Assembly (NCBI GenBank): GCA_963728045.1
Contig: CAVSIE010000003.1
Location: 2,231-66,230, forward strand
Reading direction: 5' to 3'
DNA length: 64,000 bases
Origin: an uncultured Solirubrobacterales bacterium
GTDB taxonomy: Bacteria > Actinomycetota > Thermoleophilia > Solirubrobacterales > 70-9
Within the stretch, counting starts at the first letter, position 1. Every line of letters starts with the position of its first letter. This document shows, one piece after another, positions 1 to 64,000 of the stretch. Made by a program: the position numbers and the translations under genes. The notes under the pieces are model-generated. The model was not told the DNA's origin. It was given only the letters and a program-made list of their open reading frames with translations, and did not search any database.

Positions 1-102
1 GAGCTCGAGCGCAACTACCACCGGGTCGACGGCTATCCGCTCAAGGAGAAGCTGAAGGAGGCGCGTGAGCGAGCGGGCACAGCTGCTCCTGCCGATCGCT
101 GA
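1..102 (+). CDS. 3-prime end of an unidentified upstream CDS (partial)
   Basis: Frame 1 is open from the window edge to TGA at 100-102 and overlaps the paaC-like start. No motif recognised. Confidence 0.25.
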   Translation, partial: ELERNYHRVDGYPLKEKLKEARERAGTAAPADR

Positions 103-637
103 CGACGAGCTCGTCCTCGGCTGGCGTAACTCCGAGTGGACGGGCATCGCACCCTTCCTCGAGGAAGACGTGGCATTTTCGTCGATCGCCCAGAACGAGA
201 TCGGCCACGCACGGGCGCTCTACCAGCTCGTCGCCGAGGAGCTGGGCACGACCGCCGACGAGCTCGCCTTCGACCGCAAGCCCGAGGAGTACCGCTGCTC
301 GGCGTTCGTCGAGCTCCGCTTCGTGCCGGACTGGGCGAAGACGATCGCGCGGCACTACCTCTACGAGCAGGCCGACGAGAAGCGCATCCGGGCGCTGATG
401 GATTCGGATGACGCCGAAGTCGCAGGCCTCGCGGCGAAGATCGACCGCGAGGAGGCCTACCACCGGATGCACGCGCAGATGTGGTTCGACCGGCTGAAGG
501 ACGAGCCCCGTTTCGTCGAGGCAGTCGAGGAGCTGCGACCGCTGGTGGACGATCGAGGAGAGCACACGCCCGAGTTCGCCGAGCTCTGGGACGAGATGAC
601 GATGGTGCGTCGCAGCGTTCCGGGTGCGACGTGGTAA
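65..637 (+). CDS. paaC: Phenylacetate-CoA oxygenase subunit PaaC/PaaI-like
   Basis: The 190-aa ORF resembles the ferritin-like PaaC fold (LVLGWRNSEW..., AQNEIGHARALY, C-terminal ...GATW like E. coli ...GQQW). A paaD-like gene follows with a start/stop overlap. Confidence 0.7.
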   Translation: MSERAQLLLPIADDELVLGWRNSEWTGIAPFLEEDVAFSSIAQNEIGHARALYQLVAEELGTTADELAFDRKPEEYRCSAFVELRFVPDWAKTIARHYLYEQADEKRIRALMDSDDAEVAGLAAKIDREEAYHRMHAQMWFDRLKDEPRFVEAVEELRPLVDDRGEHTPEFAELWDEMTMVRRSVPGATW

Positions 638-1116
638 CCGTCGAGCGCGTCTGGGAGGCCCTGGCCGAGATTCCCGACCCGGAGATCCCGACGATTTCGC
701 TCGTCGACCTCGGCGTCGTGCGCGACGTCGCCGTCGAGAACGGCCACGTGCGTGTCGAGTTCACGCCGACCTTCCTCGGCTGCCCGGCGCTCGAGGTGAT
801 GCGCGACCAGATGGCCGAGTCGATCCGCGCGCTCGGCGGCGAGCCCGACGTCCAGGTGATCCTCGACGACTCGTGGTCGACGGACCGCATCACGCCGGAA
901 GGGCGCGAGAAGCTCCGCCGCTCCGGTTTCGCACCGCCGGCGCCGCGCGAGGCCGCTCCGCCCCAGCTCGTCCAGCTCCAGAGCGCCGCCTTCAAGTGCC
1001 CGTACTGCGGCTCGAAAGACACCCGTCTCGAGAACATCTTCGGCCCCACCCCGTGCCGGTCGATCCGCTACTGCGCGAGCTGCCGGCAGCCGTTCGAGCA
1101 GTTCAAGACGATCTGA
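631..1116 (+). CDS. paaD: Phenylacetate-CoA oxygenase subunit PaaD/PaaJ-like (SUF-T-like N-terminal domain plus C-terminal zinc ribbon)
   Basis: GTG at 631 overlaps the paaC stop (635-637). The protein contains EIPDPEIPTISLVDLGVVR and C-terminal CPYCGS...CASCRQPFEQFK. Confidence 0.8.
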   Translation: MVTVERVWEALAEIPDPEIPTISLVDLGVVRDVAVENGHVRVEFTPTFLGCPALEVMRDQMAESIRALGGEPDVQVILDDSWSTDRITPEGREKLRRSGFAPPAPREAAPPQLVQLQSAAFKCPYCGSKDTRLENIFGPTPCRSIRYCASCRQPFEQFKTI

Positions 1117-1136
1117 GCATCCGATAGCTTTTCGGC

Positions 1137-1370
1137 GTGGCGCGGATCAGCATCCTCTACTGCCCGGTCTGAGACGGCTATGACGAACGGGCCGCGAGTC
1201 TCGCGGCCGAGTTGAACGCCGAGACGGAGCACGAGGCGATCGCCGAGGAGGGCGCCAAGAGCCAGTACGACGTCGTCGTCGACGGCGAAGTCATCTTCTC
1301 GAAGCAGGAGCAGGGCCGCTTCCCGGAGCACGACGAGGTGCGGCAGCTGCTCAGTGGCCGATCCCCATAG
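1137..1370 (+). CDS. SelW/Rdx-family selenoprotein with in-frame TGA (Sec) at 1170-1172
   Basis: Manual translation from GTG 1137 gives VARISILYCPV-TGA-DGYDERAASLAAEL...SQYDVVVDGEVIFSKQEQGRFPEHDEVRQLL, ending at TAG 1368-1370. It has the YCxxU-GY redox motif near the N-terminus and the G.F.V.VDG.LIFSK..GRFP signature of Rdx/SelW proteins. It is missing from the ORF track because the frame is split by TGA and has no downstream ATG. Confidence 0.6.
1188..1209 (+). promoter_or_regulatory. Candidate bacterial SECIS hairpin
   Basis: A 7-bp GC stem GGCCGCG (1190-1196) / CGCGGCC (1202-1208) carries a 5-nt AGUCU loop. The stem starts 17 nt after the TGA. Confidence 0.4.
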
Positions 1371-1650
1371 ACACCCAGGCAATGAACCACGAGAACGCGT
1401 AGACCGGCGCCGCGACAAACAGGACGCGCCCGGACGAACGGGTGCTGCTCGGGAGGGCGCGCGTGAACACCCAGAGCGTCGCCAGCGCAGCAACGACGCC
1501 GGCGACGAGGACGAGCGGTTGCGAACCCAACCGCCCTGCGTGATCCCAGTGCGAGGTGCCGTCCCCGTAGTACGGATCGTCTGAGGCAGCATTGATCACG
1601 AGCCCCGCCAATCCCGCAACCATCACGAAACCGGCGATGAGGTATCTCAT
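1351..1650 (-). CDS. Hypothetical small membrane protein
   Basis: The 99-aa ORF has about three hydrophobic segments. It is convergent with the SelW-like gene and overlaps it by 20 nt. Confidence 0.45.
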   Translation of the reverse strand: MRYLIAGFVMVAGLAGLVINAASDDPYYGDGTSHWDHAGRLGSQPLVLVAGVVAALATLWVFTRALPSSTRSSGRVLFVAAPVYAFSWFIAWVSMGIGH

Positions 1651-1676
1651 GTTTGCTATTATAGCGGAGATGCGAT

Positions 1677-1955
1677 ATGCCTCCTGAGGCCTTCGAGCGG
1701 CTGCGCGAGCGGCTCGCGCACGTCGATCCCGACCAGGGCTGGTTCTTCACGCAGGTCGCCGAGCAAGTTGCCACGCAGCGCAAGGCACGGGATCTGTCCC
1801 AGGCCGAGCTCGCCGAGCTGACCGGGACGACGCAGTCGGCGATTGCCCGCCTCGAGGGCGGCGGGCGGCCACCCCGGATCGACACCCTGCTCCGGATCGC
1901 GGAGGCGCTCGATTGCGAGTTGGTCGTCGACCTCCAGCCGCGCAAGGCCTCCTGA
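1677..1955 (+). CDS. XRE-family helix-turn-helix transcriptional regulator
   Basis: Contains LSQAELAELTGTTQSAIARLEGG, a classic Cro/C1 HTH. Confidence 0.75.
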   Translation: MPPEAFERLRERLAHVDPDQGWFFTQVAEQVATQRKARDLSQAELAELTGTTQSAIARLEGGGRPPRIDTLLRIAEALDCELVVDLQPRKAS

Positions 1956-1969
1956 GTAGAGTCTTCAGC

Positions 1970-2420
1970 GTGCGGTTGGTCTTGGCCTGCGTCGCGTTGC
2001 TCGCTGTGCTCGGCTTCGCTGGGTGCGGGGGCGGCGACGGAGAGAACGAGGAGTCGTTCGTCGAGCGGGCGGACGTCGTCTGCTCGGAGGCCGAACAGGA
2101 GATCAGTCGAGTGCCCCAGCCGCAGGATCCCACCGATCCACTCCAGCTCGCGAGCTTTCTCGAACGCGCGGTGCCGGTGGCGCAGAAGCAGAACGAGGAG
2201 CTGAAGAAGCTCGAGCGGCCCGCCGAGCAGGAGGCACAGATCGACGGGTTGATCGCCGCGCTCGATGCTGAAGTCGATGCGGCCGAGCGAATGTTGGCCG
2301 CCGCGAAGAGTCGAGGACCGCCAGGCCATTCAGCAACTCCTCACGGAGTCCGGCCTCGCGAGCGCTCAGGCCAAACGCGCCGCCGAGGAGCTGGACATGG
2401 CGGTCTGCGGGGCCAGTTAG
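1970..2420 (+). pseudogene. Putative lipoprotein with an apparent +1 frameshift near 2310-2316
   Basis: GTG 1970 gives VRLVLACVALLAVLGFAGCGGG, a lipobox. After ...ERMLAAAKS the plausible continuation EDRQAIQQLLTESGLASAQAKRAAEELDMAVCGAS* is in another frame and ends at 2418-2420. The original frame runs antisense through the next gene. Confidence 0.45.
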
Positions 2421-3187
2421 CGGCCGCTGAAGCGGGGGTCGCGCTTCTCGAGAAAGGCCGCGACGCCTTCTCGAAAGTCCTCGGTCTTCGTCGCCGCCGC
2501 CTGCAGCTGGGCCTCGAGCTCGAGCTGTTCCTCGAGAGTCGCGTGCGGCGTGTGGTCGAAGAGCCGCTTCGTCATCCCGATGCCGCGCGTCGGCAGCTGC
2601 GCGTAGGTCTCGGCCAGCTCGGCGGCGCGTGCGGCCAGCCCTTCGGCTTCGACGACTTCGGAGACGAGCCCCCAGGCGTGGGCCTCGGCCGCTGAGAGAC
2701 GCCGCCCCGAGCTCATCCACTCGAACGCCCGCGCGGGGCCGAGGAGTCGCGAGATGAAGTAGGTGCCCCCGCCGTCGGGGACGAGGCCAATGTTGATGAA
2801 GGCGGGCACGAAGGTGGCGCTGTCGGCGGCAATCCGCAGGTCGCACGCGCACGCAAGCGAGAGGCCGGCTCCGGCGGCGGCGCCGTTGACGGAGGCGATC
2901 ACGGGCTTCTCGAGTGAGCGGATCGCGAGCACCGTGGGGTGGTAATTCGCCCGCAGCCGTTCGGAGATGTCGTCGGCGCCCTCGCGGAACTCGGTCAGGT
3001 CCTGGCCGACGCAGAACCCGCGACCCGCGCCGGTGAGGACGACAGCCCGTACGTCGTCGGCGCGAGCTTCTTTGAGCGCGCCCACGAGCTGCTTCTGCGC
3101 GTCCCGCGTCAACGCGTTGAGCACCTCAGGCCGGTTGAGCGTGATCGTCAGCACCCCGCCCTCGCGCCCGGTCTCGACTTCTGCCAT
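2417..3187 (-). CDS. Enoyl-CoA hydratase/isomerase family protein (PaaG-like)
   Basis: 256-aa crotonase fold: LTITLNRPEVLNAL, VVLTGAGRGFCVGQDL, C-terminal EGVAAFLEKRDPRFSG. Confidence 0.85.
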   Translation of the reverse strand: MAEVETGREGGVLTITLNRPEVLNALTRDAQKQLVGALKEARADDVRAVVLTGAGRGFCVGQDLTEFREGADDISERLRANYHPTVLAIRSLEKPVIASVNGAAAGAGLSLACACDLRIAADSATFVPAFINIGLVPDGGGTYFISRLLGPARAFEWMSSGRRLSAAEAHAWGLVSEVVEAEGLAARAAELAETYAQLPTRGIGMTKRLFDHTPHATLEEQLELEAQLQAAATKTEDFREGVAAFLEKRDPRFSGR

Positions 3188-3378
3188 CGCTCACGCCTCC
3201 TCACCCGTGTGGACGAACCGGCTCCATCTTGGCGCATTTCGGCGCGCCACTCGTGCGCCTGTCCTCGATAGCCTCAGCGCCGGAGGCGGAGCGGGTCAAG
3301 AACCCCGGGTGGGTGGGGTCTAAAGTGCCGCGCTCCCGCGTGCGACGTAGCCCGATACCGCGGTGCTAGCTTGGAGCG

Positions 3379-4392
3379 ATGGCAGGCATCAGCTTCGTCG
3401 ACGCCCTCCTCGACCCGCAATCCGGCAATGAAGCGGCCGATCGCGACGGGCAGCGCGCTGACGACGACGCGCTCGACGCCTACTCGCGCGCGGTGACCTC
3501 GGTCGCCGACCGGCTCTCTCCCTCGGTCGCGAGCCTGCGTGTCTCGCGGCGTGTACGCGGCGGACGACGGCTCGACGGGGCCGGGAGCGCCGTCGTCATC
3601 ACGCCGGACGGTTTCATGCTCACCTCCGCGCACGTGGTCGCCCAGGCCGACGGCTCGGGGCGCGCGTCCTTCGTCGACGGGCGCGAGCACGAGTTCCGTG
3701 TCGTGGGAGCGGATCCGCTTTCCGATCTGGCCGTGCTGCGGCTCGACGGCAGCGATCTCACCGCTGCCGAGCTCGGAGACGCCGAGCGCCTCCGCGTCGG
3801 CCAGCTCGTGGTCGCCATCGGAAACCCACACGGCTTCACGGGCTCCGTCACCGCGGGCGTCGTGTCGCAGCTCGGCCGCTCGCTGACCGTGGCCGCAGGC
3901 CGGATCGTCGACAACGTGATCCAGACCGACGCGGCGCTCAACCCCGGGAACTCGGGCGGTGCGCTGTCCGACGGCCGTGGCCGGGTGGTCGGGATCAACA
4001 CCGCCGTCGCCGGCGTCGGCCTCGGCCTCGCCGTGCCGGTCAACGGCGCGACGAGGAAAATCATTGCGGCGCTGATGACGGAGGGGCGCTTCCGACGCGC
4101 CTATCTCGGTATCGCAGGCGGGCCGCGCCCGCTCCCGCCCCGTCTCGCCGCGAGGCTCGGACGCAAGAACGCAGTCGAGATCGTCGAGATCGTCGAAGAC
4201 AGCCCGGCCGCGGTCGCGGGTCTGCGGCCCGAGGACCTGATCGTCGAGGTGAACGGGCTACCCGTCGAAGGGGTGAACGACCTTCAGCGGCTGATGGCCG
4301 GCGAGCTGATCGGGACCGACGTCAAGGCGCAGGTCTTCCGTGGTAGCCGCGAGCTCGAGGTCACGCTCGTCCCGCTCGAGCTCGTTACCTAG
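3379..4392 (+). CDS. HtrA/DegP-family trypsin-like serine protease with PDZ domain
   Basis: Contains TSAHVV, DLAVLRL and the catalytic GNSGGAL motif, with a C-terminal PDZ-like region. Confidence 0.85.
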   Translation: MAGISFVDALLDPQSGNEAADRDGQRADDDALDAYSRAVTSVADRLSPSVASLRVSRRVRGGRRLDGAGSAVVITPDGFMLTSAHVVAQADGSGRASFVDGREHEFRVVGADPLSDLAVLRLDGSDLTAAELGDAERLRVGQLVVAIGNPHGFTGSVTAGVVSQLGRSLTVAAGRIVDNVIQTDAALNPGNSGGALSDGRGRVVGINTAVAGVGLGLAVPVNGATRKIIAALMTEGRFRRAYLGIAGGPRPLPPRLAARLGRKNAVEIVEIVEDSPAAVAGLRPEDLIVEVNGLPVEGVNDLQRLMAGELIGTDVKAQVFRGSRELEVTLVPLELVT

Positions 4393-4684
4393 TCAGTAGA
4401 CGAACCCCCACGTATGCGAGTGCGGCGATCGCGGCGAGCCGCGTCACGTCGATGGCGGGCTTCCAGCTCACGTCGCCGTCGCGAATGATCCACGCGCCGG
4501 CCGGCCGGCCGGCGAGGCCGAAGCCTGCGCCACCTTCTCCATCCGCATCGCCGCCGCCTCCGGTACCGCCGATCACGGACGCCGCCGGCACGATCGTGAC
4601 GCCGTCGCGCTCGACGGGGTCGCCGTAGATCCTGCGCACCGTGATCGCGTCTCTGTGTCCCTGCAAGAGGGCGTCGAGATCCAT
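4385..4684 (-). CDS. GerW/YtfJ-family protein
   Basis: 99 aa with the pattern GDPVERDGVTIVPAASV.GG.GGGG...GGAGFGL..RPAGAWII, typical of YtfJ/GerW. Confidence 0.55.
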   Translation of the reverse strand: MDLDALLQGHRDAITVRRIYGDPVERDGVTIVPAASVIGGTGGGGDADGEGGAGFGLAGRPAGAWIIRDGDVSWKPAIDVTRLAAIAALAYVGVRLLTR

Positions 4685-4687
4685 CGT

Positions 4688-5458
4688 CTACCTCCCTTTG
4701 AACTCGGGCTTGCGCTTCTCGAGAAACGCGTTCAACCCCTCCTTCGCGTCCTCGGAGGCGAACGCGAGGGCGAGCAGGCGCCGCTCGTATTCCACGCCCA
4801 GCGCGAGCGTGCTTTCGAAAGACCTGTCGACCGCCTCTTTCGCCAGCCGCGTCGCGACCGGCGGCTTCTCGGCGATCGCGCGAGCCACTCGCTTGGCCTC
4901 GTCGAGCCAGGCCTCGCGTGCGACGACGCGCGCTACCAGCCCCGCCCGTAGAGCCTCTTCGGCCGACAGGAAGCGGCCGCTCAGGATGACGTCCATCGCC
5001 AGCGACTTGCCGACAGCTCGCGTCAAGCGTTGCGTCCCACCGGCGCCCGGAATCACGCCGACGCCGGTTTCCGGCTGACCGAACCGCGCCGTCTCGGAGG
5101 CGACGATCAGGTCGCACGCCATGGCCAACTCGCAGCCGCCACCGAGGCAGAAGCCAGAGACCGCCGCCACGAGAGGCGTCCAGAGGCCCGCAATCACATC
5201 CCAGCGCTCGACGCGCCGCTGGTAGTAGAGGTCGATCGGCGAAGACTTCGCGAGCTCGGCGATGTCGGCGCCCGCCGCGAAGGCGCGCTCGGAGCCGCCG
5301 AGCACGATGCAGCGCACGTCCTCTTCGCGATCCAGCTCCGTCAGCTTCGTGACGAGCTCGTCCATCAGCTCGTCGGAGAGCGCGTTCAGCGCTTCCGGGC
5401 GATTGAGCAGGACGACACCGATCGGGCCGTCGCGCTCGACGAGGACGAGCTCGCTCAT
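4688..5458 (-). CDS. Enoyl-CoA hydratase (crotonase)
   Basis: ATG 5458 (MSELVLVERDGPIGVVLLNRPEALNAL...) overlaps the upstream stop as ATGA. The C-terminal EGLNAFLEKRKPEFKGR signature is present. The N-terminal extension in the ORF track is not used. Confidence 0.85.
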   Translation of the reverse strand: MSELVLVERDGPIGVVLLNRPEALNALSDELMDELVTKLTELDREEDVRCIVLGGSERAFAAGADIAELAKSSPIDLYYQRRVERWDVIAGLWTPLVAAVSGFCLGGGCELAMACDLIVASETARFGQPETGVGVIPGAGGTQRLTRAVGKSLAMDVILSGRFLSAEEALRAGLVARVVAREAWLDEAKRVARAIAEKPPVATRLAKEAVDRSFESTLALGVEYERRLLALAFASEDAKEGLNAFLEKRKPEFKGR

Positions 5459-5814
5459 GTCACGCGGGTGGAGATCCGCCAGGCCGCTTTCCAGCTGTCG
5501 CCCTCGCGCTTGAACACGTCGGCGACCACATACTCCCCGGTCAGGTCGCGATCGCCCATGGACGCCGCCCACCGGAGCCGCGCTCTGACGACGGCTACGT
5601 CGCCGAGCTCTCGAGCGAGGACGTCCGTGCATTCGAGCGACCGGGTGTCGAGGCCCGGCAGAGCGGCGAGCCATTCATCCCGCGGCATGTGCTCGCTCAC
5701 GCCGCCCGAGCTCGTCAGGACGAAGTCTTCGGCGAGGATCTCGCGCGCGGCCTCGACGTCGCTGTCGGCGACCGCCGCCGCCCACTCCTCCTCGATCCGC
5801 TGCAGCTCGCTCAC
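5455..5814 (-). CDS. SnoaL-like / NTF2-superfamily protein (DUF4440-like)
   Basis: 119 aa with an NTF2-like pattern. Its start and stop are 4-nt coupled to the flanking genes. Confidence 0.55.
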   Translation of the reverse strand: MSELQRIEEEWAAAVADSDVEAAREILAEDFVLTSSGGVSEHMPRDEWLAALPGLDTRSLECTDVLARELGDVAVVRARLRWAASMGDRDLTGEYVVADVFKREGDSWKAAWRISTRVT

Positions 5815-6608
5815 TTCTTGTCCAGAAAACGGCGCACAGCTCCCTGCGTTTCCTCGCTCAGCATCGAGAGCGAGAGCCAGTCGCGGGCGTGCCCGACGGT
5901 GCCGTGCCAGGCGAGGTCACGCCAGAAGTTGAGCTGCTGTTTTGCATAGCGGGTCGCCGTGGGCAGCTTCGTCGCCAGCTTGTCGACGATCTCGTCCACC
6001 TTCGCATCGAGCTCGCCCTCCGGGACGACCCAGTTGACGAGGCCCCAGTCGGCGGCCTTCGCCGCGGGGATCTCCTCGCACATGAAGATGATCTCCCGAG
6101 CGCGCCGGTCGCCCACCATGATCGGCAGCCACTGCGTCGCCCCGCCCGCCGGCACGGACCCGTGCTCGAGACCCACGTGGCGGATGAAAGCGCCCTCGAC
6201 CATCACCGCCAGGTCGCAGGCCATCTGCAGCTCGTTGCCGCCACCGACCGCGATGCCGTTGACTCGAGCCAGCGTCGGCTTGCCGATCTCGCGCAGCCGG
6301 TCGTGGGCGTCCTTGAACGCGCCGAACCACTTCCAGTAGCCGTCCGGATTGCCGAGGTACTCGTCGCCCCAGCTCTTCAGGTCGGCGCCGACGCAGAACG
6401 CGCGCCCGGCGCCGGTGAGGACGACGACGCGGATCTCGTCGTCCCAGGATGCGTCCTCGCAGGCGCGCGCGAGCTCCCGCAGCATCTGGAAGTCGAACGC
6501 GTTCAGCCGCTCGGGATGGTTGAGCGTGATCGTGGCCCGCGGGGCCGTCTTCTCGTAGACGATCCGCTCGAAGCCGAGCTCCTCGGGCGAGGACGGCTCA
6601 GGCTTCAT
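5811..6608 (-). CDS. Enoyl-CoA hydratase/isomerase family protein (ring-hydrolase/BadI-like subgroup possible)
   Basis: ATG 6608 (MKPEPSSPEELGFERIVYEK...). Crotonase motifs VVLTGAGRAFCVGADL and GIAVGGGNELQMACDL are present. Confidence 0.8.
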   Translation of the reverse strand: MKPEPSSPEELGFERIVYEKTAPRATITLNHPERLNAFDFQMLRELARACEDASWDDEIRVVVLTGAGRAFCVGADLKSWGDEYLGNPDGYWKWFGAFKDAHDRLREIGKPTLARVNGIAVGGGNELQMACDLAVMVEGAFIRHVGLEHGSVPAGGATQWLPIMVGDRRAREIIFMCEEIPAAKAADWGLVNWVVPEGELDAKVDEIVDKLATKLPTATRYAKQQLNFWRDLAWHGTVGHARDWLSLSMLSEETQGAVRRFLDKK

Positions 6609-6882
6609 TGACCTCGGCGAAATGGACGTGGAAGGGAATGCCCATCTCCATGGCATCCTTGCCCGTGGCCATGAACTCCTCGGTGCGGGCCGCGGACTTG
6701 AAAGCGTCCATGTCGAGGAACTCCCATTCGGCGTAGTACCGGTACCTCGGCTCACCCATCGGTGCGCCGAACACGCGGCCGTGCCGGAAGGTCGATCCGG
6801 GCACCTGGCGGCAGAGGTCGGCGTGCTGCCCGTACCGCTCCGGGTCGGGCTCTGTCTCGTAGACGACGAAAACGCGAATCAA
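6598..6882 (-). CDS. EthD-family (dimeric alpha/beta barrel) protein
   Basis: 94 aa, MIRVFVVYETEPDPERY...YYAEWEFLDMDAF, an EthD-like pattern. Confidence 0.55.
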   Translation of the reverse strand: MIRVFVVYETEPDPERYGQHADLCRQVPGSTFRHGRVFGAPMGEPRYRYYAEWEFLDMDAFKSAARTEEFMATGKDAMEMGIPFHVHFAEVNEA

Positions 6883-7511
6883 GCATCCTCCTTTCGACGC
6901 GAGGAGCGTAACCCGGCGTCTTCGAGCACCGCCTCGACGAGCGCGTCGTAGCGACCATCCTCGAGGTCCCCGAGGGGATCGCGCGTGTACGCGAGCAGCT
7001 GGCCGTACGGAAGCGAGAACGCCGCGCGCATGGCGATCAGACGCTGCCGCTCCGGGCTCTCACGCTCGAGCAGCACCCGTTGCGCGGCGGTCAGCTGCCG
7101 TACCTGAGTCAGCCGCGAGGGGACCACGAGGAACACCAAAAGCGTCGCCGGGACGAAGAAGGTGGCGAGCCCGAGGATGTCCGCCAGCTGGTGCGTCTTG
7201 TCCACGCCGTCCTGGCCGAGCTCCGCCACGTTGCCACCGGAGCCTTCGCCCGCCCCGCGCAGCCCATCGGCAAGGTCGCCTCCGACGATCGGAGTGCCGT
7301 CGACGGCATCCGCGGCGGACTCGAATCCGTTCTGGATCGACGAGCCCGCCTCGTTCACTCCCTCGCCGAGCACGGCCAGGCGGTCGACCGCGTCGTGCAC
7401 CTTGAGCGCGACCCACGCGAACAGCACGAGGAGCGCGATGGTGAGGAGATCGCGCGCGAGCGTCGAAACCCGGCGCGTCGGAATGTTCGGATAGAAGCGC
7501 ATGATCCCCAC
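6879..7511 (-). CDS. Hypothetical membrane protein
   Basis: 210 aa with two clear hydrophobic segments. It is the first gene of a start/stop-overlapping gene string. Confidence 0.45.
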   Translation of the reverse strand: MGIMRFYPNIPTRRVSTLARDLLTIALLVLFAWVALKVHDAVDRLAVLGEGVNEAGSSIQNGFESAADAVDGTPIVGGDLADGLRGAGEGSGGNVAELGQDGVDKTHQLADILGLATFFVPATLLVFLVVPSRLTQVRQLTAAQRVLLERESPERQRLIAMRAAFSLPYGQLLAYTRDPLGDLEDGRYDALVEAVLEDAGLRSSRRKEDA

Positions 7512-7576
7512 TTACCCGGTTTGGTCTCGGACCTCTCGGGGCACAACCGGGTCAAGCGAGAAAGGAGGACCGATAA

Positions 7577-7654
7577 GTGAGCTTGCTCTACATCATCCTC
7601 ATCGTTGTCATCGTGCTCCTGCTGCTCGGCTTCTTCACGCGCGGGCGCTGGTAA
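7577..7654 (+). CDS. Small hydrophobic peptide (25 aa)
   Basis: GTG 7577 is preceded by AAAGGAGGA (7561-7569). It encodes VSLLYIILIVVIVLLLLGFFTRGRW* and is followed by a hairpin. It is below the ORF-track size cut-off. Confidence 0.4.
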   Translation: MSLLYIILIVVIVLLLLGFFTRGRW

Positions 7655-7684
7655 CAACTAGGACCTGGAAACACTCGAACTAGG

Positions 7685-7706
7685 CCGCCCGGCACTTGCC
7701 GGGCGG
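7685..7706 (+). terminator. Stem-loop downstream of the small peptide ORF
   Basis: CCGCCCGGC-ACTT-GCCGGGCGG forms a 9-bp GC stem with a 4-nt loop. The U-tract is weak. Confidence 0.35.
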
Positions 7707-7732
7707 TCTCATGGTCCGGCAGGGTTAGAGGA

Positions 7733-8518
7733 GTGTCCGGGGTCGCCGCCGCCACCGCATTCCTCACGCGGGCCGATAAGGCTTCGCTGCCGACGCTTGG
7801 CGGAATGGCGAGACCCGACGGAATCGTGATCGCAAGCGAACGCTTCTGGGCCTTTGCCCGCGCCGATGGGACCGTCTTCGAAGGCAAGATGCCTGCGGCT
7901 TCGACCGCCTTCCGCAGGATCCCGATCCTGCGCGGTATCGCTCGGCTGGGAGCGTCCATGTCGCCGCTCTTCCGCGGCGGAGGTGTCGCCGGCAAGCGCG
8001 AGAAGCTCTTTCTCACCGCGGCGCTACTCGCGCCGTGCGTGTTCGTGTTCTTCTCCGAGACCGCGACCCTGATCGCCGGGATCGTGCTCAGCGTGGCTCT
8101 ACTCGCCTGGCTCCTGCGCGGACGCACGCTCTACCTGCACGGGGCCGAGCACCGCGCGATCGCGGCCGCCGAGCAGGGAACCCTGGCGGCGACCTGGCGA
8201 GGTGACGCGCGGCCGTCTCGGTTCTCGCTGCGCTGCGGCTCGAACTTCGTCGCGCTCGTCTTGCCGGTCGGCCTCGTCGCCGACCAGTTCTGGCCGTTCG
8301 CGCCGGCAATCTGGACGCCTGTCGTCGTCGCGCTGCTGACGATCGGCGTCTCGATGGAGATCTGGCGCGTCGTCCAGGGAACGACTTGGTCGAGCATCAA
8401 AGGCCTGCTGCTGCCGGGTCTCGCGCTCCAGCGCCTGACGACGCGCGAGCCACGCCTGGAGGAGACCCGGATCGCGCTCACCGCGGTCGCGTCAGTCCTC
8501 CGGCGCGAACTGGCCTAG
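7733..8518 (+). CDS. DUF1385-family membrane protein
   Basis: N-terminal GGMARPDGIVIAS and the conserved LHGAEHRAIAA motif (YHGAEHK-like), followed by TM segments. Confidence 0.65.
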   Translation: MSGVAAATAFLTRADKASLPTLGGMARPDGIVIASERFWAFARADGTVFEGKMPAASTAFRRIPILRGIARLGASMSPLFRGGGVAGKREKLFLTAALLAPCVFVFFSETATLIAGIVLSVALLAWLLRGRTLYLHGAEHRAIAAAEQGTLAATWRGDARPSRFSLRCGSNFVALVLPVGLVADQFWPFAPAIWTPVVVALLTIGVSMEIWRVVQGTTWSSIKGLLLPGLALQRLTTREPRLEETRIALTAVASVLRRELA

Positions 8519-8552
8519 CAAACTCGTCCTCCGCATCGGCGACGATCTGCCG

Positions 8553-9803
8553 ATGATCCGCGGTCTCTGGCCTGAGCTCCGCAATGGCCCACTGGGCCGG
8601 CGCGACTTCCGGTTCCTCTTCCTGGGCCGGACGACATCGTTCATCGGCAACGCGTTCGCCAACGTGGCGCTCGCCTTCGCGGTCCTCGAGTTGACCGGCT
8701 CCAAAGCGGACCTCGGCTACGTGCTCGCCGCGCGAACGGTGCCACAGGTGATCTTCCTTCTCGTCGGCGGAATCTGGTCGGATCGCCTGCCGCGGAATCT
8801 CGTGATGGTGACCGCGAACGTCGTCAGCGGCCTCAGCCAGGGCGCGATCGCGGTGCTCCTCCTCGCGGGCCACGCGCAGATTTGGCACCTGATGGCACTC
8901 GGCGCCGTCAACGGCATGAGCTCGGCGTTCTTCTTCCCGGCCGCATCCGGCATCGTCCCCCAGACCGTCCCGACGCGCATGCTGCAAAGCGCGAACGCGC
9001 TCCTTCGACTCGGAACGAGCGGAAGCTGGATCGTCGGCGCCGCGCTCGGCGGTCTCATCGTGGCCGCCACGAGCCCGGGTGTTGCGATCGCGGTCGACGC
9101 AGCCACCTTCCTGCTCGCGGCGCTCTTCACGGCGATGATCCGCCTTCCGTCCGAACTGAAGATGGAAGCCTCGAACTTCTTCGCCGAGCTGGGCGAGGGC
9201 TGGCGGGAGTTCCGCGCTCGGACGTGGCTGTGGGTGATCGTCCTCCAGTTCAGCTTCGTCAACGCGATCGAGCAGGGCTCCCAGAGCGTCCTTGGTCCGG
9301 CGATCGCCAAGGATCACTTCGGCGGAGCGGCCGGCTGGGGCCTGATCCTGACGGCCCAGTCCCTGGGCCTCGTTGCAGGCGGACTGATCCTCCTCCGCCT
9401 CCGCCCGCGCCGCATTCTGCTCGCCGCGACACTCGGCTTCCTGCTGACGATCCCGTTCCTGTTGGCTCTGGCAGGCCCCCTGCCGCTGGCGGCGGTCGTC
9501 GCCCTGGCGGCGCTGGCCGGGATCGGCCTGGAGGTCTTCGGCGTCTTGTGGGACACGGCCATGCAGCAGGAGATCCCGGCGGAGAAGCTCTCGCGGGTCT
9601 ATTCCTACGACGCGCTGGGCTCATTCGCGCTGATTCCGCTCGGCCTCGCCGTTGCCGGCCCTATCTCGGAGGTTTTCGGGACGCGACCGACGATCCTGGG
9701 CGCGGCCGCGATCAGCACGACCGTGACGCTCGCCGTTCTCTTAGTCCGCGACGTGCGCACGCTCCCGCGTCGTGAGTCCACGCCTCTCCTCGAGCCCTCC
9801 TAG
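8553..9803 (+). CDS. MFS transporter
   Basis: 416 aa with about 12 hydrophobic segments and an N-terminal RDFRFLFLGRTTSFIGN pattern. Confidence 0.8.
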   Translation: MIRGLWPELRNGPLGRRDFRFLFLGRTTSFIGNAFANVALAFAVLELTGSKADLGYVLAARTVPQVIFLLVGGIWSDRLPRNLVMVTANVVSGLSQGAIAVLLLAGHAQIWHLMALGAVNGMSSAFFFPAASGIVPQTVPTRMLQSANALLRLGTSGSWIVGAALGGLIVAATSPGVAIAVDAATFLLAALFTAMIRLPSELKMEASNFFAELGEGWREFRARTWLWVIVLQFSFVNAIEQGSQSVLGPAIAKDHFGGAAGWGLILTAQSLGLVAGGLILLRLRPRRILLAATLGFLLTIPFLLALAGPLPLAAVVALAALAGIGLEVFGVLWDTAMQQEIPAEKLSRVYSYDALGSFALIPLGLAVAGPISEVFGTRPTILGAAAISTTVTLAVLLVRDVRTLPRRESTPLLEPS

Positions 9804-10869
9804 GAGCCACCAGCCCGCGAGCGGCGCCGCGGCAAAGACCGCGAAACCCGTGCGCCACGACGATGCGTCGACGAGCGCGGCAAACAGCGGCGCTGCGACG
9901 AAGCCGACGATCGAGAGCGTCATCTGCTGAAAGCCGATGGCGGCGCCGCTTCGCGAGCGTCCGGCCAGCTCGGCGGCCGCCGTGTACGAGAGGCCGTTCC
10001 ACATCATCGAGAAGGCCGTCGCCACGACCAGCGTCGGGATGAGAATCTCGAGCGGAACCGTGACGAGCGCCGCCGAGAGTGCGAGCGTGGCGAAGATCGC
10101 CAGCCCGACGAGCCGCAAGGGGCGGATGCGCGCGCGTGCGCGGTCCGACCAGCGGCCGACGCCGATCCGCAACGCGATCGCGATCACCTGCGCTACGGCG
10201 AGCACGGCGGCGGCCTCACCGGTCGAGAGCCCGCGCGCGTCGTGGAGGAAGAGGACGAGGAACCCGGTCAGCGCGATCTGGGCGACCAGAAACAGGCTGC
10301 TGCCGGTGCTCAGGCAGCCAGAGACGCCGGTCGCGAAGCGTCCACGGCTCGAGCTCCTCGGCGGTTACGGTCGCCGGCCGATCGCGGACGACGAGCGCCG
10401 AGACCAGCGCCGCCACCAGGCAGAGCACCGCGAGGAAGAGCAGCGCCCCGTGCAGAGAGCTCGCCCCGACGATCGCCGGCAGCGTCACGGCCGTCAGCGC
10501 GCCGCCGAGCGGTAGCGACGCCTGGCGCAGCCCGAGCGCGAACCCGCGCTCCTCCGCGGGGAACGAGTGCATGACCGCGCGCCCGCTCGCGGAGTTGACG
10601 CTCGACCCGGCTGCGCTCGCGAGGCCGAGCAACCCGACGAACGCGTAGAAGTCGTCAACGGCGGCCGCGGCACCGACCAAAAGGCCCATGGCAGTCAGAC
10701 CGACAGCGAGAGCCAGCCGCTCTCCCCACCGGTCGGCCGCCAGCCCCCAGGGGAGCAGCGTGAAGATCGGCCCGACCCAGACGCTGGCGAGGACGATGCC
10801 CACCTCCGTGAGCGTGAGGTCGAACTCCTCGCGGAGGATCGGGGCCAAAACGGGCAGGCCGAGCAACAC
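9741..10869 (-). pseudogene. MFS transporter, frameshifted (about 10312-10316) and apparently truncated at the N-terminus
   Basis: Two ORFs (10216-10869 and 9741-10205) are the two halves of one MFS protein. The bridging sequence LSTGSSLFLVAQIALTGFLVLFLHDARGLSTGEAAAVLAVAQVI reads in the downstream frame. An in-frame stop lies just upstream of GTG 10869, where a first TM helix would be expected. Confidence 0.6.
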
Positions 10870-10883
10870 GGTGCGCCAGCCTC

Positions 10884-11486
10884 GGCTTCAAGCCCAAGCT
10901 CTCCTTCCGCCTCTATGGCGGCACGAAGAGGGGAGGTCACCCGAGGCTGAAAGCGATGGTCCGCATGCCCGCAGGAGGCGCCAACATCGCCAAAGCCGCC
11001 GTGGCGCTGCCGAGATCCGAGTTCCTCGACCAGAGCCACATCGGCACCGTCTGCACCAGGGTCCAGTTCAAAGAAGACGCTTGCCCTGCAGCCTCGGTCT
11101 ACGGCAAAGCCTCGGTGAAGACCCCGCTTCTGGATGAAGTACTGAGCGGACCGATCTACCTGCGCTCTTCCGACAATCTGCTCCCCGATCTCGTCGTCGC
11201 CTTCCGGGGAGGCAGGGTCGACTTCAACCTCGTAGGCCGCATCGACTCGATCAGGGGAGGGATCCGCAACACCTTCGACTTCGTTCCCGACGCCCCAGTG
11301 ACCTGGGCCTCCTTCGACTTCCTCGGCGGCAAGAAGGGCCTGCTGATCAACAGCAGAGATCTCTGCAAAAAGACCTACAGGGCAACGGCCAAATTCAGGG
11401 CCCAGAACGGCGAGGCGCTCACCTTGCGTCCGGAGATGCAGAACAGCTGCGGCAAGGTGCGCAAAGCCAAGAAGCGTCGCCACTAG
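10884..11486 (+). pseudogene. C-terminal fragment of a larger extracellular protein (5-prime truncated)
   Basis: GFKPKLSFRLYGGTKRGGHPRLKAMVRMP...GPIYLRSSDNLLPDLVV...GGKKGLLINSRDLC...RKAKKRRH reads like the tail of a large protein. The frame has a stop at 10815-10817 and no credible N-terminus. Confidence 0.45.
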
Positions 11487-11503
11487 GGATTAGAAGCAGA
11501 AGC

Positions 11504-11546
11504 AACCAGTCAACCACCCAACCAGTACCAAACCAGTCAAACCAGT
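11504..11546 (+). repeat. Four AACCAGT(C) direct repeats in a C/A-rich leader
   Basis: AACCAGT occurs at 11504, 11520, 11531 and 11540, upstream of the large secreted protein gene. Confidence 0.6.
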
Positions 11547-11599
11547 CAGGCCCGGTGCGAAGCAGTAGCCCGGTCCATCACAAGCAGGGGGTAGAGAGA

Positions 11600-14500
11600 A
11601 TGTCAAGCACTCACCAGTGGCGGACCAGCCTGGTCTGGAACTTCATGCTAATCGTGGCAGTCCTAGCTGCCGTATTGGCTATTGCTCCGACGGCTTCCTT
11701 TGCGCACCCAGGCCATGACCACGGCCTCAGCAGCGCTACGGGCCGCATGCCGGGGGTGCCCGACTACCAGAAGATCGACGGTGTGGTGAGCCGCTTCGAC
11801 CCCCAGTCGAGGGAATACATCCTGCGCAAGCCGGGGGAGCCGGCAGCGAGAGCCCACGTCGAGAGCGACGTGCGCCCCGTCTCCGAAGGCGTGGCGGCAA
11901 ACGGCGGCTACTCCTCCCTACCGTCGGGGGAAATCCAGCCGTCTTGTGCCACCAGCGGGCACCGCATCGTCGTCGTGAACGCCTATGACGCCGGCACCAA
12001 AACAGCCGACGCCGGAGACGCCCACATCCGCTCGCTGGTCAAGCGCATGAACTGGAAGTTCGTGCAGCAGTCCCAGCTCTCGAGCCAGCCGGACCGCACG
12101 CTGCAGATGAAAGTCGACTGCGACGGCTCCGGCGCTACGACGGTTACCGACGTTGCCGTGCCCTTCGGCTACAAAAGCGAAGGGATCGACACCACCGACG
12201 GCGACATCGGCGTGCTCGACACGATGCTCTACGTCGAACAGAAACTCGGCGAGCCAGAAGGCGCCAACTCGGTCAAGTACCTGATCTTCAATGACAAGAA
12301 TCGCTATCCCAGCTTCGTCGGAGTCGGATACAAGTACTCCGACGCAACCAAGAGCAGCAGCAACATCAACCTCAAATACACGTCCAGCGCATTCATCTCC
12401 CGCAACCCCAAACACACGCTGGACGGCAAAGACTCCTGGGAATCGACGATCCCGGTCCACGAGCTTCTCCATGTGATGGGCGCAGCGCTCAACTACGAGT
12501 CGGAACCAGGCAAATGGATCGCGGCCCCCTATGCGACCACCGGCTCGCACTGCATCGACGGCATCGACATCCTCTGCTACTCAGACGGCGGAACCTCTCC
12601 CGACGGATCCTACTCAGAGGGCCGCTGCCCAGCCGAAGCCGGCCACGAATCAGCCGAGCGGGTCACCCTCGACTGTGGCTTCGACACCTACTTCGACGCC
12701 GAAACCGAGTCCGGTGAGTGGCTCAGCAAATGGTGGAATGTTGGCGGATCGGAGAACCCGTTCCTTGTCTACACCCCGGGGACGCCGCCGGTGGCGACGG
12801 CGCCGCAGGCGTTCACCACCGCGGCGGACTTCGAAACTTACAGCGCCACCCTCAAGGGCCTCGTCAACCCCGGCGGCGTCGCGACCACCTACAAATTCGA
12901 ATACGGCACCACGACCTCCTACGGCAGCAGCGTCCCCGCCTCACCGAAAAGCATCGGCTCGGGAATCGACGACGTCCAAGTCAGCGAGACGATCAAAACC
13001 GAACCCGAAGTGACCTACCACTACCGGGTGGTCGCGACCAACAGCAAAGGCACCTTCTACGGGGAAGACAAGACCGTAACGACGTCTCATTGGGAAGTCC
13101 AGCCTATTGAAGGACCAAGTAGCAGTAAAGGGCGGGGCGAACTCAGCGACATCTCCTGCTCATCCTCAATCCACTGCGTTGCGGTTGGCAGTAACAGCAA
13201 AGGGGCCCCTCTCTCTGAGCAGTGGGACGGCAGCCAATGGACGATCATGGCGAACGTCAAACTGGAAGGCGGCTTGGAAAGGGTGTCCTGCAGCTCTGCC
13301 AGCTTCTGCATGGCGACTGGCAAGACTGGCTCTACTCTCTTCTCGGAAAGCTGGAACGGTAGTAGTTGGTCGTCTGTGAGCTTCCCGATACCAGTCGGAT
13401 CGAATGGCTCCGCGATAGAAGCTATCTCCTGCACTTCTTCGACCGCCTGTGTCGCAGTGGGACGCTACTCGGGCTCGAAAGGGGAAGCTTTCGAAGCGAA
13501 CACGCTAATCGAGCGCTGGAACGGCAGCGAATGGACGATCGTGCCCTCCCCCAACGTCGAAGGCAACGCTTTCAGCCGACTGTGGGGAGTCTCCTGCACC
13601 TCGGCCACCTCGTGCCTTGCTGTGGGGTCAACCAATAAAACGCTTGGAAGCGCGCTTTCGCCACTCGTGCAGAAATGGGACGGCAGCAAATGGACGATCG
13701 TCTCTGCTCCCACCCCGCCGGGAGGCAGCGGTTCCCTTCAATCCGTCTCCTGTCCTGCCGCGAACTTTTGTATGGCAAGTGGAGCCGGAGGCGAAAATCT
13801 GGCCTTTGCGGCATCGTGGGATGGTGTCGGCTGGAAAGCCCAGGGCAGCGGGCTGCCCAACGGCCTCCGCTCTATCTCCTGCGCCACGCAGAGCTCTTGC
13901 GAGCTGGTCGGCAGCCTAACGAAGGGACAACACTGGAACGGCTCAAGTTGGACCACCCAGGATCTGGCCGCAGTGCCAGGGGGCGAAAATTTCGATGGGC
14001 GGCGCGTTTCCTGTCCAGGGCCGTCACTATGCACAGCTGTCGGGAGATATACAGGTGTGCCGTTCTTCAGTCCTGGAACCAGGCCATTGGCAGAGCGTCT
14101 TATACCGTCTCCTCACGTCAAGTTTCGGGCTGAAAAATACATCTCGGAAGAATTTTCCGAAAAATATTCCTCCACAGCAACAGCTGAACAGAGTGGATCA
14201 CATAAATTCACCAACGAAAAAAGCCAAACTCTGACATGCAGTAAAGCCACGGCCGCCGGAGCCATGTCAGAACCGTCTATCACCTTGGCGTTGGCCCCGG
14301 CATATAAAGAATGTAATTTCCTCGGCACGGCTGCTTCGGGAAAAGCCAACAGCTGCAAGTATGTGTTCCTGAGCACCAATGACAAAGAACCGTTCACCGG
14401 CAGTGTAGATATCGCCTGCAGCAAAGAAAACGACGGAATCGAATTCACGACCGCTTTCTGCACCCTGAAGATCCCGGCGCAGAAAGCCCTCGGCACCCTA

Positions 14501-15325
14501 ACTCTCGCTAACACCGGCAAAAAAAGTCGCGGTCGCACGATCACTGCGACCCTCAGCCTGAGTGGGGTCGAACACATTGAAACCAGTAAAATTGGAGCCT
14601 GTGGAGGAACGTATAAAGCTGGCACCTACGTCGGCACCTACGTGATCAGTGGCTCCGAGGCGCCCGAAGGGTATCCTGAAGAGAAAGAACCGGTCGGTCT
14701 CTATATGGCCAATGAACAGGTTGTGGTCCCACCGTTGGTCGAAGCCGAAAAATATTCGGCGGTTGTCGGCGCGGAAGGGGGCACAATGGCGATCTCCATG
14801 GGTTCCTCTATGTCGTTCAACTGTGCGTCGACCGGCAAAGGCCAAGGCTTGCTCGGCGGTCCCTCCAAAGAAGCTAACCTGATATTCCAGAAATGGACTG
14901 GCTGTTATTGGGGGGGCGGATTCAGCATCAGCATGAACGGCTGCTCCTTCGTCCTGCGCCCCCTGGTCGGCCAGCTGCCGTACACCACCGGCTCTCTGGG
15001 CATCACCTGTCCTACAGGGAAAGAAATCATGTTCACGACTCCCGGCGGGTGCGAAGTTAAAATCCCATCACAGAGCAACCTCAGCTCGATCAAAACCGAG
15101 AACGTTGGCAGCGGCACCTCGCGTGCGATCAACGCGAACCTGGTTGTGAAAGGTCTGACCTACACACAGGGCGCGAAAGGCGTGTATTGCCAACCGGGAA
15201 CGCGTAGCGATGGCTCTCTTGGCGGCACTTGGAACCTCAAAGGGTATGCAAACCTCGGCACACAGGTCGTGGAAGGAGAACTGAAATACATCGAGGGTGC
15301 CCAGCGCGGCATCTGGGCCGAATAG
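11600..15325 (+). CDS. Large secreted multidomain protein: signal peptide, HExxH region, FN3-like domain, W-x-G-S-x-W / SC..S...C.AVG repeats, two Cys-rich C-terminal modules
   Basis: ATG 11600 gives MSSTHQWRTSLVWNFMLIVAVLAAVLAIAPTASFA. HELLH lies at about 12458-12472. TYKFEYGTTTSYG is FN3-like. Six WDGSQW/WNGSSW-type repeats lie at about 13200-13960. Two homologous 6-Cys modules lie at about 14230-14650 and 14800-15250. The ORF-track start at 11555 is less likely. Confidence 0.7.
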   Translation: MSSTHQWRTSLVWNFMLIVAVLAAVLAIAPTASFAHPGHDHGLSSATGRMPGVPDYQKIDGVVSRFDPQSREYILRKPGEPAARAHVESDVRPVSEGVAANGGYSSLPSGEIQPSCATSGHRIVVVNAYDAGTKTADAGDAHIRSLVKRMNWKFVQQSQLSSQPDRTLQMKVDCDGSGATTVTDVAVPFGYKSEGIDTTDGDIGVLDTMLYVEQKLGEPEGANSVKYLIFNDKNRYPSFVGVGYKYSDATKSSSNINLKYTSSAFISRNPKHTLDGKDSWESTIPVHELLHVMGAALNYESEPGKWIAAPYATTGSHCIDGIDILCYSDGGTSPDGSYSEGRCPAEAGHESAERVTLDCGFDTYFDAETESGEWLSKWWNVGGSENPFLVYTPGTPPVATAPQAFTTAADFETYSATLKGLVNPGGVATTYKFEYGTTTSYGSSVPASPKSIGSGIDDVQVSETIKTEPEVTYHYRVVATNSKGTFYGEDKTVTTSHWEVQPIEGPSSSKGRGELSDISCSSSIHCVAVGSNSKGAPLSEQWDGSQWTIMANVKLEGGLERVSCSSASFCMATGKTGSTLFSESWNGSSWSSVSFPIPVGSNGSAIEAISCTSSTACVAVGRYSGSKGEAFEANTLIERWNGSEWTIVPSPNVEGNAFSRLWGVSCTSATSCLAVGSTNKTLGSALSPLVQKWDGSKWTIVSAPTPPGGSGSLQSVSCPAANFCMASGAGGENLAFAASWDGVGWKAQGSGLPNGLRSISCATQSSCELVGSLTKGQHWNGSSWTTQDLAAVPGGENFDGRRVSCPGPSLCTAVGRYTGVPFFSPGTRPLAERLIPSPHVKFRAEKYISEEFSEKYSSTATAEQSGSHKFTNEKSQTLTCSKATAAGAMSEPSITLALAPAYKECNFLGTAASGKANSCKYVFLSTNDKEPFTGSVDIACSKENDGIEFTTAFCTLKIPAQKALGTLTLANTGKKSRGRTITATLSLSGVEHIETSKIGACGGTYKAGTYVGTYVISGSEAPEGYPEEKEPVGLYMANEQVVVPPLVEAEKYSAVVGAEGGTMAISMGSSMSFNCASTGKGQGLLGGPSKEANLIFQKWTGCYWGGGFSISMNGCSFVLRPLVGQLPYTTGSLGITCPTGKEIMFTTPGGCEVKIPSQSNLSSIKTENVGSGTSRAINANLVVKGLTYTQGAKGVYCQPGTRSDGSLGGTWNLKGYANLGTQVVEGELKYIEGAQRGIWAE

Positions 15326-15364
15326 CTCGGTCCTAGCAGGAAGGGAGCCTCTCCTTCGTGGAAC

Positions 15365-15399
15365 ACCGCGCCCCGGAGCACTCCGGGGCGCGGTTGTTT
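15365..15399 (+). terminator. Rho-independent terminator
   Basis: ACCGCGCCCCGGAG-CA-CTCCGGGGCGCGGT forms a 14-bp stem followed by TGTTT, 40 nt after the stop. Confidence 0.65.
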
Positions 15400-15445
15400 G
15401 AGGGGATGGGGTTGAAGGCAACTCAGGCTTCGCGCAAGGCTGGCG

Positions 15446-15523
15446 CTTGCTATCTTTCCCGGTCGGCCCATTGGGCCGTTTGGCCGTGCCTGTCGCCCGT
15501 CTCCTGGGGCGTGCAGGAGCCCT
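15446..15523 (+). promoter_or_regulatory. Leader-like repeat, copy A (upstream of rpmJ)
   Basis: CTTGCTATCTTTCCCGGTCGGCCC... is about 88% identical by eye to 16662-16738. Confidence 0.6.
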
Positions 15524-15548
15524 GCAGTCGATACGAGATTCCGGAGCG

Positions 15549-15662
15549 ATGAAGGTCCGAGCTTCAGTCAAGCCGATGTGCGAAAAGTGCAAGATCATCC
15601 GCCGTAACGGGGCGGTCCTCGTGATCTGTCAGAACCCCCGCCACAAGCAGCGTCAGGGCTAG
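15549..15662 (+). CDS. rpmJ: 50S ribosomal protein L36
   Basis: [37 protein letters not shown]. Confidence 0.95.
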
Positions 15663-15675
15663 GGGAGAGGCCAAG

Positions 15676-16059
15676 ATGGCACGTATCGCAGGCATCAACA
15701 TCCCGGTCGGCAAGCGGGTCGAGATCGGTCTTACTTATGTCTTCGGGATCGGCCGCTCTACGGCGCAGGAGATCCTCGAGGAGACGAAAATCGACCCCAA
15801 CACCCTGGTCAAGGACCTGACCGAGGACGAGGTCGTGCGCCTGCGCGAGGCGGTGGAGCAGCGCGAGGTCGAGGGCGACCTGCGCCGCGACCGCTCCCAG
15901 AACGTCAAACGGCTGATGGAGATCGGCGCCTACCGCGGCCTGCGGCACCGCCGCGGCCTGCCGGTACGGGGCCAGCGGACCAAGACCAACGCGCGCGGCC
16001 GCAAGGGCCCGCGTCGTCTCAGCGTGGCTGGCAAGCGCAAAGCGCCCCAGCCTAAGTAG
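15676..16059 (+). CDS. rpsM: 30S ribosomal protein S13
   Basis: [26 protein letters not shown]..., a canonical S13. Confidence 0.95.
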
Positions 16060-16137
16060 CGACGTCTGTCTCGCGATTTACCTGAGTCGTGGCCCCGGAT
16101 CGGGGGAGAAAGTTGCGTGTTCAGCTCTTAACGGAGC

Positions 16138-16350
16138 ATGCGCTTCAGTCGGCATGCGAAGAACCGGATGCGACTGTGCGGTGTTTCCGGCGACGAGGTC
16201 CTGGAGATCATCTCCGATCAGAACCGAGCTGGAGAGGATCCGAACGGGAATCTGCTCTATGCCGGGACCATCCAGGGTCTCTCGCTCTGCGTAGTGCTTG
16301 CGCTCGATGACCTGACCACCGTGATCACCGTCTACGATCTGGAGGCATGA
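16138..16350 (+). CDS. DUF4258-domain protein (putative toxin)
   Basis: MRFSRHAKNRMRLCGVSGDEVLEII...TVITVY pattern. It overlaps the next ORF by 4 nt. Confidence 0.65.
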   Translation: MRFSRHAKNRMRLCGVSGDEVLEIISDQNRAGEDPNGNLLYAGTIQGLSLCVVLALDDLTTVITVYDLEA

Positions 16351-16643
16351 TGCGAGCCGACTACGACAGCGAGGGCGACACGATCCAGATCGAATTGGGG
16401 CGTGTTCGGAAGCTCGGACATAGCGAGTTGGTCGAGAACGGTGCCGTCATCATCGGAATCCATGAGGATCGACCGGTGATGGTCGATGTGATCGGGACGC
16501 GCAACGGCTTCGAGGAGCCGCTTCGAGTCGCCGCGGAGCGCTACGAGCTCGACGCCGAAGCGCTGATTGCTGCCGCGAATGCGGCCCTTGCGGCCCCCGA
16601 CCGGACCGTGACGCTGGACGTCGGCGTCCGGGCCGCGGCCTGA
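16347..16643 (+). CDS. DUF2283-domain protein (putative antitoxin)
   Basis: N-terminal ADYDSEGDTIQIEL signature. It is start/stop coupled to the DUF4258 gene. Confidence 0.65.
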   Translation: MMRADYDSEGDTIQIELGRVRKLGHSELVENGAVIIGIHEDRPVMVDVIGTRNGFEEPLRVAAERYELDAEALIAAANAALAAPDRTVTLDVGVRAAA

Positions 16644-16661
16644 GCCCGCGCACGCCTGACC

Positions 16662-16738
16662 CTTGCTATCTTTCCCGGTCGGCCCTGAGGGTCGTTGACC
16701 GTGCCCGTCGCCCGTTTCCTGGGGCGTGCGGGAGTCCT
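16662..16738 (+). promoter_or_regulatory. Leader-like repeat, copy B (upstream of rpsK)
   Basis: The first 24 nt are identical to copy A. The differences include G-C to G-U changes within the putative helices. Confidence 0.6.
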
Positions 16739-16751
16739 TGAGGAGATACGA

Positions 16752-17153
16752 ATGGCAGCAGCGAAAAAACCTGCGAAGGGCCGCGCGCGGCGACGCGTCA
16801 AGAAGAACGTCGCTTACGGGCAGGCGCACATCAAGACTTCGTTCAATAACACGATCGTCACCCTGACCGACACGCAGGGCAACGTGATCGCCTGGGAGTC
16901 GGCCGGCTCGGCGGGCTTCAAAGGCTCGCGCAAGTCGACGCCGTTCGCCGCCCAGGTCACCGCCGACGCGGCCGCCAAGAAAGGCATGGAGCACGGCCTG
17001 GAAAAGGTCGAGGTCTTCGCCAAGGGCGCCGGCTCCGGTCGCGAGACTGCGATCCGCTCTCTGCAGGCGGCCGGGCTCGAAGTGACGACGGTCAAGGACG
17101 TCTCCCCGCAGGCCCACAACGGCTGCCGGCCGAAGAAGCGGAGGCGCGTCTAG
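16752..17153 (+). CDS. rpsK: 30S ribosomal protein S11
   Basis: ...[30 protein letters not shown]...[12 protein letters not shown]. Confidence 0.95.
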
Positions 17154-17773
17154 TGGCCCGCGATACCTCTCCCCAGTGCAAGCAGTGCCGCCGCGAGGGC
17201 CAGAAGCTCTTCCTCAAGGGCGAGCGCTGCTTCACCGACAAGTGCGGGGTTGAGCGTCGCTCCTACCCGCCCGGCGACCACGGCCGCGGCCGCATGCGCC
17301 AGTCCGAGTACCGCGTGCAGCTGCGCGAGAAGCAGAAGACGCGCCGCTACTACCAGGTGCTGGAGAAGCAGTTCCGCGCTTACTACGACAAGGCCTCGCG
17401 CCAGGACGGCGTCACCGGCGAGAACCTGCTGCGCCTGCTCGAGTCGCGCTTCGACAACGTGCTCGTGCGCCTCGGCTTCGCCGCCTCGCGGCGCCAGGCC
17501 CGGCAGCTGATCCGCCACGGCCACTGGCTGATCAACGGCCGCCGCGTCGACATCCCCTCCTACCAAGTCCGTCCCGAGGACGTGATCTCGATCAAATCCG
17601 GCTCGGCCGCCAACGACACGATTCGGCGGGCAACCGAACTGGTTTCGACCGTGCCGGCCTGGCTGCAGGCCGACCACGATTCCCTTACCGCCAAGGTCCT
17701 GCGCTACCCGGAGCGCTCCGAGATCTCGGCCCCGGTGCAGGAGCAGCTGATCGTCGAGCTGTACTCCAAGTAA
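17153..17773 (+). CDS. rpsD: 30S ribosomal protein S4
   Basis: [30 protein letters not shown]... GTG overlaps the rpsK stop by 1 nt. Confidence 0.95.
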
Positions 17774-17809
17774 CCGGCCCCTATTCCGTAACACGCAACG
17801 AAGGAATCC

Positions 17810-18790
17810 ATGACCACTGACTTTCAGGTCCCCCGCATCAGCTCAGAGAAGGTGGACGATCGCCGCGGCACCTTCACCATCGAGCCCCTAGACAAGGGGT
17901 TCGGGTACACGTTCGGCAACAGCCTCCGCCGCGTCCTGCTCTCCTCGCTCGGCGGAGCTTCCATCACCAGTGTCCGCATCGAGGGGGTCGCGCACGAGTT
18001 CTCGACCGTGCCCGGCGTCAAGGAGGACGTCACCGACATCGTCCTGAACCTGAAGGACCTCGTCGTCCGCATGCACACCGACGCCGACGAGGTTGAGGCG
18101 CCGCTGGTGGCCACCGGCCCCGGCGAGGTCAAGGCCAAGGACATCGACCTGCCGTCGGGGGTGGAGATCCTCAACCCCGACGCGCCGATCGCGACGCTGG
18201 AGAAGAAAACCAAGCTCGAGGTCTACCTGACGATCGGCCGCGGTCGCGGCTACTCGGCGGCTGAAGACAACAAGTCGGACGACCAGCCGATCGGCGTGAT
18301 TCCGATCGACTCGATCTTCTCGCCGATCCGGCGCGCCTCTTACTCGGTCGACACCGCTCGCGTCGGTCAGCGCACCGACTTCGACAAACTGACTCTCGAC
18401 CTCGAGACCGACGGCTCGATCGAGCCGGGGGCGGCGCTGCGCGAAGCCTCCGAGATCCTGATCAAGAGCCTGGCGATCTTCACCGACGCCGACCGGGTCG
18501 AGGAACTGACCGCGCGTGATCCGGTCGTTTCCCACACCGCCGATGCGGTGGCCGGGCTCGCCGGCGAAGGGATCGCCGAAAGCAACGGGCTCGATGAGAT
18601 CCTGATCGAGGAGCTGGAGCTGGGCGTGCGCTCCTACAACTGCCTGAAGCGGGCGGGAGTGCAGACGGTCGGCGACCTGGTGCGGAAGTCCCGCGCCGAG
18701 CTGAACGCGATCCCCAACTTCGGCCAGAAGTCGATCGAGGAAGTGATCGAAACCCTCCAGTCCCGCGGCCTCGACCTGCAGCCGGACTAG
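17810..18790 (+). CDS. rpoA: DNA-directed RNA polymerase subunit alpha
   Basis: GFGYTFGNSLRRVLLSS in the N-terminal domain and ELELGVRSYNCLKRAG in the C-terminal domain. Confidence 0.95.
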   Translation: MTTDFQVPRISSEKVDDRRGTFTIEPLDKGFGYTFGNSLRRVLLSSLGGASITSVRIEGVAHEFSTVPGVKEDVTDIVLNLKDLVVRMHTDADEVEAPLVATGPGEVKAKDIDLPSGVEILNPDAPIATLEKKTKLEVYLTIGRGRGYSAAEDNKSDDQPIGVIPIDSIFSPIRRASYSVDTARVGQRTDFDKLTLDLETDGSIEPGAALREASEILIKSLAIFTDADRVEELTARDPVVSHTADAVAGLAGEGIAESNGLDEILIEELELGVRSYNCLKRAGVQTVGDLVRKSRAELNAIPNFGQKSIEEVIETLQSRGLDLQPD

Positions 18791-18821
18791 GAGCGCGAGG
18801 GAGCAGGGGAGAGCAGAGCCG

Positions 18822-19175
18822 ATGCGTCACCGCAAGAAGCGCAACAAGCTCAGTCGCGACGCGTCGCATCGCGAGTCGCTGCTCTCCAACCTCTGCAAGC
18901 AGCTGATCGACCACGAGCGGATCGAAACCAGCCAGGCCAAGGCGAAGGCGGTCAAGCCCGAGGTCGAGCAGCTGATCACGCTCGCCAAGCGGGGCGACCT
19001 GCACGCGCGGCGCCAGGCGCTGGCGACGCTGCACAACGACAAGTTCATCGTGCACAAGCTGTTCGAGGAGGTCGCGCCGCGGTATGTCGAGCGGCCGGGC
19101 GGGTACACCCGCATCGTCAAGTTGGGTCCGAGGCGTTCGGACTCGACTGAGATGGTTTATCTCGAGTTGGTGTAG
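18822..19175 (+). CDS. rplQ: 50S ribosomal protein L17
   Basis: MRHRKKRNKLSRDASHRESLLSNL..., a canonical L17. Confidence 0.95.
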   Translation: MRHRKKRNKLSRDASHRESLLSNLCKQLIDHERIETSQAKAKAVKPEVEQLITLAKRGDLHARRQALATLHNDKFIVHKLFEEVAPRYVERPGGYTRIVKLGPRRSDSTEMVYLELV

Positions 19176-19176
19176 G

Positions 19177-19267
19177 GGAGGCGGGATTTCCTCCCGCCCC
19201 GACAAGTGCCGCGCTAATTAGCGCGGCACTTTGAGTATCCGCCGGTTCGGGAGGAAATCCCGCCTCC
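19177..19267 (+). repeat. Nested-hairpin element, copy 1 (also a plausible bidirectional terminator for rplQ and truA)
   Basis: Perfect 20-bp outer stem (19177-19196 / 19248-19267). Perfect 28-bp inner palindrome (19204-19231). Unpaired CCCCGAC and TGAGTATCCGCCGGTT. Confidence 0.75.
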
Positions 19268-19288
19268 ATCACTCACAAGCGAACCCGC

Positions 19289-20023
19289 CTAGTCGTAGTT
19301 GACTGACTCCAGGTACAAGCCGTGCGGGGGTGCTGTGTCGCCGGCTGCTGACCTAGGTGCGCCGGCTAGGAGCTGGGTGAAGTCCTCGACTGTGCGTCTT
19401 CCGGAAGCTGCTTCGAGCATGGTGCCTACTAGGGCGCGGACCATGTTGCGCATGAAGGCGTCGGCGGTGATGCGGAAGGAGAGGATGTCGCCTTCGGCGG
19501 TCCAGGCTGCGGTGAGGACGTCGCGGTCGAAGCGGACGTGGTCGGTCTGGGTCGGGGTGAAGGCGGTGAAGTCGTGCGTGCCGATGAGAGCCTCCGCGCA
19601 GGCGTCAAGGGCGTCGCGGTCGACGCGGTGCGGCCACCAGAGCGCGCGACCCTGCTCAAAGGGGCTCGGGGTGCTCCGCGCGAGCACGCGGTAGCGGTAG
19701 CTCCGAGACTTCGCGCCGCGCCGGGCGTCGAAACCATCCGCTACGACCGCAGCCGTGGTGACCGCGATGTCGTCGGGCCCGACCCCGTTCAACCGCCGTG
19801 CCAAATCCCCCGGCACCTCCGCTTCCGTCTCGAAGCTGGCCACCTGCCCCAGCGCATGCACCCCTGCATCGGTCCTCCCGGCCACGGTCAGCTGCACGGA
19901 TGCGCGCAGCACTGTCTCCAGCGCCGCCTCCAGCTCCCCCTGCACCGTCCGCAGCCCAGGCTGAGCCGCCCAGCCTCGGAATCTGCTTCCGTCATATTCG
20001 ACGTCGAGCCTTACGGTTGGCAC
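19289..20023 (-). CDS. truA: tRNA pseudouridine(38-40) synthase TruA
   Basis: VRLDVEYDGSRFRGWAAQPG...GRTDAGVHALGQV...FMRNMVR. GTG 20023 is chosen as the start, and the ORF-track N-terminal extension that crosses the repeat is rejected. Confidence 0.85.
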   Translation of the reverse strand: MPTVRLDVEYDGSRFRGWAAQPGLRTVQGELEAALETVLRASVQLTVAGRTDAGVHALGQVASFETEAEVPGDLARRLNGVGPDDIAVTTAAVVADGFDARRGAKSRSYRYRVLARSTPSPFEQGRALWWPHRVDRDALDACAEALIGTHDFTAFTPTQTDHVRFDRDVLTAAWTAEGDILSFRITADAFMRNMVRALVGTMLEAASGRRTVEDFTQLLAGAPRSAAGDTAPPHGLYLESVNYD

Positions 20024-20051
20024 GGGGCAGCAGTATGCAGCGACCGTGATA

Positions 20052-20144
20052 GCGACGCGGGGGACCTCCCGAACCGGCGGATACTCAAAGTCGTCGCGCC
20101 CATAAGCGCGACGACTTGTCGGGGCGGGAGGTCCCCCGCGTCGC
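20052..20144 (-). repeat. Nested-hairpin element, copy 2 (inverted relative to copy 1)
   Basis: Perfect 20-bp outer stem (20052-20071 / 20125-20144). 12-bp inner stem within 20088-20117. The same unpaired CCCCGAC and TGAGTATCCGCCGGTT blocks are present on the minus strand. Confidence 0.75.
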
Positions 20145-20181
20145 CCACGCGCGCGGGGCGAGGGATGCCCGCCCCGCCGCC

Positions 20182-20187
20182 TAGAAT
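20182..20187 (+). promoter_or_regulatory. Possible -10 box (TAGAAT) for a leaderless surE transcript
   Basis: TAGAAT lies 7 nt upstream of the surE ATG, and there is no Shine-Dalgarno sequence between them. Confidence 0.3.
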
Positions 20188-20194
20188 CGCTTCC

Positions 20195-23025
<2,831 letters not shown>

Positions 23026-23073
23026 CACATTCGGCGCGCCACGTATGCGTCGCGCTCCGTCAGGGTCCTCGGC

Positions 23074-23298
23074 ATGGAGCTTGCACAGATCGGACCCTTG
23101 ACATCTGCCTTCGAGACGACAGCGACGGCGGTTGGCGCTGGGATCGTTCTCGGTGGCTTTACCTTTGGAACTGCCCGCCATCTGGCCGGTTGGCCTCGCA
23201 AGGCGCTGGAGGCGCGTGTCCTCACGGATGGCTACGTCGGCGGTGTCGTCGGGGTAGTCGTGATCGTTGGGGACCTGATCCTGCGGTATGGTCTCTGA
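23074..23298 (+). CDS. Hypothetical small membrane protein
   Basis: 74 aa with two hydrophobic segments, in a stretch visibly lower in G+C than its flanks. Confidence 0.3.
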   Translation: MELAQIGPLTSAFETTATAVGAGIVLGGFTFGTARHLAGWPRKALEARVLTDGYVGGVVGVVVIVGDLILRYGL

Positions 23299-23321
23299 AA
23301 TGAGTTGTCTGCGAGGCCATC

Positions 23322-23537
23322 GTGAGCAAGCATAACTTTCGTTACGCAAATATCGGCATCGCCGTTGCGGCAGCGATTATCTGGGGTGGGGTGATCCTCT
23401 TCAGGAACTCCGAAGCGGCGATTCAGGCAGTCGGGCTGATTGGGTTCTGTTCGGCGTTCGTCGTCTACCACGTGCTCGACGAGAGGGCGTGTCGACGAGA
23501 GGGCATTTCGACACGAGAGGAAAAGCGCCCTCAGTAG
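23322..23537 (+). CDS. Hypothetical small membrane protein
   Basis: 71 aa with two hydrophobic segments. Confidence 0.3.
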   Translation: MSKHNFRYANIGIAVAAAIIWGGVILFRNSEAAIQAVGLIGFCSAFVVYHVLDERACRREGISTREEKRPQ

Positions 23538-24770
23538 CTGGCGATCGCGGCGGCGATGCGGTCCTGTTCGAGGTGGGCGCGGCCGAGGTCGTCGACGCTG
23601 CCCATCAGGATCGAGAAGATCATCACCTTGCCGCTGCGGTTGAAGCAGTAGCCGGAGAGGTTGCTGACCCCGGTCAGGGTGCCGGTCTTGACCCGGCAGC
23701 GGCCGGCGGCGGCGGTGCCGTCGATGCGCGAGGCGACGGTGCCCTCGCGCCGGTCAGGGCGAGCGACTGGATGAAGTCGTCGCCGATCTCCTCGCCTCGC
23801 ATCGACTGCAGGAAGCGGACGACCGCCGAGCGGCGAGGCGCGGTTGGAGCGGGTCAGGCCGGAGCCGTCGACGGCACGGACGCTGACTCCATGCTCGCGG
23901 GCGAAGCGCTCGACCACCGCCGCCCCGGCGGCGGTGGTGCCGGCGCTGCCGAAGTGGGCGCCGATCAGCTTCAGCAGCATCTCGGCGAAGAAGTTGTTGG
24001 AGTAGACGTTGGTCGCGTTGGCGAGCTGGGAGATGTTGGGGGAGCGGACGACCGCGAGCGTCTGTGCGTCCGTGGGGGCGGCCCGCAGCGCCACCTGGGG
24101 CGCGATCTGAACGCCGGCGCCTCGCAGCGAGCGGGCGAGCTTGCGGTCGCGACCTTGGCCGGGTCGGAGGCGAAGCTGCTGCCGCTGGAGCTGCTGTAGC
24201 CGGAGTTGAACGAGAGGCCCGAGAGGGGGCCGATGTAGGGGCTGGTCGCGTAGCCCGAGTCGGCGACGCCGCGCAGGCGGTCGAAGATCGTGTCGTCGGC
24301 GTAGAGGCGGCCGGTGACCGTGCGCACGCCCGCCGCGCGCAGCTGACGCCTTGAGCGCGAAGAGGTTGGTGCCGAGGCCGCCGAGGAAGCGGCCGTAGAA
24401 GGCGGGTGTGCCCAGCGCCGGGTCGCCGCCGCCCTGCAGGTAGAGGTTGCCGTGCAGGACGCCGTTGAGGTCGATGACCCCGTCGCTGAGGACTTTGGTC
24501 GCGATTCGCGTCGCGGCCCGAAGCGGGCGAGCGCCGTCGCCGTCGTGAACATCTTCATGTTCGAGGCCAGCGGCCGCGGCGTGCTTGCCGCCCGCGCGCA
24601 GAGGACCTCGCCGCTTTCGGCGTTGATCACGAAGAGCCCGCTGGCCGACCGCCGCCGCGGAGCAGCCGCGATTTCAGCGCTGCCGCAGAAATCGCCGCCG
24701 GGGCCGTCGCCGGCGAAAACGCGAGAACGGCGGCGACGAACGCGGCGAGTAGCGCGAGCGCCCGTCTCAT
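23531..24770 (-). pseudogene. D-Ala-D-Ala carboxypeptidase/endopeptidase (PBP4/S13, DacB-like) with multiple frameshifts
   Basis: ATG 24770 gives the signal peptide MRRALALLAAFVAAVLAF. S13-like segments are spread over all three frames: VINAESGEVL..PASNMKMFTT, KVLSDGVIDLNGVLHGNLYLQGGGDP, VTGRLYADD, LRAAPTDAQTLAVVRSP, DGSGLTRSNRASP, RVKTGTLTGVSNLSGY. I traced about six frame changes. Confidence 0.7.
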
Positions 24771-24785
24771 CTGCCTGAGATAATC

Positions 24786-26045
24786 ATGTTTATGGGCAAA
24801 GTTGTGGACCTCGAGCGAAGTTCTCGCCGAAACGCGGCCGAAGCCGCAAACGCCCCTCGAAGACCGCGCTCGTGCTCGGCGGCGGCGGCTTCACCGGCGG
24901 CGTCTACGAGATCGGCGCCCTGCGCGCCCTCGACCTGCTCGCGGTCAACAGCACCGTCAACGACTTCGACGTCTACGTCGGCACCAGCGCCGGCTCCTTC
25001 GTCGCCGGGATGCTCGCCAACGGCGTCACGCCCGATGAGATGATGCAGGTGATCAACAAGCGCGTGCCCTCGGAGCTCGAGGACCTCGACCTCGGCAAGG
25101 TGCTGAGGCCCAACTACCTCGGCTTCCTGCAGAAGGCGGCGATGCTGCCGCTGCGCACCGCGGAGCTGGCGCGCAATCTGGTGCGGATGGGCGAGTTCTC
25201 GGCGATCGACATCGGCGTCGGCCTCGCCGAGGCGCTGCCGACCGGCTTCTACTCGGGCAGCGGGATCTCCGACTACGTCGAGCGGTCGCTGGCCGACGCC
25301 GACGGCACCAACGACTTCCGCCTGCTCGAGAAGGAGCTCTACCTGACCGCCACCGACCTCGACACCTGCGAGCGGATCGTCTTCGGCGAGGAGGGCTGGG
25401 CCGACGTGCCGATCTCGAAGGCGGTCGAGTGCTCGACCACGCTGCCGATCGTCTACAAGCCGGTCGACCTGAAGGGCCGCCAGCTGATCGACGGCGGCAT
25501 CCGCTCGACCACCAACGTCGACATCGCGGTCGAGAAGGGCGCCAAGTTCATCGTCGTCGTCAACCCGCTGGTCCCCTTCGTCAACGACTTCGAGAAGACG
25601 ATCCCGACCGTCTTCGGCACCCGCGTGCGGCGCGTCTCCGACATGGGCCTGCCGGCGATCGCCAACCAGACCTTCCGGCTGATCGCCCACGCCCGCCTGC
25701 ACCAGGCGGTCGAGCAGTGGCGAAGAGAGCTACCCGGGCGTCGACATCATCCTGATCGAGCCCGAGCCCAACGACGAGCTGATGTTCGGCACGCCGATCA
25801 TGGACTACTCGCGGCGCCTGCGGATCGCCCGCCACGGCTTCGAGTCGGTCACCGCCACGCTGGCCCAGGACTACGACCGCTACAAGGAGATCGCCGAGCG
25901 CCACGGCCTCGAGATCTCCGAGCGCCGCGTCCGCCGCGTGGTCGAGCGGGCCGCCGAAGAGGAGCCCGAGCAGACCTCGGCCTGGCGGCGCGTGCTGGAG
26001 CAGACGACCTCGACCCTGCTGCGCCAGTCCGGCGAGGCCTCCTAG
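24786..26045 (+). pseudogene. Patatin-like phospholipase with two apparent frameshifts (about 24850-24871 and 25720-25730)
   Basis: It contains the VLGGGGFTGGVYEIGAL oxyanion motif and the GTSAGS nucleophile motif. The N-terminus MFMGKVVDLERS... and the C-terminus ...SYPGVDIILIEPEPNDELMFGTPIMDY... are in other frames. The first shift coincides with a CCCC run. Confidence 0.65.
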
Positions 26046-26144
26046 CCCCCCCGACCGGCACAGCCGGCTGTCTACGCGAGTCGTGCAGCTCGTCGAGCTT
26101 GTCTCTACTCAGCTTCGAGCGTAGAGCTGTGGCCTTGCAGCCGC

Positions 26145-27927
26145 CTAGCTCGCGTAGAGCTGCTCGATCTCCGGCTCGTGCTTGCTGGCGACGACCGCGC
26201 GCTTGACCTTCAGCGTCGGGGTCAGCTCGCCGGCTTCCTGGGAGAGGTCGCGGGGCAGGATCGCGATCTTCTTCACCTGCTCGACCCGGGCGAACTTCTC
26301 GTTGATCGTCTCCACGTGGTCTTCGATCGCCTTGCGGATCTCGTCGTTGGCGGCGAGCTGCTCGGGGTCCTCGGGCAGGCCGTGCTCCTTGGCGTAGGCG
26401 ACGACCTCTTCGGGGTCGAGCGTGACCAGCGCGACCAGGTAGGGCCGACGGTCGCCGACGACCACGCACTGGGAGACGAGCGGGTGCTGCTTGATCTCGT
26501 TCTCGAGGTTGGCGGGGGTGATGTTCTTGCCGCCCGCGGTGATGATGATGTCCTTCTTGCGGCCGGTGATCTTGATGAAGCCGTCCGAGTCGATCTCGCC
26601 GATGTCGCCGGTGTGCAGCCAGCCGTCGACGATCGTCTCGCGGGTCGCCTCCTCGTTCTTGTAGTAGCCCTGGAAGACGTTCGGGCCCTTGACCAGGATC
26701 TCGCCGTCCTCGGCGATCCTGACCTCGCAGCCCGGGAAGGGTTTGCCGATCGTGCCGACCTTGAAGTCGTCGGGGGAGGAGATCGTCGCCGCGGTCGAGG
26801 TCTCGGTCATCCCCCAGCCCTCGAGCACGAGGACGCCGGCGGCGTCGAAGAAGCTGAGGATCTCTGGGTTGATCGGCGCCGCGCCGGAGACCGCGAGGCG
26901 CAGGTTGCCGCCGAAGAGGCCGCGGATCTTGGAGAGCACCTGCTTGTCGGCGAAGTCGTACTGCTTGCGCAGCAGGAAGCCCGGCTGGCGGCCGCTGCGT
27001 TCGGCTGCGCGCATCTTCTTGCCGACGCCGATCGCCCAGTTGAAGATGGCCTTCTTCAGGCCGCCCTCTTTCTCGATGGCGCTGGTCGCGGCGGTGTAGA
27101 TCTTCTCGAAGATGCGCGGCACCGAGGGGAAGTAGGTCGGTTTCAGCTCGGCCAGGTTGGGCATGATCTTCAGCGGGTCGCGCTCCCAGTAGGCGAGCGT
27201 GGCGCCGAGGTCGAAGCTGCCGAGCTGGATCAGCAGGGCGAAGGAGTGGGCGAGGGGCAGGTAGAGGTAGGTGAGGTCTTCGTCTTCGATGACGCTGGTC
27301 TCGTTGACCATGTCGAGCATCGCCCGGTAGTTGCCGTGGGTGATGACGCAGCCCTTCGGCGGGCCGGTCGTGCCCGAGGTGTAGATGAAGGTGCAGATGT
27401 CCTCGGGGGTGACCGAGCTCCAGCGCGCCTCCCACTCGGCGGCGTCGCGGCCGGCGCCGCGGCTTCGCCAGGTCCTCGAACGAGATCGCGTCGTCGCTGG
27501 CGCCGGTCATCCGCACCACGTGCTCGAGCAGCGGCAGCTGGTCGCGGACCGCGCGGATCTTCTCCAGCTGCTCGTCGTCCTCGACGACGACGACCTTGGC
27601 GTCGGAGTTCTCCAGCACGTACTGGCACTCCTCGGGGGAGTTGGTCTGGTAGATCGGGACGACGATGGCGCCCGCCGAGAGCGCGGCGAAGTCGAAGTAG
27701 GTCCACTCCGGCCGGGTGTTGGCGAGGATCGAGACCTTGTCGCCCTTCTCGACGCCGAGGTCGATCAGGCCGAGCGAGAGCGAGCGGACCGTCTCGCGGA
27801 CCTCGTCGAAGCTGCGGCTGACCCAGTCGTCGTCCTCCTTGTAGCGGACGGCCGGCGCGGCGCCGTAGATCTCTGCCGCGCGCGGCAGCAGATCGGCCAG
27901 CGTCTTCGAGTTGGTTCCCCTCTCCAT
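26145..27927 (-). pseudogene. Long-chain acyl-CoA synthetase (AMP-dependent ligase, FadD-like) with one frameshift near 27460-27465
   Basis: The N-terminal part reads in the 27927 frame up to ...ISFEDLAK. The AMP-binding motif IYTSGTTGPPKGCVITH and the rest (TGDIG, GGKNI) are in the frame of ORF 26145-27320. Confidence 0.75.
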
Positions 27928-27940
27928 GCGGGGAGGAAGT

Positions 27941-28135
27941 CTAGTTGCTGGTTACGCGGCTTGGGTACGTCGTCGGGGCGTTCTTCGGCAGGCTGCGCAG
28001 CGAGGACTCGAAGAGGGACTTGTCGATGCGGCCGTGGAAGATCGGGACGCCCATCTCCATGCACTTGCCGATCACCTCCTGCCGCTTCATGTGCAGCTCG
28101 TCGGCAAGCTCGGAGGGGGTGAGGTGATTGGCCAC
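27941..28135 (-). CDS. Small hypothetical protein (IF2_N-like / HTH-like)
   Basis: GTG 28135 is preceded by GGGAGG. LTPSELADELHMKRQEVIGKCMEMGVPI resembles IF2 N-terminal-type motifs. Confidence 0.4.
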   Translation of the reverse strand: MANHLTPSELADELHMKRQEVIGKCMEMGVPIFHGRIDKSLFESSLRSLPKNAPTTYPSRVTSN

Positions 28136-28288
28136 TGGCGGACCTCCCGGGTAGTCGAAATCGGGTAGTGAGATATTTACCCCGGATCGGCGGACGTGTC
28201 AATCGCCAGCATCGCAGCTTGCGGAGATCGGCGGGCGAGGGATCGCGATAATGCCCGATGCGCTGTCCGAGACTGAGCCGTCGACGCC

Positions 28289-28998
28289 GTGCCCCGCCGC
28301 GGCCGCATCTGGGTCATCCTCGTCCTCGCCCTGGCCGTCGCCGCGCTCGGCTACGCGATCGTCGAGCATCTCCACCCGGGAGGCCGGCCCGCAGCGTGGT
28401 CCATGTCGCCGGCATCGCCGACGCCCAGCGGCTCTTCGGCGGCGTGCCGCAGGAAGGCGACCGGGTCGGCTCCGCCGACGCGCCGGTCTCGATCCAGGTC
28501 TTCAACGACGTGCAGTGCTCGAGCTGCCGCGCCGACTTCCTGGCGACGATTCCCGTCTCTTGTCGAAGGCTACGTCCGGCCCGGCGACGTGAAGCTGCTG
28601 ATGCGCCACTACTCGGTCGCCCGCAACCCGCTGGAGCTCGGCTTCTTCGGCGCCGAGGCCGCGGCGCGCCAGGGCTACGGCTGGCAGTACACCTACCTCT
28701 TCTTCCGCAACCAGGACGAGGCCGAGCGCTTCGGGATCGACGAAGAGCTCATGGACTCGCTGGCCGGATCCGATCGGCGAACTCGAGCGTGCCGGAGTGG
28801 AAGGAGACCCTCGATCGCGAAGGGGAGGCGCGGACGGGCCGATCGCCGAGCAGCTCGAAGGCTATGCGGAGCTGGGCGACGAGCTCGGAATCCGCACCGG
28901 CCGGCGCGATGATCGTCAACGGCCCGGGCGGCACCCGCACGCTTCAGGACGGCCCGAGCCTGGCCCAGATCGAACGGGCGATCGCCGAAGTCGAGTGA
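28289..28998 (+). pseudogene. DsbA-family thiol:disulfide oxidoreductase with several frameshifts
   Basis: The TM anchor is in one frame. APVSIQVFNDVQCSSCRADF (CxxC) is in a second frame. YVRPGDVKLLMRHYSV... is back in the first. VPEWKETLD, DGPIAEQLEGYAELGDELGIRTG and MIVNGPGGTRTL alternate frames. Confidence 0.55.
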
Positions 28999-29044
28999 AG
29001 GCGCGAGCTGGCTGCGCCGCTCGTCTGGGATAATCGCGCCCTCT

Positions 29045-29118
29045 CGGGGCGTGGCGCAGCCTGGTAGCGCGCACCGTTCGGGTCGGTGAGGTCCCCGGTT
29101 CAAATCCGGGCGCCCCGA
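29045..29118 (+). tRNA. tRNA-Pro (anticodon CGG)
   Basis: Full 74-nt cloverleaf traced by hand: acceptor CGGGGCG/CGCCCCG, D stem GCGC/GCGC, anticodon stem CACCG/CGGTG with loop TTCGGGT, T arm CCCGG-TTCAAAT-CCGGG. No encoded CCA. Confidence 0.9.
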
Positions 29119-29124
29119 TGCTTC

Positions 29125-29481
29125 TCACCGCATCGCTCTATGTGAGCTGTTCCTCTCCATAGCAACGGCACGCTGCTTTGCCGCAGCGGCGTGAGCATCG
29201 GCTTGCTCCAGGTGAAGCTGCGCGAGCGTTCGGAGGAGAGCAATCAATGAGTGAGCGAAACGAACCTTATAGGGGCCGTGACTTCGCTCTCGCGATACAA
29301 GTCCAGCATTTGAGAGCTGGGCCATGTGCTTGCTCATCGTTCCCGAATTAATCCCAAAGGTTGAAGTCAAGGCCTTCTGTGTCGCTGGCTTCTCTAGAAG
29401 CTTGCTCATGATTTCTAGTCGGAGGGGGTCTGCAAGGGCGAGCAAGACCTTGACTTCGTTTTGGGAGCTTATGTCGCTCAT
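29125..29481 (-). CDS. ArsR-family winged-helix transcriptional regulator
   Basis: LLALADPLRLEIMSKLLEKPATQKALTSTFGINSGTMSKHMAQLSNAGLV. Codon usage is AT-rich compared with the flanks. Confidence 0.65.
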   Translation of the reverse strand: MSDISSQNEVKVLLALADPLRLEIMSKLLEKPATQKALTSTFGINSGTMSKHMAQLSNAGLVSRERSHGPYKVRFAHSLIALLRTLAQLHLEQADAHAAAAKQRAVAMERNSSHRAMR

Positions 29482-29557
29482 AGCTTCAATTCTTCAATTA
29501 TTGCAGATTTTGAATTTTGGAAAACGCTGCTTTTAAAAACTGCTATCTTGACAAAGA

Positions 29558-29920
29558 ATGGGTTTTGATCTCCGCATCTTTGCCTTGCTATCCGAGGAGC
29601 CCTATGCAGATCTCTTGCAGATCCTGCTGCAAGAAGGAGAGCTGAATCAAAAGGAGATAGCTGAACGAATCGGGTCCGGGATGCCGTTGCTAGCTCGCCG
29701 CCTGTCTGAGCTCGAGTCGGTTGGGCTGATAGGTCGCATGAGTTCAGGGCGGTCGTACGTAGTTCTGCACCCGGAGCGCACAGCTACTCTCCTACGGGCT
29801 GCAGCCGATCTGGCAAGTGAGGTTCTCGGCCGCCAGGCAGCGGAAGCTGTACGGCGCTCCGAGCGTCTCAGCAGGACCCTCAAGCCCGACGAGGGCCGCA
29901 CCAAAATCGAGCCCTGGTAG
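29558..29920 (+). CDS. Winged-helix (ArsR/MarR-like) regulator
   Basis: LLQILLQEGELNQKEIAERIGSGMPLLARRLSELESVGLI. It is divergent from the ArsR-like gene across an AT-rich spacer. Confidence 0.5.
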   Translation: MGFDLRIFALLSEEPYADLLQILLQEGELNQKEIAERIGSGMPLLARRLSELESVGLIGRMSSGRSYVVLHPERTATLLRAAADLASEVLGRQAAEAVRRSERLSRTLKPDEGRTKIEPW

Positions 29921-29966
29921 AGACGTTGCGGCCGATTTCAACCCCAGAACTTGAGCATCGGCTCTG

Positions 29967-30122
29967 ATGGCTGGCCGCGTTGAGATCGCTCTCGCCCTTG
30001 TGGGCCTCACCTTGGGAGCGGTGGGGTTTCAGATGGGCTGGAAGGGGGCGGAGTTCGCAGGACTGCTGCTGGCGGCTGTGGCATGCGGCATCTTGCTCGC
30101 GCGCGGCAGGACCACCCTCTAG
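29967..30122 (+). CDS. Possible small two-TM peptide (51 aa)
   Basis: MAGRVEIALALVGLTLGAVGFQMGWKGAEFAGLLLAAVACGILLARGRTTL*. Found by hand. No clear RBS. Confidence 0.2.
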   Translation: MAGRVEIALALVGLTLGAVGFQMGWKGAEFAGLLLAAVACGILLARGRTTL

Positions 30123-30170
30123 ACCTTGGGGGGCGCTACTTTGGCGGGTGGGGAGGTTCCTCTGAAAGCC

Positions 30171-31262
30171 ATGATGCGAAAGCTTCTGCTCATCTGCGCT
30201 GCGCTGGTCGCGCTGGCGATGCCGGCCTCGGCCGGGGCCGCCCAGGCGCCGTGGAACTTCATCGGCATCGCGCCGCAGAACGCTGCCGAGGAGGCGGACT
30301 ACCGGCTGATGGAGCTGGCCGAGATCGACAACGTGCGGCTGCCCCTGGTCTGGGCCCAGGTCCAGCCCGGCGTCCCGCTCGTGAGCGAGCCCGACTGGTC
30401 GGGGTTCGACCGCGCCGTCCGCCTCGCGGCCGAGCACGAGCTCCGCGTCTTCCCCTTCCTCTGGGGCTCACCCCACTGGGTCGCCGCTCACCTCAGCTCG
30501 GAGCCCGTGGAAAGCGCCTGGCAGCGCCAGGCTTGGGCTGCCTTCCTGCGCGAAGCGGTCGGGCGCTACGGGCCCGAAGGCGAGTTCTGGGAAGAGAACC
30601 CCGAGCTGATTCGCCAGCCGATCCGGCGCTGGGAGATCTGGAACGAGCAGAACATCGTCACCTTCGCGCACCGGCCGAACCCGGAGCGCTTCGCGCACCT
30701 GATCCGGCTCACCGGACGAGTGCTCCACCGGGCCGACCCCGGCGCCAAGGTCATCGTCGGGGGCCTATTCGGCCGTCCGCTGCAGATCCCGCCGAACGTC
30801 GCCTCGGGGGACTACCTCGCGCGCTTCTACCGGGCCCAGCCGCTGAAGCGCTTCTTCGACGGCATCGCCCTGCACCCCTACGTGGCCGACGCCGGCGCGA
30901 TGCGGTCGCAGATCCTCAACCTGCGCCGCATCATGCGAATCAACGGCGATGGAGAGACCCCGCTCTACGTGACCGAGATGGGCTGGGGCTCCGACAGCTT
31001 CGAGTCGCGCTGGGAGCGCGGGCTCGACGGCCAGGCGCGCGAACTCGACCGCGCCTTCTCGATGCTGGTCAGGCAGCGCAAGCGCTGGCGCATCGGCGGG
31101 GCCTGGTGGTTCTCCTGGTCTGACGAGGGCGGCACCTGCCAGTTCTGCGACTCGGCGGGGCTGCTCACCGCTGGGCGCGAGGCGAAGCCCTCCTGGTACC
31201 GCTTCAACGCCTGGACCGGGGGCGACCCCGACACGGTTCCGCGCGCCGTCTTCGCCGAGTGA
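30171..31262 (+). CDS. Secreted TIM-barrel glycoside hydrolase-like protein
   Basis: Signal peptide MMRKLLLICAALVALAMPASAGA, and a WEIWNEQN motif (catalytic NE of GH clan A). Confidence 0.6.
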   Translation: MMRKLLLICAALVALAMPASAGAAQAPWNFIGIAPQNAAEEADYRLMELAEIDNVRLPLVWAQVQPGVPLVSEPDWSGFDRAVRLAAEHELRVFPFLWGSPHWVAAHLSSEPVESAWQRQAWAAFLREAVGRYGPEGEFWEENPELIRQPIRRWEIWNEQNIVTFAHRPNPERFAHLIRLTGRVLHRADPGAKVIVGGLFGRPLQIPPNVASGDYLARFYRAQPLKRFFDGIALHPYVADAGAMRSQILNLRRIMRINGDGETPLYVTEMGWGSDSFESRWERGLDGQARELDRAFSMLVRQRKRWRIGGAWWFSWSDEGGTCQFCDSAGLLTAGREAKPSWYRFNAWTGGDPDTVPRAVFAE

Positions 31263-31343
31263 CGGCGGGCGGGCCGAGAGCCGCCGGGCGCTAGGCTCCA
31301 ACTCGATTTCGACCAGCCCAGTCCGACCAGGAGGAGACCCCCG

Positions 31344-31949
31344 ATGGCTTTCTCGGTTCCCGACCTTCCCTACGCATACGACGCGCTCGAGCCGCACATC
31401 GACGAGGCGACGATGCGCGTCCACCACGACAAGCACCACCAGACCTACGTCGACAAAGCGAACGAAGCCCTGGAGGGAACCGAGTGGGCCGACCGCGACG
31501 TCGAGGACGTGCTGCGCAACCTCTCCAGCCTGCCCGGCGACAAGCAGGGGCCGGTCCGCAACAACGCCGGCGGCCACTACAACCACACGCTGTTCTGGCA
31601 GATGCTCAGCCCGGACGGTGGCGGCGAGCCCAGCGGCGACCTCGGGGCCGCGATCGGCGAGACCTTCGGCTCCTTCGACTCCTTCAAGGACGAGTTCAAG
31701 AAAGCCGGCCTGACCCGCTTCGGCTCCGGCTGGGCCTGGCTAATCAAGGACAGCTCCGGGCTCGCAGTCGTCTCGACCCCGAACCAGGACTCGCCCGTCT
31801 CCGACGGCAGCGTGCCGCTGCTCGGCTGCGACGTCTGGGAGCACGCCTACTACCTCAAGTACCAGAACAAGCGCCCCGACTACATCGACGCCTTCTGGAA
31901 CGTCGTCAACTGGGACTACGTCGCCCAGCGCCTCGCCGAGGCGGGCTGA
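31344..31949 (+). CDS. sodA: Fe/Mn superoxide dismutase
   Basis: [28 protein letters not shown]...[13 protein letters not shown]. Confidence 0.9.
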
Positions 31950-31952
31950 GCG

Positions 31953-33600
31953 CTAAGAGGCGACTGGTGTCGCCGGCCGCGCCGCCTCCGGCAGGTGGCG
32001 CGGCTCGGCGCCCTCCTTGGGAGGGATCAGGCTCATCGCGTGCTCGGCCTTGGCGGTGATCGTCAGGCTCGGGTTGACGCCGGGGTTGGCTGGTATCGCC
32101 GCCCCGTCGCAGACCAGCAGGTTCTCGTAGCCGAAGACGCGGTTGCCAGCGTCGACGACGCCGGTGTCGGGGTCGGCGCCGACCACGGCGCCGCCGAGGA
32201 TGTGGGCGGTCGAAGGGATGTTGCGGACCGACTCCGTGATCGCGCTCTGGGCGACCCCGCCGGTGCGCTTCTCGAACCAGCGCGCTACCTGCTCGGCAGC
32301 TGGGAGGTAGGTCGGATTGGGCCTCCCCGCGTCCTGCTCCGTGGTCAGGCGCACTCCGTTGCCGAACAGCTTCCGCTTCGGGCGGAAGTGCATCGCGGCG
32401 TCTACGGTCTGCATCACCAGCAGGATCACGGTGCGCTGCGACCAGCGGTGCGGGATCAGCATCCGCGCGGTGCGCAGCGGGTGGCGCAGGATCGCCGCCA
32501 GCCACTTCAGCGGCCGCGTTAGTTTCGTCCCCGGCCCGGTCATCGCGGTGAAGGTGCTGGCCATCGCGTCGCCGCCCTGGCCGTAGGTGACGACCTCGAT
32601 GTGGGTGTCGGGATCGGGGTAGATGCTGGAGGTGATCGCCACCGAACGGCTGAAGTCGCGCTCGTCGTCGGGGGCGGTGACTGCCTGGATCGACTCCGAG
32701 TTGGTGCGGACCAGGTCGCCGAGCCGCCCGGAGACCCGCGGCAGGGCGCCGCTGTGACGGCAGTTGGCGAGCAGGTTGTTGGTGCCGAGGGCGCCGGCGG
32801 CGACGATCACGCCCTTCGCAGTCAGCGTTCGACGCTGCTTGCGCAGCCAGGAGCCGGAGCGCTCGCTGCTGACCGCGTAGCCGCCCGAGCCATCGGCGGC
32901 GCCGAGCGGGCGGATCTCGGTCACCTGGCGCTCGGGCACGATCTCGACCCCGAGCTTCTCGGCGAACCAGAGGTAGTTCTTCATCAGCGTGTTCTTGGCG
33001 CCGTGCCGGCAGCCGACCATGCAGCTGCCGCAGCGCATGCAGCCGGTGCGGCTCGGGCCCTCGCCTTCGAAGAAGGGATCGGGCACCTCGACGCCCGGGC
33101 TGGTCGAAGAAGACGCCGACCTGGGTGTTGGTGAAGGTCTCGCCGACGCCGATCTCCTCGCCGTATTCCTGCAACAGCTTGTCGGCCGGGCCTATGCCCT
33201 CGTACTCGACGACGCCGAGCATTCGCTCGGCGGTGTCGTAGTGGGGAGCGAGGTCGGTCTCCCAGTTGCCCAGCTCAGACCACTGCGGATCACGGAAGAA
33301 GGCGGGGCGGGCGCGGTAGAGGGTGTTGGCGTAGCCGAGGCTGCCGCCGCCGACGCCGCTGCCGGAGACGATGAAGACGTCCTTGAAGAAGGTCATGCGC
33401 AGCACCCCCCGCATCCCCAGCCGCGGCATCCAGAAGTAGCGGCGGGGGTGGCGCAGGTTCGACTCGGCGAAGTCCTCGTCGCGGAAGCGGCTGCCGCACT
33501 CGAGCACGGCGACCGAGTAGCCCTTTTCCGCCAGGCGCAGGGCGGAGACCGACCCACCGAAGCCGGAGCCCACCACGATCCAGTCGTAGTCGTGCGTCAC
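31953..33600 (-). pseudogene. GMC-family (cholesterol oxidase-like) FAD oxidoreductase with one frameshift at about 33087-33096
   Basis: The N-terminus DWIVVGSGFGGSVSALRLAEKGYSVAVLE (Rossmann) is in the frame of ORF 31906-33600. The remainder is in ORF 31953-33086. The junction lies at a CCCGGG run. Confidence 0.7.
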
Positions 33601-33619
33601 GGCGGGCCTTCGGAGTGGC

Positions 33620-33811
33620 CTAGGCCTCGCCCGGCTCGAGCGGCCTGAAGTCGCTGGTCCGGGCGCCGCAGACGGGGCAGAACCAGTCCTTGGGGATGTC
33701 CTCGAAGGCTGTTCCGGGGGGGATCCCGCCGTCCGGATCGCCCTCCGCGGGGTCGTAGATGAACCCGCAGCTCTCGCAGATCCAGAGCGTCGCTTCCTTG
33801 GTGGCGGTCAT
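33620..33811 (-). CDS. Rubredoxin
   Basis: [12 protein letters not shown]...DWFCPVCGA, two CxxC knuckles. Confidence 0.85.
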
Positions 33812-33833
33812 CTCGGAAAAAGCTTAGAGGCGC

Positions 33834-34409
33834 TCAGTCTTTGCTGAAGCTGACCGAGACCGGCTCACGCTCGGTGGCGTCCTCGATCTCGAAGAACTCA
33901 CGTGCTTTGAAATTGCCCTGGTTGGCGATGATCGACCCCGGGAACTGTTCGATGTCGGTGTTGTAGGCCTGCACGTTGGAGTTGTAGATCCGGCGCGAGG
34001 CCTGGATCTCGTCCTCGAGCTGGGAGAGCTCGCGGCTGAGCTGCTGGAAGTTCTCGGTGGCGCGCAGCGTCGGGTAGTTCTCGGCGACCGCTTTCACGTC
34101 CGCCAGCGCCTGAGTCAGCCTCTGCTCGGCTTTGGCGGTGTCCTCGACACTCGAGGCAGCCATCGCCTCGGCCCGCGCCTGGGTCGTCCGCTCGAACGTC
34201 TGACTCTCGTGCTCGGCGTAGCCCTTGACCGTCTCGACCAGGTTGGGGACGAGGTCGTGGCGGCGCTTCAGCTGCACGTCGATCCCACTCCAGGACTCGT
34301 CGACCCGGTTGCGGGCGGCGATGATCGAGTTGCGCTTGGCGATGAAGTAGAGGACCGCGATGACGACGATCGCTACCACCGCGATGATGACCCAGGTCAT
34401 TGCAGGCAA
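33834..34409 (-). CDS. LemA-family protein
   Basis: N-terminal TM segment, then NSIIAARNRVDESWSGIDVQLKRRHDLVPNLVETVKGYA..., typical LemA. Confidence 0.85.
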   Translation of the reverse strand: MPAMTWVIIAVVAIVVIAVLYFIAKRNSIIAARNRVDESWSGIDVQLKRRHDLVPNLVETVKGYAEHESQTFERTTQARAEAMAASSVEDTAKAEQRLTQALADVKAVAENYPTLRATENFQQLSRELSQLEDEIQASRRIYNSNVQAYNTDIEQFPGSIIANQGNFKAREFFEIEDATEREPVSVSFSKD

Positions 34410-34450
34410 TCCTACTTGGCTCGCCGGCCAACTGCATAGGATCGGGCTCG

Positions 34451-35122
34451 ATGGGGGCCAAACAGGAAGCGCAGCAGTGGACCGAGGTCGTTAGCGGGTA
34501 TGGCGAGCGCCACGACCTCCGCTACGAGTCCGTCGGTGGGATCAATCCCAAGGACGGCCCAGTGGCCCTCTGTGTGGGCGGCTCCAACCGGCTCACCGGG
34601 CAGCTCGCCGAGGGCTTCTGGGGGTCATCGTGCGATGCCGACGAGAAGGAGGTCGGCGGTTTCCTCAGCAAGGCGGTGCTGCCGACCGCGATCCTCGCCA
34701 AGGCACACATGCCCGACCTCGCCAGGGTGGCGCCGGCTTTCAACGTCGAGTCGATCGAGGGTCACGAGGCGCTCACCCAGCGCTTCGCCCGCAAGGTCGA
34801 GTTCGAGTCGATCGAGTTCAACCGCCGCTTCATCGCCACGGTCCCGCGCGAGTACGACCCGGTGGCGCTGCGGGAGCTGTTCGGCCCCGGCTTCCTCGAG
34901 TGGACGACGACGATGACCGGCGAGATCGACTTCGGCGTCAACGACCGCCAGCTCTGGTTCCTCTGGCGCCTACGGGAGCGCAGCGAGGCGGAGCTGGAGG
35001 AGGCGCTGCGCAACGCCGGCCAGCTGTTCAAGCGGTTGCAGGCGGAGATGGACGAGAGCGGCATCAACACCTATCCGCCCGGCCCTTGGCACGCGGGGCT
35101 GGAGCCTTTTCCCAGCAGCTAG
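34451..35122 (+). CDS. Hypothetical protein
   Basis: Coding-like codon bias. The start is chosen at the internal ATG (MGAKQEAQQW...). No recognised domain. Confidence 0.45.
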   Translation: MGAKQEAQQWTEVVSGYGERHDLRYESVGGINPKDGPVALCVGGSNRLTGQLAEGFWGSSCDADEKEVGGFLSKAVLPTAILAKAHMPDLARVAPAFNVESIEGHEALTQRFARKVEFESIEFNRRFIATVPREYDPVALRELFGPGFLEWTTTMTGEIDFGVNDRQLWFLWRLRERSEAELEEALRNAGQLFKRLQAEMDESGINTYPPGPWHAGLEPFPSS

Positions 35123-35760
35123 GCCGGGTAGTCGGGATCGCCGGGGAGGACGACCCGGTGGTCCTCACGGGCGCCGATCACCTTGGGCAGGATCGGCTCG
35201 ACCTCGCGCCCGCGGTAGGCCTCGATCGCCTCCTGCGAGGTGGCGAACGGCGTCAGCTCCTGTAGCTGGCTGATCGTGGGGAAGGCAAGGACCAGCTCGC
35301 CTGCCTCCTGCGCCTGCAGTGCGGCCTGGGGCTCGAACCAGCGCGCTTCGGTCGTCTCCACCCCGTCCGGCTTCGGCGGGGAGTGGGCGGGGGCGAGCGC
35401 GAGGAAGAACCAGGCGTCGAAGCGCCGCGAGATCACCTCGGGCGTGATCCAGCGCGAGAACAGCACCAGCTCCTCGTCTGCGGGCAGCTCGATCCCGGCC
35501 TCCTCGGCCAGCTCGCGCACCGCGCAGGCCCGGTGGCCGGCCTCGTCCTCGCCGTCCTCGGGATCGACCGCGCCGCCGGGGAAGACCCACACACCCGGCA
35601 TGAACTTCGCCTTCTCGGTCCGCTTCATCAGCAGCACCTCGAGCGCCCGGTCGGCATGCTTGCCTCCTCTTCTCAGCAGCACTACAGAAGCCGATGGCCG
35701 GGGCACGGCCGGTGTTCCCAGATTGGGAGCCTCCGCCGGTCCACGATGCCGCTCGGTCAC
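35119..35760 (-). CDS. NUDIX hydrolase
   Basis: The Nudix box GGAVDPEDGEDEAGHRACAVRELAEEAGI is present. Confidence 0.75.
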   Translation of the reverse strand: MTERHRGPAEAPNLGTPAVPRPSASVVLLRRGGKHADRALEVLLMKRTEKAKFMPGVWVFPGGAVDPEDGEDEAGHRACAVRELAEEAGIELPADEELVLFSRWITPEVISRRFDAWFFLALAPAHSPPKPDGVETTEARWFEPQAALQAQEAGELVLAFPTISQLQELTPFATSQEAIEAYRGREVEPILPKVIGAREDHRVVLPGDPDYPA

Positions 35761-35859
35761 GCGGCCAGCGTATCTCGCGCCGTAGGGGGGCCCACCCCTG
35801 AGGAAGCTTTAGCTACCGGAAGGGGTGGGGGGTCCCCTGCGGCGACAGGACCCGCGCGC

Positions 35860-37164
35860 CTACGCCGCTTGCGCGAGCGGTGCTTCCACTGCGCACGCGG
35901 CCCGAATCGAATCAGCGGTAATTGAGGTGAGCCGGCGCAAATCCCGCTCGGAGATCGAGAGCGGGGGCATGAGGACGACGACGTCGCTGAGCGGGCGGAT
36001 GATGGCGCCGCGCTCGCGCGCCTCCAGCGTCACCCTGTGCCCGAGGCGCTGGGCGGGATCGTGCTCGCCGAGGTCGATTCCGACCATGAAGCCATAGCCA
36101 CGCACCTCTGCCACCTCTGGCATCGCCCCGACCTCGGCCAGCAGCTCCTCCAGCAGCTCGATCTTGGGCTGGAGGCGCTCCAGGGTCCGCTCCCGCTCGA
36201 AGGCGTCGAGGCTGGCGATCGCGGCGGCGCAGGCGAGCGGGTTGCCGGTGTAGGTGTGGCCGTGGAAGAAGGTGCGGAACTCCTCGGGGTCGCCGAGGAA
36301 GCCCTCGTAGATGCGTTCGGTCGCCAGCGTCGCCGCCAGCGGCAGGTAGCCGCCGGTGAGCCCCTTGGCGACGCAGAGCAGGTCGGGGGAGATCTCTTCG
36401 TGGTCGCAGGCGAACATCGTCCCGGTGCGGCCGAACCCGGTCGCCACCTCGTCGCAGATCAGGAGCACGCCGAAGCGGTCGCAGAGCTCGCGCACGGCGC
36501 GCAGGTAGCCCGGCGGCTGGATCAGCATCCCGGCAGCGCCCTGGACCAGCGGCTCGACGATCACCGCGGCGATCTCCTCCTCGTGGGCGGCGAGCACCCG
36601 CTCGAGGTCGCCGGCGTCGCCGGGCTCGGCGGCGTGGTTCTCGAAGAGCAGCGGCCTGTAGGTGGAGTGGAAGAGCTCGATCCCCCCGACGGCGACGGCT
36701 CCGAGCGTGTCGCCGTGGTAGGAGTGCCGCAGGTGGACGAAGGAGGTGCGGCGGGTGTGCTGGCCGCCACGCTGCTGCTGGTACTGGAAGGCCATCTTCA
36801 GCGCGATCTCGACCGCGGTCGAGCCGGACTCCGAGTAGAAGACGCGCGAGAGCCCCTGCGGCGCGATCTCGACCAGACGGGCGGCGAGCTCCGTGGCGCA
36901 GGGGTGGGCGAGGCCGAGCGTGGTCGAGTGGGCGACCTTGGCGAGCTGCTCGCGCACGGCCGCGTCGATGTCGGGGTGGCGGTGACCGTGGACGTTGCAC
37001 CAGAGCGAGGAGACGCCGTCGATGTAGCGACTCCCGTCCGTCGCGATCAGGTCCGTGCCCTCACCGCGCTCGATCGTCAGCGGCTCTTCCTCGCACCAGC
37101 CCTGCTGCTGCGTGAACGGGTGCCAGAGATGGTCCCGATCGAGCTGCGCGTGGTCCACCGACAT
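35860..37164 (-). CDS. bioA: Adenosylmethionine-8-amino-7-oxononanoate aminotransferase
   Basis: [11 protein letters not shown]..., [34 protein letters not shown] (PLP lysine). Confidence 0.9.
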
Positions 37165-37205
37165 CGCCGCCACCGACCCTAGCCCCGCGCTCGGCGGCAA
37201 GACAC

Positions 37206-37256
37206 GAAGCGCGCCGCTTCACGCTGGGGCCAAGTGGGTAGGAAGCGTGCGGCTTC
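37206..37256. promoter_or_regulatory. Two similar 15-bp palindromes (GAAGCG-N3-CGCTTC type) in the bioA / reductase divergent region
   Basis: GAAGCGCGCCGCTTC at 37206-37220 and GAAGCGTGCGGCTTC at 37242-37256. Confidence 0.4.
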
Positions 37257-37295
37257 GCACAAACCTCTACACCGATAGCTGTAATCATTTACCCA

Positions 37296-38393
37296 ATGGC
37301 CGAGAGTGGAGCACCCCCGCAGGTCCCGCCGATGCGCCGCCGGGCGCTGCACGTCGTCCGCTCCCTCTTCACCCCGCTGCTCCCGGACGACTACCTCGAA
37401 CTGATCAACCCGCTCTGGTCGACGCGCGAGCTGCGCGGGAGGATCGAGCGGATCGACCGGGAGACGCCCGACGCGGTCACGGTGCTGATCCGCCCCGGCT
37501 TCGAGTGGCCCGGGCACCGGCCGGGGCAGTACCTGCGGATAGGAGTCGTCGTCGACGGGGTGCACCACTGGCGCGCCTACTCGCTCACCTCGGAGCCCGG
37601 GCGCCCGGACGGGTGCATCAGCATCACCCCGAAGCTGGTCGAGGCCGGCAAGGTCTCGCCCTTCCTGGTCGCCGCAGCCAGGCCAGGGGACGTCGTCCGC
37701 CTCGGCGGGGTCGAAGGGACCTTCGTCCTGCCGGAGCCGCTGCCCGACAAGCTGCTCTTCATCAGCGCCGGCAGCGGGATAACGCCGATCATGAGCATGC
37801 TGCGCAGCCTGCACCGCGACGATGCGCTCGGCGACGCGGTCCACCTCCACTCGGCGCGCAGCGCCGACGGGGTGATCTTCTCCGACCTCCTGGGCAAGAT
37901 CGCCGCGGCCCAGCAGGGCTACGAGCTGCACCTGCGCCTCACCGGCGAGCAGGGCAGGCTCGCCCCCGAGGACCTCGACCGGCTCTGCCCCGACTGGCGC
38001 GACCGCCACACCTTCCTCTCGGGCCCGGCGGAGATGCTCGACGCGATGAGCGAGCGCTGGGAGCGCGACGGCGATCGGGACCTGCTCCACATGGAGCGCT
38101 TCCAGCCGGTGATCGGCGGCGAGCCGGGCGAAGGGGAGGGCGGCCGCGTTCGGTTCACGAAAAGCGGCGTCGAGGCCACCTGCGACAGCGGCACGCCGAT
38201 CCTCGTCGGCGGCGAGGAGGCCGGCGCGACGCTTCCCTTCGGCTGCCGCATGGGGATCTGCCACACCTGCGTCGGCCGGCTCTGCAAGGGCGAGGTGCGC
38301 GACCTGCGCACCGGTGAGGTCCACGGCAGCGAGGGGGAGATGGTCCGCACCTGTGTCAACTCCCCCGAGGGCCCGATCGAGATTGCGCTTTGA
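37296..38393 (+). CDS. Ferredoxin-NAD(P) reductase-type flavoprotein with C-terminal 2Fe-2S domain (desaturase partner)
   Basis: RAYSLTS (FAD-binding), FISAGSGITP (NAD-binding), C-terminal CRMGICHTC...C cluster. Resembles the M. tuberculosis Rv3230c-type partner of DesA3. Confidence 0.8.
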   Translation: MAESGAPPQVPPMRRRALHVVRSLFTPLLPDDYLELINPLWSTRELRGRIERIDRETPDAVTVLIRPGFEWPGHRPGQYLRIGVVVDGVHHWRAYSLTSEPGRPDGCISITPKLVEAGKVSPFLVAAARPGDVVRLGGVEGTFVLPEPLPDKLLFISAGSGITPIMSMLRSLHRDDALGDAVHLHSARSADGVIFSDLLGKIAAAQQGYELHLRLTGEQGRLAPEDLDRLCPDWRDRHTFLSGPAEMLDAMSERWERDGDRDLLHMERFQPVIGGEPGEGEGGRVRFTKSGVEATCDSGTPILVGGEEAGATLPFGCRMGICHTCVGRLCKGEVRDLRTGEVHGSEGEMVRTCVNSPEGPIEIAL

Positions 38394-38412
38394 AAGCTAA
38401 GAAAGGGAAACG

Positions 38413-39651
38413 ATGAACGCAACGAGTGCCGAGGTCGCGAGCCCGCTCGCGCACCTCTCGGCGGAGCAGCTCGACGAGCTTGCCCGCGAGCTCGACGAGA
38501 TCCGCGACCGGACGTTCGCCGACCTCGGCGAACGCGACCGCCGCTACATCGAGAGCATGATCGCGATGCAGCGCCGCCTGGCGGTGATGGGGCGCGTGCT
38601 GCTGCTCGGCGCGCGCTACCGCCCCGCCAAGGTCGCCGGCGCCGCCGCGCTCTCGATGGCGAAGATCCTCGAGAACATGGAGATCGGGCACAACGTCCTG
38701 CACGGGCAGTGGGACTGGATGAACGACCCCCAGATCAACTCCTCCACCTGGGACTGGGACACCGCCTCGACCGCGGAGGCGTGGAAGCACTCGCACAACT
38801 ACGTGCACCACACCTTCACCAACATCCTCGGCAAGGACAAGGACCTCGGCTACGAGATCATGCGGATCGACCCGCAGCAGAAGTGGCGCCCCGTCTACCT
38901 CCTGCAGCCGCTCTACAACCTCCTGCTGGCGGCGTTCTTCGAGTGGGGCGTGGCGGTCCACGACCTCGACTTCGAGGCGATCCGGACGGGCCGCAAGTCC
39001 AAGGCGCAGATCAAGCGCGAGCTCGCCGGCATCCGCGAGAAGGCGAAGAACCAGGTAGTCAAGGACTACATCGCCTGGCCGCTGCTGAGCGGCTTGGCGA
39101 TGGCGGCCCTGGACGCCGGTCTCGAGGTTCGTAGTGGCGGCGGGCGGCGACGGGGCGGCCTGGCAGGGGTCCTAAAGCGGGCTCTTCGTGGCGGGGGGCG
39201 CTCCTACCGCGCGGCGGCGTCGGCAAACGCGACCGCGAACATCGCCCGCAACGTTTGGGCCTACGCGATCATCTTCTGCGGCCACTTCCCAGACCAGACC
39301 CACACCTTCAGGCCCGAGGAGGTCGAGGACGAGAGTCGTGGCGGCTGGTACGTGCGCCAGCTGACCGGGGCGGCGAACATCGAGGGCAGCCCGCTCTTCC
39401 ACGTCGCCAGCGGCAACCTCGGCTACCAGGTCGAGCACCATCTCTTCCCGGACCTGCCGAGCACCCGCTATGCGGAGATCGCGCCCCAGGTCAAGCAAGT
39501 CTGCGAGCGCTACGGGCTTCCGTACAACAGCGGCCCCTTCGGCCAACAGCTGGGGATGGTGCAGCGGACGATCCTGCGACTCGCCTTCCCGGGAGGCGCG
39601 CCGCGGCCGAAGCCCGGCCCCTACCGTGGGGAGGACCACCCGGCTCTGTGA
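38413..39651 (+). CDS. Membrane fatty-acid (acyl-CoA) desaturase, DesA3-like
   Basis: Three histidine boxes are present: HNVLH, HNYVHH and QVEHHLFP. Confidence 0.85.
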   Translation: MNATSAEVASPLAHLSAEQLDELARELDEIRDRTFADLGERDRRYIESMIAMQRRLAVMGRVLLLGARYRPAKVAGAAALSMAKILENMEIGHNVLHGQWDWMNDPQINSSTWDWDTASTAEAWKHSHNYVHHTFTNILGKDKDLGYEIMRIDPQQKWRPVYLLQPLYNLLLAAFFEWGVAVHDLDFEAIRTGRKSKAQIKRELAGIREKAKNQVVKDYIAWPLLSGLAMAALDAGLEVRSGGGRRRGGLAGVLKRALRGGGRSYRAAASANATANIARNVWAYAIIFCGHFPDQTHTFRPEEVEDESRGGWYVRQLTGAANIEGSPLFHVASGNLGYQVEHHLFPDLPSTRYAEIAPQVKQVCERYGLPYNSGPFGQQLGMVQRTILRLAFPGGAPRPKPGPYRGEDHPAL

Positions 39652-39662
39652 TATCGCTCACA
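39647..39662 (+). repeat. Direct repeat, left copy (TGTGATATCGCTCACA)
   Basis: Identical to 44720-44735. It contains the desaturase stop codon and has the form TGTGA-N6-TCACA. Confidence 0.9.
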
Positions 39663-39790
39663 TATATCCCTTCTCTGTAGAAGCGGAATCCATCCCTGAT
39701 CGGCCCTAGCTTCCTGCCTCGTCCAGATCAAAACGGCCGGGGCGCCGCGCTAACGGCCCCCGGCCTGGCACCGAAAGGCGGAACCTTCCG

Positions 39791-40036
39791 ATGCAGGCCA
39801 ACCTTAGTCCGCGCTGCGAGCGCGAGGATGAAGCGGTTCAGCGCGCCGTTCTCAGTCTCGTCCTCGCTGCGCATCCAGAGTCCCTGACGATCCCCGAACT
39901 TGCCGCCGAGATAGATGAAGGGGACACCGCAGAGCGCGCCGTGGTCGCTCTCGTCGGCGTCGGCTTGCTCGACTGCGGTGGCATCTCTGTCCAGCCCAGC
40001 GCCGCTGCTATCCGCTTCGACCAGCTCGGCGTATGA
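39791..40036 (+). CDS. Small hypothetical protein (possible winged helix)
   Basis: 81 aa. Its stop overlaps the next start as ATGA. LTIPELAAEIDEGDTAERAVVALVGVGLL is wHTH-like. Confidence 0.4.
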   Translation: MQANLSPRCEREDEAVQRAVLSLVLAAHPESLTIPELAAEIDEGDTAERAVVALVGVGLLDCGGISVQPSAAAIRFDQLGV

Positions 40037-40293
40037 CTGTCGCGGAGCGGTTCGGCGCGAACCTTCGCGACTGCCGGAAGCGAGTCGGCCTATCTCAGGA
40101 AGAGACCGCCGTGCGCGCCTCGCTGCATCGCACCGCCGTCGGGCAAATCGAGCGGGCCGAACGGGTCTGCCGCATAGACACCCTTGTGAAGCTCGCCGGG
40201 GCGCTGGAGGTTGAACCCGGCGAGCTGCTCACCCGCCTCGAATGGGAGCCGGGCGAGATGCGGGCGGGCTCCTTCAAGGAGGCACCAGCGTGA
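40033..40293 (+). CDS. XRE-family HTH protein
   Basis: LSQEETAVRASLHRTAVGQIERAERVCRIDTLVKLAGAL. Confidence 0.7.
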   Translation: MTVAERFGANLRDCRKRVGLSQEETAVRASLHRTAVGQIERAERVCRIDTLVKLAGALEVEPGELLTRLEWEPGEMRAGSFKEAPA

Positions 40294-41057
40294 CCCGACG
40301 ACTGCTCGCGTACCCTGCTCCCAGAATGGCGTCGAGCGTTCTTCCCTCCAAGGAACGAGTCAATAAGGCGGGGCGAATGCTCGCCAGATGGCTAGACGGC
40401 GAGGTTGTGCTGTCCGACAACGAATTGCAGGAGTTAATCGTCCCGGTTCTTCAATGGCGGGCGCAGCACACCTATCCGATGTCGCTCGCGATGCCGAGCC
40501 TTCGAAAATGGGCGGAGCGATACTCGACCACCGACGTTCAGCCTTCTCAGCGCTTGAAGCGGCTGCCGCAGATCATCAACAAGCTTCAGCGCCATCCCGA
40601 CATGAAGCTTGCTCGCATGCAGGACATTGGAGGCGCTCGGGTCGTGCTTTCAAGCCGGGATGAGGTCGAAAAGATGCATCAACGCATTCGGCTGTATTGG
40701 GAGATCGAGCGCGTTAAGGACTGGCGAGAGGAGGGCCGGCCAGACACCGGCTACCGAGCGCTGCACCTCATGGTGCCGAAGCGGGACGATCTCAGCGGCG
40801 AGGAGCGGATCATCGAGCTTCAGCTTCGAACAAAAACTGAGCACCGCTGGTCGCAGGTCATCATGGCCACCGGGGAGCGCCTCGGCTACTCTCTGAGAGA
40901 TGGATATGGACCGCCTGACTTGTTGCTCTACTTCAAGCTGGCGGCAGAGATCCTTGCCATCCGGGATACAGGGGCCGAGCCGGAGAGGGATCTCCGGAAA
41001 CGCTTCATCGCCGCTCGTCGGGAGGCGAGTCCCTACTTCGTGTCGAAAGAAGGCTAG
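40290..41057 (+). CDS. RelA/SpoT-domain small alarmone synthetase-like protein (toxSAS candidate)
   Basis: All four synthetase motifs are visible: RLKRLPQIINKLQR, MQDIGGARVV, GYRALHLMV and ELQLRTKTEHRWSQV. GTG 40290 overlaps the XRE stop as GTGA. ATG 40326 is an alternative start. Confidence 0.75.
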   Translation: MTRRLLAYPAPRMASSVLPSKERVNKAGRMLARWLDGEVVLSDNELQELIVPVLQWRAQHTYPMSLAMPSLRKWAERYSTTDVQPSQRLKRLPQIINKLQRHPDMKLARMQDIGGARVVLSSRDEVEKMHQRIRLYWEIERVKDWREEGRPDTGYRALHLMVPKRDDLSGEERIIELQLRTKTEHRWSQVIMATGERLGYSLRDGYGPPDLLLYFKLAAEILAIRDTGAEPERDLRKRFIAARREASPYFVSKEG

Positions 41058-41059
41058 CG

Positions 41060-41308
41060 ATGCCAGACCACCAATTTCTGCTGATTTACAACGCAAAGAC
41101 CCAGCGTCTGATCGACGCAAAGGATCTCGGTAGCGATACGCCGTTGGCTGTTGAGGCCTACGCAGAATGCGAGCGGCGCTACAGCGGCAATCAGGACATC
41201 GAGGTTCTTCTGATCGGCTCGGACTCACTCGACACGATCAAGAAGACCCATGGCCACTATTTCGGGAATGTCGATCCAGTTGAGTTCTTCCGGTCAGTCA
41301 CGGTCTAA
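41060..41308 (+). CDS. Small acidic protein, candidate cognate antitoxin/immunity partner
   Basis: The 82-aa ORF starts 2 nt after the RSH stop. No recognised domain. Confidence 0.45.
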   Translation: MPDHQFLLIYNAKTQRLIDAKDLGSDTPLAVEAYAECERRYSGNQDIEVLLIGSDSLDTIKKTHGHYFGNVDPVEFFRSVTV

Positions 41309-41373
41309 GCAGAAGACGGCCAAAGGGCTTGAGATTCCGGTCCCGACCAAAGGCGACTTCGATGACGCCCTGT

Positions 41374-41580
41374 CTAAGGTCGCTCCGCCAGCAAGTCGTA
41401 AACGCCCTGGCGAGAAAGATCGGCCTCAGAAGCGATCTGGGTGATCGAGACTCCCGCCTTCTGCGCTTGCTGACAGAAGCCCCGTAGGTCTTCGGTCGCC
41501 TGTCGCTTGGCGGCATCGGCCCTCTCGCGCCGCTTGGCAGCGCCGCGGATGCTTCGCAGGATGCTGGCCTGCTCGCTCAT
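41374..41580 (-). CDS. Small HTH protein coupled to the transposase
   Basis: ATG 41580 overlaps the transposase stop as ATGA. GVSITQIASEADLSRQGVYDLL is an HTH. Confidence 0.5.
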   Translation of the reverse strand: MSEQASILRSIRGAAKRRERADAAKRQATEDLRGFCQQAQKAGVSITQIASEADLSRQGVYDLLAERP

Positions 41581-42521
41581 CGGCCAGCCGCCGTATCGAG
41601 CAACGAGTGGAACATCGACCGCTCGCCCCGGAATCGTTCGTTGTAGCGCCAGGCGTACTCGTCTAGATAGGACTGAAGCCACTTCTGGGAGACCTTCTTG
41701 TAGGTGCCTCGCATCCCGGTCTTGAGGTTGCCGAAGAAGCCCTCGATCGTGTTCGTATGAACGTCTCCGCGCACGTAGAGGCCAGCGGAGTGATTGATGA
41801 CGCTATGGCCCGCGTATTCGCGCCCGACCGGCCTGTAGGGCCGCCAGTCGTCCGTGAAGAGGATCGAGTCCGGGTTGACGTTGGCCCGCACGGCTCCACT
41901 TAGCGGCTCACCTCGGCGCGATTTGATGATTCGCAGCTTGACCCGCCCGCCTCGCTCGACCATGCCGAGAACCGAGACCTGACGCTCGCGCCACTGAGCG
42001 GCTTCGGTCTGAGTCATCTTCGGCCCACGGGGGCGGCCATGCACACCGGTCTCGTCTACCTCGACCTTGCCCCTCAGCGGTCGGGCATCGTCTTTCATCA
42101 GCTCGTTGCGAATCTTGTTGAACATGCGCCAGGCGGTCTTGTAATGGACTCCAAGCTCCCGCTCTAGCTGCTTGGCAGATATGCCGCAGCGAGTGCTTGT
42201 CATCAAGTACATCGCGTGAAACCAGAGCCGCAGCGAAGTCGATGACTTGGCGAAGATCGTCCCCGCCGTGGGATGAACGTGGTGTCCGCAGCCGGTGCAA
42301 GTCCAAGACTGGCGGCCCTGCTTGGTCGCGTAGCGCTTGAAGACGCGCTCTGAGCCGCACTTGGGGCAATGGGCGTGTTCCCCGTCGCGGGAGTAGCGGG
42401 TGCGCCACAGATGCTCCAGGCAGGCGGCATCATCGGGGAACTCAGCCAGAAACTCGGTGACCGAGTAGTCCGAGGTCGAAGACTTGGCTCGACGCGGTTG
42501 GTGGCGATTGGCGGGCGGCAC
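41577..42521 (-). CDS. IS1595-family (ISXO2-like) DDE transposase
   Basis: N-terminal zinc ribbon CPKCGS...CTGCGH, then GISAKQLERELGVHYKTAWRMFNKIR and the VEVDETGVHG... DDE core. Confidence 0.85.
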   Translation of the reverse strand: MPPANRHQPRRAKSSTSDYSVTEFLAEFPDDAACLEHLWRTRYSRDGEHAHCPKCGSERVFKRYATKQGRQSWTCTGCGHHVHPTAGTIFAKSSTSLRLWFHAMYLMTSTRCGISAKQLERELGVHYKTAWRMFNKIRNELMKDDARPLRGKVEVDETGVHGRPRGPKMTQTEAAQWRERQVSVLGMVERGGRVKLRIIKSRRGEPLSGAVRANVNPDSILFTDDWRPYRPVGREYAGHSVINHSAGLYVRGDVHTNTIEGFFGNLKTGMRGTYKKVSQKWLQSYLDEYAWRYNERFRGERSMFHSLLDTAAGR

Positions 42522-42523
42522 GG

Positions 42524-42567
42524 TGTCAAGCTACTTGACATCAAGACGTTTGTCAAGCCGCTTGACA
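42524..42567. promoter_or_regulatory. Two 17-bp palindromes TGTCAAG-N3-CTTGACA upstream of the transposase
   Basis: Located at 42524-42540 and 42551-42567. Each half is a TTGACA -35-like hexamer. Confidence 0.5.
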
Positions 42568-42729
42568 GTCCAAGCGCTCGAACTCCATTCGAGACGCTTC
42601 CGAACGCGTGTTTGCAGCGCAAACGCTTCAGGCCCATAGCCGCCCCTGGATTGGCTATGCTCTTGAAAGCTCATCCGCCTTAGGCGGAAGGAGTTCTAGG
42701 AGCCGTCTCGAAAGGGGCGGCTCCGGTCT

Positions 42730-43221
42730 TTAGAGAGAGAACGGACCTGCGGCGACGTAATCGCGCTGAAGCTTTTCCCGCTGCCTGCTGCTTGGGCAGA
42801 ATGCCGTAACGAGCATGGCGTAAGGGTCCTCCCGCTTCCTGCGAATCCTCAAGATCACGAGGAACTCAAAGGTGGGCAAAGCCACGGCAATGCTGTTACC
42901 CCCCTTGCTGGCAGGCCGCTCTTGCTCCCAGCACAGGACACGCTCGCTGCCGCAGGCAGAAATCATGGGTCCGATCCAAGGAACTCGCTCGCACCTTCTT
43001 AGATCTGGATTGCGGTCCTCGCTCGAACGGTCTACCTGCTCTGAGATCACATGCCAGAAGCCGTCTGGCTTGCCCTTGACTACAGGCATTTTGCGGCGCC
43101 CAACATTCAGGCCAAAGAAGGACGCCTGGCGAAGGTCGCTCTCAAAGCATCGGTAGAGAGCATCGCAATAGTCATCCCAGTCGCCGTCCAGCGACACCAC
43201 CTCGGGAAGCCAATCGGTCAA
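42730..43221 (-). CDS. Hypothetical 163-aa protein coupled to the DUF3800 gene
   Basis: Its start overlaps the DUF3800 stop by 4 nt. No domain recognised. A hairpin lies just downstream at about 42695-42725. Confidence 0.55.
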   Translation of the reverse strand: MTDWLPEVVSLDGDWDDYCDALYRCFESDLRQASFFGLNVGRRKMPVVKGKPDGFWHVISEQVDRSSEDRNPDLRRCERVPWIGPMISACGSERVLCWEQERPASKGGNSIAVALPTFEFLVILRIRRKREDPYAMLVTAFCPSSRQREKLQRDYVAAGPFSL

Positions 43222-43952
43222 GCATCCACTCCTGGCCGGCCATGCCAGTGGAACAGGTTGAACTTTGCCTCCGTTTTGGCGGTGTTGAACTTGAAGCGCG
43301 CGCCGGAGCGAGCTTCGATCCGCCGAGCGATGGCCCGCTTGGCTTGGCTGCTTCCTCCGTCGCGGTTGCCGTGGGAAACGGCTCCGAGAAGAATGTCGGC
43401 AAGCTGGATGGCTTGGACTTCATGCGAGCGAACGGTTTGGACCCGCTTCACCGTCTCGCCGCTGAAGTCATGCAGGCCCGAACGAAGGATCTCCTCAAGC
43501 TTGCGGACCTTCGGGCCGCCTTGGGTGTCCTTGATATCGAGGTAGATACGGAACTCCTCATCTCGGCTTAGGAGCTGGGAGAGGAGCAGGTAATACATCT
43601 TGTAATACCACTCGTCGTGAGTCTGGGAAAAAGCGCTGTGGTCGAGTGACGTCTTGTCTGCAATAACCGCTCGAAAGCGAAGATCCGTCGTGTCGAAGAA
43701 GAAGTCGACCAGAGCCTCGTAGAGCGGCAGCCACTTCGGGGAAGCCTTGCCCCACTTGACCTCCGCCTGGGCCGGGATGCCGGCGGCCTGCTTGATTTCG
43801 CCGATTCGAGCAGCGATCTCGCGCGCTTGACCTGCGGGGACCACAAGAGCACCGAGAACCATGATCGGCTGCCCGTCCGTGGGAAGGTGGCAACTCTCGT
43901 CGCAAAAAATGCTGAATGCAGGCGTCAATGTGCGAGCAACTGTATCCAGCAC
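43218..43952 (-). CDS. DUF3800-domain protein
   Basis: N-terminal IFCDES acidic motif and C-terminal HEVQAIQLADILLGAV motif, both characteristic of DUF3800. Confidence 0.65.
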   Translation of the reverse strand: MLDTVARTLTPAFSIFCDESCHLPTDGQPIMVLGALVVPAGQAREIAARIGEIKQAAGIPAQAEVKWGKASPKWLPLYEALVDFFFDTTDLRFRAVIADKTSLDHSAFSQTHDEWYYKMYYLLLSQLLSRDEEFRIYLDIKDTQGGPKVRKLEEILRSGLHDFSGETVKRVQTVRSHEVQAIQLADILLGAVSHGNRDGGSSQAKRAIARRIEARSGARFKFNTAKTEAKFNLFHWHGRPGVDA

Positions 43953-43979
43953 TGCGCTTTGAATATCCGGAAGTACCCT

Positions 43980-44594
43980 ATGTGCGCTTTGAGCAGAGCA
44001 GGGCCAGCTAAGCAGTCGGCAGAAGCGACGGCGGTCTATCGGGCCATTGGCCGCTACACGGTCGCGTTCTCCTACCTCGTCTCTGAAATGCGCGCCGGAA
44101 TCGAAACCCGCTTCGATTCTGACTCAGAGATCGCGCAACTTGCCCTAGGCGAGGCTTTCGCGTCGCAGATCACCAACGCATTCTTCGCGATCTGCGAATA
44201 CTCGGTGGAACTGGATGACGAAGAGCGGCAGGTAGCTATTCGCCTCAAGAAAGAAGTCAATGACGCCATCAAGGAGCGCAACGACATCGCCCATGGCGAC
44301 TGGCACGTCCGTTCGTGGCGAAAGCCGGAGCCTCACATGGTCCGGACTAAGCCCGGCCGAAGAGCTGGGGCAGTCGTAGAAAAGGCGCTGCCGGTTGACG
44401 AACTTGAAGAGCTTTCGGACGCGCTCGAAGACCTGGCTGAGACTGTCATCGAGTTTGCCCTTCTCTGCTTTGCCATTCATCCCCACGCAGACAACATCGA
44501 GGGCGAGGTCCGGGTCAGGGACGTTTACCGCTTCCGGAATCACCGGGTTGTGAGAGAGGGACGCTACGCCGCTTCCCACCCCTGGGACGACTAG
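43980..44594 (+). CDS. HEPN-like protein (Rx4H motif)
   Basis: KERNDIAHGDW contains R-x4-H in a predicted helical context. The start is uncertain because only 27 bp separate it from the divergent DUF3800 start. Confidence 0.5.
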   Translation: MCALSRAGPAKQSAEATAVYRAIGRYTVAFSYLVSEMRAGIETRFDSDSEIAQLALGEAFASQITNAFFAICEYSVELDDEERQVAIRLKKEVNDAIKERNDIAHGDWHVRSWRKPEPHMVRTKPGRRAGAVVEKALPVDELEELSDALEDLAETVIEFALLCFAIHPHADNIEGEVRVRDVYRFRNHRVVREGRYAASHPWDD

Positions 44595-44719
44595 CCGGGG
44601 CTTTTCCTCCCGCTCCCAATCCGCCTCGATCTCAGCTTCTGCCTCGGCCTGTTCTAGCCAGGTTTCATCGTCTTCGGGCTCCAAAGCGCGGTCCTCAGCT
44701 TCTACAGAGAAGGGATATA

Positions 44720-44735
44720 TGTGATATCGCTCACA
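44720..44735 (+). repeat. Direct repeat, right copy (TGTGATATCGCTCACA)
   Basis: Identical to 39647-39662 and immediately follows the right IR. Confidence 0.9.
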
Positions 44736-44736
44736 T

Positions 44737-44768
44737 GAGCAACTATTTCGTTTGAGAAATAGTTGCTC
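44737..44768. promoter_or_regulatory. Perfect 13-bp-arm palindrome upstream of marR (candidate MarR operator, or terminator of the desaturase operon before the insertion)
   Basis: GAGCAACTATTTC-GTTTGA-GAAATAGTTGCTC, ending 19 nt before the marR ATG. Confidence 0.5.
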
Positions 44769-44786
44769 TAGTGCAAATATATTCGC

Positions 44787-45326
44787 ATGCAAGCGAGCGA
44801 GATCGCCGCGATCGTCGATGAGGTGGCCACACCCGAAGCGACCCCGGCTGAGCAGGAGACGGCGGCGCGGCTGAGCGCGCTGCTGCGGCACCTCTTCCTC
44901 TACGACCGCGGAAACATGCTGCGGGTGATCGAGGAGAGCGGCCTCTCGGCGACCCAGTGCAAGGTGCTGCTGGAGCTGGGCGGCCTTGGCGAGGCGACCG
45001 CTCCGCGGCAGGTGAGCGACCTGGCGGAGGCCTTCGGCGTCTCGGTTCCCTCGATGAGCAGGGCGATCGACGGCCTGGTCAAGAAGCGGTTGGCGACCAG
45101 GGTCGAGGACGCAGAGGACCGGCGCGTGCGTCGCGTCGCGATCACCGCCAGGGGCAAGCAGCTGGTCGACACCATGCTGGTCGTCCGCCAGGCGGGGATG
45201 GAGGCTTTTGCCGCGAGCCTGACGGCGGCCCAGCGGCGCAAGCTCGACGCCGCGGTCGACTCGCTGATGGACCGCGAGGACATCGCCGAGGCCTACGAGC
45301 TGCTCAAGGAGGTGAAGCCGGCTTGA
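44787..45326 (+). CDS. MarR-family transcriptional regulator
   Basis: LSATQCKVLLELG...VSDLAEAFGVSVPSMSRAIDGLVKKRLATRVEDAEDRRV. Confidence 0.85.
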   Translation: MQASEIAAIVDEVATPEATPAEQETAARLSALLRHLFLYDRGNMLRVIEESGLSATQCKVLLELGGLGEATAPRQVSDLAEAFGVSVPSMSRAIDGLVKKRLATRVEDAEDRRVRRVAITARGKQLVDTMLVVRQAGMEAFAASLTAAQRRKLDAAVDSLMDREDIAEAYELLKEVKPA

Positions 45327-46795
45327 CCCGCTACCGCCACCTGATCACCGACGAGAACCGCAAGTGGTGGACGCTCGGGGCGATGTGCTTCGCCCTGTTC
45401 ATGATCATGCTCGACAACACGGTCGTGAACGTGGCGCTGCCCTCGATCCAGCGCGACCTCGGCGCCTCGCTCTCCGCCCTGGAGTGGACCGTCAACGGCT
45501 ACACGCTCTCCTTCGCGGTGTTGCTGGCGACCGGCGGACGGCTCGGCGACATCTTCGGCCGCCGCCGCATGTTCATCTTCGGCGTCGTCATCTTCGCCCT
45601 CTCCTCGGCGACCGCGGGCCTGGCCGCCGACACGACCTCGCTCGTGGTCAGCCGCGTGGTGCAGGGCGTCGGCGCCGCGTTGATGATGCCGGCGACGCTC
45701 TCGATCGTCACCGACGCCTTCCCGCCGAGCGAGCGCGGCAAGGCGATGGGCACCTGGGCCGGGGTCTCGGCTCTGGCTCTCGCCGTCGGTCCGGTCCTCG
45801 GCGGCTTCCTCACCGAGCACGTCAGCTGGCGGGCGATCTTCTATCTCAACATCCCGGTCGCGATCGGCGCCGTGCTGGCGGCGCTGTTCGCGGTGCGCGA
45901 GTCACGCGACACCACGGTCGGGCGGGAGGTCGACTACGCCGGCGTGGCGGTGCTGACCGCGTCCCTGACGGCGCTGATCCTCGCCCTGGTCGAGGGCAAC
46001 GCCTGGGGCTGGGGTTCACCCGAAGTCGTCGCCCTGCTGGTCGGCGCCGGGTTGGGGCTGGCGGCCTTCGTCGCGATCGAGCTGCGGGTCAAGGCGCCGA
46101 TGGTCGAGTTCCACTTCTTCTCCGACCGCAACTTCGTCGGCGCCGTCGTGGTGGCGCTGATCGTCTCCTTCGCGATGCTGGGCGTTTTCTTCTTCCTCGC
46201 CCTCTACATGCAGAACATCCTCGGCTACTCCGCGCTGGAGGCGGGGATCCGGTTCCTGCCTTCGACCCTGATGATCGTCATCGTGGCGCCGCTCGCCGGG
46301 CGGTTCTCCGACCGGATCGGCCCGCGCTGGCTGATCGTCGCCGGGCTCGTCGTGGTCGCCGCCTCACTGCTCAGCTTCAGCGGCATCGCGGTCGACTCCA
46401 GCTACGGCGAGCTGCTGCCGGGCTTCATGCTGCTAGGCATCGGCATCGCATTGACGATGTCACCAATGACCAGCGCCGCGATGAACGCGGTTCCGGTGGA
46501 AAAGGCCGGAATCGCCTCCGGCGTGCTCTCGATGTTCCGGATGGTCGGCGGCAGCCTCGGCGTCGCAGTCACCGGCGCGATCTTCCAGGGCGCCGTCGGC
46601 AATCCGGAGACGGCTTCACCAGTCGACTTCGTCGACGCGCTCGGCCACGCGATGACGGTCTCCGCCGCGGTCGCTCTCAGCGGCGCTGTCGTGGCGGCGC
46701 TCGCGATCCGCGCCAGGCGGGAGGGGATCAGCATCGAGACTGCCGAGGCGGAGGTCCAGCCCGGTGGCGCGCTAGCCGCGCGCGGGGCCGAGTAG
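45323..46795 (+). CDS. MFS drug:H+ antiporter (DHA2/EmrB-QacA type, 14 TM)
   Basis: TTG 45323 overlaps the marR stop. The protein contains WWTLGAMCFALFMIMLDNTVVNVALPSIQRDLGAS. Confidence 0.85.
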   Translation: MTRYRHLITDENRKWWTLGAMCFALFMIMLDNTVVNVALPSIQRDLGASLSALEWTVNGYTLSFAVLLATGGRLGDIFGRRRMFIFGVVIFALSSATAGLAADTTSLVVSRVVQGVGAALMMPATLSIVTDAFPPSERGKAMGTWAGVSALALAVGPVLGGFLTEHVSWRAIFYLNIPVAIGAVLAALFAVRESRDTTVGREVDYAGVAVLTASLTALILALVEGNAWGWGSPEVVALLVGAGLGLAAFVAIELRVKAPMVEFHFFSDRNFVGAVVVALIVSFAMLGVFFFLALYMQNILGYSALEAGIRFLPSTLMIVIVAPLAGRFSDRIGPRWLIVAGLVVVAASLLSFSGIAVDSSYGELLPGFMLLGIGIALTMSPMTSAAMNAVPVEKAGIASGVLSMFRMVGGSLGVAVTGAIFQGAVGNPETASPVDFVDALGHAMTVSAAVALSGAVVAALAIRARREGISIETAEAEVQPGGALAARGAE

Positions 46796-47440
46796 CCCCC
46801 ACTCGCCGGGCCAGCTGTCCGGGTCGGAGGGATCGACCCAGGGGAGCGTCGCTACGTCGATGCCGCCGAGGGTGGCGATCGTCTCGCGGTTGGACAGCTC
46901 GATCTCACCAGGATCCTCTGGCCAGGGCGTAAAGATGACACTGGTGACCCGCAGGCCCGCGGACCGCGCCGCCTCGATCGTCAGCAGGGTGTGGTCGATC
47001 GCGCCCAGGCCGGGCGGGGAGGCGATCGCCACCGGCATCGCCAGGTCGACGATCAGGTCCCTGACCAGGTAGTCGAGGCTGAGCGGCGTGAGCAGGCCGC
47101 CGACCCCCTCGCAGATGAAGGTGTCCGCTCCCTCCTGGGCGATCCGGGCTGCCTCGAGCAGGGCCTCTCGCTCGATCTCCTCGCCCACCATCGCGGCGGC
47201 GAGGTGGGGTGAGACGGGGGGCCCGTAGCGAAAGGGAGCGATCTCCTCGTCGCTCTGGTCCGAGCGGGCGGCGCGGCGCAGGATCGCGTGATCGGGTTCA
47301 CCCGGCTCGTCGAGGCCGGTCAGCGCAGGCTTGAAGACCTTCACCCGCTGGCCCTCCGCGGCGAAGCTGTGCGCGACCATGGCGGCGGCGTAGGTCTTGC
47401 CGACCTCAGTCCCCGTGCCAGTTACGAAGACGCCGCGCAT
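46772..47440 (-). CDS. bioD: Dethiobiotin synthetase
   Basis: VFVTGTGTEVGKT P-loop, at the end of the bioB-bioF-bioD string. Confidence 0.85.
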   Translation of the reverse strand: MRGVFVTGTGTEVGKTYAAAMVAHSFAAEGQRVKVFKPALTGLDEPGEPDHAILRRAARSDQSDEEIAPFRYGPPVSPHLAAAMVGEEIEREALLEAARIAQEGADTFICEGVGGLLTPLSLDYLVRDLIVDLAMPVAIASPPGLGAIDHTLLTIEAARSAGLRVTSVIFTPWPEDPGEIELSNRETIATLGGIDVATLPWVDPSDPDSWPGEWGLLGPARG

Positions 47441-47445
47441 CGCCG

Positions 47446-48648
47446 CTAGGCGGCGGCGAGCGCCGGCGACTCGGAGGGCCGTGCGGGGGTGATCTCCAGC
47501 TCCCGTGCCGCGGCGCCGACCAGCTTCGCCGCCCGCTCCAGCTCACCGCTGCGGTGGGTCGCCATCGCGGTGAAGCGCAGCCGCGAGGAGCCCTCGGGCA
47601 CCGTCGGCGGGCGGATTCCCTGTGCGAAGACCCCACGCTCGAGCGCCCGTTCGCTCAACTCCATCGTCGGCGCGGCGTCACCGATCTCCACCGGGACGAT
47701 CTGGGTCGATGAGCCGCCCACGGTGAGGCCCTCGCCGGCGAGCGCGTTGCGCAGCGTCTCCGCGTTGGCCTGCAGGCGCTCGACCCGGTGGGGATGGGAC
47801 TCGAGCAACTCCAGCGCGGCCAGCGCCGCGGCGGCCGCGGTCGGCGGCGGCGCCGTCGAGAAGATGAAGGGACGGGCGGTGTTGAGGAGGTACTCGACCA
47901 GCTCTCCGCTCCCACAGACATAGGCCCCGTAGGAGCCCAGCGCCTTTCCGAGCGTGCCGACGACGACATCGACCTCCTCGCTGAGACCGGCGGCGGCGAC
48001 CGAGCCGCGGCCGCCCGGGCCGAGCGCGCCGGTGGCGTGCGCCTCGTCGACCATCAGCCTGCACCCGTGCCGGCGGGCCAGCACCACCAGTTGCTCCAGC
48101 GGCGCCACGTCGCCGTCCATCGAGAAGACGCCGTCGGTGACGACCAGCGAGGCCCGCTCGCCGGCCTCGCGCAGCCCCCAGGCGAGGTGCTCGAGGTCGC
48201 CGTGGCGGTAGACGAAGGTCTCGGCGCGGGAGAGGCGGCAGCCGTCGACGATGCTGGCGTGGTTGAGCTCGTCGGAGAAGACCACCTCATCACGCCCGGC
48301 AAGCGCTGCGATCGTGCCGGTGTTCGCCAGGTAGCCGGAGCCGAACAGCAGCGAGGCCTCGTAGCCCTTGAACTCGGCGAGCCGCTCCTCGAGGCTGCGA
48401 TGCGGCTGCATGTTGCCGGAGATCAGCCGCGAGGCGCCGGCGCCGGCTCCCCAGCGCATCGCCGCCTCGGCCGCGGCGCCGCGGACACGCGGGTGGTCGG
48501 CCAGCCCCAGGTAGTTGTTCGAGCAGAGCAGCAGCACCGGCCGCCCGTCGAGCAGCACGCGCGGTCCTTGCGGGCCGCTGACGAGTCGCAGCCGCCGATG
48601 GAGCCCCTGGTCGCGGAGCTCCTCCAGCCGATCTGCGATGTCGGTCAT
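47446..48648 (-). CDS. bioF: 8-amino-7-oxononanoate synthase
   Basis: SNNYLGL, DEAHATG, TLGKALGSYG (PLP lysine). Confidence 0.9.
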   Translation of the reverse strand: MTDIADRLEELRDQGLHRRLRLVSGPQGPRVLLDGRPVLLLCSNNYLGLADHPRVRGAAAEAAMRWGAGAGASRLISGNMQPHRSLEERLAEFKGYEASLLFGSGYLANTGTIAALAGRDEVVFSDELNHASIVDGCRLSRAETFVYRHGDLEHLAWGLREAGERASLVVTDGVFSMDGDVAPLEQLVVLARRHGCRLMVDEAHATGALGPGGRGSVAAAGLSEEVDVVVGTLGKALGSYGAYVCGSGELVEYLLNTARPFIFSTAPPPTAAAAALAALELLESHPHRVERLQANAETLRNALAGEGLTVGGSSTQIVPVEIGDAAPTMELSERALERGVFAQGIRPPTVPEGSSRLRFTAMATHRSGELERAAKLVGAAARELEITPARPSESPALAAA

Positions 48649-49769
48649 GCCGCCTGTGGGTAAGGCGGGGGCTTCTTGGTCTTCTTGATCACCCGCAGCT
48701 GGGTCGAGGGGTCCCAGAAGTTGGCCTCGTCCTGGCGGTCGATCAGCTCGTCGACAGGCGTCGCCGGCGCATCGCCCTCAAGCCAGCCGGAGCGGTTGTC
48801 GGGGCGGGGGTTGGCGCCGTTGTCGGGCTGGCGGGCCACGTTCAGGCCCAGCTCCTCGAACATCGCCCGGTCCTCCTCCGGCTCGGCGCCGAGGGTGGTG
48901 AGGAAGTTGCCCATCATCACTCCGTTGAGCCCCGCCTTGACCGCCAGTGGTTGCAGGTCGCCGAGGTTCTCGACCCGGCCGCCGCAGAGGCGGAAGAGCG
49001 CGCCGGGGATGACCAGGCGGAAGACCGCCACCCACTTGACCACCTCCCAGGCGTCCATCAGGGGCCTGTCGCCGAACTTGGTGCCCTCACGCGGGTTGAG
49101 CAGGTTGATCGGCACCGAGGTCGGGTTCAGCTCGGTGAGCTCGAAGGCCATCTCGACCCGCTGCCGCGGCGACTCGCCGAGGTTGAGGATGCCGCCGACG
49201 CAGGTCTCCAGGCCGGCCTCCTTGACCGCGTCGATCGTCCGCAGCCTGCCCTCGTAGCGGACCGTGGTCGTGACCTCGGGGTAGTAGGAGCGGGCCGACT
49301 CGACGTTGTGGTGGACGCGCTGGACTCCTGCCTCCTTCAGCTGTTTGGCTCGCTCCCCCGACATGTGGCCGATCGAGGCGCAGCGCTTCAGGTTGGTCTG
49401 CTCGGCGACCAGCCTCGTCCCTTCGAGGATCTTCTGGAAGTCCCGTTTGGAGAGCCCCTGCCCCTGGGTGACCATGCAGAAACGATGGGCGCCCGCGGCC
49501 TCGGCCGCCTTGGCATGCTCGAGGATCTGCTCGGGCTCCATCATCGCGTGCATCGGCGTGTCCGCCTCGGCGTAGCGCGACTGGGCGCAGAAGCCGCAGT
49601 CCTCGGCGCAGCCGCCCGACTTGGCGTTGACCAGCGAGCACATGTCGGTGGAGTCGCCGAAGTTCTCTTTGCGCACCTGCCAGGCACGCTCGACCAGCGT
49701 GCCGATCTCCTCGTGGCTGGACAGTTCGCCCAGCGACAGGGCTTCGTCGAACGAGATCAGGGAAGGCAT
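48645..49769 (-). CDS. bioB: Biotin synthase (radical SAM)
   Basis: CAEDCGFCAQS CxxxCxxC motif, with a C-terminal extension. Confidence 0.9.
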   Translation of the reverse strand: MPSLISFDEALSLGELSSHEEIGTLVERAWQVRKENFGDSTDMCSLVNAKSGGCAEDCGFCAQSRYAEADTPMHAMMEPEQILEHAKAAEAAGAHRFCMVTQGQGLSKRDFQKILEGTRLVAEQTNLKRCASIGHMSGERAKQLKEAGVQRVHHNVESARSYYPEVTTTVRYEGRLRTIDAVKEAGLETCVGGILNLGESPRQRVEMAFELTELNPTSVPINLLNPREGTKFGDRPLMDAWEVVKWVAVFRLVIPGALFRLCGGRVENLGDLQPLAVKAGLNGVMMGNFLTTLGAEPEEDRAMFEELGLNVARQPDNGANPRPDNRSGWLEGDAPATPVDELIDRQDEANFWDPSTQLRVIKKTKKPPPYPQAA

Positions 49770-49822
49770 TCGGGCGCAAGGCTAGGAATTGAGCCGGACG
49801 TGCCGGCGACTAGCCTCACGGG

Positions 49823-50926
49823 ATGAAGAGACGCAGGCAGATCGCCCTGGTGGCGTGCTGCGCGCTCGCCGCGGGCGCCTTCGCTTTTGGCGTCACGCTG
49901 GGCGATGGGGCAGCGCCGCCGCGACCGAGCGTCGCCAGCCAGCTCACACCTGAGCGGCTCGCCGGCCAGCGGATCGTCGTCGGGTTTTCCGGCGTGGAAG
50001 CTCCTCGCCCGGTCAAGTGGATGATCCGCGAGGGCCGTGTCGCAGGGGTGATCCTCTTCGACGAGAACCTCGCCGGTCGCAATGCCGACCGCCGGCTCAT
50101 ACGCCGCCTGCAGTCGGTTCCACGGCCGCCCGGCCTGCGCGACCCGCTGCTGGTGATGATCGACCAGGAGGGTGGGCTGGTGAAGAGGGTCGGCGGCGCG
50201 CCGACCGCCTCCGCCCGCGAGATGGGCGCGCGCGGCGCCGCCTTCAGCCGCGCGCAGGGGCTGCGCACGGCGCGCAACCTGCGCAACCTCGGCGTCAACG
50301 TCGACCTGGCGCCGGTCCTCGACGTCGCCCGCCCCGGCGGCACGATCGCCGAGACCGAACGCGGCTTCGGCTCGAGCGCCGAGCAGGTGGAGAAGACCGC
50401 TGTGCCCTTCGCCGCAGGGCTGCAGGATGGTGGGGTGGCGGCAACGGCGAAGCACTTTCCCGGGCTCGGCGCGGCCCGCCTCAACACCGACTTCGCGGTC
50501 GAACGAGTCGATCTCTCCAGGCAGGAGCTGCGACAGGTCGACGAGGCGCCCTACAGGCGATTCATCGCGGGCGGCGGCGAGCTGGTGATGCTGAGCACTG
50601 CGATCTACCCTGCTTTCTCACCCAGGCCCGCCGCCTTCGCCCGCTCGGTAGCGACCGGCGAGCTGCGCGGCCGGCTCGGCTTCGACGGTGTCTCGATCAC
50701 TGACGCTCTCGAGACCGTCGCCGTGCGCGACTTCGGCGGCTCGGCCAAGGCCGCCCTGGCGGCGGCGGGCGCCGGCGTCGACCTTCTCCTCTTCACCGAC
50801 TACAGGGCTGGCGCCCAGGCCCAGCGCGCCCTGGGGCGCCGAATCCGCACTCGGGCGGTCGTTCGGGTCGCCGCGGAAGACTCGGTGAGCCGCATCCTGC
50901 GCCTGCGTCACCATCTCGCCCGCTAG
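49823..50926 (+). CDS. Secreted glycoside hydrolase family 3 N-terminal domain protein (NagZ-like)
   Basis: Signal peptide, then LLVMIDQEGGLV, NVDLAPVLDV and KHFPGLG. Confidence 0.75.
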   Translation: MKRRRQIALVACCALAAGAFAFGVTLGDGAAPPRPSVASQLTPERLAGQRIVVGFSGVEAPRPVKWMIREGRVAGVILFDENLAGRNADRRLIRRLQSVPRPPGLRDPLLVMIDQEGGLVKRVGGAPTASAREMGARGAAFSRAQGLRTARNLRNLGVNVDLAPVLDVARPGGTIAETERGFGSSAEQVEKTAVPFAAGLQDGGVAATAKHFPGLGAARLNTDFAVERVDLSRQELRQVDEAPYRRFIAGGGELVMLSTAIYPAFSPRPAAFARSVATGELRGRLGFDGVSITDALETVAVRDFGGSAKAALAAAGAGVDLLLFTDYRAGAQAQRALGRRIRTRAVVRVAAEDSVSRILRLRHHLAR

Positions 50927-50943
50927 ACGCGCGCGGAGCCGCC

Positions 50944-51591
50944 TTACTCGACCGGCGTCGCCGCCAGCGACTCCCAGAGGTAGAGCGAGGCGAGGCTGCG
51001 GTGGGGGCGCCAGGGCTCGCCGATCTCCAGCACCTGGGCTGGGGGAGGCATCTCCTCCAGCTCGTACTCGACCTGCACCGCCTTGCGGATGCCGAGGTCG
51101 CCGCCGGAGAGCACGTCCGGGCGCTCGAGGTGGAAGAGCAGGAACATCTCGGCGGTCCACTGGCCGAGGCCGCGGACGGCGACGATCTCCTCGATCACCT
51201 CCTCGTCGGGGAGCCGGTCCAGCCGGTCGACCTCGAGCTCGCCGGCGATCACATGGGAGGCGAGGTCGCGGACATATTCGACCTTGCGCCCGGAGAGGCC
51301 GGCGCCGCGCAGGTCCTGCTCACTGGCTTCGAGCAGCTCCTCCGGGCTCGGCGTGCGGCCGCCGAAGATCTCGATCACGCGGCCGTAGATCGTCCGCGCC
51401 GCCTTGGTCGAGAGCTGCTGGCCGACGATCGCCCGCAGCAGCGCCCCGTAGGCGTCGGCGGGCCGCTCCTCGCTGCGCCGTTTCAGCCGCGTCTTCACGT
51501 CGAGCTTGCCGATTCGCTCGATCAGGTCCGCCATCACGGGGTCGGAGGCGCTCAGCGCTTTGCGGGCGGCTGCGCTCACTTCCCCTGCCAT
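50944..51591 (-). CDS. HhH-GPD DNA glycosylase (AlkA-like 3-methyladenine glycosylase II)
   Basis: IVGQQLSTKAARTIYGR, VRGLGQWTAEMFLLF, GDLGIRKA. Confidence 0.75.
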   Translation of the reverse strand: MAGEVSAAARKALSASDPVMADLIERIGKLDVKTRLKRRSEERPADAYGALLRAIVGQQLSTKAARTIYGRVIEIFGGRTPSPEELLEASEQDLRGAGLSGRKVEYVRDLASHVIAGELEVDRLDRLPDEEVIEEIVAVRGLGQWTAEMFLLFHLERPDVLSGGDLGIRKAVQVEYELEEMPPPAQVLEIGEPWRPHRSLASLYLWESLAATPVE

Positions 51592-52382
51592 TCCGGCTTG
51601 CGTTTCTCGGCGAAGGCGCGGATCCCCTCGCGCAGGTCCTCGGAGGAGAAGCAGGACTCGCGGAGGGCGATCAGGCCGGCCTCTTGCTGCTCGGTGAGCA
51701 CGGGGGAGGCGTTGAGCAGCTCGATCGCGCTCTTGTTGCCGCGCATCGAGAGCGGCGCGTTGGCGGCGACTTCGGCGGCCAGCGCGACCGAGAGCTCCTC
51801 GAGCCGCTCGCCGGCGACGACTTCGTGGACCAGCCCGATCTCCGCGGCGCGGGTGGCCTCGAAGTTGCGCCCGGTCAGGAACAGCTCCTTGGTCCGCGCC
51901 AGGCCGACCGTGTCGAGGAACTTGCGCAGCCCGGTGTGGCCGTAGACGAGGCCGAGCTTTGCCGGCGGCATTCCCAGCTTGGCACCGGTGGCGCAGATCC
52001 GCAGGTCGCAGGTGATCGCCAGCTCCAGCCCGCCGCCGAGGCAATGGCCGTTGATCGCGGCGACCGTCGGCCAGGGGTGGGCGGCGAGCGCCTCCAGGGC
52101 GCGGTGGAAGGGGTGGGCGACGAGCGCCTCGGCATCCCGCTCGAAGGTCTCGGCGGGGAAGGAGGCGATGTCGTAACCCGCCGAGAAGACCGGCGGCGCG
52201 CCGGTGATCAACAGGCAGCGGGTCTCGATGCCGCGGTCGAGGCGCGGCAGGGTCTCGGCCAGCGCGTCGAGGATCTCGTGGTCGAGCGCGTTGCGGCGCT
52301 CGGGGTTGGAGAGGCGGATGCGGACGACCGCCTCGGCCGGGGAGTCGAGCAGGAGCTTGCCGCCGGCGAGCTGCTCGCTCAC
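51576..52382 (-). CDS. Enoyl-CoA hydratase/isomerase family protein
   Basis: NPERRNAL, ITGAPPVFSAGYD, NGHCLGGGLELAITCDLR, EGIRAFAEKRKPEW. Confidence 0.8.
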   Translation of the reverse strand: MSEQLAGGKLLLDSPAEAVVRIRLSNPERRNALDHEILDALAETLPRLDRGIETRCLLITGAPPVFSAGYDIASFPAETFERDAEALVAHPFHRALEALAAHPWPTVAAINGHCLGGGLELAITCDLRICATGAKLGMPPAKLGLVYGHTGLRKFLDTVGLARTKELFLTGRNFEATRAAEIGLVHEVVAGERLEELSVALAAEVAANAPLSMRGNKSAIELLNASPVLTEQQEAGLIALRESCFSSEDLREGIRAFAEKRKPEWQGK

Positions 52383-52594
52383 TCGAGCACTACGAGGACG
52401 TCGCCTTCGCTGACCGACTGGCCCTCCTCGCAGCGGATCTCCTTGACGGTCCCGTCGTCCTCGGCCTCGACCGGGATCTCCATCTTCATCGACTCGAGGA
52501 TGACGACGGTGTCGCCGTCTTCGACTTCGTCGCCGACCGCCACCTCGACTTTCCAGACGTTGCCGGTGATGTGCGCCTCGATGTCAGTGCTCAT
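52379..52594 (-). CDS. Small biotin/lipoyl-attachment carrier protein (BCCP-like)
   Basis: 71 aa with the ILESMKMEIPV biotinyl-lysine motif. The longer ORF-track N-terminus is rejected. Confidence 0.75.
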   Translation of the reverse strand: MSTDIEAHITGNVWKVEVAVGDEVEDGDTVVILESMKMEIPVEAEDDGTVKEIRCEEGQSVSEGDVLVVLE

Positions 52595-52739
52595 GTCGGC
52601 CGTCCTGTTCGTTTCTGGACGTGCGAGAACCGAGCATGGCGAGGACGCAGGGAGCGAAGCGTGCTGTAAGCACGCGAGCGACTGAGGACAAAGCCAGGCG
52701 AAGGTTCGCAGCCGTCCAGGGGCGGACAGGGCTGTCGAC

Positions 52740-53474
52740 ATGAGCACCTCATGGGCGGGGACAATATCCGCCGTGCAGGACTCCCTTGCCGTGATCGTCG
52801 CCGCCCGCAACGAGGCGGACCGGGTCGGCGCCACGGTCGCGGCGTTGCGCGAGGCTTTCCCCGGCGCGGCGATCTGGGTCGCCGACGACGCCTCTGACGA
52901 CGGCACCGCGGAGACGGCGCTGGCGGCCGGGGCCCAGGTGGTCAGCCGCGGCCGTCCGCACGGCAAGGGCGCCAACGTGACGGCGGCGGCCGAGGCGGCG
53001 CTGGGCGCCGATCCCGCGCCGCGGCTCTTCCTGCTCTGTGACGGCGACCTCGGCGCCTCGGCGGGCAGGCTGGCGCCCCTGGTCGAGGCGGTCGAGGACG
53101 GCGAGTGCGACCTCGCCGTCGCCGCCTTCGCCCGCCGGGTTGGCGGTGGCTTCGGCGTTGCCCTGGGCTTCGCCCGCTGGGCAATCCGTCGCCGCTGCGG
53201 CCTGGAGGCGACCGCGCCGATCTCCGGCCAGCGGGCGATGCGGGTCGAGGCCCTATGCGCGGCGCTTCCCTTTGCCCGTGGCTACGGGATGGAGGTGGGG
53301 ATGACGATCGACGCCGTCCGCGCCGGCTACCGGCTGCGCGAGTACGAGCTCGACCTCAGCCACCGTGCCACTGGCCGCTCCGCAGCCGGCTTCCTCCACC
53401 GGGGCCGCCAGCTGCGCGATTTCGCCCGGGTGTACTTCGTCAAGGGGGGAGAGCCTCGACGCTCTGGCTCTTAG
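52740..53474 (+). CDS. Family 2 glycosyltransferase
   Basis: LAVIVAARNEADRVGATV...VADDASDDGT...LCDGD (DxD). Confidence 0.7.
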   Translation: MSTSWAGTISAVQDSLAVIVAARNEADRVGATVAALREAFPGAAIWVADDASDDGTAETALAAGAQVVSRGRPHGKGANVTAAAEAALGADPAPRLFLLCDGDLGASAGRLAPLVEAVEDGECDLAVAAFARRVGGGFGVALGFARWAIRRRCGLEATAPISGQRAMRVEALCAALPFARGYGMEVGMTIDAVRAGYRLREYELDLSHRATGRSAAGFLHRGRQLRDFARVYFVKGGEPRRSGS

Positions 53475-53540
53475 GTGGGCATGAGCCAATCTGTCGCCCC
53501 CGCTCCTGCTACCTTTACCTCAACCACTCTAGGTAAAGCA

Positions 53541-53759
53541 ATGCCAAAGCTCTCTCGCAAGAACCAGGTGACGATCCCCGTCGAAGTGCTGCGCAAGTCT
53601 GGCCTCGAGCCGGGGGACGAGCTGAATGTGCGGGCGGTTGGGCGGGGGCGGCTGGAGCTTGAGCGCCGCCCTGATCTGGTCAATCAGTTCGCCGGCAGCC
53701 TGCCTTCCGCATATCCACCCGGCTACCTCGAGGGGCTGCGGTCCGAGTGGGAGCGGTAG
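53541..53759 (+). CDS. vapB: AbrB/MazE-family antitoxin (VapB-like)
   Basis: MPKLSRKNQVTIPVEVLRKSGLEPGDEL, a SpoVT-AbrB fold. It overlaps the PIN gene. Confidence 0.7.
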   Translation: MPKLSRKNQVTIPVEVLRKSGLEPGDELNVRAVGRGRLELERRPDLVNQFAGSLPSAYPPGYLEGLRSEWER

Positions 53760-54112
53760 TCCTCGACGCCAGCGTCGCGATCGGCTTCCTCGATCCGACC
53801 GACGCGCATCACGAGCGCGCAGTCGCGAGCCTGCGCGAGACCGACCAGGACGAGCTGCTGATCGCGGCCAGCGCCTACAGCGAGATCCTCGTCTGGCCGC
53901 TCGCCAAAGGGCACGGCGACCTGGTCGAGGAGTTCATCGACGGCCTCCGTGTGGAGGTTGTCCCCCTAAGCCGCGAGATCGCGAGAGGCGCAGCCGAGCT
54001 GCGGGCCAAGCACCGTGCCCTGCGCCTCGCCGACGCCTTCGTGCTAGCGACGGCCCGGTACCGCGACGCTGCCCTGCTCACCTTCGACGACCGCCTGAGC
54101 CGCTTCGCGTAG
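53747..54112 (+). CDS. vapC: PIN-domain toxin VapC
   Basis: VLDASVAIGFLD..., ...LADAFVLATA..., ...LLTFDD acidic residues. Confidence 0.8.
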   Translation: MGAVVLDASVAIGFLDPTDAHHERAVASLRETDQDELLIAASAYSEILVWPLAKGHGDLVEEFIDGLRVEVVPLSREIARGAAELRAKHRALRLADAFVLATARYRDAALLTFDDRLSRFA

Positions 54113-54115
54113 GCC

Positions 54116-55558
54116 CTAGGCCGAGTGCTCCCAGGGCGCCTGCGGCCAGCCGTCGCCGGCGCGCTCGAGGGCGCCGGCCAGTTCCAGCAGGGTCGCCTCG
54201 TCGTTTTCGCGACCGAGCAGCTGGGCGCCGATCGGCAGGCTCGATGCCGTCAGCCCGGCCGGGACGCTGATCCCGGGCCAGCCGGTCACGTTCCAGGCGA
54301 AGGCGAACGGGCAGGTGGCGCTGGCAACCGTGCTGGTGCCCCAGTAGCCGCGTCCCTCGAGGGCCCCGATCCGGGGCGGCGGCTTCGCTGTGGTCGGGGT
54401 GAGGACGACGTCGAAGCGGTCGAAGACGCGGCCGACCCGGCGGCGCAGGGCGGGCTCGGCGGCGCGGGAGAGCCGCAGCGGGACTCCGCTGAGTGCCTTG
54501 CCCATCCTGGCGTGGACGCGGGTGCGCGGCTCCAGGCAGGAGCGGTCCTCGACGTTGGCGTTGAGCCAGGCGTCGACCCCGGCCATGCCGCGGGGGATGA
54601 TCGCCGGGCCGACGAGGCCGTAGTCGGGATCGGCCGGCGTGACGTCGTGGCCGAGCTCGGCGAGCCGGTCAGCCGTCGCTTCGATCGCGCGGCGGTGCTC
54701 GTCGTCGACGGCGCCGGAGAGACCGAAGGGGGTGGCGAAGGAAACCGCGACGCGCAGGCGGCGCGGCTCGCGGGCGGCCGTCTCCGAGAACGGCTCCGCC
54801 GGCACCGGCGGGCGGTGGAGGTCGGCCGGCACGTTGCCGTGGATCGCGTCGAGGAGCAGGGCCGCGTCGGCGACGTTTCGCGCCAGCGGCCCGTAACAGC
54901 TGAGTCCGTTGAAGGCCTCTGCGTCCGGCCAGGTGGAGACGCGACCGCGCTGGGGCTTGAGGCCGATCAGGCCGGTCCAGGCTGCGGGGATGCGGATCGA
55001 GCCCGCCCCGTCCGAGCCGACGGCGGCGGCCACGATTCCGGCGGCTACCGCAGCCGCCGCGCCACCGCTGGAACCGCCGGGCGTGTGATCGGTGTTCCAG
55101 GGGTTGCGGGTGGCGCCGTAGGTCGGGGTCTCGGTGAAGTGCCACTGGCCGACCTCCGGGGCGTGGGTCTTGCCGATCACGATCGCCCCCGCCTCGCGCA
55201 ACCGCCGCACCATCTCTGCGTCACGTACTGCGGCCTCATGCTCTCCTGCGCACCCGAAGGGGGAGGTACACCCGGTCAGGTGGACGTCGTCCTTGATCGC
55301 CACCGGGACCCCGAGCAGCGGCGCCCCGTTCCCTTCGCCGAGCCGGGCATCTGCCGCGTCGGCCTCTGCCAGGGCCTCCTCTGCGCGCAGCAGGCGGAAG
55401 GCGTTGAGGTCCGGCTGCGCTGCCCCCGCCCGCTCCAGCGCGGTCTCGACCAGTTCGCGGGAGGACACCTCGCCCGCGACCAACAGTGCTGCCTGCTCGG
55501 CCAGCCCGTGAGCCTCGCTCGCGGTCTCCGGCGTTTTCGAAATCGTCTCGCTGGGCAT
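54116..55558 (-). CDS. Amidase-signature family amidase
   Basis: GGSSGGAAAAVAAG and the Ser-cisSer-Lys context. Confidence 0.85.
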   Translation of the reverse strand: MPSETISKTPETASEAHGLAEQAALLVAGEVSSRELVETALERAGAAQPDLNAFRLLRAEEALAEADAADARLGEGNGAPLLGVPVAIKDDVHLTGCTSPFGCAGEHEAAVRDAEMVRRLREAGAIVIGKTHAPEVGQWHFTETPTYGATRNPWNTDHTPGGSSGGAAAAVAAGIVAAAVGSDGAGSIRIPAAWTGLIGLKPQRGRVSTWPDAEAFNGLSCYGPLARNVADAALLLDAIHGNVPADLHRPPVPAEPFSETAAREPRRLRVAVSFATPFGLSGAVDDEHRRAIEATADRLAELGHDVTPADPDYGLVGPAIIPRGMAGVDAWLNANVEDRSCLEPRTRVHARMGKALSGVPLRLSRAAEPALRRRVGRVFDRFDVVLTPTTAKPPPRIGALEGRGYWGTSTVASATCPFAFAWNVTGWPGISVPAGLTASSLPIGAQLLGRENDEATLLELAGALERAGDGWPQAPWEHSA

Positions 55559-55624
55559 GGGGCCTCCTCGCAGGCACTAGTTCGTTCGAACGAACAATAA
55601 GCTAAACGAGTACTCTGGCGCAGC

Positions 55625-56200
55625 TTGACTCCCGCAACCGCCACCGACACCCGAGACCGCATCCTCCGCACCACGCTCGAGCTGATCGGGCGCGAGGGGA
55701 TAGCCGCGGTCACCAACCGCAGCGTCGCCGCGGCGGCCGGCGTCTCTCTCGGCTCGCTCACGTACCACTTCGAGAGCCAGGTGGACCTGCTACGCGAGAG
55801 CCTGCTGCTGTTCGTCGGCGAGGAGGTCGAGCGGCTGGAGGCGATCGCGGCCGACATGCGCAGTCGCCGTCCCAGCGTCGAGGAGGTTGCCGGCGAAGTG
55901 GAGCGGATCGTCGAGGAATCGACCAACCGGATGCAGCAGCTGGCCGAGGTCGAGCTGCACCTGCGTGCCGCTCGTGACCCCGAGCTGCGCGACGCTTCGC
56001 GCCGCTGCTTCGAGGCGTACGAGGGTGTTGCCGCGACCGCCCTGGAGATGCTCGACGTCCCCGACCCCGAGCGCCACGCGTCCGCGGTCGTGGCGTTGCT
56101 CTACGGACTGGGATTGCGCAGGCTCGGCACCGGAGACGAAGACGCGGCCGGCACCGCCGAGGCGCTGCTGACACTCGTGCGGGGCGCGCGCCGGTCGTGA
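55625..56200 (+). CDS. TetR-family transcriptional regulator
   Basis: TRDRILRTTLELIGREGIAAVTNRSVAAAAGVSLGSLTYHF. Confidence 0.8.
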   Translation: MTPATATDTRDRILRTTLELIGREGIAAVTNRSVAAAAGVSLGSLTYHFESQVDLLRESLLLFVGEEVERLEAIAADMRSRRPSVEEVAGEVERIVEESTNRMQQLAEVELHLRAARDPELRDASRRCFEAYEGVAATALEMLDVPDPERHASAVVALLYGLGLRRLGTGDEDAAGTAEALLTLVRGARRS

Positions 56201-57669
56201 TCCTCGCGATCGACCAGGGGACGACCGGCACCACCTGCCTCGTCTTCGATGCCGAGGGGCGGATCACCGGCCGCGCCTACTCGGAGTTCGAGCAGCACTT
56301 CCCGCAGCCGGGCTGGGTCGAGCACGACGCGGGGGAGATCTGGACGACGACGCGCCGGGTGGCGATCCAGGCGATCACCGATGCGGGGATCCAGGGGGCG
56401 GAGCTGGACGCGATCGGGATCACCAACCAGCGCGAGACAGTGGTCGCCTGGGACCCGGCGAGCGGCGAGCCGGTGCACCGAGCGCTGGTCTGGCAGGACC
56501 GCCGCACGGCGGCACGCTGCGACGAGCTGCGCGCGGAGGGCCGCGAGGCGCTGGTGCGGGAGCGGACCGGCCTCACGCTGGACCCCTACTTCTCCGGGAC
56601 CAAGGTCGAGTGGCTGCTGCGAAACGTCGAGGATGCCGACCGGGCTGTCTTCGGCACGATCGATTCCTGGCTGCTCTTCAAGCTGACCGGTCGCCACGCG
56701 ACCGACTACACGAACGCCTCGCGGACGATGCTCTTCGACATCCGGCGGCTGGCCTGGGACGAGGAGCTCTGCGCGATGCTCGGCATCGACCCGCAGCGCC
56801 TGCCCGAACCCTTGCCTTCCGCTCACGTCTACGGGACGACGTCGGAGTTCGGCGGCGAGGTGCCGGTGGCCGGGATCGCCGGCGATCAGCAGGCGGCCTT
56901 GTTCGGCCAGGCCTGTCATACCGCGGGGAGCGCCAAGAACACCTACGGGACGGGCAGCTTCGTCCTGCTCAACACCGGGCCCGAGGCGCCGCAGCCGGGG
57001 GAGGGGCTGCTCGCCACGGTCGCCTGCGCTCCCGGCGAGGAAGCGGCCTATGCGCTCGAGGCCTCGATCTTCGTCACCGGCGCCGCGATCCAGTGGCTGC
57101 GCGACGGCCTCGGAATCCTCACGGAGGCGGGCGAGAGCGAGGCGATGGCCGCCTCGCTCGACGGCAACGACGGCGTCTACTTCGTACCGGCCCTGACCGG
57201 GCTCGGCTCTCCGTACTGGGACCCCTATGCGCGCGGGACCGTCGTCGGCCTCACCCGCGGCACCCGCCGCGAGCATCTGGCGCGCGCCGCGCTGGAGGCG
57301 ATCGCCTGGCAGACGGTCGACGCCGTGCGCGCCCAGGAGGCGGCCGCCGGCGAGCGGCTGGAAGAGCTGAAGGCCGACGGCGGCGCCGTCGCCAACCGCT
57401 GGCTGATGCAGTTCCAGGCCGACGTCCTCGGCGCCTCGGTCGTAGTGCCCGAGGTCTCTGAGACGACGGCGGTGGGCGCCGCCTACCTGGCCGGGATCGC
57501 GACCGGGCGCTGGAGCGGCGAGCAGGTGCGGGAGATGTGGCGGGAGGCGGCCCGCTACGAGCCGGCGATGGGGGAGGACGAGCGCGAGTCGCTGCTCCGG
57601 GAGTGGCGCCGGGCGGTCGAGCGGGCGAAGGGCTGGGCGTCTCCTGAAGCGGCGAAACCGATCGCGTAA
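56197..57669 (+). CDS. glpK: Glycerol kinase
   Basis: ILAIDQGTTGTTCLVFD, ITNQRETVVAWD, GDQQAALFGQ. Confidence 0.9.
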   Translation: MILAIDQGTTGTTCLVFDAEGRITGRAYSEFEQHFPQPGWVEHDAGEIWTTTRRVAIQAITDAGIQGAELDAIGITNQRETVVAWDPASGEPVHRALVWQDRRTAARCDELRAEGREALVRERTGLTLDPYFSGTKVEWLLRNVEDADRAVFGTIDSWLLFKLTGRHATDYTNASRTMLFDIRRLAWDEELCAMLGIDPQRLPEPLPSAHVYGTTSEFGGEVPVAGIAGDQQAALFGQACHTAGSAKNTYGTGSFVLLNTGPEAPQPGEGLLATVACAPGEEAAYALEASIFVTGAAIQWLRDGLGILTEAGESEAMAASLDGNDGVYFVPALTGLGSPYWDPYARGTVVGLTRGTRREHLARAALEAIAWQTVDAVRAQEAAAGERLEELKADGGAVANRWLMQFQADVLGASVVVPEVSETTAVGAAYLAGIATGRWSGEQVREMWREAARYEPAMGEDERESLLREWRRAVERAKGWASPEAAKPIA

Positions 57670-57729
57670 CCGTCTCGTCCGGAGGGGGTACGCACCAGCG
57701 ACGGCCGGCCCGAATCCGGCCCTGCGCCG

Positions 57730-58503
57730 ATGCCAGATCTCAAACCACAGGTCTACAAGGACGAACGTCCTGCCGAGTACTTCGACCAGTTCCACGCCTT
57801 GGCGCGAAAAGGAGTCGGCTGGACCTACCCGCTGGTCCGCGGGATCATCACGCTGCCGGCGCTTGTGCCCTACCGGACGCGGGCGATCGGGGTCGGCAAC
57901 GTGCCGAAGTCAGGACCGGTGCTTCTCGCCCCCAATCACTTCAGCCAGATGGATCACTTCTTCACGGGCCTCTACCTGCGCCGCCAGGTCCGCTTCATGG
58001 CAAAGTCGCAGCTCTTCGGCCCGCGGGTTCTCACCTACCTCTACAAGCACGGTGGCGTCTTCCCGGTTCGCCGCGGCCATCACGACGAGGAGGCGTTCAA
58101 GACCGCCTTCACGGTTCTCGAGCGGGGGGAAATGCTGCTGGTCTACGCCGAGGGCGGCCGCTCGCGGAGCGGCGAGCTGGGGCAGGTCAAGCCGGGTATC
58201 GGGCGGATAGCGTTGGAGTCCGGCGTGCCGGTGGTGCCGGTGGCGATCCACGGCTCGGCCGCGGTGCGCAGATGGAAGCGGCTGCGCTTCCCGAAGGTGA
58301 CCGTGCAGTTCGGCGAGCCGCTGTCCTTCCCGGTCGAGGCCGAGCCGAGCCGCGAGCGCCAGCTCGAAGCGGCGACTGAGGTGTTCGACAAGGTGCGGGC
58401 GATGTACACGCGGCTCGATGAGCAGGGCCGCCGCAACGTGATCCGCGCCTTGCGCGAGGGTCTGCCCACGCCCGAGCCCGGCGAGCCCTCGCCGCGCGGC
58501 TGA
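57730..58503 (+). CDS. plsC: 1-acyl-sn-glycerol-3-phosphate acyltransferase
   Basis: NHFSQMD (HX4D) and the YAEGGRS motif. Confidence 0.8.
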   Translation: MPDLKPQVYKDERPAEYFDQFHALARKGVGWTYPLVRGIITLPALVPYRTRAIGVGNVPKSGPVLLAPNHFSQMDHFFTGLYLRRQVRFMAKSQLFGPRVLTYLYKHGGVFPVRRGHHDEEAFKTAFTVLERGEMLLVYAEGGRSRSGELGQVKPGIGRIALESGVPVVPVAIHGSAAVRRWKRLRFPKVTVQFGEPLSFPVEAEPSRERQLEAATEVFDKVRAMYTRLDEQGRRNVIRALREGLPTPEPGEPSPRG

Positions 58504-58509
58504 CGGCCG

Positions 58510-59421
58510 CTACTCGTAGAGCGCTTCGAGGCCCGCGTAGAAGTCCGGGTCGTGGCCCGGGGTGACGATCGCGTTGGGGAACTGGCCGCGGAAGAGCTTC
58601 AGCTCCTGCAGCGAGCGGCGGTAGTTGTGGGCGTCGAAGGGGCGGGGCGCCAGCGGAGCGCTGCCGTCGAGCTGGCCCTGGGTGTAGGTGGCGTCGCCGC
58701 CGATCACGAAGTCGTTCTCCTCGAGATGCGCGATCACGGACATGTGGCCGGCGCTGTGCCCCGGCGTGTAGGCGAGACGGACAGAGCCGTCGCCGAAGAG
58801 GTCGAAGGTGCGCCCGAAGCTCGCGTAGGAGGTGATCCCGCCACGGTCGAAGTCGACCGTGCGGTAGTCGAATGCATAGTTGAAGTGCGGGCGCCGGTAG
58901 CCGTTGAGAGCGGGCTGCCTACCGCTCGTGGCGGCCTCCCACTCGGTCTCGCTGACGACGAAGGTCGCCTGCGGGAACTCGGAGATCGCAGAGGTGTGGT
59001 CGATGTGGAGATGGGTCATGACGACGATTGGGATCTCGCCGGGGTCGAGGCCGCGTTTGCGCAGCTGCGCTGGGAGGTCTTCGCCCGGCGCCAGCGCGGG
59101 CTTGCCGATGCGAGTCGCGATGCGGCCGAAGTTCTCGTCCCCGTCGGTGGCGATCGAGGGGTGCAGGCCGGTGTCGACCAAGATCGCCCCGGCGCTCGGG
59201 TGGCGGATCAGGAAGGCGGGGACCGGCACGGTCATCGAGGGCTCGCCGCTGAGCAGGGCTCGCAGCAGCTTCAAGGTGAGGAAGCGGCCGCCGGGGCTCT
59301 CCATCATCGAGCGCGACCATGTGACGGCGCCGGCGATGATCGGCTCGACGGTCACGGTCGCTCCCGCCGTCCCCCCGGCCAGCGGCTCGTGCAGCGGTTT
59401 CGGCTCCACGTGGACGCTCAT
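58510..59421 (-). CDS. MBL-fold metallo-hydrolase (lactonase-like)
   Basis: The MTHLHIDH motif is present. Confidence 0.8.
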   Translation of the reverse strand: MSVHVEPKPLHEPLAGGTAGATVTVEPIIAGAVTWSRSMMESPGGRFLTLKLLRALLSGEPSMTVPVPAFLIRHPSAGAILVDTGLHPSIATDGDENFGRIATRIGKPALAPGEDLPAQLRKRGLDPGEIPIVVMTHLHIDHTSAISEFPQATFVVSETEWEAATSGRQPALNGYRRPHFNYAFDYRTVDFDRGGITSYASFGRTFDLFGDGSVRLAYTPGHSAGHMSVIAHLEENDFVIGGDATYTQGQLDGSAPLAPRPFDAHNYRRSLQELKLFRGQFPNAIVTPGHDPDFYAGLEALYE

Positions 59422-59467
59422 CGCGAGTCAGGTTATGCCAGGGGGCCGTCTATAGGCTTGAGCTCGC

Positions 59468-60316
59468 ATGGCTGAGAGCGATCCCTCGCGCATATTCAGG
59501 CCCGGCCTGCTCGAGGGACAGGTCTGCCTGGTCTCCGGCGCCGGCAGCGGCTTGGGGCGGGAGACGGCCCTGGAGCTGGCCCGGCTCGGCGCCACCGTGA
59601 TCGGCTGTGGCCGGCGCGAGGAGCCGCTGGCGGAGACGGCGACGCTGGCCGCGGGCCTGCCCGGCTCCTTCGAGCACGAGGCGGTCGACATCCGCGACGA
59701 GGAGGCGGTCGAGCGGTTCTTCGATGGCCTACTGGAGCGCCACGGCCGCCTCGACACGCTGGTCAACAATGCCGGTGGCCAGTTCCTCGCTCCGGCCGAG
59801 TCGATCACGCCGAAGGGCTTCCGCACTGTGATCGAGCTGAACGTGCAGGGGACCTGGCTGATGACCCATGCGGCGGCGACCAAGTTCTTCATCCCCCAGG
59901 GAGGGGGCAAGGTGCTCAGCGTCACCCTCTCCCCCCACCACGGAATGCCTGGGATGGTTCACTCTGGGGCCGCCCGCGCCGCGGTCGAGAACATGATGCG
60001 GACGCTGGCGATCGAGTGGGCGCGGTTTGGGATCAAGACGTGCGCGCTGGCGGCGGGTCAGTTCGCGACCGAGACGCTGATGACCAAGTATCCGAAAGTC
60101 GTGATCGACAACCTCGAGCGCTCGATCCCGATCGGCCGTGCCGGGCGGGCGGAGGAGATGGCCTGGCTCGTCGCCTACCTGGCCTCGCCGGCAGGTGACT
60201 TCTTCTCCGGCACGACGATCACGATCGACGGCGCCCGCGACAACTGGGCCGGCCCCTGGCCGCCCGAAGCGATCGTGAGCGAGTCAGGCGAGCCGATCGC
60301 CGAGGAGCGCCGCTGA
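59468..60316 (+). CDS. SDR-family oxidoreductase
   Basis: VSGAGSGLGRE (TGxxxGxG), NNAG. Confidence 0.8.
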   Translation: MAESDPSRIFRPGLLEGQVCLVSGAGSGLGRETALELARLGATVIGCGRREEPLAETATLAAGLPGSFEHEAVDIRDEEAVERFFDGLLERHGRLDTLVNNAGGQFLAPAESITPKGFRTVIELNVQGTWLMTHAAATKFFIPQGGGKVLSVTLSPHHGMPGMVHSGAARAAVENMMRTLAIEWARFGIKTCALAAGQFATETLMTKYPKVVIDNLERSIPIGRAGRAEEMAWLVAYLASPAGDFFSGTTITIDGARDNWAGPWPPEAIVSESGEPIAEERR

Positions 60317-60410
60317 CCGGCCGGAGGCGCCGTCGGGCGGCGTCCTCGGTCGCTCGCGTGCAGAGCACGCCACGCTCCCTGTGTCCTGGCCTGACGATCC
60401 CTCCGGCCGG

Positions 60411-60818
60411 TCAGTTGGGCCGTGGCTCGAGGATGACGAGCGGGATTTCGCGACCCTTGCTGCGCACCTGGTAGTCGGCGTAGCCGTGGTAGGACTTGAC
60501 CGCCTCGGGCCAGAGGCGCTCGCGCTCCTCCGCGGTGGCGACCCGAGCGTGGACCGGCACGTGGTGCGACCCGACCTGGACCGTCGTGTCGGGATTGGCC
60601 TTGAGGTTGTAGTACCAGGCCGGATTCTTGGGGAAGCCTCCCTTGGAGGCGACGATGACCATGTCGTCACCGTCGCGGAAGTAGAGCAGGGGGGCGGTGC
60701 GCTTGGCGCCGCTCTTGGCGCCGACGTGGTCGAGCAGCAGCATCTTGCCCGGCACGCCGGGGATCGTGTGCCCGAGCCGCCCGCCGCTGATTTTGTAGAG
60801 CGCGGTGTGCAGGCCCAT
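60411..60818 (-). CDS. Deazaflavin (F420)-dependent nitroreductase-family protein
   Basis: LLLDHVGAKSGAKRTAPLLY...VVASKGGFPKNPAWYYNLKANP...ERERLW. The N-terminus is uncertain. Confidence 0.65.
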   Translation of the reverse strand: MGLHTALYKISGGRLGHTIPGVPGKMLLLDHVGAKSGAKRTAPLLYFRDGDDMVIVASKGGFPKNPAWYYNLKANPDTTVQVGSHHVPVHARVATAEERERLWPEAVKSYHGYADYQVRSKGREIPLVILEPRPN

Positions 60819-60898
60819 GAAGCGACGGAGGGCAGGCCAGATCCTGTCCGCTACGTCGAGGTAGCGGGGTGGGCGCCTGCCCTCTGTCGCCGTGGTGC

Positions 60899-61729
60899 TC
60901 AGGTGTACATCCCCCCGAACATGCCGCCGGTGACGTTCAGCACCTGGCCGTGAACGTAGTTGGAGAGTGGCGAGGAGAGGAAGAGCACCGGGGCGGATGC
61001 CTCCTCTGGAGTGGCGGGACGGCCGAGCGGGATGATCGCCGAGGCCATCGCCCGCATCTGCTCGGGGATGCCGAGCTCGATCTTCTCGCCGCCGGGGGTG
61101 GTCATCTCGCCGCCGGCCTCCTTGGCCGCGGTGAGGCGGGTTTCGACGAAGCCGAAGGCGACCGCGTTGACGTTGATCTTGAACTGGCCCCACTCCTTGG
61201 CCAGCGTTTTGGTCATACCGACGACGGCCATCTTCGCCGCCGAGTAGTTGACCTGGCCCGCGTTGCCCATCATCCCGGAGGTCGAGGAGATGTTGACGAT
61301 CTTGCGGAAGACCTCTTTGCCTTCGTTGCGCTCGGTCTTGGCTGCCTCGCGCCAGTGCGGCGCCAGCGCCCGCGCTACGCGGAAGGGGACGATCGTGTGG
61401 ATGTCGAGCATCGCCTGGAACTGCTCGTCGGTCATCTTGTGCGCGACGTTGTCCCAGGTGTAGCCAGCGTTGTTGATGACGATGTCGAGGGCGCCGAAGG
61501 CGTCGACGCCGGCGGCAATCAGCTTGTCGGCTGCGTCGGGCTCGGTCAGGTCGCCGGCGAAGACCGCGGTCTCGCCATCGATCTCATTCGAGGCCTGTTC
61601 GGCGATGTCGGCGTCGAGGTCGTTGATCAGCACCTTGGCGCCCTCGCTGACGAACAGCTCGGCGGTCGCCCGGCCGATTCCGCGTGCCGATCCGGTGACG
61701 ATCGCCGCTTTCCCATCGAGAAGTCCCAT
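60899..61729 (-). CDS. SDR-family oxidoreductase (FabG-like)
   Basis: ATG 61729. Contains VTGSARGIGRA, NNAG and YSAAK. Confidence 0.8.
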   Translation of the reverse strand: MGLLDGKAAIVTGSARGIGRATAELFVSEGAKVLINDLDADIAEQASNEIDGETAVFAGDLTEPDAADKLIAAGVDAFGALDIVINNAGYTWDNVAHKMTDEQFQAMLDIHTIVPFRVARALAPHWREAAKTERNEGKEVFRKIVNISSTSGMMGNAGQVNYSAAKMAVVGMTKTLAKEWGQFKINVNAVAFGFVETRLTAAKEAGGEMTTPGGEKIELGIPEQMRAMASAIIPLGRPATPEEASAPVLFLSSPLSNYVHGQVLNVTGGMFGGMYT

Positions 61730-61890
61730 CGGTATTTCGCTCTCCTTTTGGCTTGTGAAGTCGGCGGGGAAGGCTACAGGGAACCGCGTAGCACTGGTTG
61801 ACTGGCCAGTCGGTCGCTCGGCTCGCACGGAAGCTTGCCGCCGGAGCGTCGACCCGCGTGATCTTCGGTGGCGGAGGGTGTCTCTCTGGC

Positions 61891-62625
61891 ATGCTGAGGG
61901 AGATGCCGGCCAGCAGGGGTTGGACGCGCGCATTGCGGTTCGTCGTCGCTGCGGCACTGGCCGCGGCGGCGTTGCTCGCCTGGGCGAGCCCGAGCTCGCC
62001 GGCTGAGCGGATCGTCGTCCACGGCGCCGCCTCCGGCTCGCACCTGAAGCTGAGCGTCGAGGGCGAACAGATCGTGGTCGACGGCTTCATGAGCAGCGCC
62101 GCGCCAACTGGATGCCGCTTCACACGAGAGCGCTTGGTCGCCGTCTGCCCGCTGCGCGGAGCCTCCGCGATCGAGCTGGAGATGGGCCCCTCGGGTGACA
62201 TGGTCGAGGTGCTCGACCCCCTGCCGATCCCGCTGACGATCTATCTCGGCAACGGCTCGGACAAGTTCATCGGCAACGGCGAGCGCGACACCTGCTATCC
62301 GGGCGGCGCCCGGCGCAACCGGTGCATCGGCGGGGCGGGCGACGACGTCTGCATCACCGGGCCGCGGAACAGCGACTGCGTCGGCGGTCCCGGCAACGAC
62401 TACTGCCAGCACGGCGGTGGCAGCGACGGCTGCTGGGGTGGGCCGGGCCGGGACGTTTGCCGCATGGGCTCCGGCGAAGACGGTTGCCATGGCGACGGTG
62501 GTCGCGACCGTCTCTTCGGCGGCGCCGATCCCGACCAGCTCTACGGAGGCCGCGGCTTCGACTACTGCGACGGCGGTCGCGGCTGGGGCCGCTCGCACAC
62601 CTGCGAGGCCGGTCCGCGCCGCTGA
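61891..62625 (+). CDS. Secreted Gly/Cys-rich protein with RTX-like GGxGxDxC repeats
   Basis: Signal-like N-terminus, then about eight tandem GG.G.D.C units. Confidence 0.5.
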   Translation: MLREMPASRGWTRALRFVVAAALAAAALLAWASPSSPAERIVVHGAASGSHLKLSVEGEQIVVDGFMSSAAPTGCRFTRERLVAVCPLRGASAIELEMGPSGDMVEVLDPLPIPLTIYLGNGSDKFIGNGERDTCYPGGARRNRCIGGAGDDVCITGPRNSDCVGGPGNDYCQHGGGSDGCWGGPGRDVCRMGSGEDGCHGDGGRDRLFGGADPDQLYGGRGFDYCDGGRGWGRSHTCEAGPRR

Positions 62626-62647
62626 GCGCCGCGTCGGGTCGCTGCGC

Positions 62648-63424
62648 TCAGCCCTTCGGCGGCGAGCACATCAACAGCTGGTACTCGTAGATCGTCTCGA
62701 AGCGCATCCGGCGATACACCGGCTCACCCATCGGCGAGGCCTGCAGCGAGGCGATCTCGGCGCCGAGGTCGAAGCCGGCATTGATCGCGGCCGCCGTCAC
62801 CGCTTCACCGATGCCCTTGCCGCGGGCTCCGGCAAGCGTGCCCACCCAGTAGATGCCGGCCACGCCGTGGCTGACGATCGTCATCGCGATGCCGACCGGC
62901 TTGCCGTCGAGGTAGGCGAGGAGGGCGACGGCGTTGTCGGCGGTCAGGCCGGAGTAGTCCTCGTAGTAACGGAAGATTTCGGGCGGAAAGCCGTTGTCGG
63001 CGTAGGCGCTGGTTGCGACCTCCCAGAAGCGGTCCGCGTCGGCGGCGGTTCCGAGCCGCCGCAGCTCGACCCCCTCGGGCAGGGGACGTTCCTCGGCTCG
63101 CTGGTTGAGGGTCATCTCCGGCATCGCAAAGACCTGATCGAGGCCGGCTGAGCCTGCTGCCTCGATCAGGTCGCTGTCCTCGGGCACGCCTCCCCGCACC
63201 CAGAGGCTGAAGCCGCGGCTGCGAGCGCCGAAGAACTCACGCGCCTTGGTCAGTAGCTCCTCGGGGTCGGCATCTCCGGTGCGGAAGGCCGCGTTGGAGA
63301 TCGCCGGATGTGAGGAGCGGCCGGCGCCGAACAGCCAGTTTGACCCCGCCTCGATCTCCGCGCCGGGGTCCAGTTCGAACAGCTGTCGTGAGCTGTCGAC
63401 CAGGTTGAGATGGATGTCTCGCAC
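62648..63424 (-). CDS. GNAT-family N-acetyltransferase
   Basis: VGTLAGARGKGIGEAVT acetyl-CoA binding motif. Confidence 0.7.
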   Translation of the reverse strand: MRDIHLNLVDSSRQLFELDPGAEIEAGSNWLFGAGRSSHPAISNAAFRTGDADPEELLTKAREFFGARSRGFSLWVRGGVPEDSDLIEAAGSAGLDQVFAMPEMTLNQRAEERPLPEGVELRRLGTAADADRFWEVATSAYADNGFPPEIFRYYEDYSGLTADNAVALLAYLDGKPVGIAMTIVSHGVAGIYWVGTLAGARGKGIGEAVTAAAINAGFDLGAEIASLQASPMGEPVYRRMRFETIYEYQLLMCSPPKG

Positions 63425-63427
63425 GGC

Positions 63428-63850
63428 TCAGGGCTTGCCGATGCCGGCCAGGTACTCGTCGAGAGCCTCGGTTTTCTGAGTGTCCTCGTAGACCTCGTAC
63501 TCGCGCAGCTTGCCCCAGGCGATCCGGCCCCAGATCACGTAGCGGTTCTCGTAGACCCGCCTGCCGTCGGGCGCGTCGAGATGGTCGGTGCCGCGGACGC
63601 AGATCGTCTGGTTCCAGGGGAAGCCCTTGAGGATGACCTCGTCGGGATAGATCTGGAGGCCGACGTCGGCGAAGCGCTGCAGCCAGGGTTCGAGCTCGTC
63701 CTTGCCTTCCAGTTCGACCGCCCAGGAGCTGTCGCCGGGAAAGCGGAACCTGACGTCCTCGGCGTCCATCTGCAGAGTCGGCCCGATGTCGCCTTCACGA
63801 GCCTTCGCCATGTTGCGGGAGATCATTTTCTTGGCGAGCCAGGACAGCAT
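63428..63850 (-). CDS. SnoaL-like / NTF2-superfamily protein
   Basis: 140 aa with an NTF2-like pattern. Confidence 0.5.
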   Translation of the reverse strand: MLSWLAKKMISRNMAKAREGDIGPTLQMDAEDVRFRFPGDSSWAVELEGKDELEPWLQRFADVGLQIYPDEVILKGFPWNQTICVRGTDHLDAPDGRRVYENRYVIWGRIAWGKLREYEVYEDTQKTEALDEYLAGIGKP

Positions 63851-63892
63851 CGGCGCCTCCTCGGGTCTGGGGTCGGGGCCGGAGGGACGCTA

Positions 63893-64000
63893 CTACCGGC
63901 CGGCGAGCCGTACGCCGCCGTCCTCGGTGATCGTCCAGTGCGGATTGTGGGCGATCTCCCAAGGATGTCCGTCGGGGTCGACGATCACCGAGGTGTACCC
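63893..64000 (-). CDS. VOC (glyoxalase/bleomycin-resistance) family protein, 3-prime end only
   Basis: The tail ...VIVDPDGHPWEIAHNPHWTITEDGGVRL is present. The 5-prime end is outside the window. Confidence 0.5.
   Translation of the reverse strand, partial: GYTSVIVDPDGHPWEIAHNPHWTITEDGGVRLAGR

Follow-up and report, generated by a model that had tools for sequence, protein, structure and literature searches.

A DUF3800 gene and its partner on an IS1595-family transposon belong to the RlfA–RlfB (PDC-M04) family, a candidate immunity or exclusion module

The two overlapping genes analysed here, named A and B, lie on the minus strand of a 64,000-nucleotide stretch of DNA (the window) and are a member of the RlfA–RlfB family, which includes rlfA–rlfB of phage P1 and rapA–rapB of P7 and corresponds to the PADLOC candidate PDC-M04. 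Members of this family form a cassette of two translationally coupled genes, strictly conserved as a pair, and horizontal transfer carries it among type I RM operons, prophages and phage-plasmids. The copy in the window is carried by an IS1595-family transposon of ~5 kb, whose cargo also includes HEPN-like and RelA/SpoT-like genes. The most likely function of the RlfAB/PDC-M04 cassette, proposed here as a candidate, is that of a nucleic-acid-targeting immunity or exclusion module.

Gene A (43218–43952, minus strand), the DUF3800 gene and RlfA/PDC-M04A homologue, has a maximal ORF of 244 residues from a GTG at 43952, and its probable start is the TTG at 43928, which gives a protein of 236 residues (43218–43928), since ~236 residues is the length of nearly all A homologues. 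Gene B (42730–43221, minus strand; 163 residues), the RlfB/PDC-M04B homologue, opens with a TTG that is retained in the closest relative and is preceded, 7 nt upstream and within A, by an AGGAG Shine–Dalgarno-like sequence. The two ORFs overlap by the 4 nt TTGA (43218–43221, minus strand), in which TTG is the start of B and TGA the stop of A. The preliminary description of this DNA had given the same ORFs, coordinates and overlap, all borne out on the minus strand, and the motifs that it named are present: FCDES and QLADILLGAV in A, FWHVIS...DRNPDLRRCERVPWIGPMI and FLVILRIRRKREDPYAMLVTAFC in B. Comparison with the closest relative yields dN/dS values of 0.14 for A and 0.09 for B, indicating purifying selection on both genes and that the two are more than chance ORFs. 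Two GC-rich hairpins lie just 3′ of the B stop codon (42699–42724 and 42675–42687, minus strand; MFE of −37 kcal/mol, z = −2.45). They account for the hairpin part of the pair's own terminator, as first proposed; neither is followed by a U-tract, and a terminator scan calls no canonical terminator there.

Profile searches place both proteins in a family that has already been modelled. In PADLOC-DB v2, A matches PDLC04353 (PDC-M04A; E = 9.2e-81, residues 12–238 on positions 4–228 of the 232-position profile) and B matches PDLC04357 (PDC-M04B; E = 2.2e-35, residues 1–156 on positions 1–154 of 162) as well as further M04B models, 12 in all, and the PDC-M04 layout, with A and B adjacent on the same strand, is found in the window. 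A is homologous to P1 RlfA over its full length (40 % identity over 229 residues, E = 2e-68) and B to P1 RlfB (31 % identity over 142 residues, E = 7e-22); a tblastn search of phages with B matches only rlfB/rapB. In PHROGs, B falls into phrog_16230, the family of P1 RlfB and P7 RapB, which carries the label ‘replication protein'. P1 RlfA and RlfB themselves score as PDC-M04A and PDC-M04B (E = 1e-95 and 1e-51, respectively). Pfam assigns A to DUF3800 (PF12686, E = 1.5e-13, 52.1 bits against a gathering cut-off of 21); NCBIfam has no family for A, and neither Pfam nor NCBIfam has one for B. The pair had been presented as undescribed, with a B protein that fitted no family and an expectation that PADLOC would find nothing. 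All three statements fall: PADLOC-DB models both components and matches both proteins at full length, B is a homologue of RlfB and RapB, and the P1 genome record has carried an annotation of rlfA–rlfB ever since that genome was sequenced. PDC-M04 itself is one of 145 bioinformatic candidates that Payne et al. listed from a ‘guilt-by-embedding' screen (bioRxiv 10.1101/2024.01.29.577857), and our literature search found the name in the main text of no paper. The instance in the window on its own adds little, because PADLOC and the annotated P1 genome already contain the family.

The residues that are invariant in A are C17, D18, E19, S20 and H22, D139, K141, D142 and T143, S176 and H177, and Q183 and D186. 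These include the two motifs by which DUF3800 is defined (PMC7736814), an N-terminal DE (D18–E19) and a C-terminal QxxD (Q183-L-A-D186), both of which are invariant in both A alignments. By analogy with other DUF3800 subfamilies, described in the literature as RNase H-fold nucleases linked to retrons and CRISPR loci (PMC7736814, PMC10910872, PMC12669027, PMC13594972), A is predicted to adopt an RNase H fold and to hold its catalytic residues. B displays a conserved polar cluster of its own, comprising F55, W56 and H57, R70, D73, R75 and R76, E78 and R79, W82 and W98. An AlphaFold model of B built on a 140-sequence alignment (pLDDT 94.1, pTM 0.89) replaces an earlier one from 15 close sequences (pLDDT 73.5). 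Of the structural check suggested at the outset, modelling thus gave a confident result for B, and the PDB fold search with this model returned nothing at E < 0.1. The best PDB match is 7vd7_A (E = 0.11, probability 0.72, TM-scores of 0.27 and 0.39, 72 aligned columns), and the top non-significant matches include RelE/ParE/HigB-type toxins (7vd7_A, 9w3a, 6kml), all of them partial with TM ≤ 0.39. A RelE/ParE/HigB fold for B is not supported, none of the structural matches being significant (E ≥ 0.1). Sequence-profile searches of PDB chains with A and B gave spurious matches only, and the sole return of a BFVD search with B is an orthologue on a phage contig.

The association of the two families is close to absolute. 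B lies directly downstream of A in 79 of 80 genomic loci with A, drawn from many phyla, and in 79 of 80 viral loci with A, while all 14 loci on viral contigs that were seeded with B have A upstream; the co-occurrence that had been put forward as a check on the pair is therefore seen from both sides. The commonest A/B junction is the −4 overlap (66 of 79 viral loci), which is common among genomic loci too. The families are alike in size (3413 clusters for A, 4385 for B), and their distances are correlated (Mantel r = 0.40, a value reached by 0 of 999 permutations). B evolves faster than A, with a mean pairwise identity across phyla of 40 % against 61 %. The latter value is unusually high, and this conservation of A was counted against an immune reading of the pair.

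The analysis shows the family identity, obligatory pairing, co-inheritance, purifying selection, mobility and defence-gene context of the cassette, for which we propose the following mechanism. A would be a nuclease effector, with its predicted RNase H fold and the acidic motifs formed by the adjacent D–E pair, D139/D142 and Q183-x-x-D186. Its obligate partner would be B, an α/β protein that has no PDB fold match and whose His/Arg/Glu cluster is invariant; B may bind nucleic acid or an infection signal and thereby gate or target A. We infer these effector and partner roles, and likewise an anti-phage or anti-MGE phenotype. More tentatively, RlfAB/PDC-M04 may be a true immune or MGE-exclusion system of very wide distribution, represented by thousands of protein clusters in many phyla, in phages and on plasmids. 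B, with a fold not seen before, would then detect infection and permit an RNase H-fold nuclease to act.

The same pairing could be read as a toxin–antitoxin or addiction cassette, with A as a nuclease toxin that B neutralises; such a cassette would serve mainly to stabilise its carrier mobile elements and RM islands rather than to sense phage. Two small, translationally coupled genes found on phage-plasmids, prophages and a transposon are consistent with this reading, as are the faster divergence of B and the presence of RelE/ParE/HigB-type toxins among its best, non-significant, fold matches. However, these matches are far from significance, the nearly invariant His/Arg/Glu cluster of B is more typical of an active or ligand site than of an antitoxin, and Pfam recognises no DNA-binding autoregulatory domain in A or B. 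P1, moreover, already carries phd/doc. CRISPRi knock-down of rlfB in P1 leaves plating unaffected (PMC10695390), although this assay is blind to addiction. We consider an addiction cassette unlikely, and the immunity or exclusion module remains the preferred reading.

The mobile island that had been recognised around the pair is there, with both a transposase and a divergent HEPN-like gene, and its limits can be drawn. Downstream of B, on the same strand, lies an IS1595-family DDE transposase with an N-terminal zinc ribbon (41577–42521, minus strand; DDE_Tnp_IS1595 PF12762, E = 5e-34; PF12760, E = 6e-6; NF033547, E = 8e-57) and a dN/dS of 0.21. The order A–B–transposase recurs in two related loci, L081 and L082. 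A small HTH-like ORF overlaps the 3′ end of the transposase gene (41374–41682, minus strand; phrog_686, HTH DNA-binding protein, E = 5e-6); it probably encodes ~68 residues from an ATG at 41580, and L081 has a 74-residue gene at the same position. The left end of the element (39647–39687) consists of a 17-nt direct repeat, TGTGATATCGCTCACAT (39647–39663), followed by the terminal inverted repeat ATATCCCTTCTCTGTAGAAGCGGA (39664–39687). At the right end (44695–44736), the inverted repeat (44695–44718, one mismatch) is followed by the same 17-nt direct repeat (44720–44736). Homology between the window and L081 ends at 39665 and 44717, beyond which the flanking genes differ, so that the terminal inverted repeats (24–30 nt) coincide with the points where two independent insertions cease to be homologous. 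The GC content is 0.56–0.62 within the element against ~0.70 outside. Elements of the IS1595 family normally generate an 8-bp target-site duplication. No such short duplication was found at either insertion; both, in the window and in L081, are flanked instead by direct repeats of 16–17 nt that are palindromic (GTGA-N6-TCAC).

Besides the pair, the element carries on the plus strand an HTH_3 regulator (40033–40293), a RelA/SpoT-like protein that matches PDC-S33 (40242–41057) and an 82-residue ORF (41060–41308) whose matches are to the C-terminal portion of the single-protein models also hit by the RelA/SpoT-like gene. These three genes are missing from the L081 copy. The divergent HEPN-like gene (44088–44594, plus strand) has an Rx4H motif, RNDIAH; its maximal ORF runs from 43827, with 44088 or 43980 as the probable start. 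It is 52 % identical to a 179-residue gene at the same position in L081, whose motif reads RNDFAH; its only Pfam similarity, to HEPN_RiboL-PSP (E = 0.018), is below threshold, and PADLOC has no match for it. The HEPN-like gene was rejected as a general third component of the system, being kept only in this transposon lineage and not seen in broader neighbourhoods. No RT domain is detected by Pfam among the island ORFs, and Rfam matches nothing in the window or in 12 related loci, nor, at E ≤ 1, in the island; an association of A with a retron or an ncRNA was rejected on these grounds.

Related copies support the defence-type context that had been ascribed to the pair, which in these relatives is typically found among type I RM and other defence genes. 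A type I specificity subunit (hsdS) is the upstream neighbour of at least 16 of 74 copies and a type I restriction subunit the downstream neighbour of 8 of 71. Individual checks show the order hsdM–hsdS–A–B–hsdR in two loci (L007 and L072) and hsdS–A–B–hsdR in two others (L015 and L032). Close relatives adjoin SIR2 and HerA-like genes, PIN, HicB and an Mrr-type enzyme, and further neighbours of the pair include GmrSD, AIPR, TOTE primase, DrmD/BrxH and recombinases. No defence gene could be recognised beside many of the copies, an observation also counted against the immune reading.

In the P1 record, rlfA–rlfB lies immediately downstream of repL/oriL, with a C1 repressor operator upstream of rlfA, and is annotated as ‘possibly associated with lytic replication'. 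A preprint describes rlfA and rlfB as induced early in lytic growth, together with repL. The operator and the early induction suggest a lytic-phase function, which is less typical of prophage defence genes. Such a setting, along with the RNase H-type fold of DUF3800 in the literature and the PHROGs label of the B family, would suit a replication-linked pair, composed of an RNase H-like enzyme and its cofactor, that acts in the processing of RNA primers or R-loops as lytic or MGE replication proceeds. The P1 annotation, however, is purely positional. Both genes are non-essential in P1 (EOP of 1.3 for rlfA and 0.88 for rlfB; PMC10695390) and lie within one of its eight variable low-GC accessory regions, with res-mod and sim (PMC9603915, PMC6906374); in P1-like plasmids they are often deleted or replaced (PMC6906374, PMC9603915). 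Most copies of the pair are chromosomal, and many sit in type I RM operons or beside defence genes with no replication genes nearby, while the pair in the window rides on an IS element without a replicon. A replication role is accordingly very improbable. Counter-defence or inter-MGE competition, in which a mobile element would disarm or destroy rival elements or parts of the host's immunity, could draw on the lytic-phase expression under C1 control in P1, on the 193 viral contigs that carry the pair, and on the DUF3800 accessory nucleases that accompany Cas12a2/a3 and type VI-F loci in the literature, but is hardly to be expected: in several phyla the pair is stably inserted in the chromosome between hsdS and hsdR, in their orientation, which is hard to square with anti-restriction, and neither protein resembles known anti-defence proteins in Pfam, PADLOC-DB, PHROGs or NCBIfam.

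Were RlfAB immune, as the immunity or exclusion reading has it, the ‘replication-linked' genes of P1 would become conflict genes: two ‘replication' genes of a textbook phage would be re-assigned and a new nuclease-plus-partner architecture described. The explicit link between PDC-M04 and P1 rlfAB provides a tractable E. coli model for a PADLOC candidate. It is also useful that the pairing of A and B is essentially obligatory, that B is confidently modelled although it has no solved structural relative, and that the cassette is seen as IS1595 transposon cargo alongside other conflict genes.

Comparison with known systems places the pair among, and apart from, several of them. Like type II toxin–antitoxin modules of the RelE/ParE/HigB type, it consists of a pair of small genes, translationally coupled and located on mobile DNA, and part of B faintly and non-significantly resembles RelE/ParE-type toxins; unlike them, it shows no significant structural or sequence match and no antitoxin-type DNA-binding domain, and the putative enzyme is the larger and more conserved of its two proteins. 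With type VII retrons and the TPR-DUF3800 proteins of Cas12a2, Cas12a3 and type VI-F loci, where DUF3800 is treated as an RNase H-fold nuclease within an immune system (PMC7736814, PMC10910872, PMC12669027, PMC13594972), A shares PF12686 membership and the N-terminal D–E motif. The pair in the window differs in having B as the partner of A and in being without an RT, ncRNA, TPR domain or CRISPR array, and A keeps the QxxD motif, whose Q is lacking in the retron-linked subfamily (PMC7736814).

A different likeness, one of position, connects the family to the PrrC and RloC effectors, since a sizeable fraction of A–B copies occupies the same slot, flanked by hsdS and hsdR in the same orientation. 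The prr locus has the order prrA–prrB–prrC–prrD. This shared slot suggests a back-up nuclease that is possibly coupled to the RM complex, and, more speculatively and by analogy, the copies between hsdS and hsdR could be PrrC-like back-ups to type I restriction. A–B differs from PrrC and RloC in being two proteins without an ABC ATPase or anticodon-nuclease domain, in having no sequence relationship to them and in often occurring without any RM system.

The closest counterparts are PDC-M04 and the P1 genes. The former agrees in the full-length match of both HMMs and the adjacency of the genes on one strand, and the related loci studied here reproduce the embedding in type I RM systems by which the candidate was defined, whereas the copy in the window lies outside any RM, BREX or DISARM system. 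The P1 genes agree in the full-length homology of both proteins, the gene order and the abutting or overlapping ORFs; the A motifs CDESCH, YLDIKDT and SHEV..QL.D are kept, as is the B block FWH...R.PDL.RC.R..WI. In P1, a phage-plasmid, the pair adjoins repL/oriL and follows a C1 operator, whereas in the window it rides an IS1595 transposon in an actinobacterial-type chromosome of ~70 % GC, with the transposase, the HEPN-like gene and the RelA/SpoT-like gene as neighbours and no repL-type gene or replicon in the island. This difference leaves the orthology with RlfAB intact, because it is one of context and not of homology.

Both open reading frames are present in the window, on the minus strand, together with all the peptide motifs quoted from them. 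Gene A, which encodes the DUF3800 protein, occupies 43218–43952 (244 residues from a GTG), and gene B, which encodes its 163-residue partner, occupies 42730–43221 and starts with a TTG that lies 7 nt downstream of an AGGAG motif. The two genes overlap by the tetranucleotide TTGA, common to the stop of A and the start of B. The likely start of A is the TTG at 43928, since almost all of its more than 3,400 homologues are about 236 residues long and the start of the nearest one aligns with this codon. Relative to L081, a contig of a Solirubrobacterales MAG and the closest relative, A has a dN/dS of 0.14 and B one of 0.09, and the TTG start of B is kept, indicating that both are real, constrained genes. 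The pair had also been credited with its own hairpin terminator. Two GC-rich hairpins do lie 3′ of the B stop (42699–42724 and 42675–42687; fold z=−2.45), but both are devoid of a U-tract and a terminator scan past the B stop called nothing.

Pfam assigns A to DUF3800 (PF12686, E=1.5e-13), and a Pfam scan of B gave no family match. PADLOC-DB v2, expected in the preliminary description to find nothing, matches A to PDC-M04A (E=9e-81) and B to 12 PDC-M04B models (best E=2e-35), in each case over the full length. The same pair is annotated in phage P1 as rlfA-rlfB: amino-acid identity with the P1 products is 40 % for A against RlfA (E=2e-68) and 31 % for B against RlfB (E=7e-22). RlfA and RlfB are in turn recognised by the models of PDC-M04A (E=1e-95) and PDC-M04B (E=1e-51), respectively. 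The proposals that the module is undescribed and that B cannot be assigned to a family are thus superseded; the window locus is an additional member of the catalogued PDC-M04/P1 rlfAB family, carried on a transposon in a high-GC actinobacterial-type genome. PDC-M04 originates from Payne et al. (bioRxiv 10.1101/2024.01.29.577857), who gathered cassettes lying inside BREX, DISARM or type I RM loci into a set of 145 ‘phage defence candidates', by their own account no more than candidates; a literature search did not find PDC-M04 in the main text of any paper.

Conserved co-occurrence of the two families, the absence of which was named in the preliminary description as refuting the idea, is borne out by genomes and viral contigs alike. 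A one-genome-per-species scan recovered 552 loci with relatives of A, and the 80 kept come from Pseudomonadota, Chloroflexota, Acidobacteriota, Planctomycetota, Cyanobacteria, Bacteroidales, Clostridia and others. Among these 80, 79 have a B homologue starting −67 to +7 nt from the A stop (74 full length, 155–192 residues; a few shortened) and one has none. IMG/VR yielded 193 viral contigs with A, and B lies 3′ of A in 79 of the 80 kept, most commonly with a −4 overlap, the exception being an A gene at a contig end; a B-seeded search of viral contigs found A immediately upstream in 14 of 14 loci. The families match in size (3,413 clusters for A and 4,385 for B at 90 % identity), and the 1,053 representatives of B at 50 % identity are nearly all single-domain proteins of 155–185 residues. 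The distance matrices of A and B are correlated (Mantel r=0.40; 0 of 999 permutations as high), A being far more constrained than B (mean pairwise identity of 61 % versus 40 %). A–B is an obligate unit whose genes are inherited together.

The mobile island in which the pair had been placed is a discrete cargo transposon of the IS1595 family. GC content falls from ~0.70 to 0.56–0.62 across ~40.2–44.8 kb of the window, and inverted repeats of 24–30 nt (39664–39687 and 44695–44718, one mismatch) are bordered immediately outside by a perfect 17-nt direct repeat, TGTGATATCGCTCACAT, element and repeats together spanning 39647–44736. L081 shows the same order of a divergent gene of ~180 residues, A, B, an IS1595 transposase and a small ORF. 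DNA homology (78.5 % over A-B-Tnp) reaches precisely as far as the inverted repeats; beyond them lie different genes, desaturase and MarR-MFS in the window and CorA and MMPL in L081. The L081 element likewise lies between 17-nt direct repeats, GCGTGACGGCCCTCACG. Taken together, these features identify a mobile IS1595-family unit of ~5.05 kb in the window and ~4.44 kb in L081. The direct repeat of the window is itself palindromic (GTGA-N6-TCAC); that of L081, an independent insertion, is unlike it in sequence and alike in its palindromic pattern. Such long palindromic repeats suggest that the element either duplicates its target over an unusual length or prefers palindromes of this kind as targets. 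L081 carries an extra solo right-end inverted repeat just outside the left end of its element (8401–8466), in the order IR-R, a spacer that is the palindromic direct repeat, and IR-L, the true left end; this arrangement resembles a circle junction or the remnant of a neighbouring copy. In the window, the transposase gene shares its 3′ end with a small HTH-type ORF (41374–41682; phrog_686, E=5e-6), and a start of this ORF at ATG 41580 would give a 4-nt overlap with the transposase stop. As a 74-residue gene occupies the equivalent place in L081, the IS1595 transposase may be coupled to a small DNA-binding protein. A tRNA gene (29045–29118), the sole match of an Rfam scan of the 64-kb window at gathering threshold, is separated from the island by ~10 kb.

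The remaining cargo varies between the two copies. That of the window includes an HTH regulator (40033–40293) and a RelA/SpoT-like gene (40242–41057) matching the PADLOC single-protein candidate PDC-S33 (E=8e-46) and phrog_4773, both absent from the L081 copy. An 82-residue ORF (41060–41308), likewise missing from L081, begins 2 nt after the RelA/SpoT-like gene in a different reading frame and corresponds to the C-terminal portion of these single-protein models. Either one gene has been frameshifted, or a fused small alarmone synthetase exists here in a split form that resembles a toxin/antitoxin pair. The divergent HEPN-like gene (43827/44088–44594) has an RNDIAH motif, a Pfam HEPN match only below threshold and no family in PADLOC, PHROGs or NCBIfam. 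Its product shares 52 % identity with that of the same-position gene of the L081 transposon and may thus represent a HEPN family, so far uncatalogued, that moves with this transposon; as a general companion of A–B it was rejected.

Across relatives, the nearest upstream neighbour of the pair is a type I specificity subunit in 16 of 74 cases and the nearest downstream neighbour a type I restriction subunit in 8 of 71. Individual scans reveal hsdM-hsdS-A-B-hsdR on one strand in loci L007 and L072, and hsdS-A-B-hsdR in L015 and L032, the latter with an additional gene between B and hsdR. Further neighbours are DNA methyltransferases, GmrSD, AIPR, TOTE primase-helicase and DrmD/BrxH-type helicases, serine and tyrosine recombinases and, in some cases, ordinary metabolic genes. 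Within the clade of the window, one contig shows HicB, A, B, DUF87 (HerA-like) and SIR2, with PIN further on, and in a second A–B is followed by Mrr_cat/NA-iREase1. Conflict systems would be expected to have such neighbours. In the HsdR encoded 3′ of A–B in L015 (Nitrospiraceae; 7363–11013), an inserted DUF559 domain (PF04480, E=2.5e-33) separates the N-terminal nuclease domain from the motor domain.

The most probable role of A–B is in immunity or MGE exclusion, as a nuclease-based module. We infer a division of labour in which A would act as an RNase H-fold effector and B, its obligate partner, would recognise nucleic acid or an infection cue and gate or target A. The structure of B, modelled from a 140-sequence alignment (pLDDT 94.1, pTM 0.89), is predicted to be alpha/beta: a long helix at the N-terminus, a helix-hairpin-helix region in the middle and, at the C-terminus, a four-stranded sheet followed by a last helix. 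A fold search of the PDB gave no match at E<0.1, the best hits being partial and to RelE/ParE/HigB-type toxins (TM ≤0.39); in BFVD the sole match is an orthologue from a phage contig (TM 0.78). The nearly invariant residues of B (F55 W56 H57, R70, D73, R75/R76, E78 R79, W82 and W98) fall in the central region, which suggests a putative site for binding or catalysis and not a passive antitoxin. A toxin–antitoxin or addiction cassette is an unlikely account of the pair.

A tblastn search with B of 50,697 phage records retrieves P1- and P7-type phages only, at rlfB or its P7 counterpart rapB (31 % identity, 86 % coverage); about 100 P1-like plasmids are also matched. The P1 record places rlfA (annotated DUF3800) and rlfB end to end, 3′ of repL/oriL and a C1 operator; the note ‘possibly associated with lytic replication' is attached to both, and the record already mentions a homologous pair from Shewanella. 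The PHROGs family of B (phrog_16230) is named ‘replication protein', which is identical to the P1 RefSeq product name of rlfB, so that the label was probably taken over from this positional annotation. A replication-linked role deduced from position is very doubtful. rlfA and rlfB are non-essential in a genome-wide CRISPRi screen of P1 (EOP 1.3 and 0.88; PMC10695390), and P1-like phage-plasmids have eight variable low-GC accessory regions, among them rlfA-rlfB-pmgF, res-mod, simABC and tciABC, the first of which is at times deleted or replaced (PMC9603915; PMC6906374). The RM-embedded chromosomal copies likewise weaken this reading, and a dedicated replication role does not fit the neighbourhood of A–B. 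The P1-type cassette occurs in 121 of 5,426 complete E. coli genomes, nearly always plasmid-borne. RlfB homologues go by inconsistent names in public records: P1 RefSeq (NC_005856.1, 52444–52908) and PHROGs have ‘replication protein', and RefSeq E. coli plasmids (for example, NZ_CP012497.1), in which the gene is often uncalled, have ‘oxidoreductase' or ‘hypothetical protein'; none of the names is backed by experiment. A counter-defence or competition role, kept alive by the C1 operator upstream of P1 rlfA and the early lytic induction of the P1 pair (preprint), appears improbable. The P1 link puts the pair within easy experimental reach.

With regard to the nuclease-based immunity or exclusion module, A retains both DUF3800 signature motifs, D18-E19 and Q183xxD186, its other invariant residues being H22, D139, K141, D142, T143, S176 and H177. 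A profile search of PDB sequences with A returned nothing; an RNase H-type fold has been assigned to DUF3800 in three independent papers (RaptorX with RNase H2 templates; AlphaFold), which place it in immune settings, namely type VII retrons and the accessory proteins of Cas12a2/a3 and VI-F; the link of DUF3800 nucleases to retrons and CRISPR loci is described in PMC7736814, PMC10910872, PMC12669027 and PMC13594972. Whereas DUF3800 is found with RT, TPR or CRISPR in the type VII retron, Cas12a2/a3 and VI-F loci, the A–B island and related loci contain no RT, TPR domain, CRISPR array or Rfam motif, so that A belongs to a separate DUF3800 subfamily, one marked out by having B as its partner.
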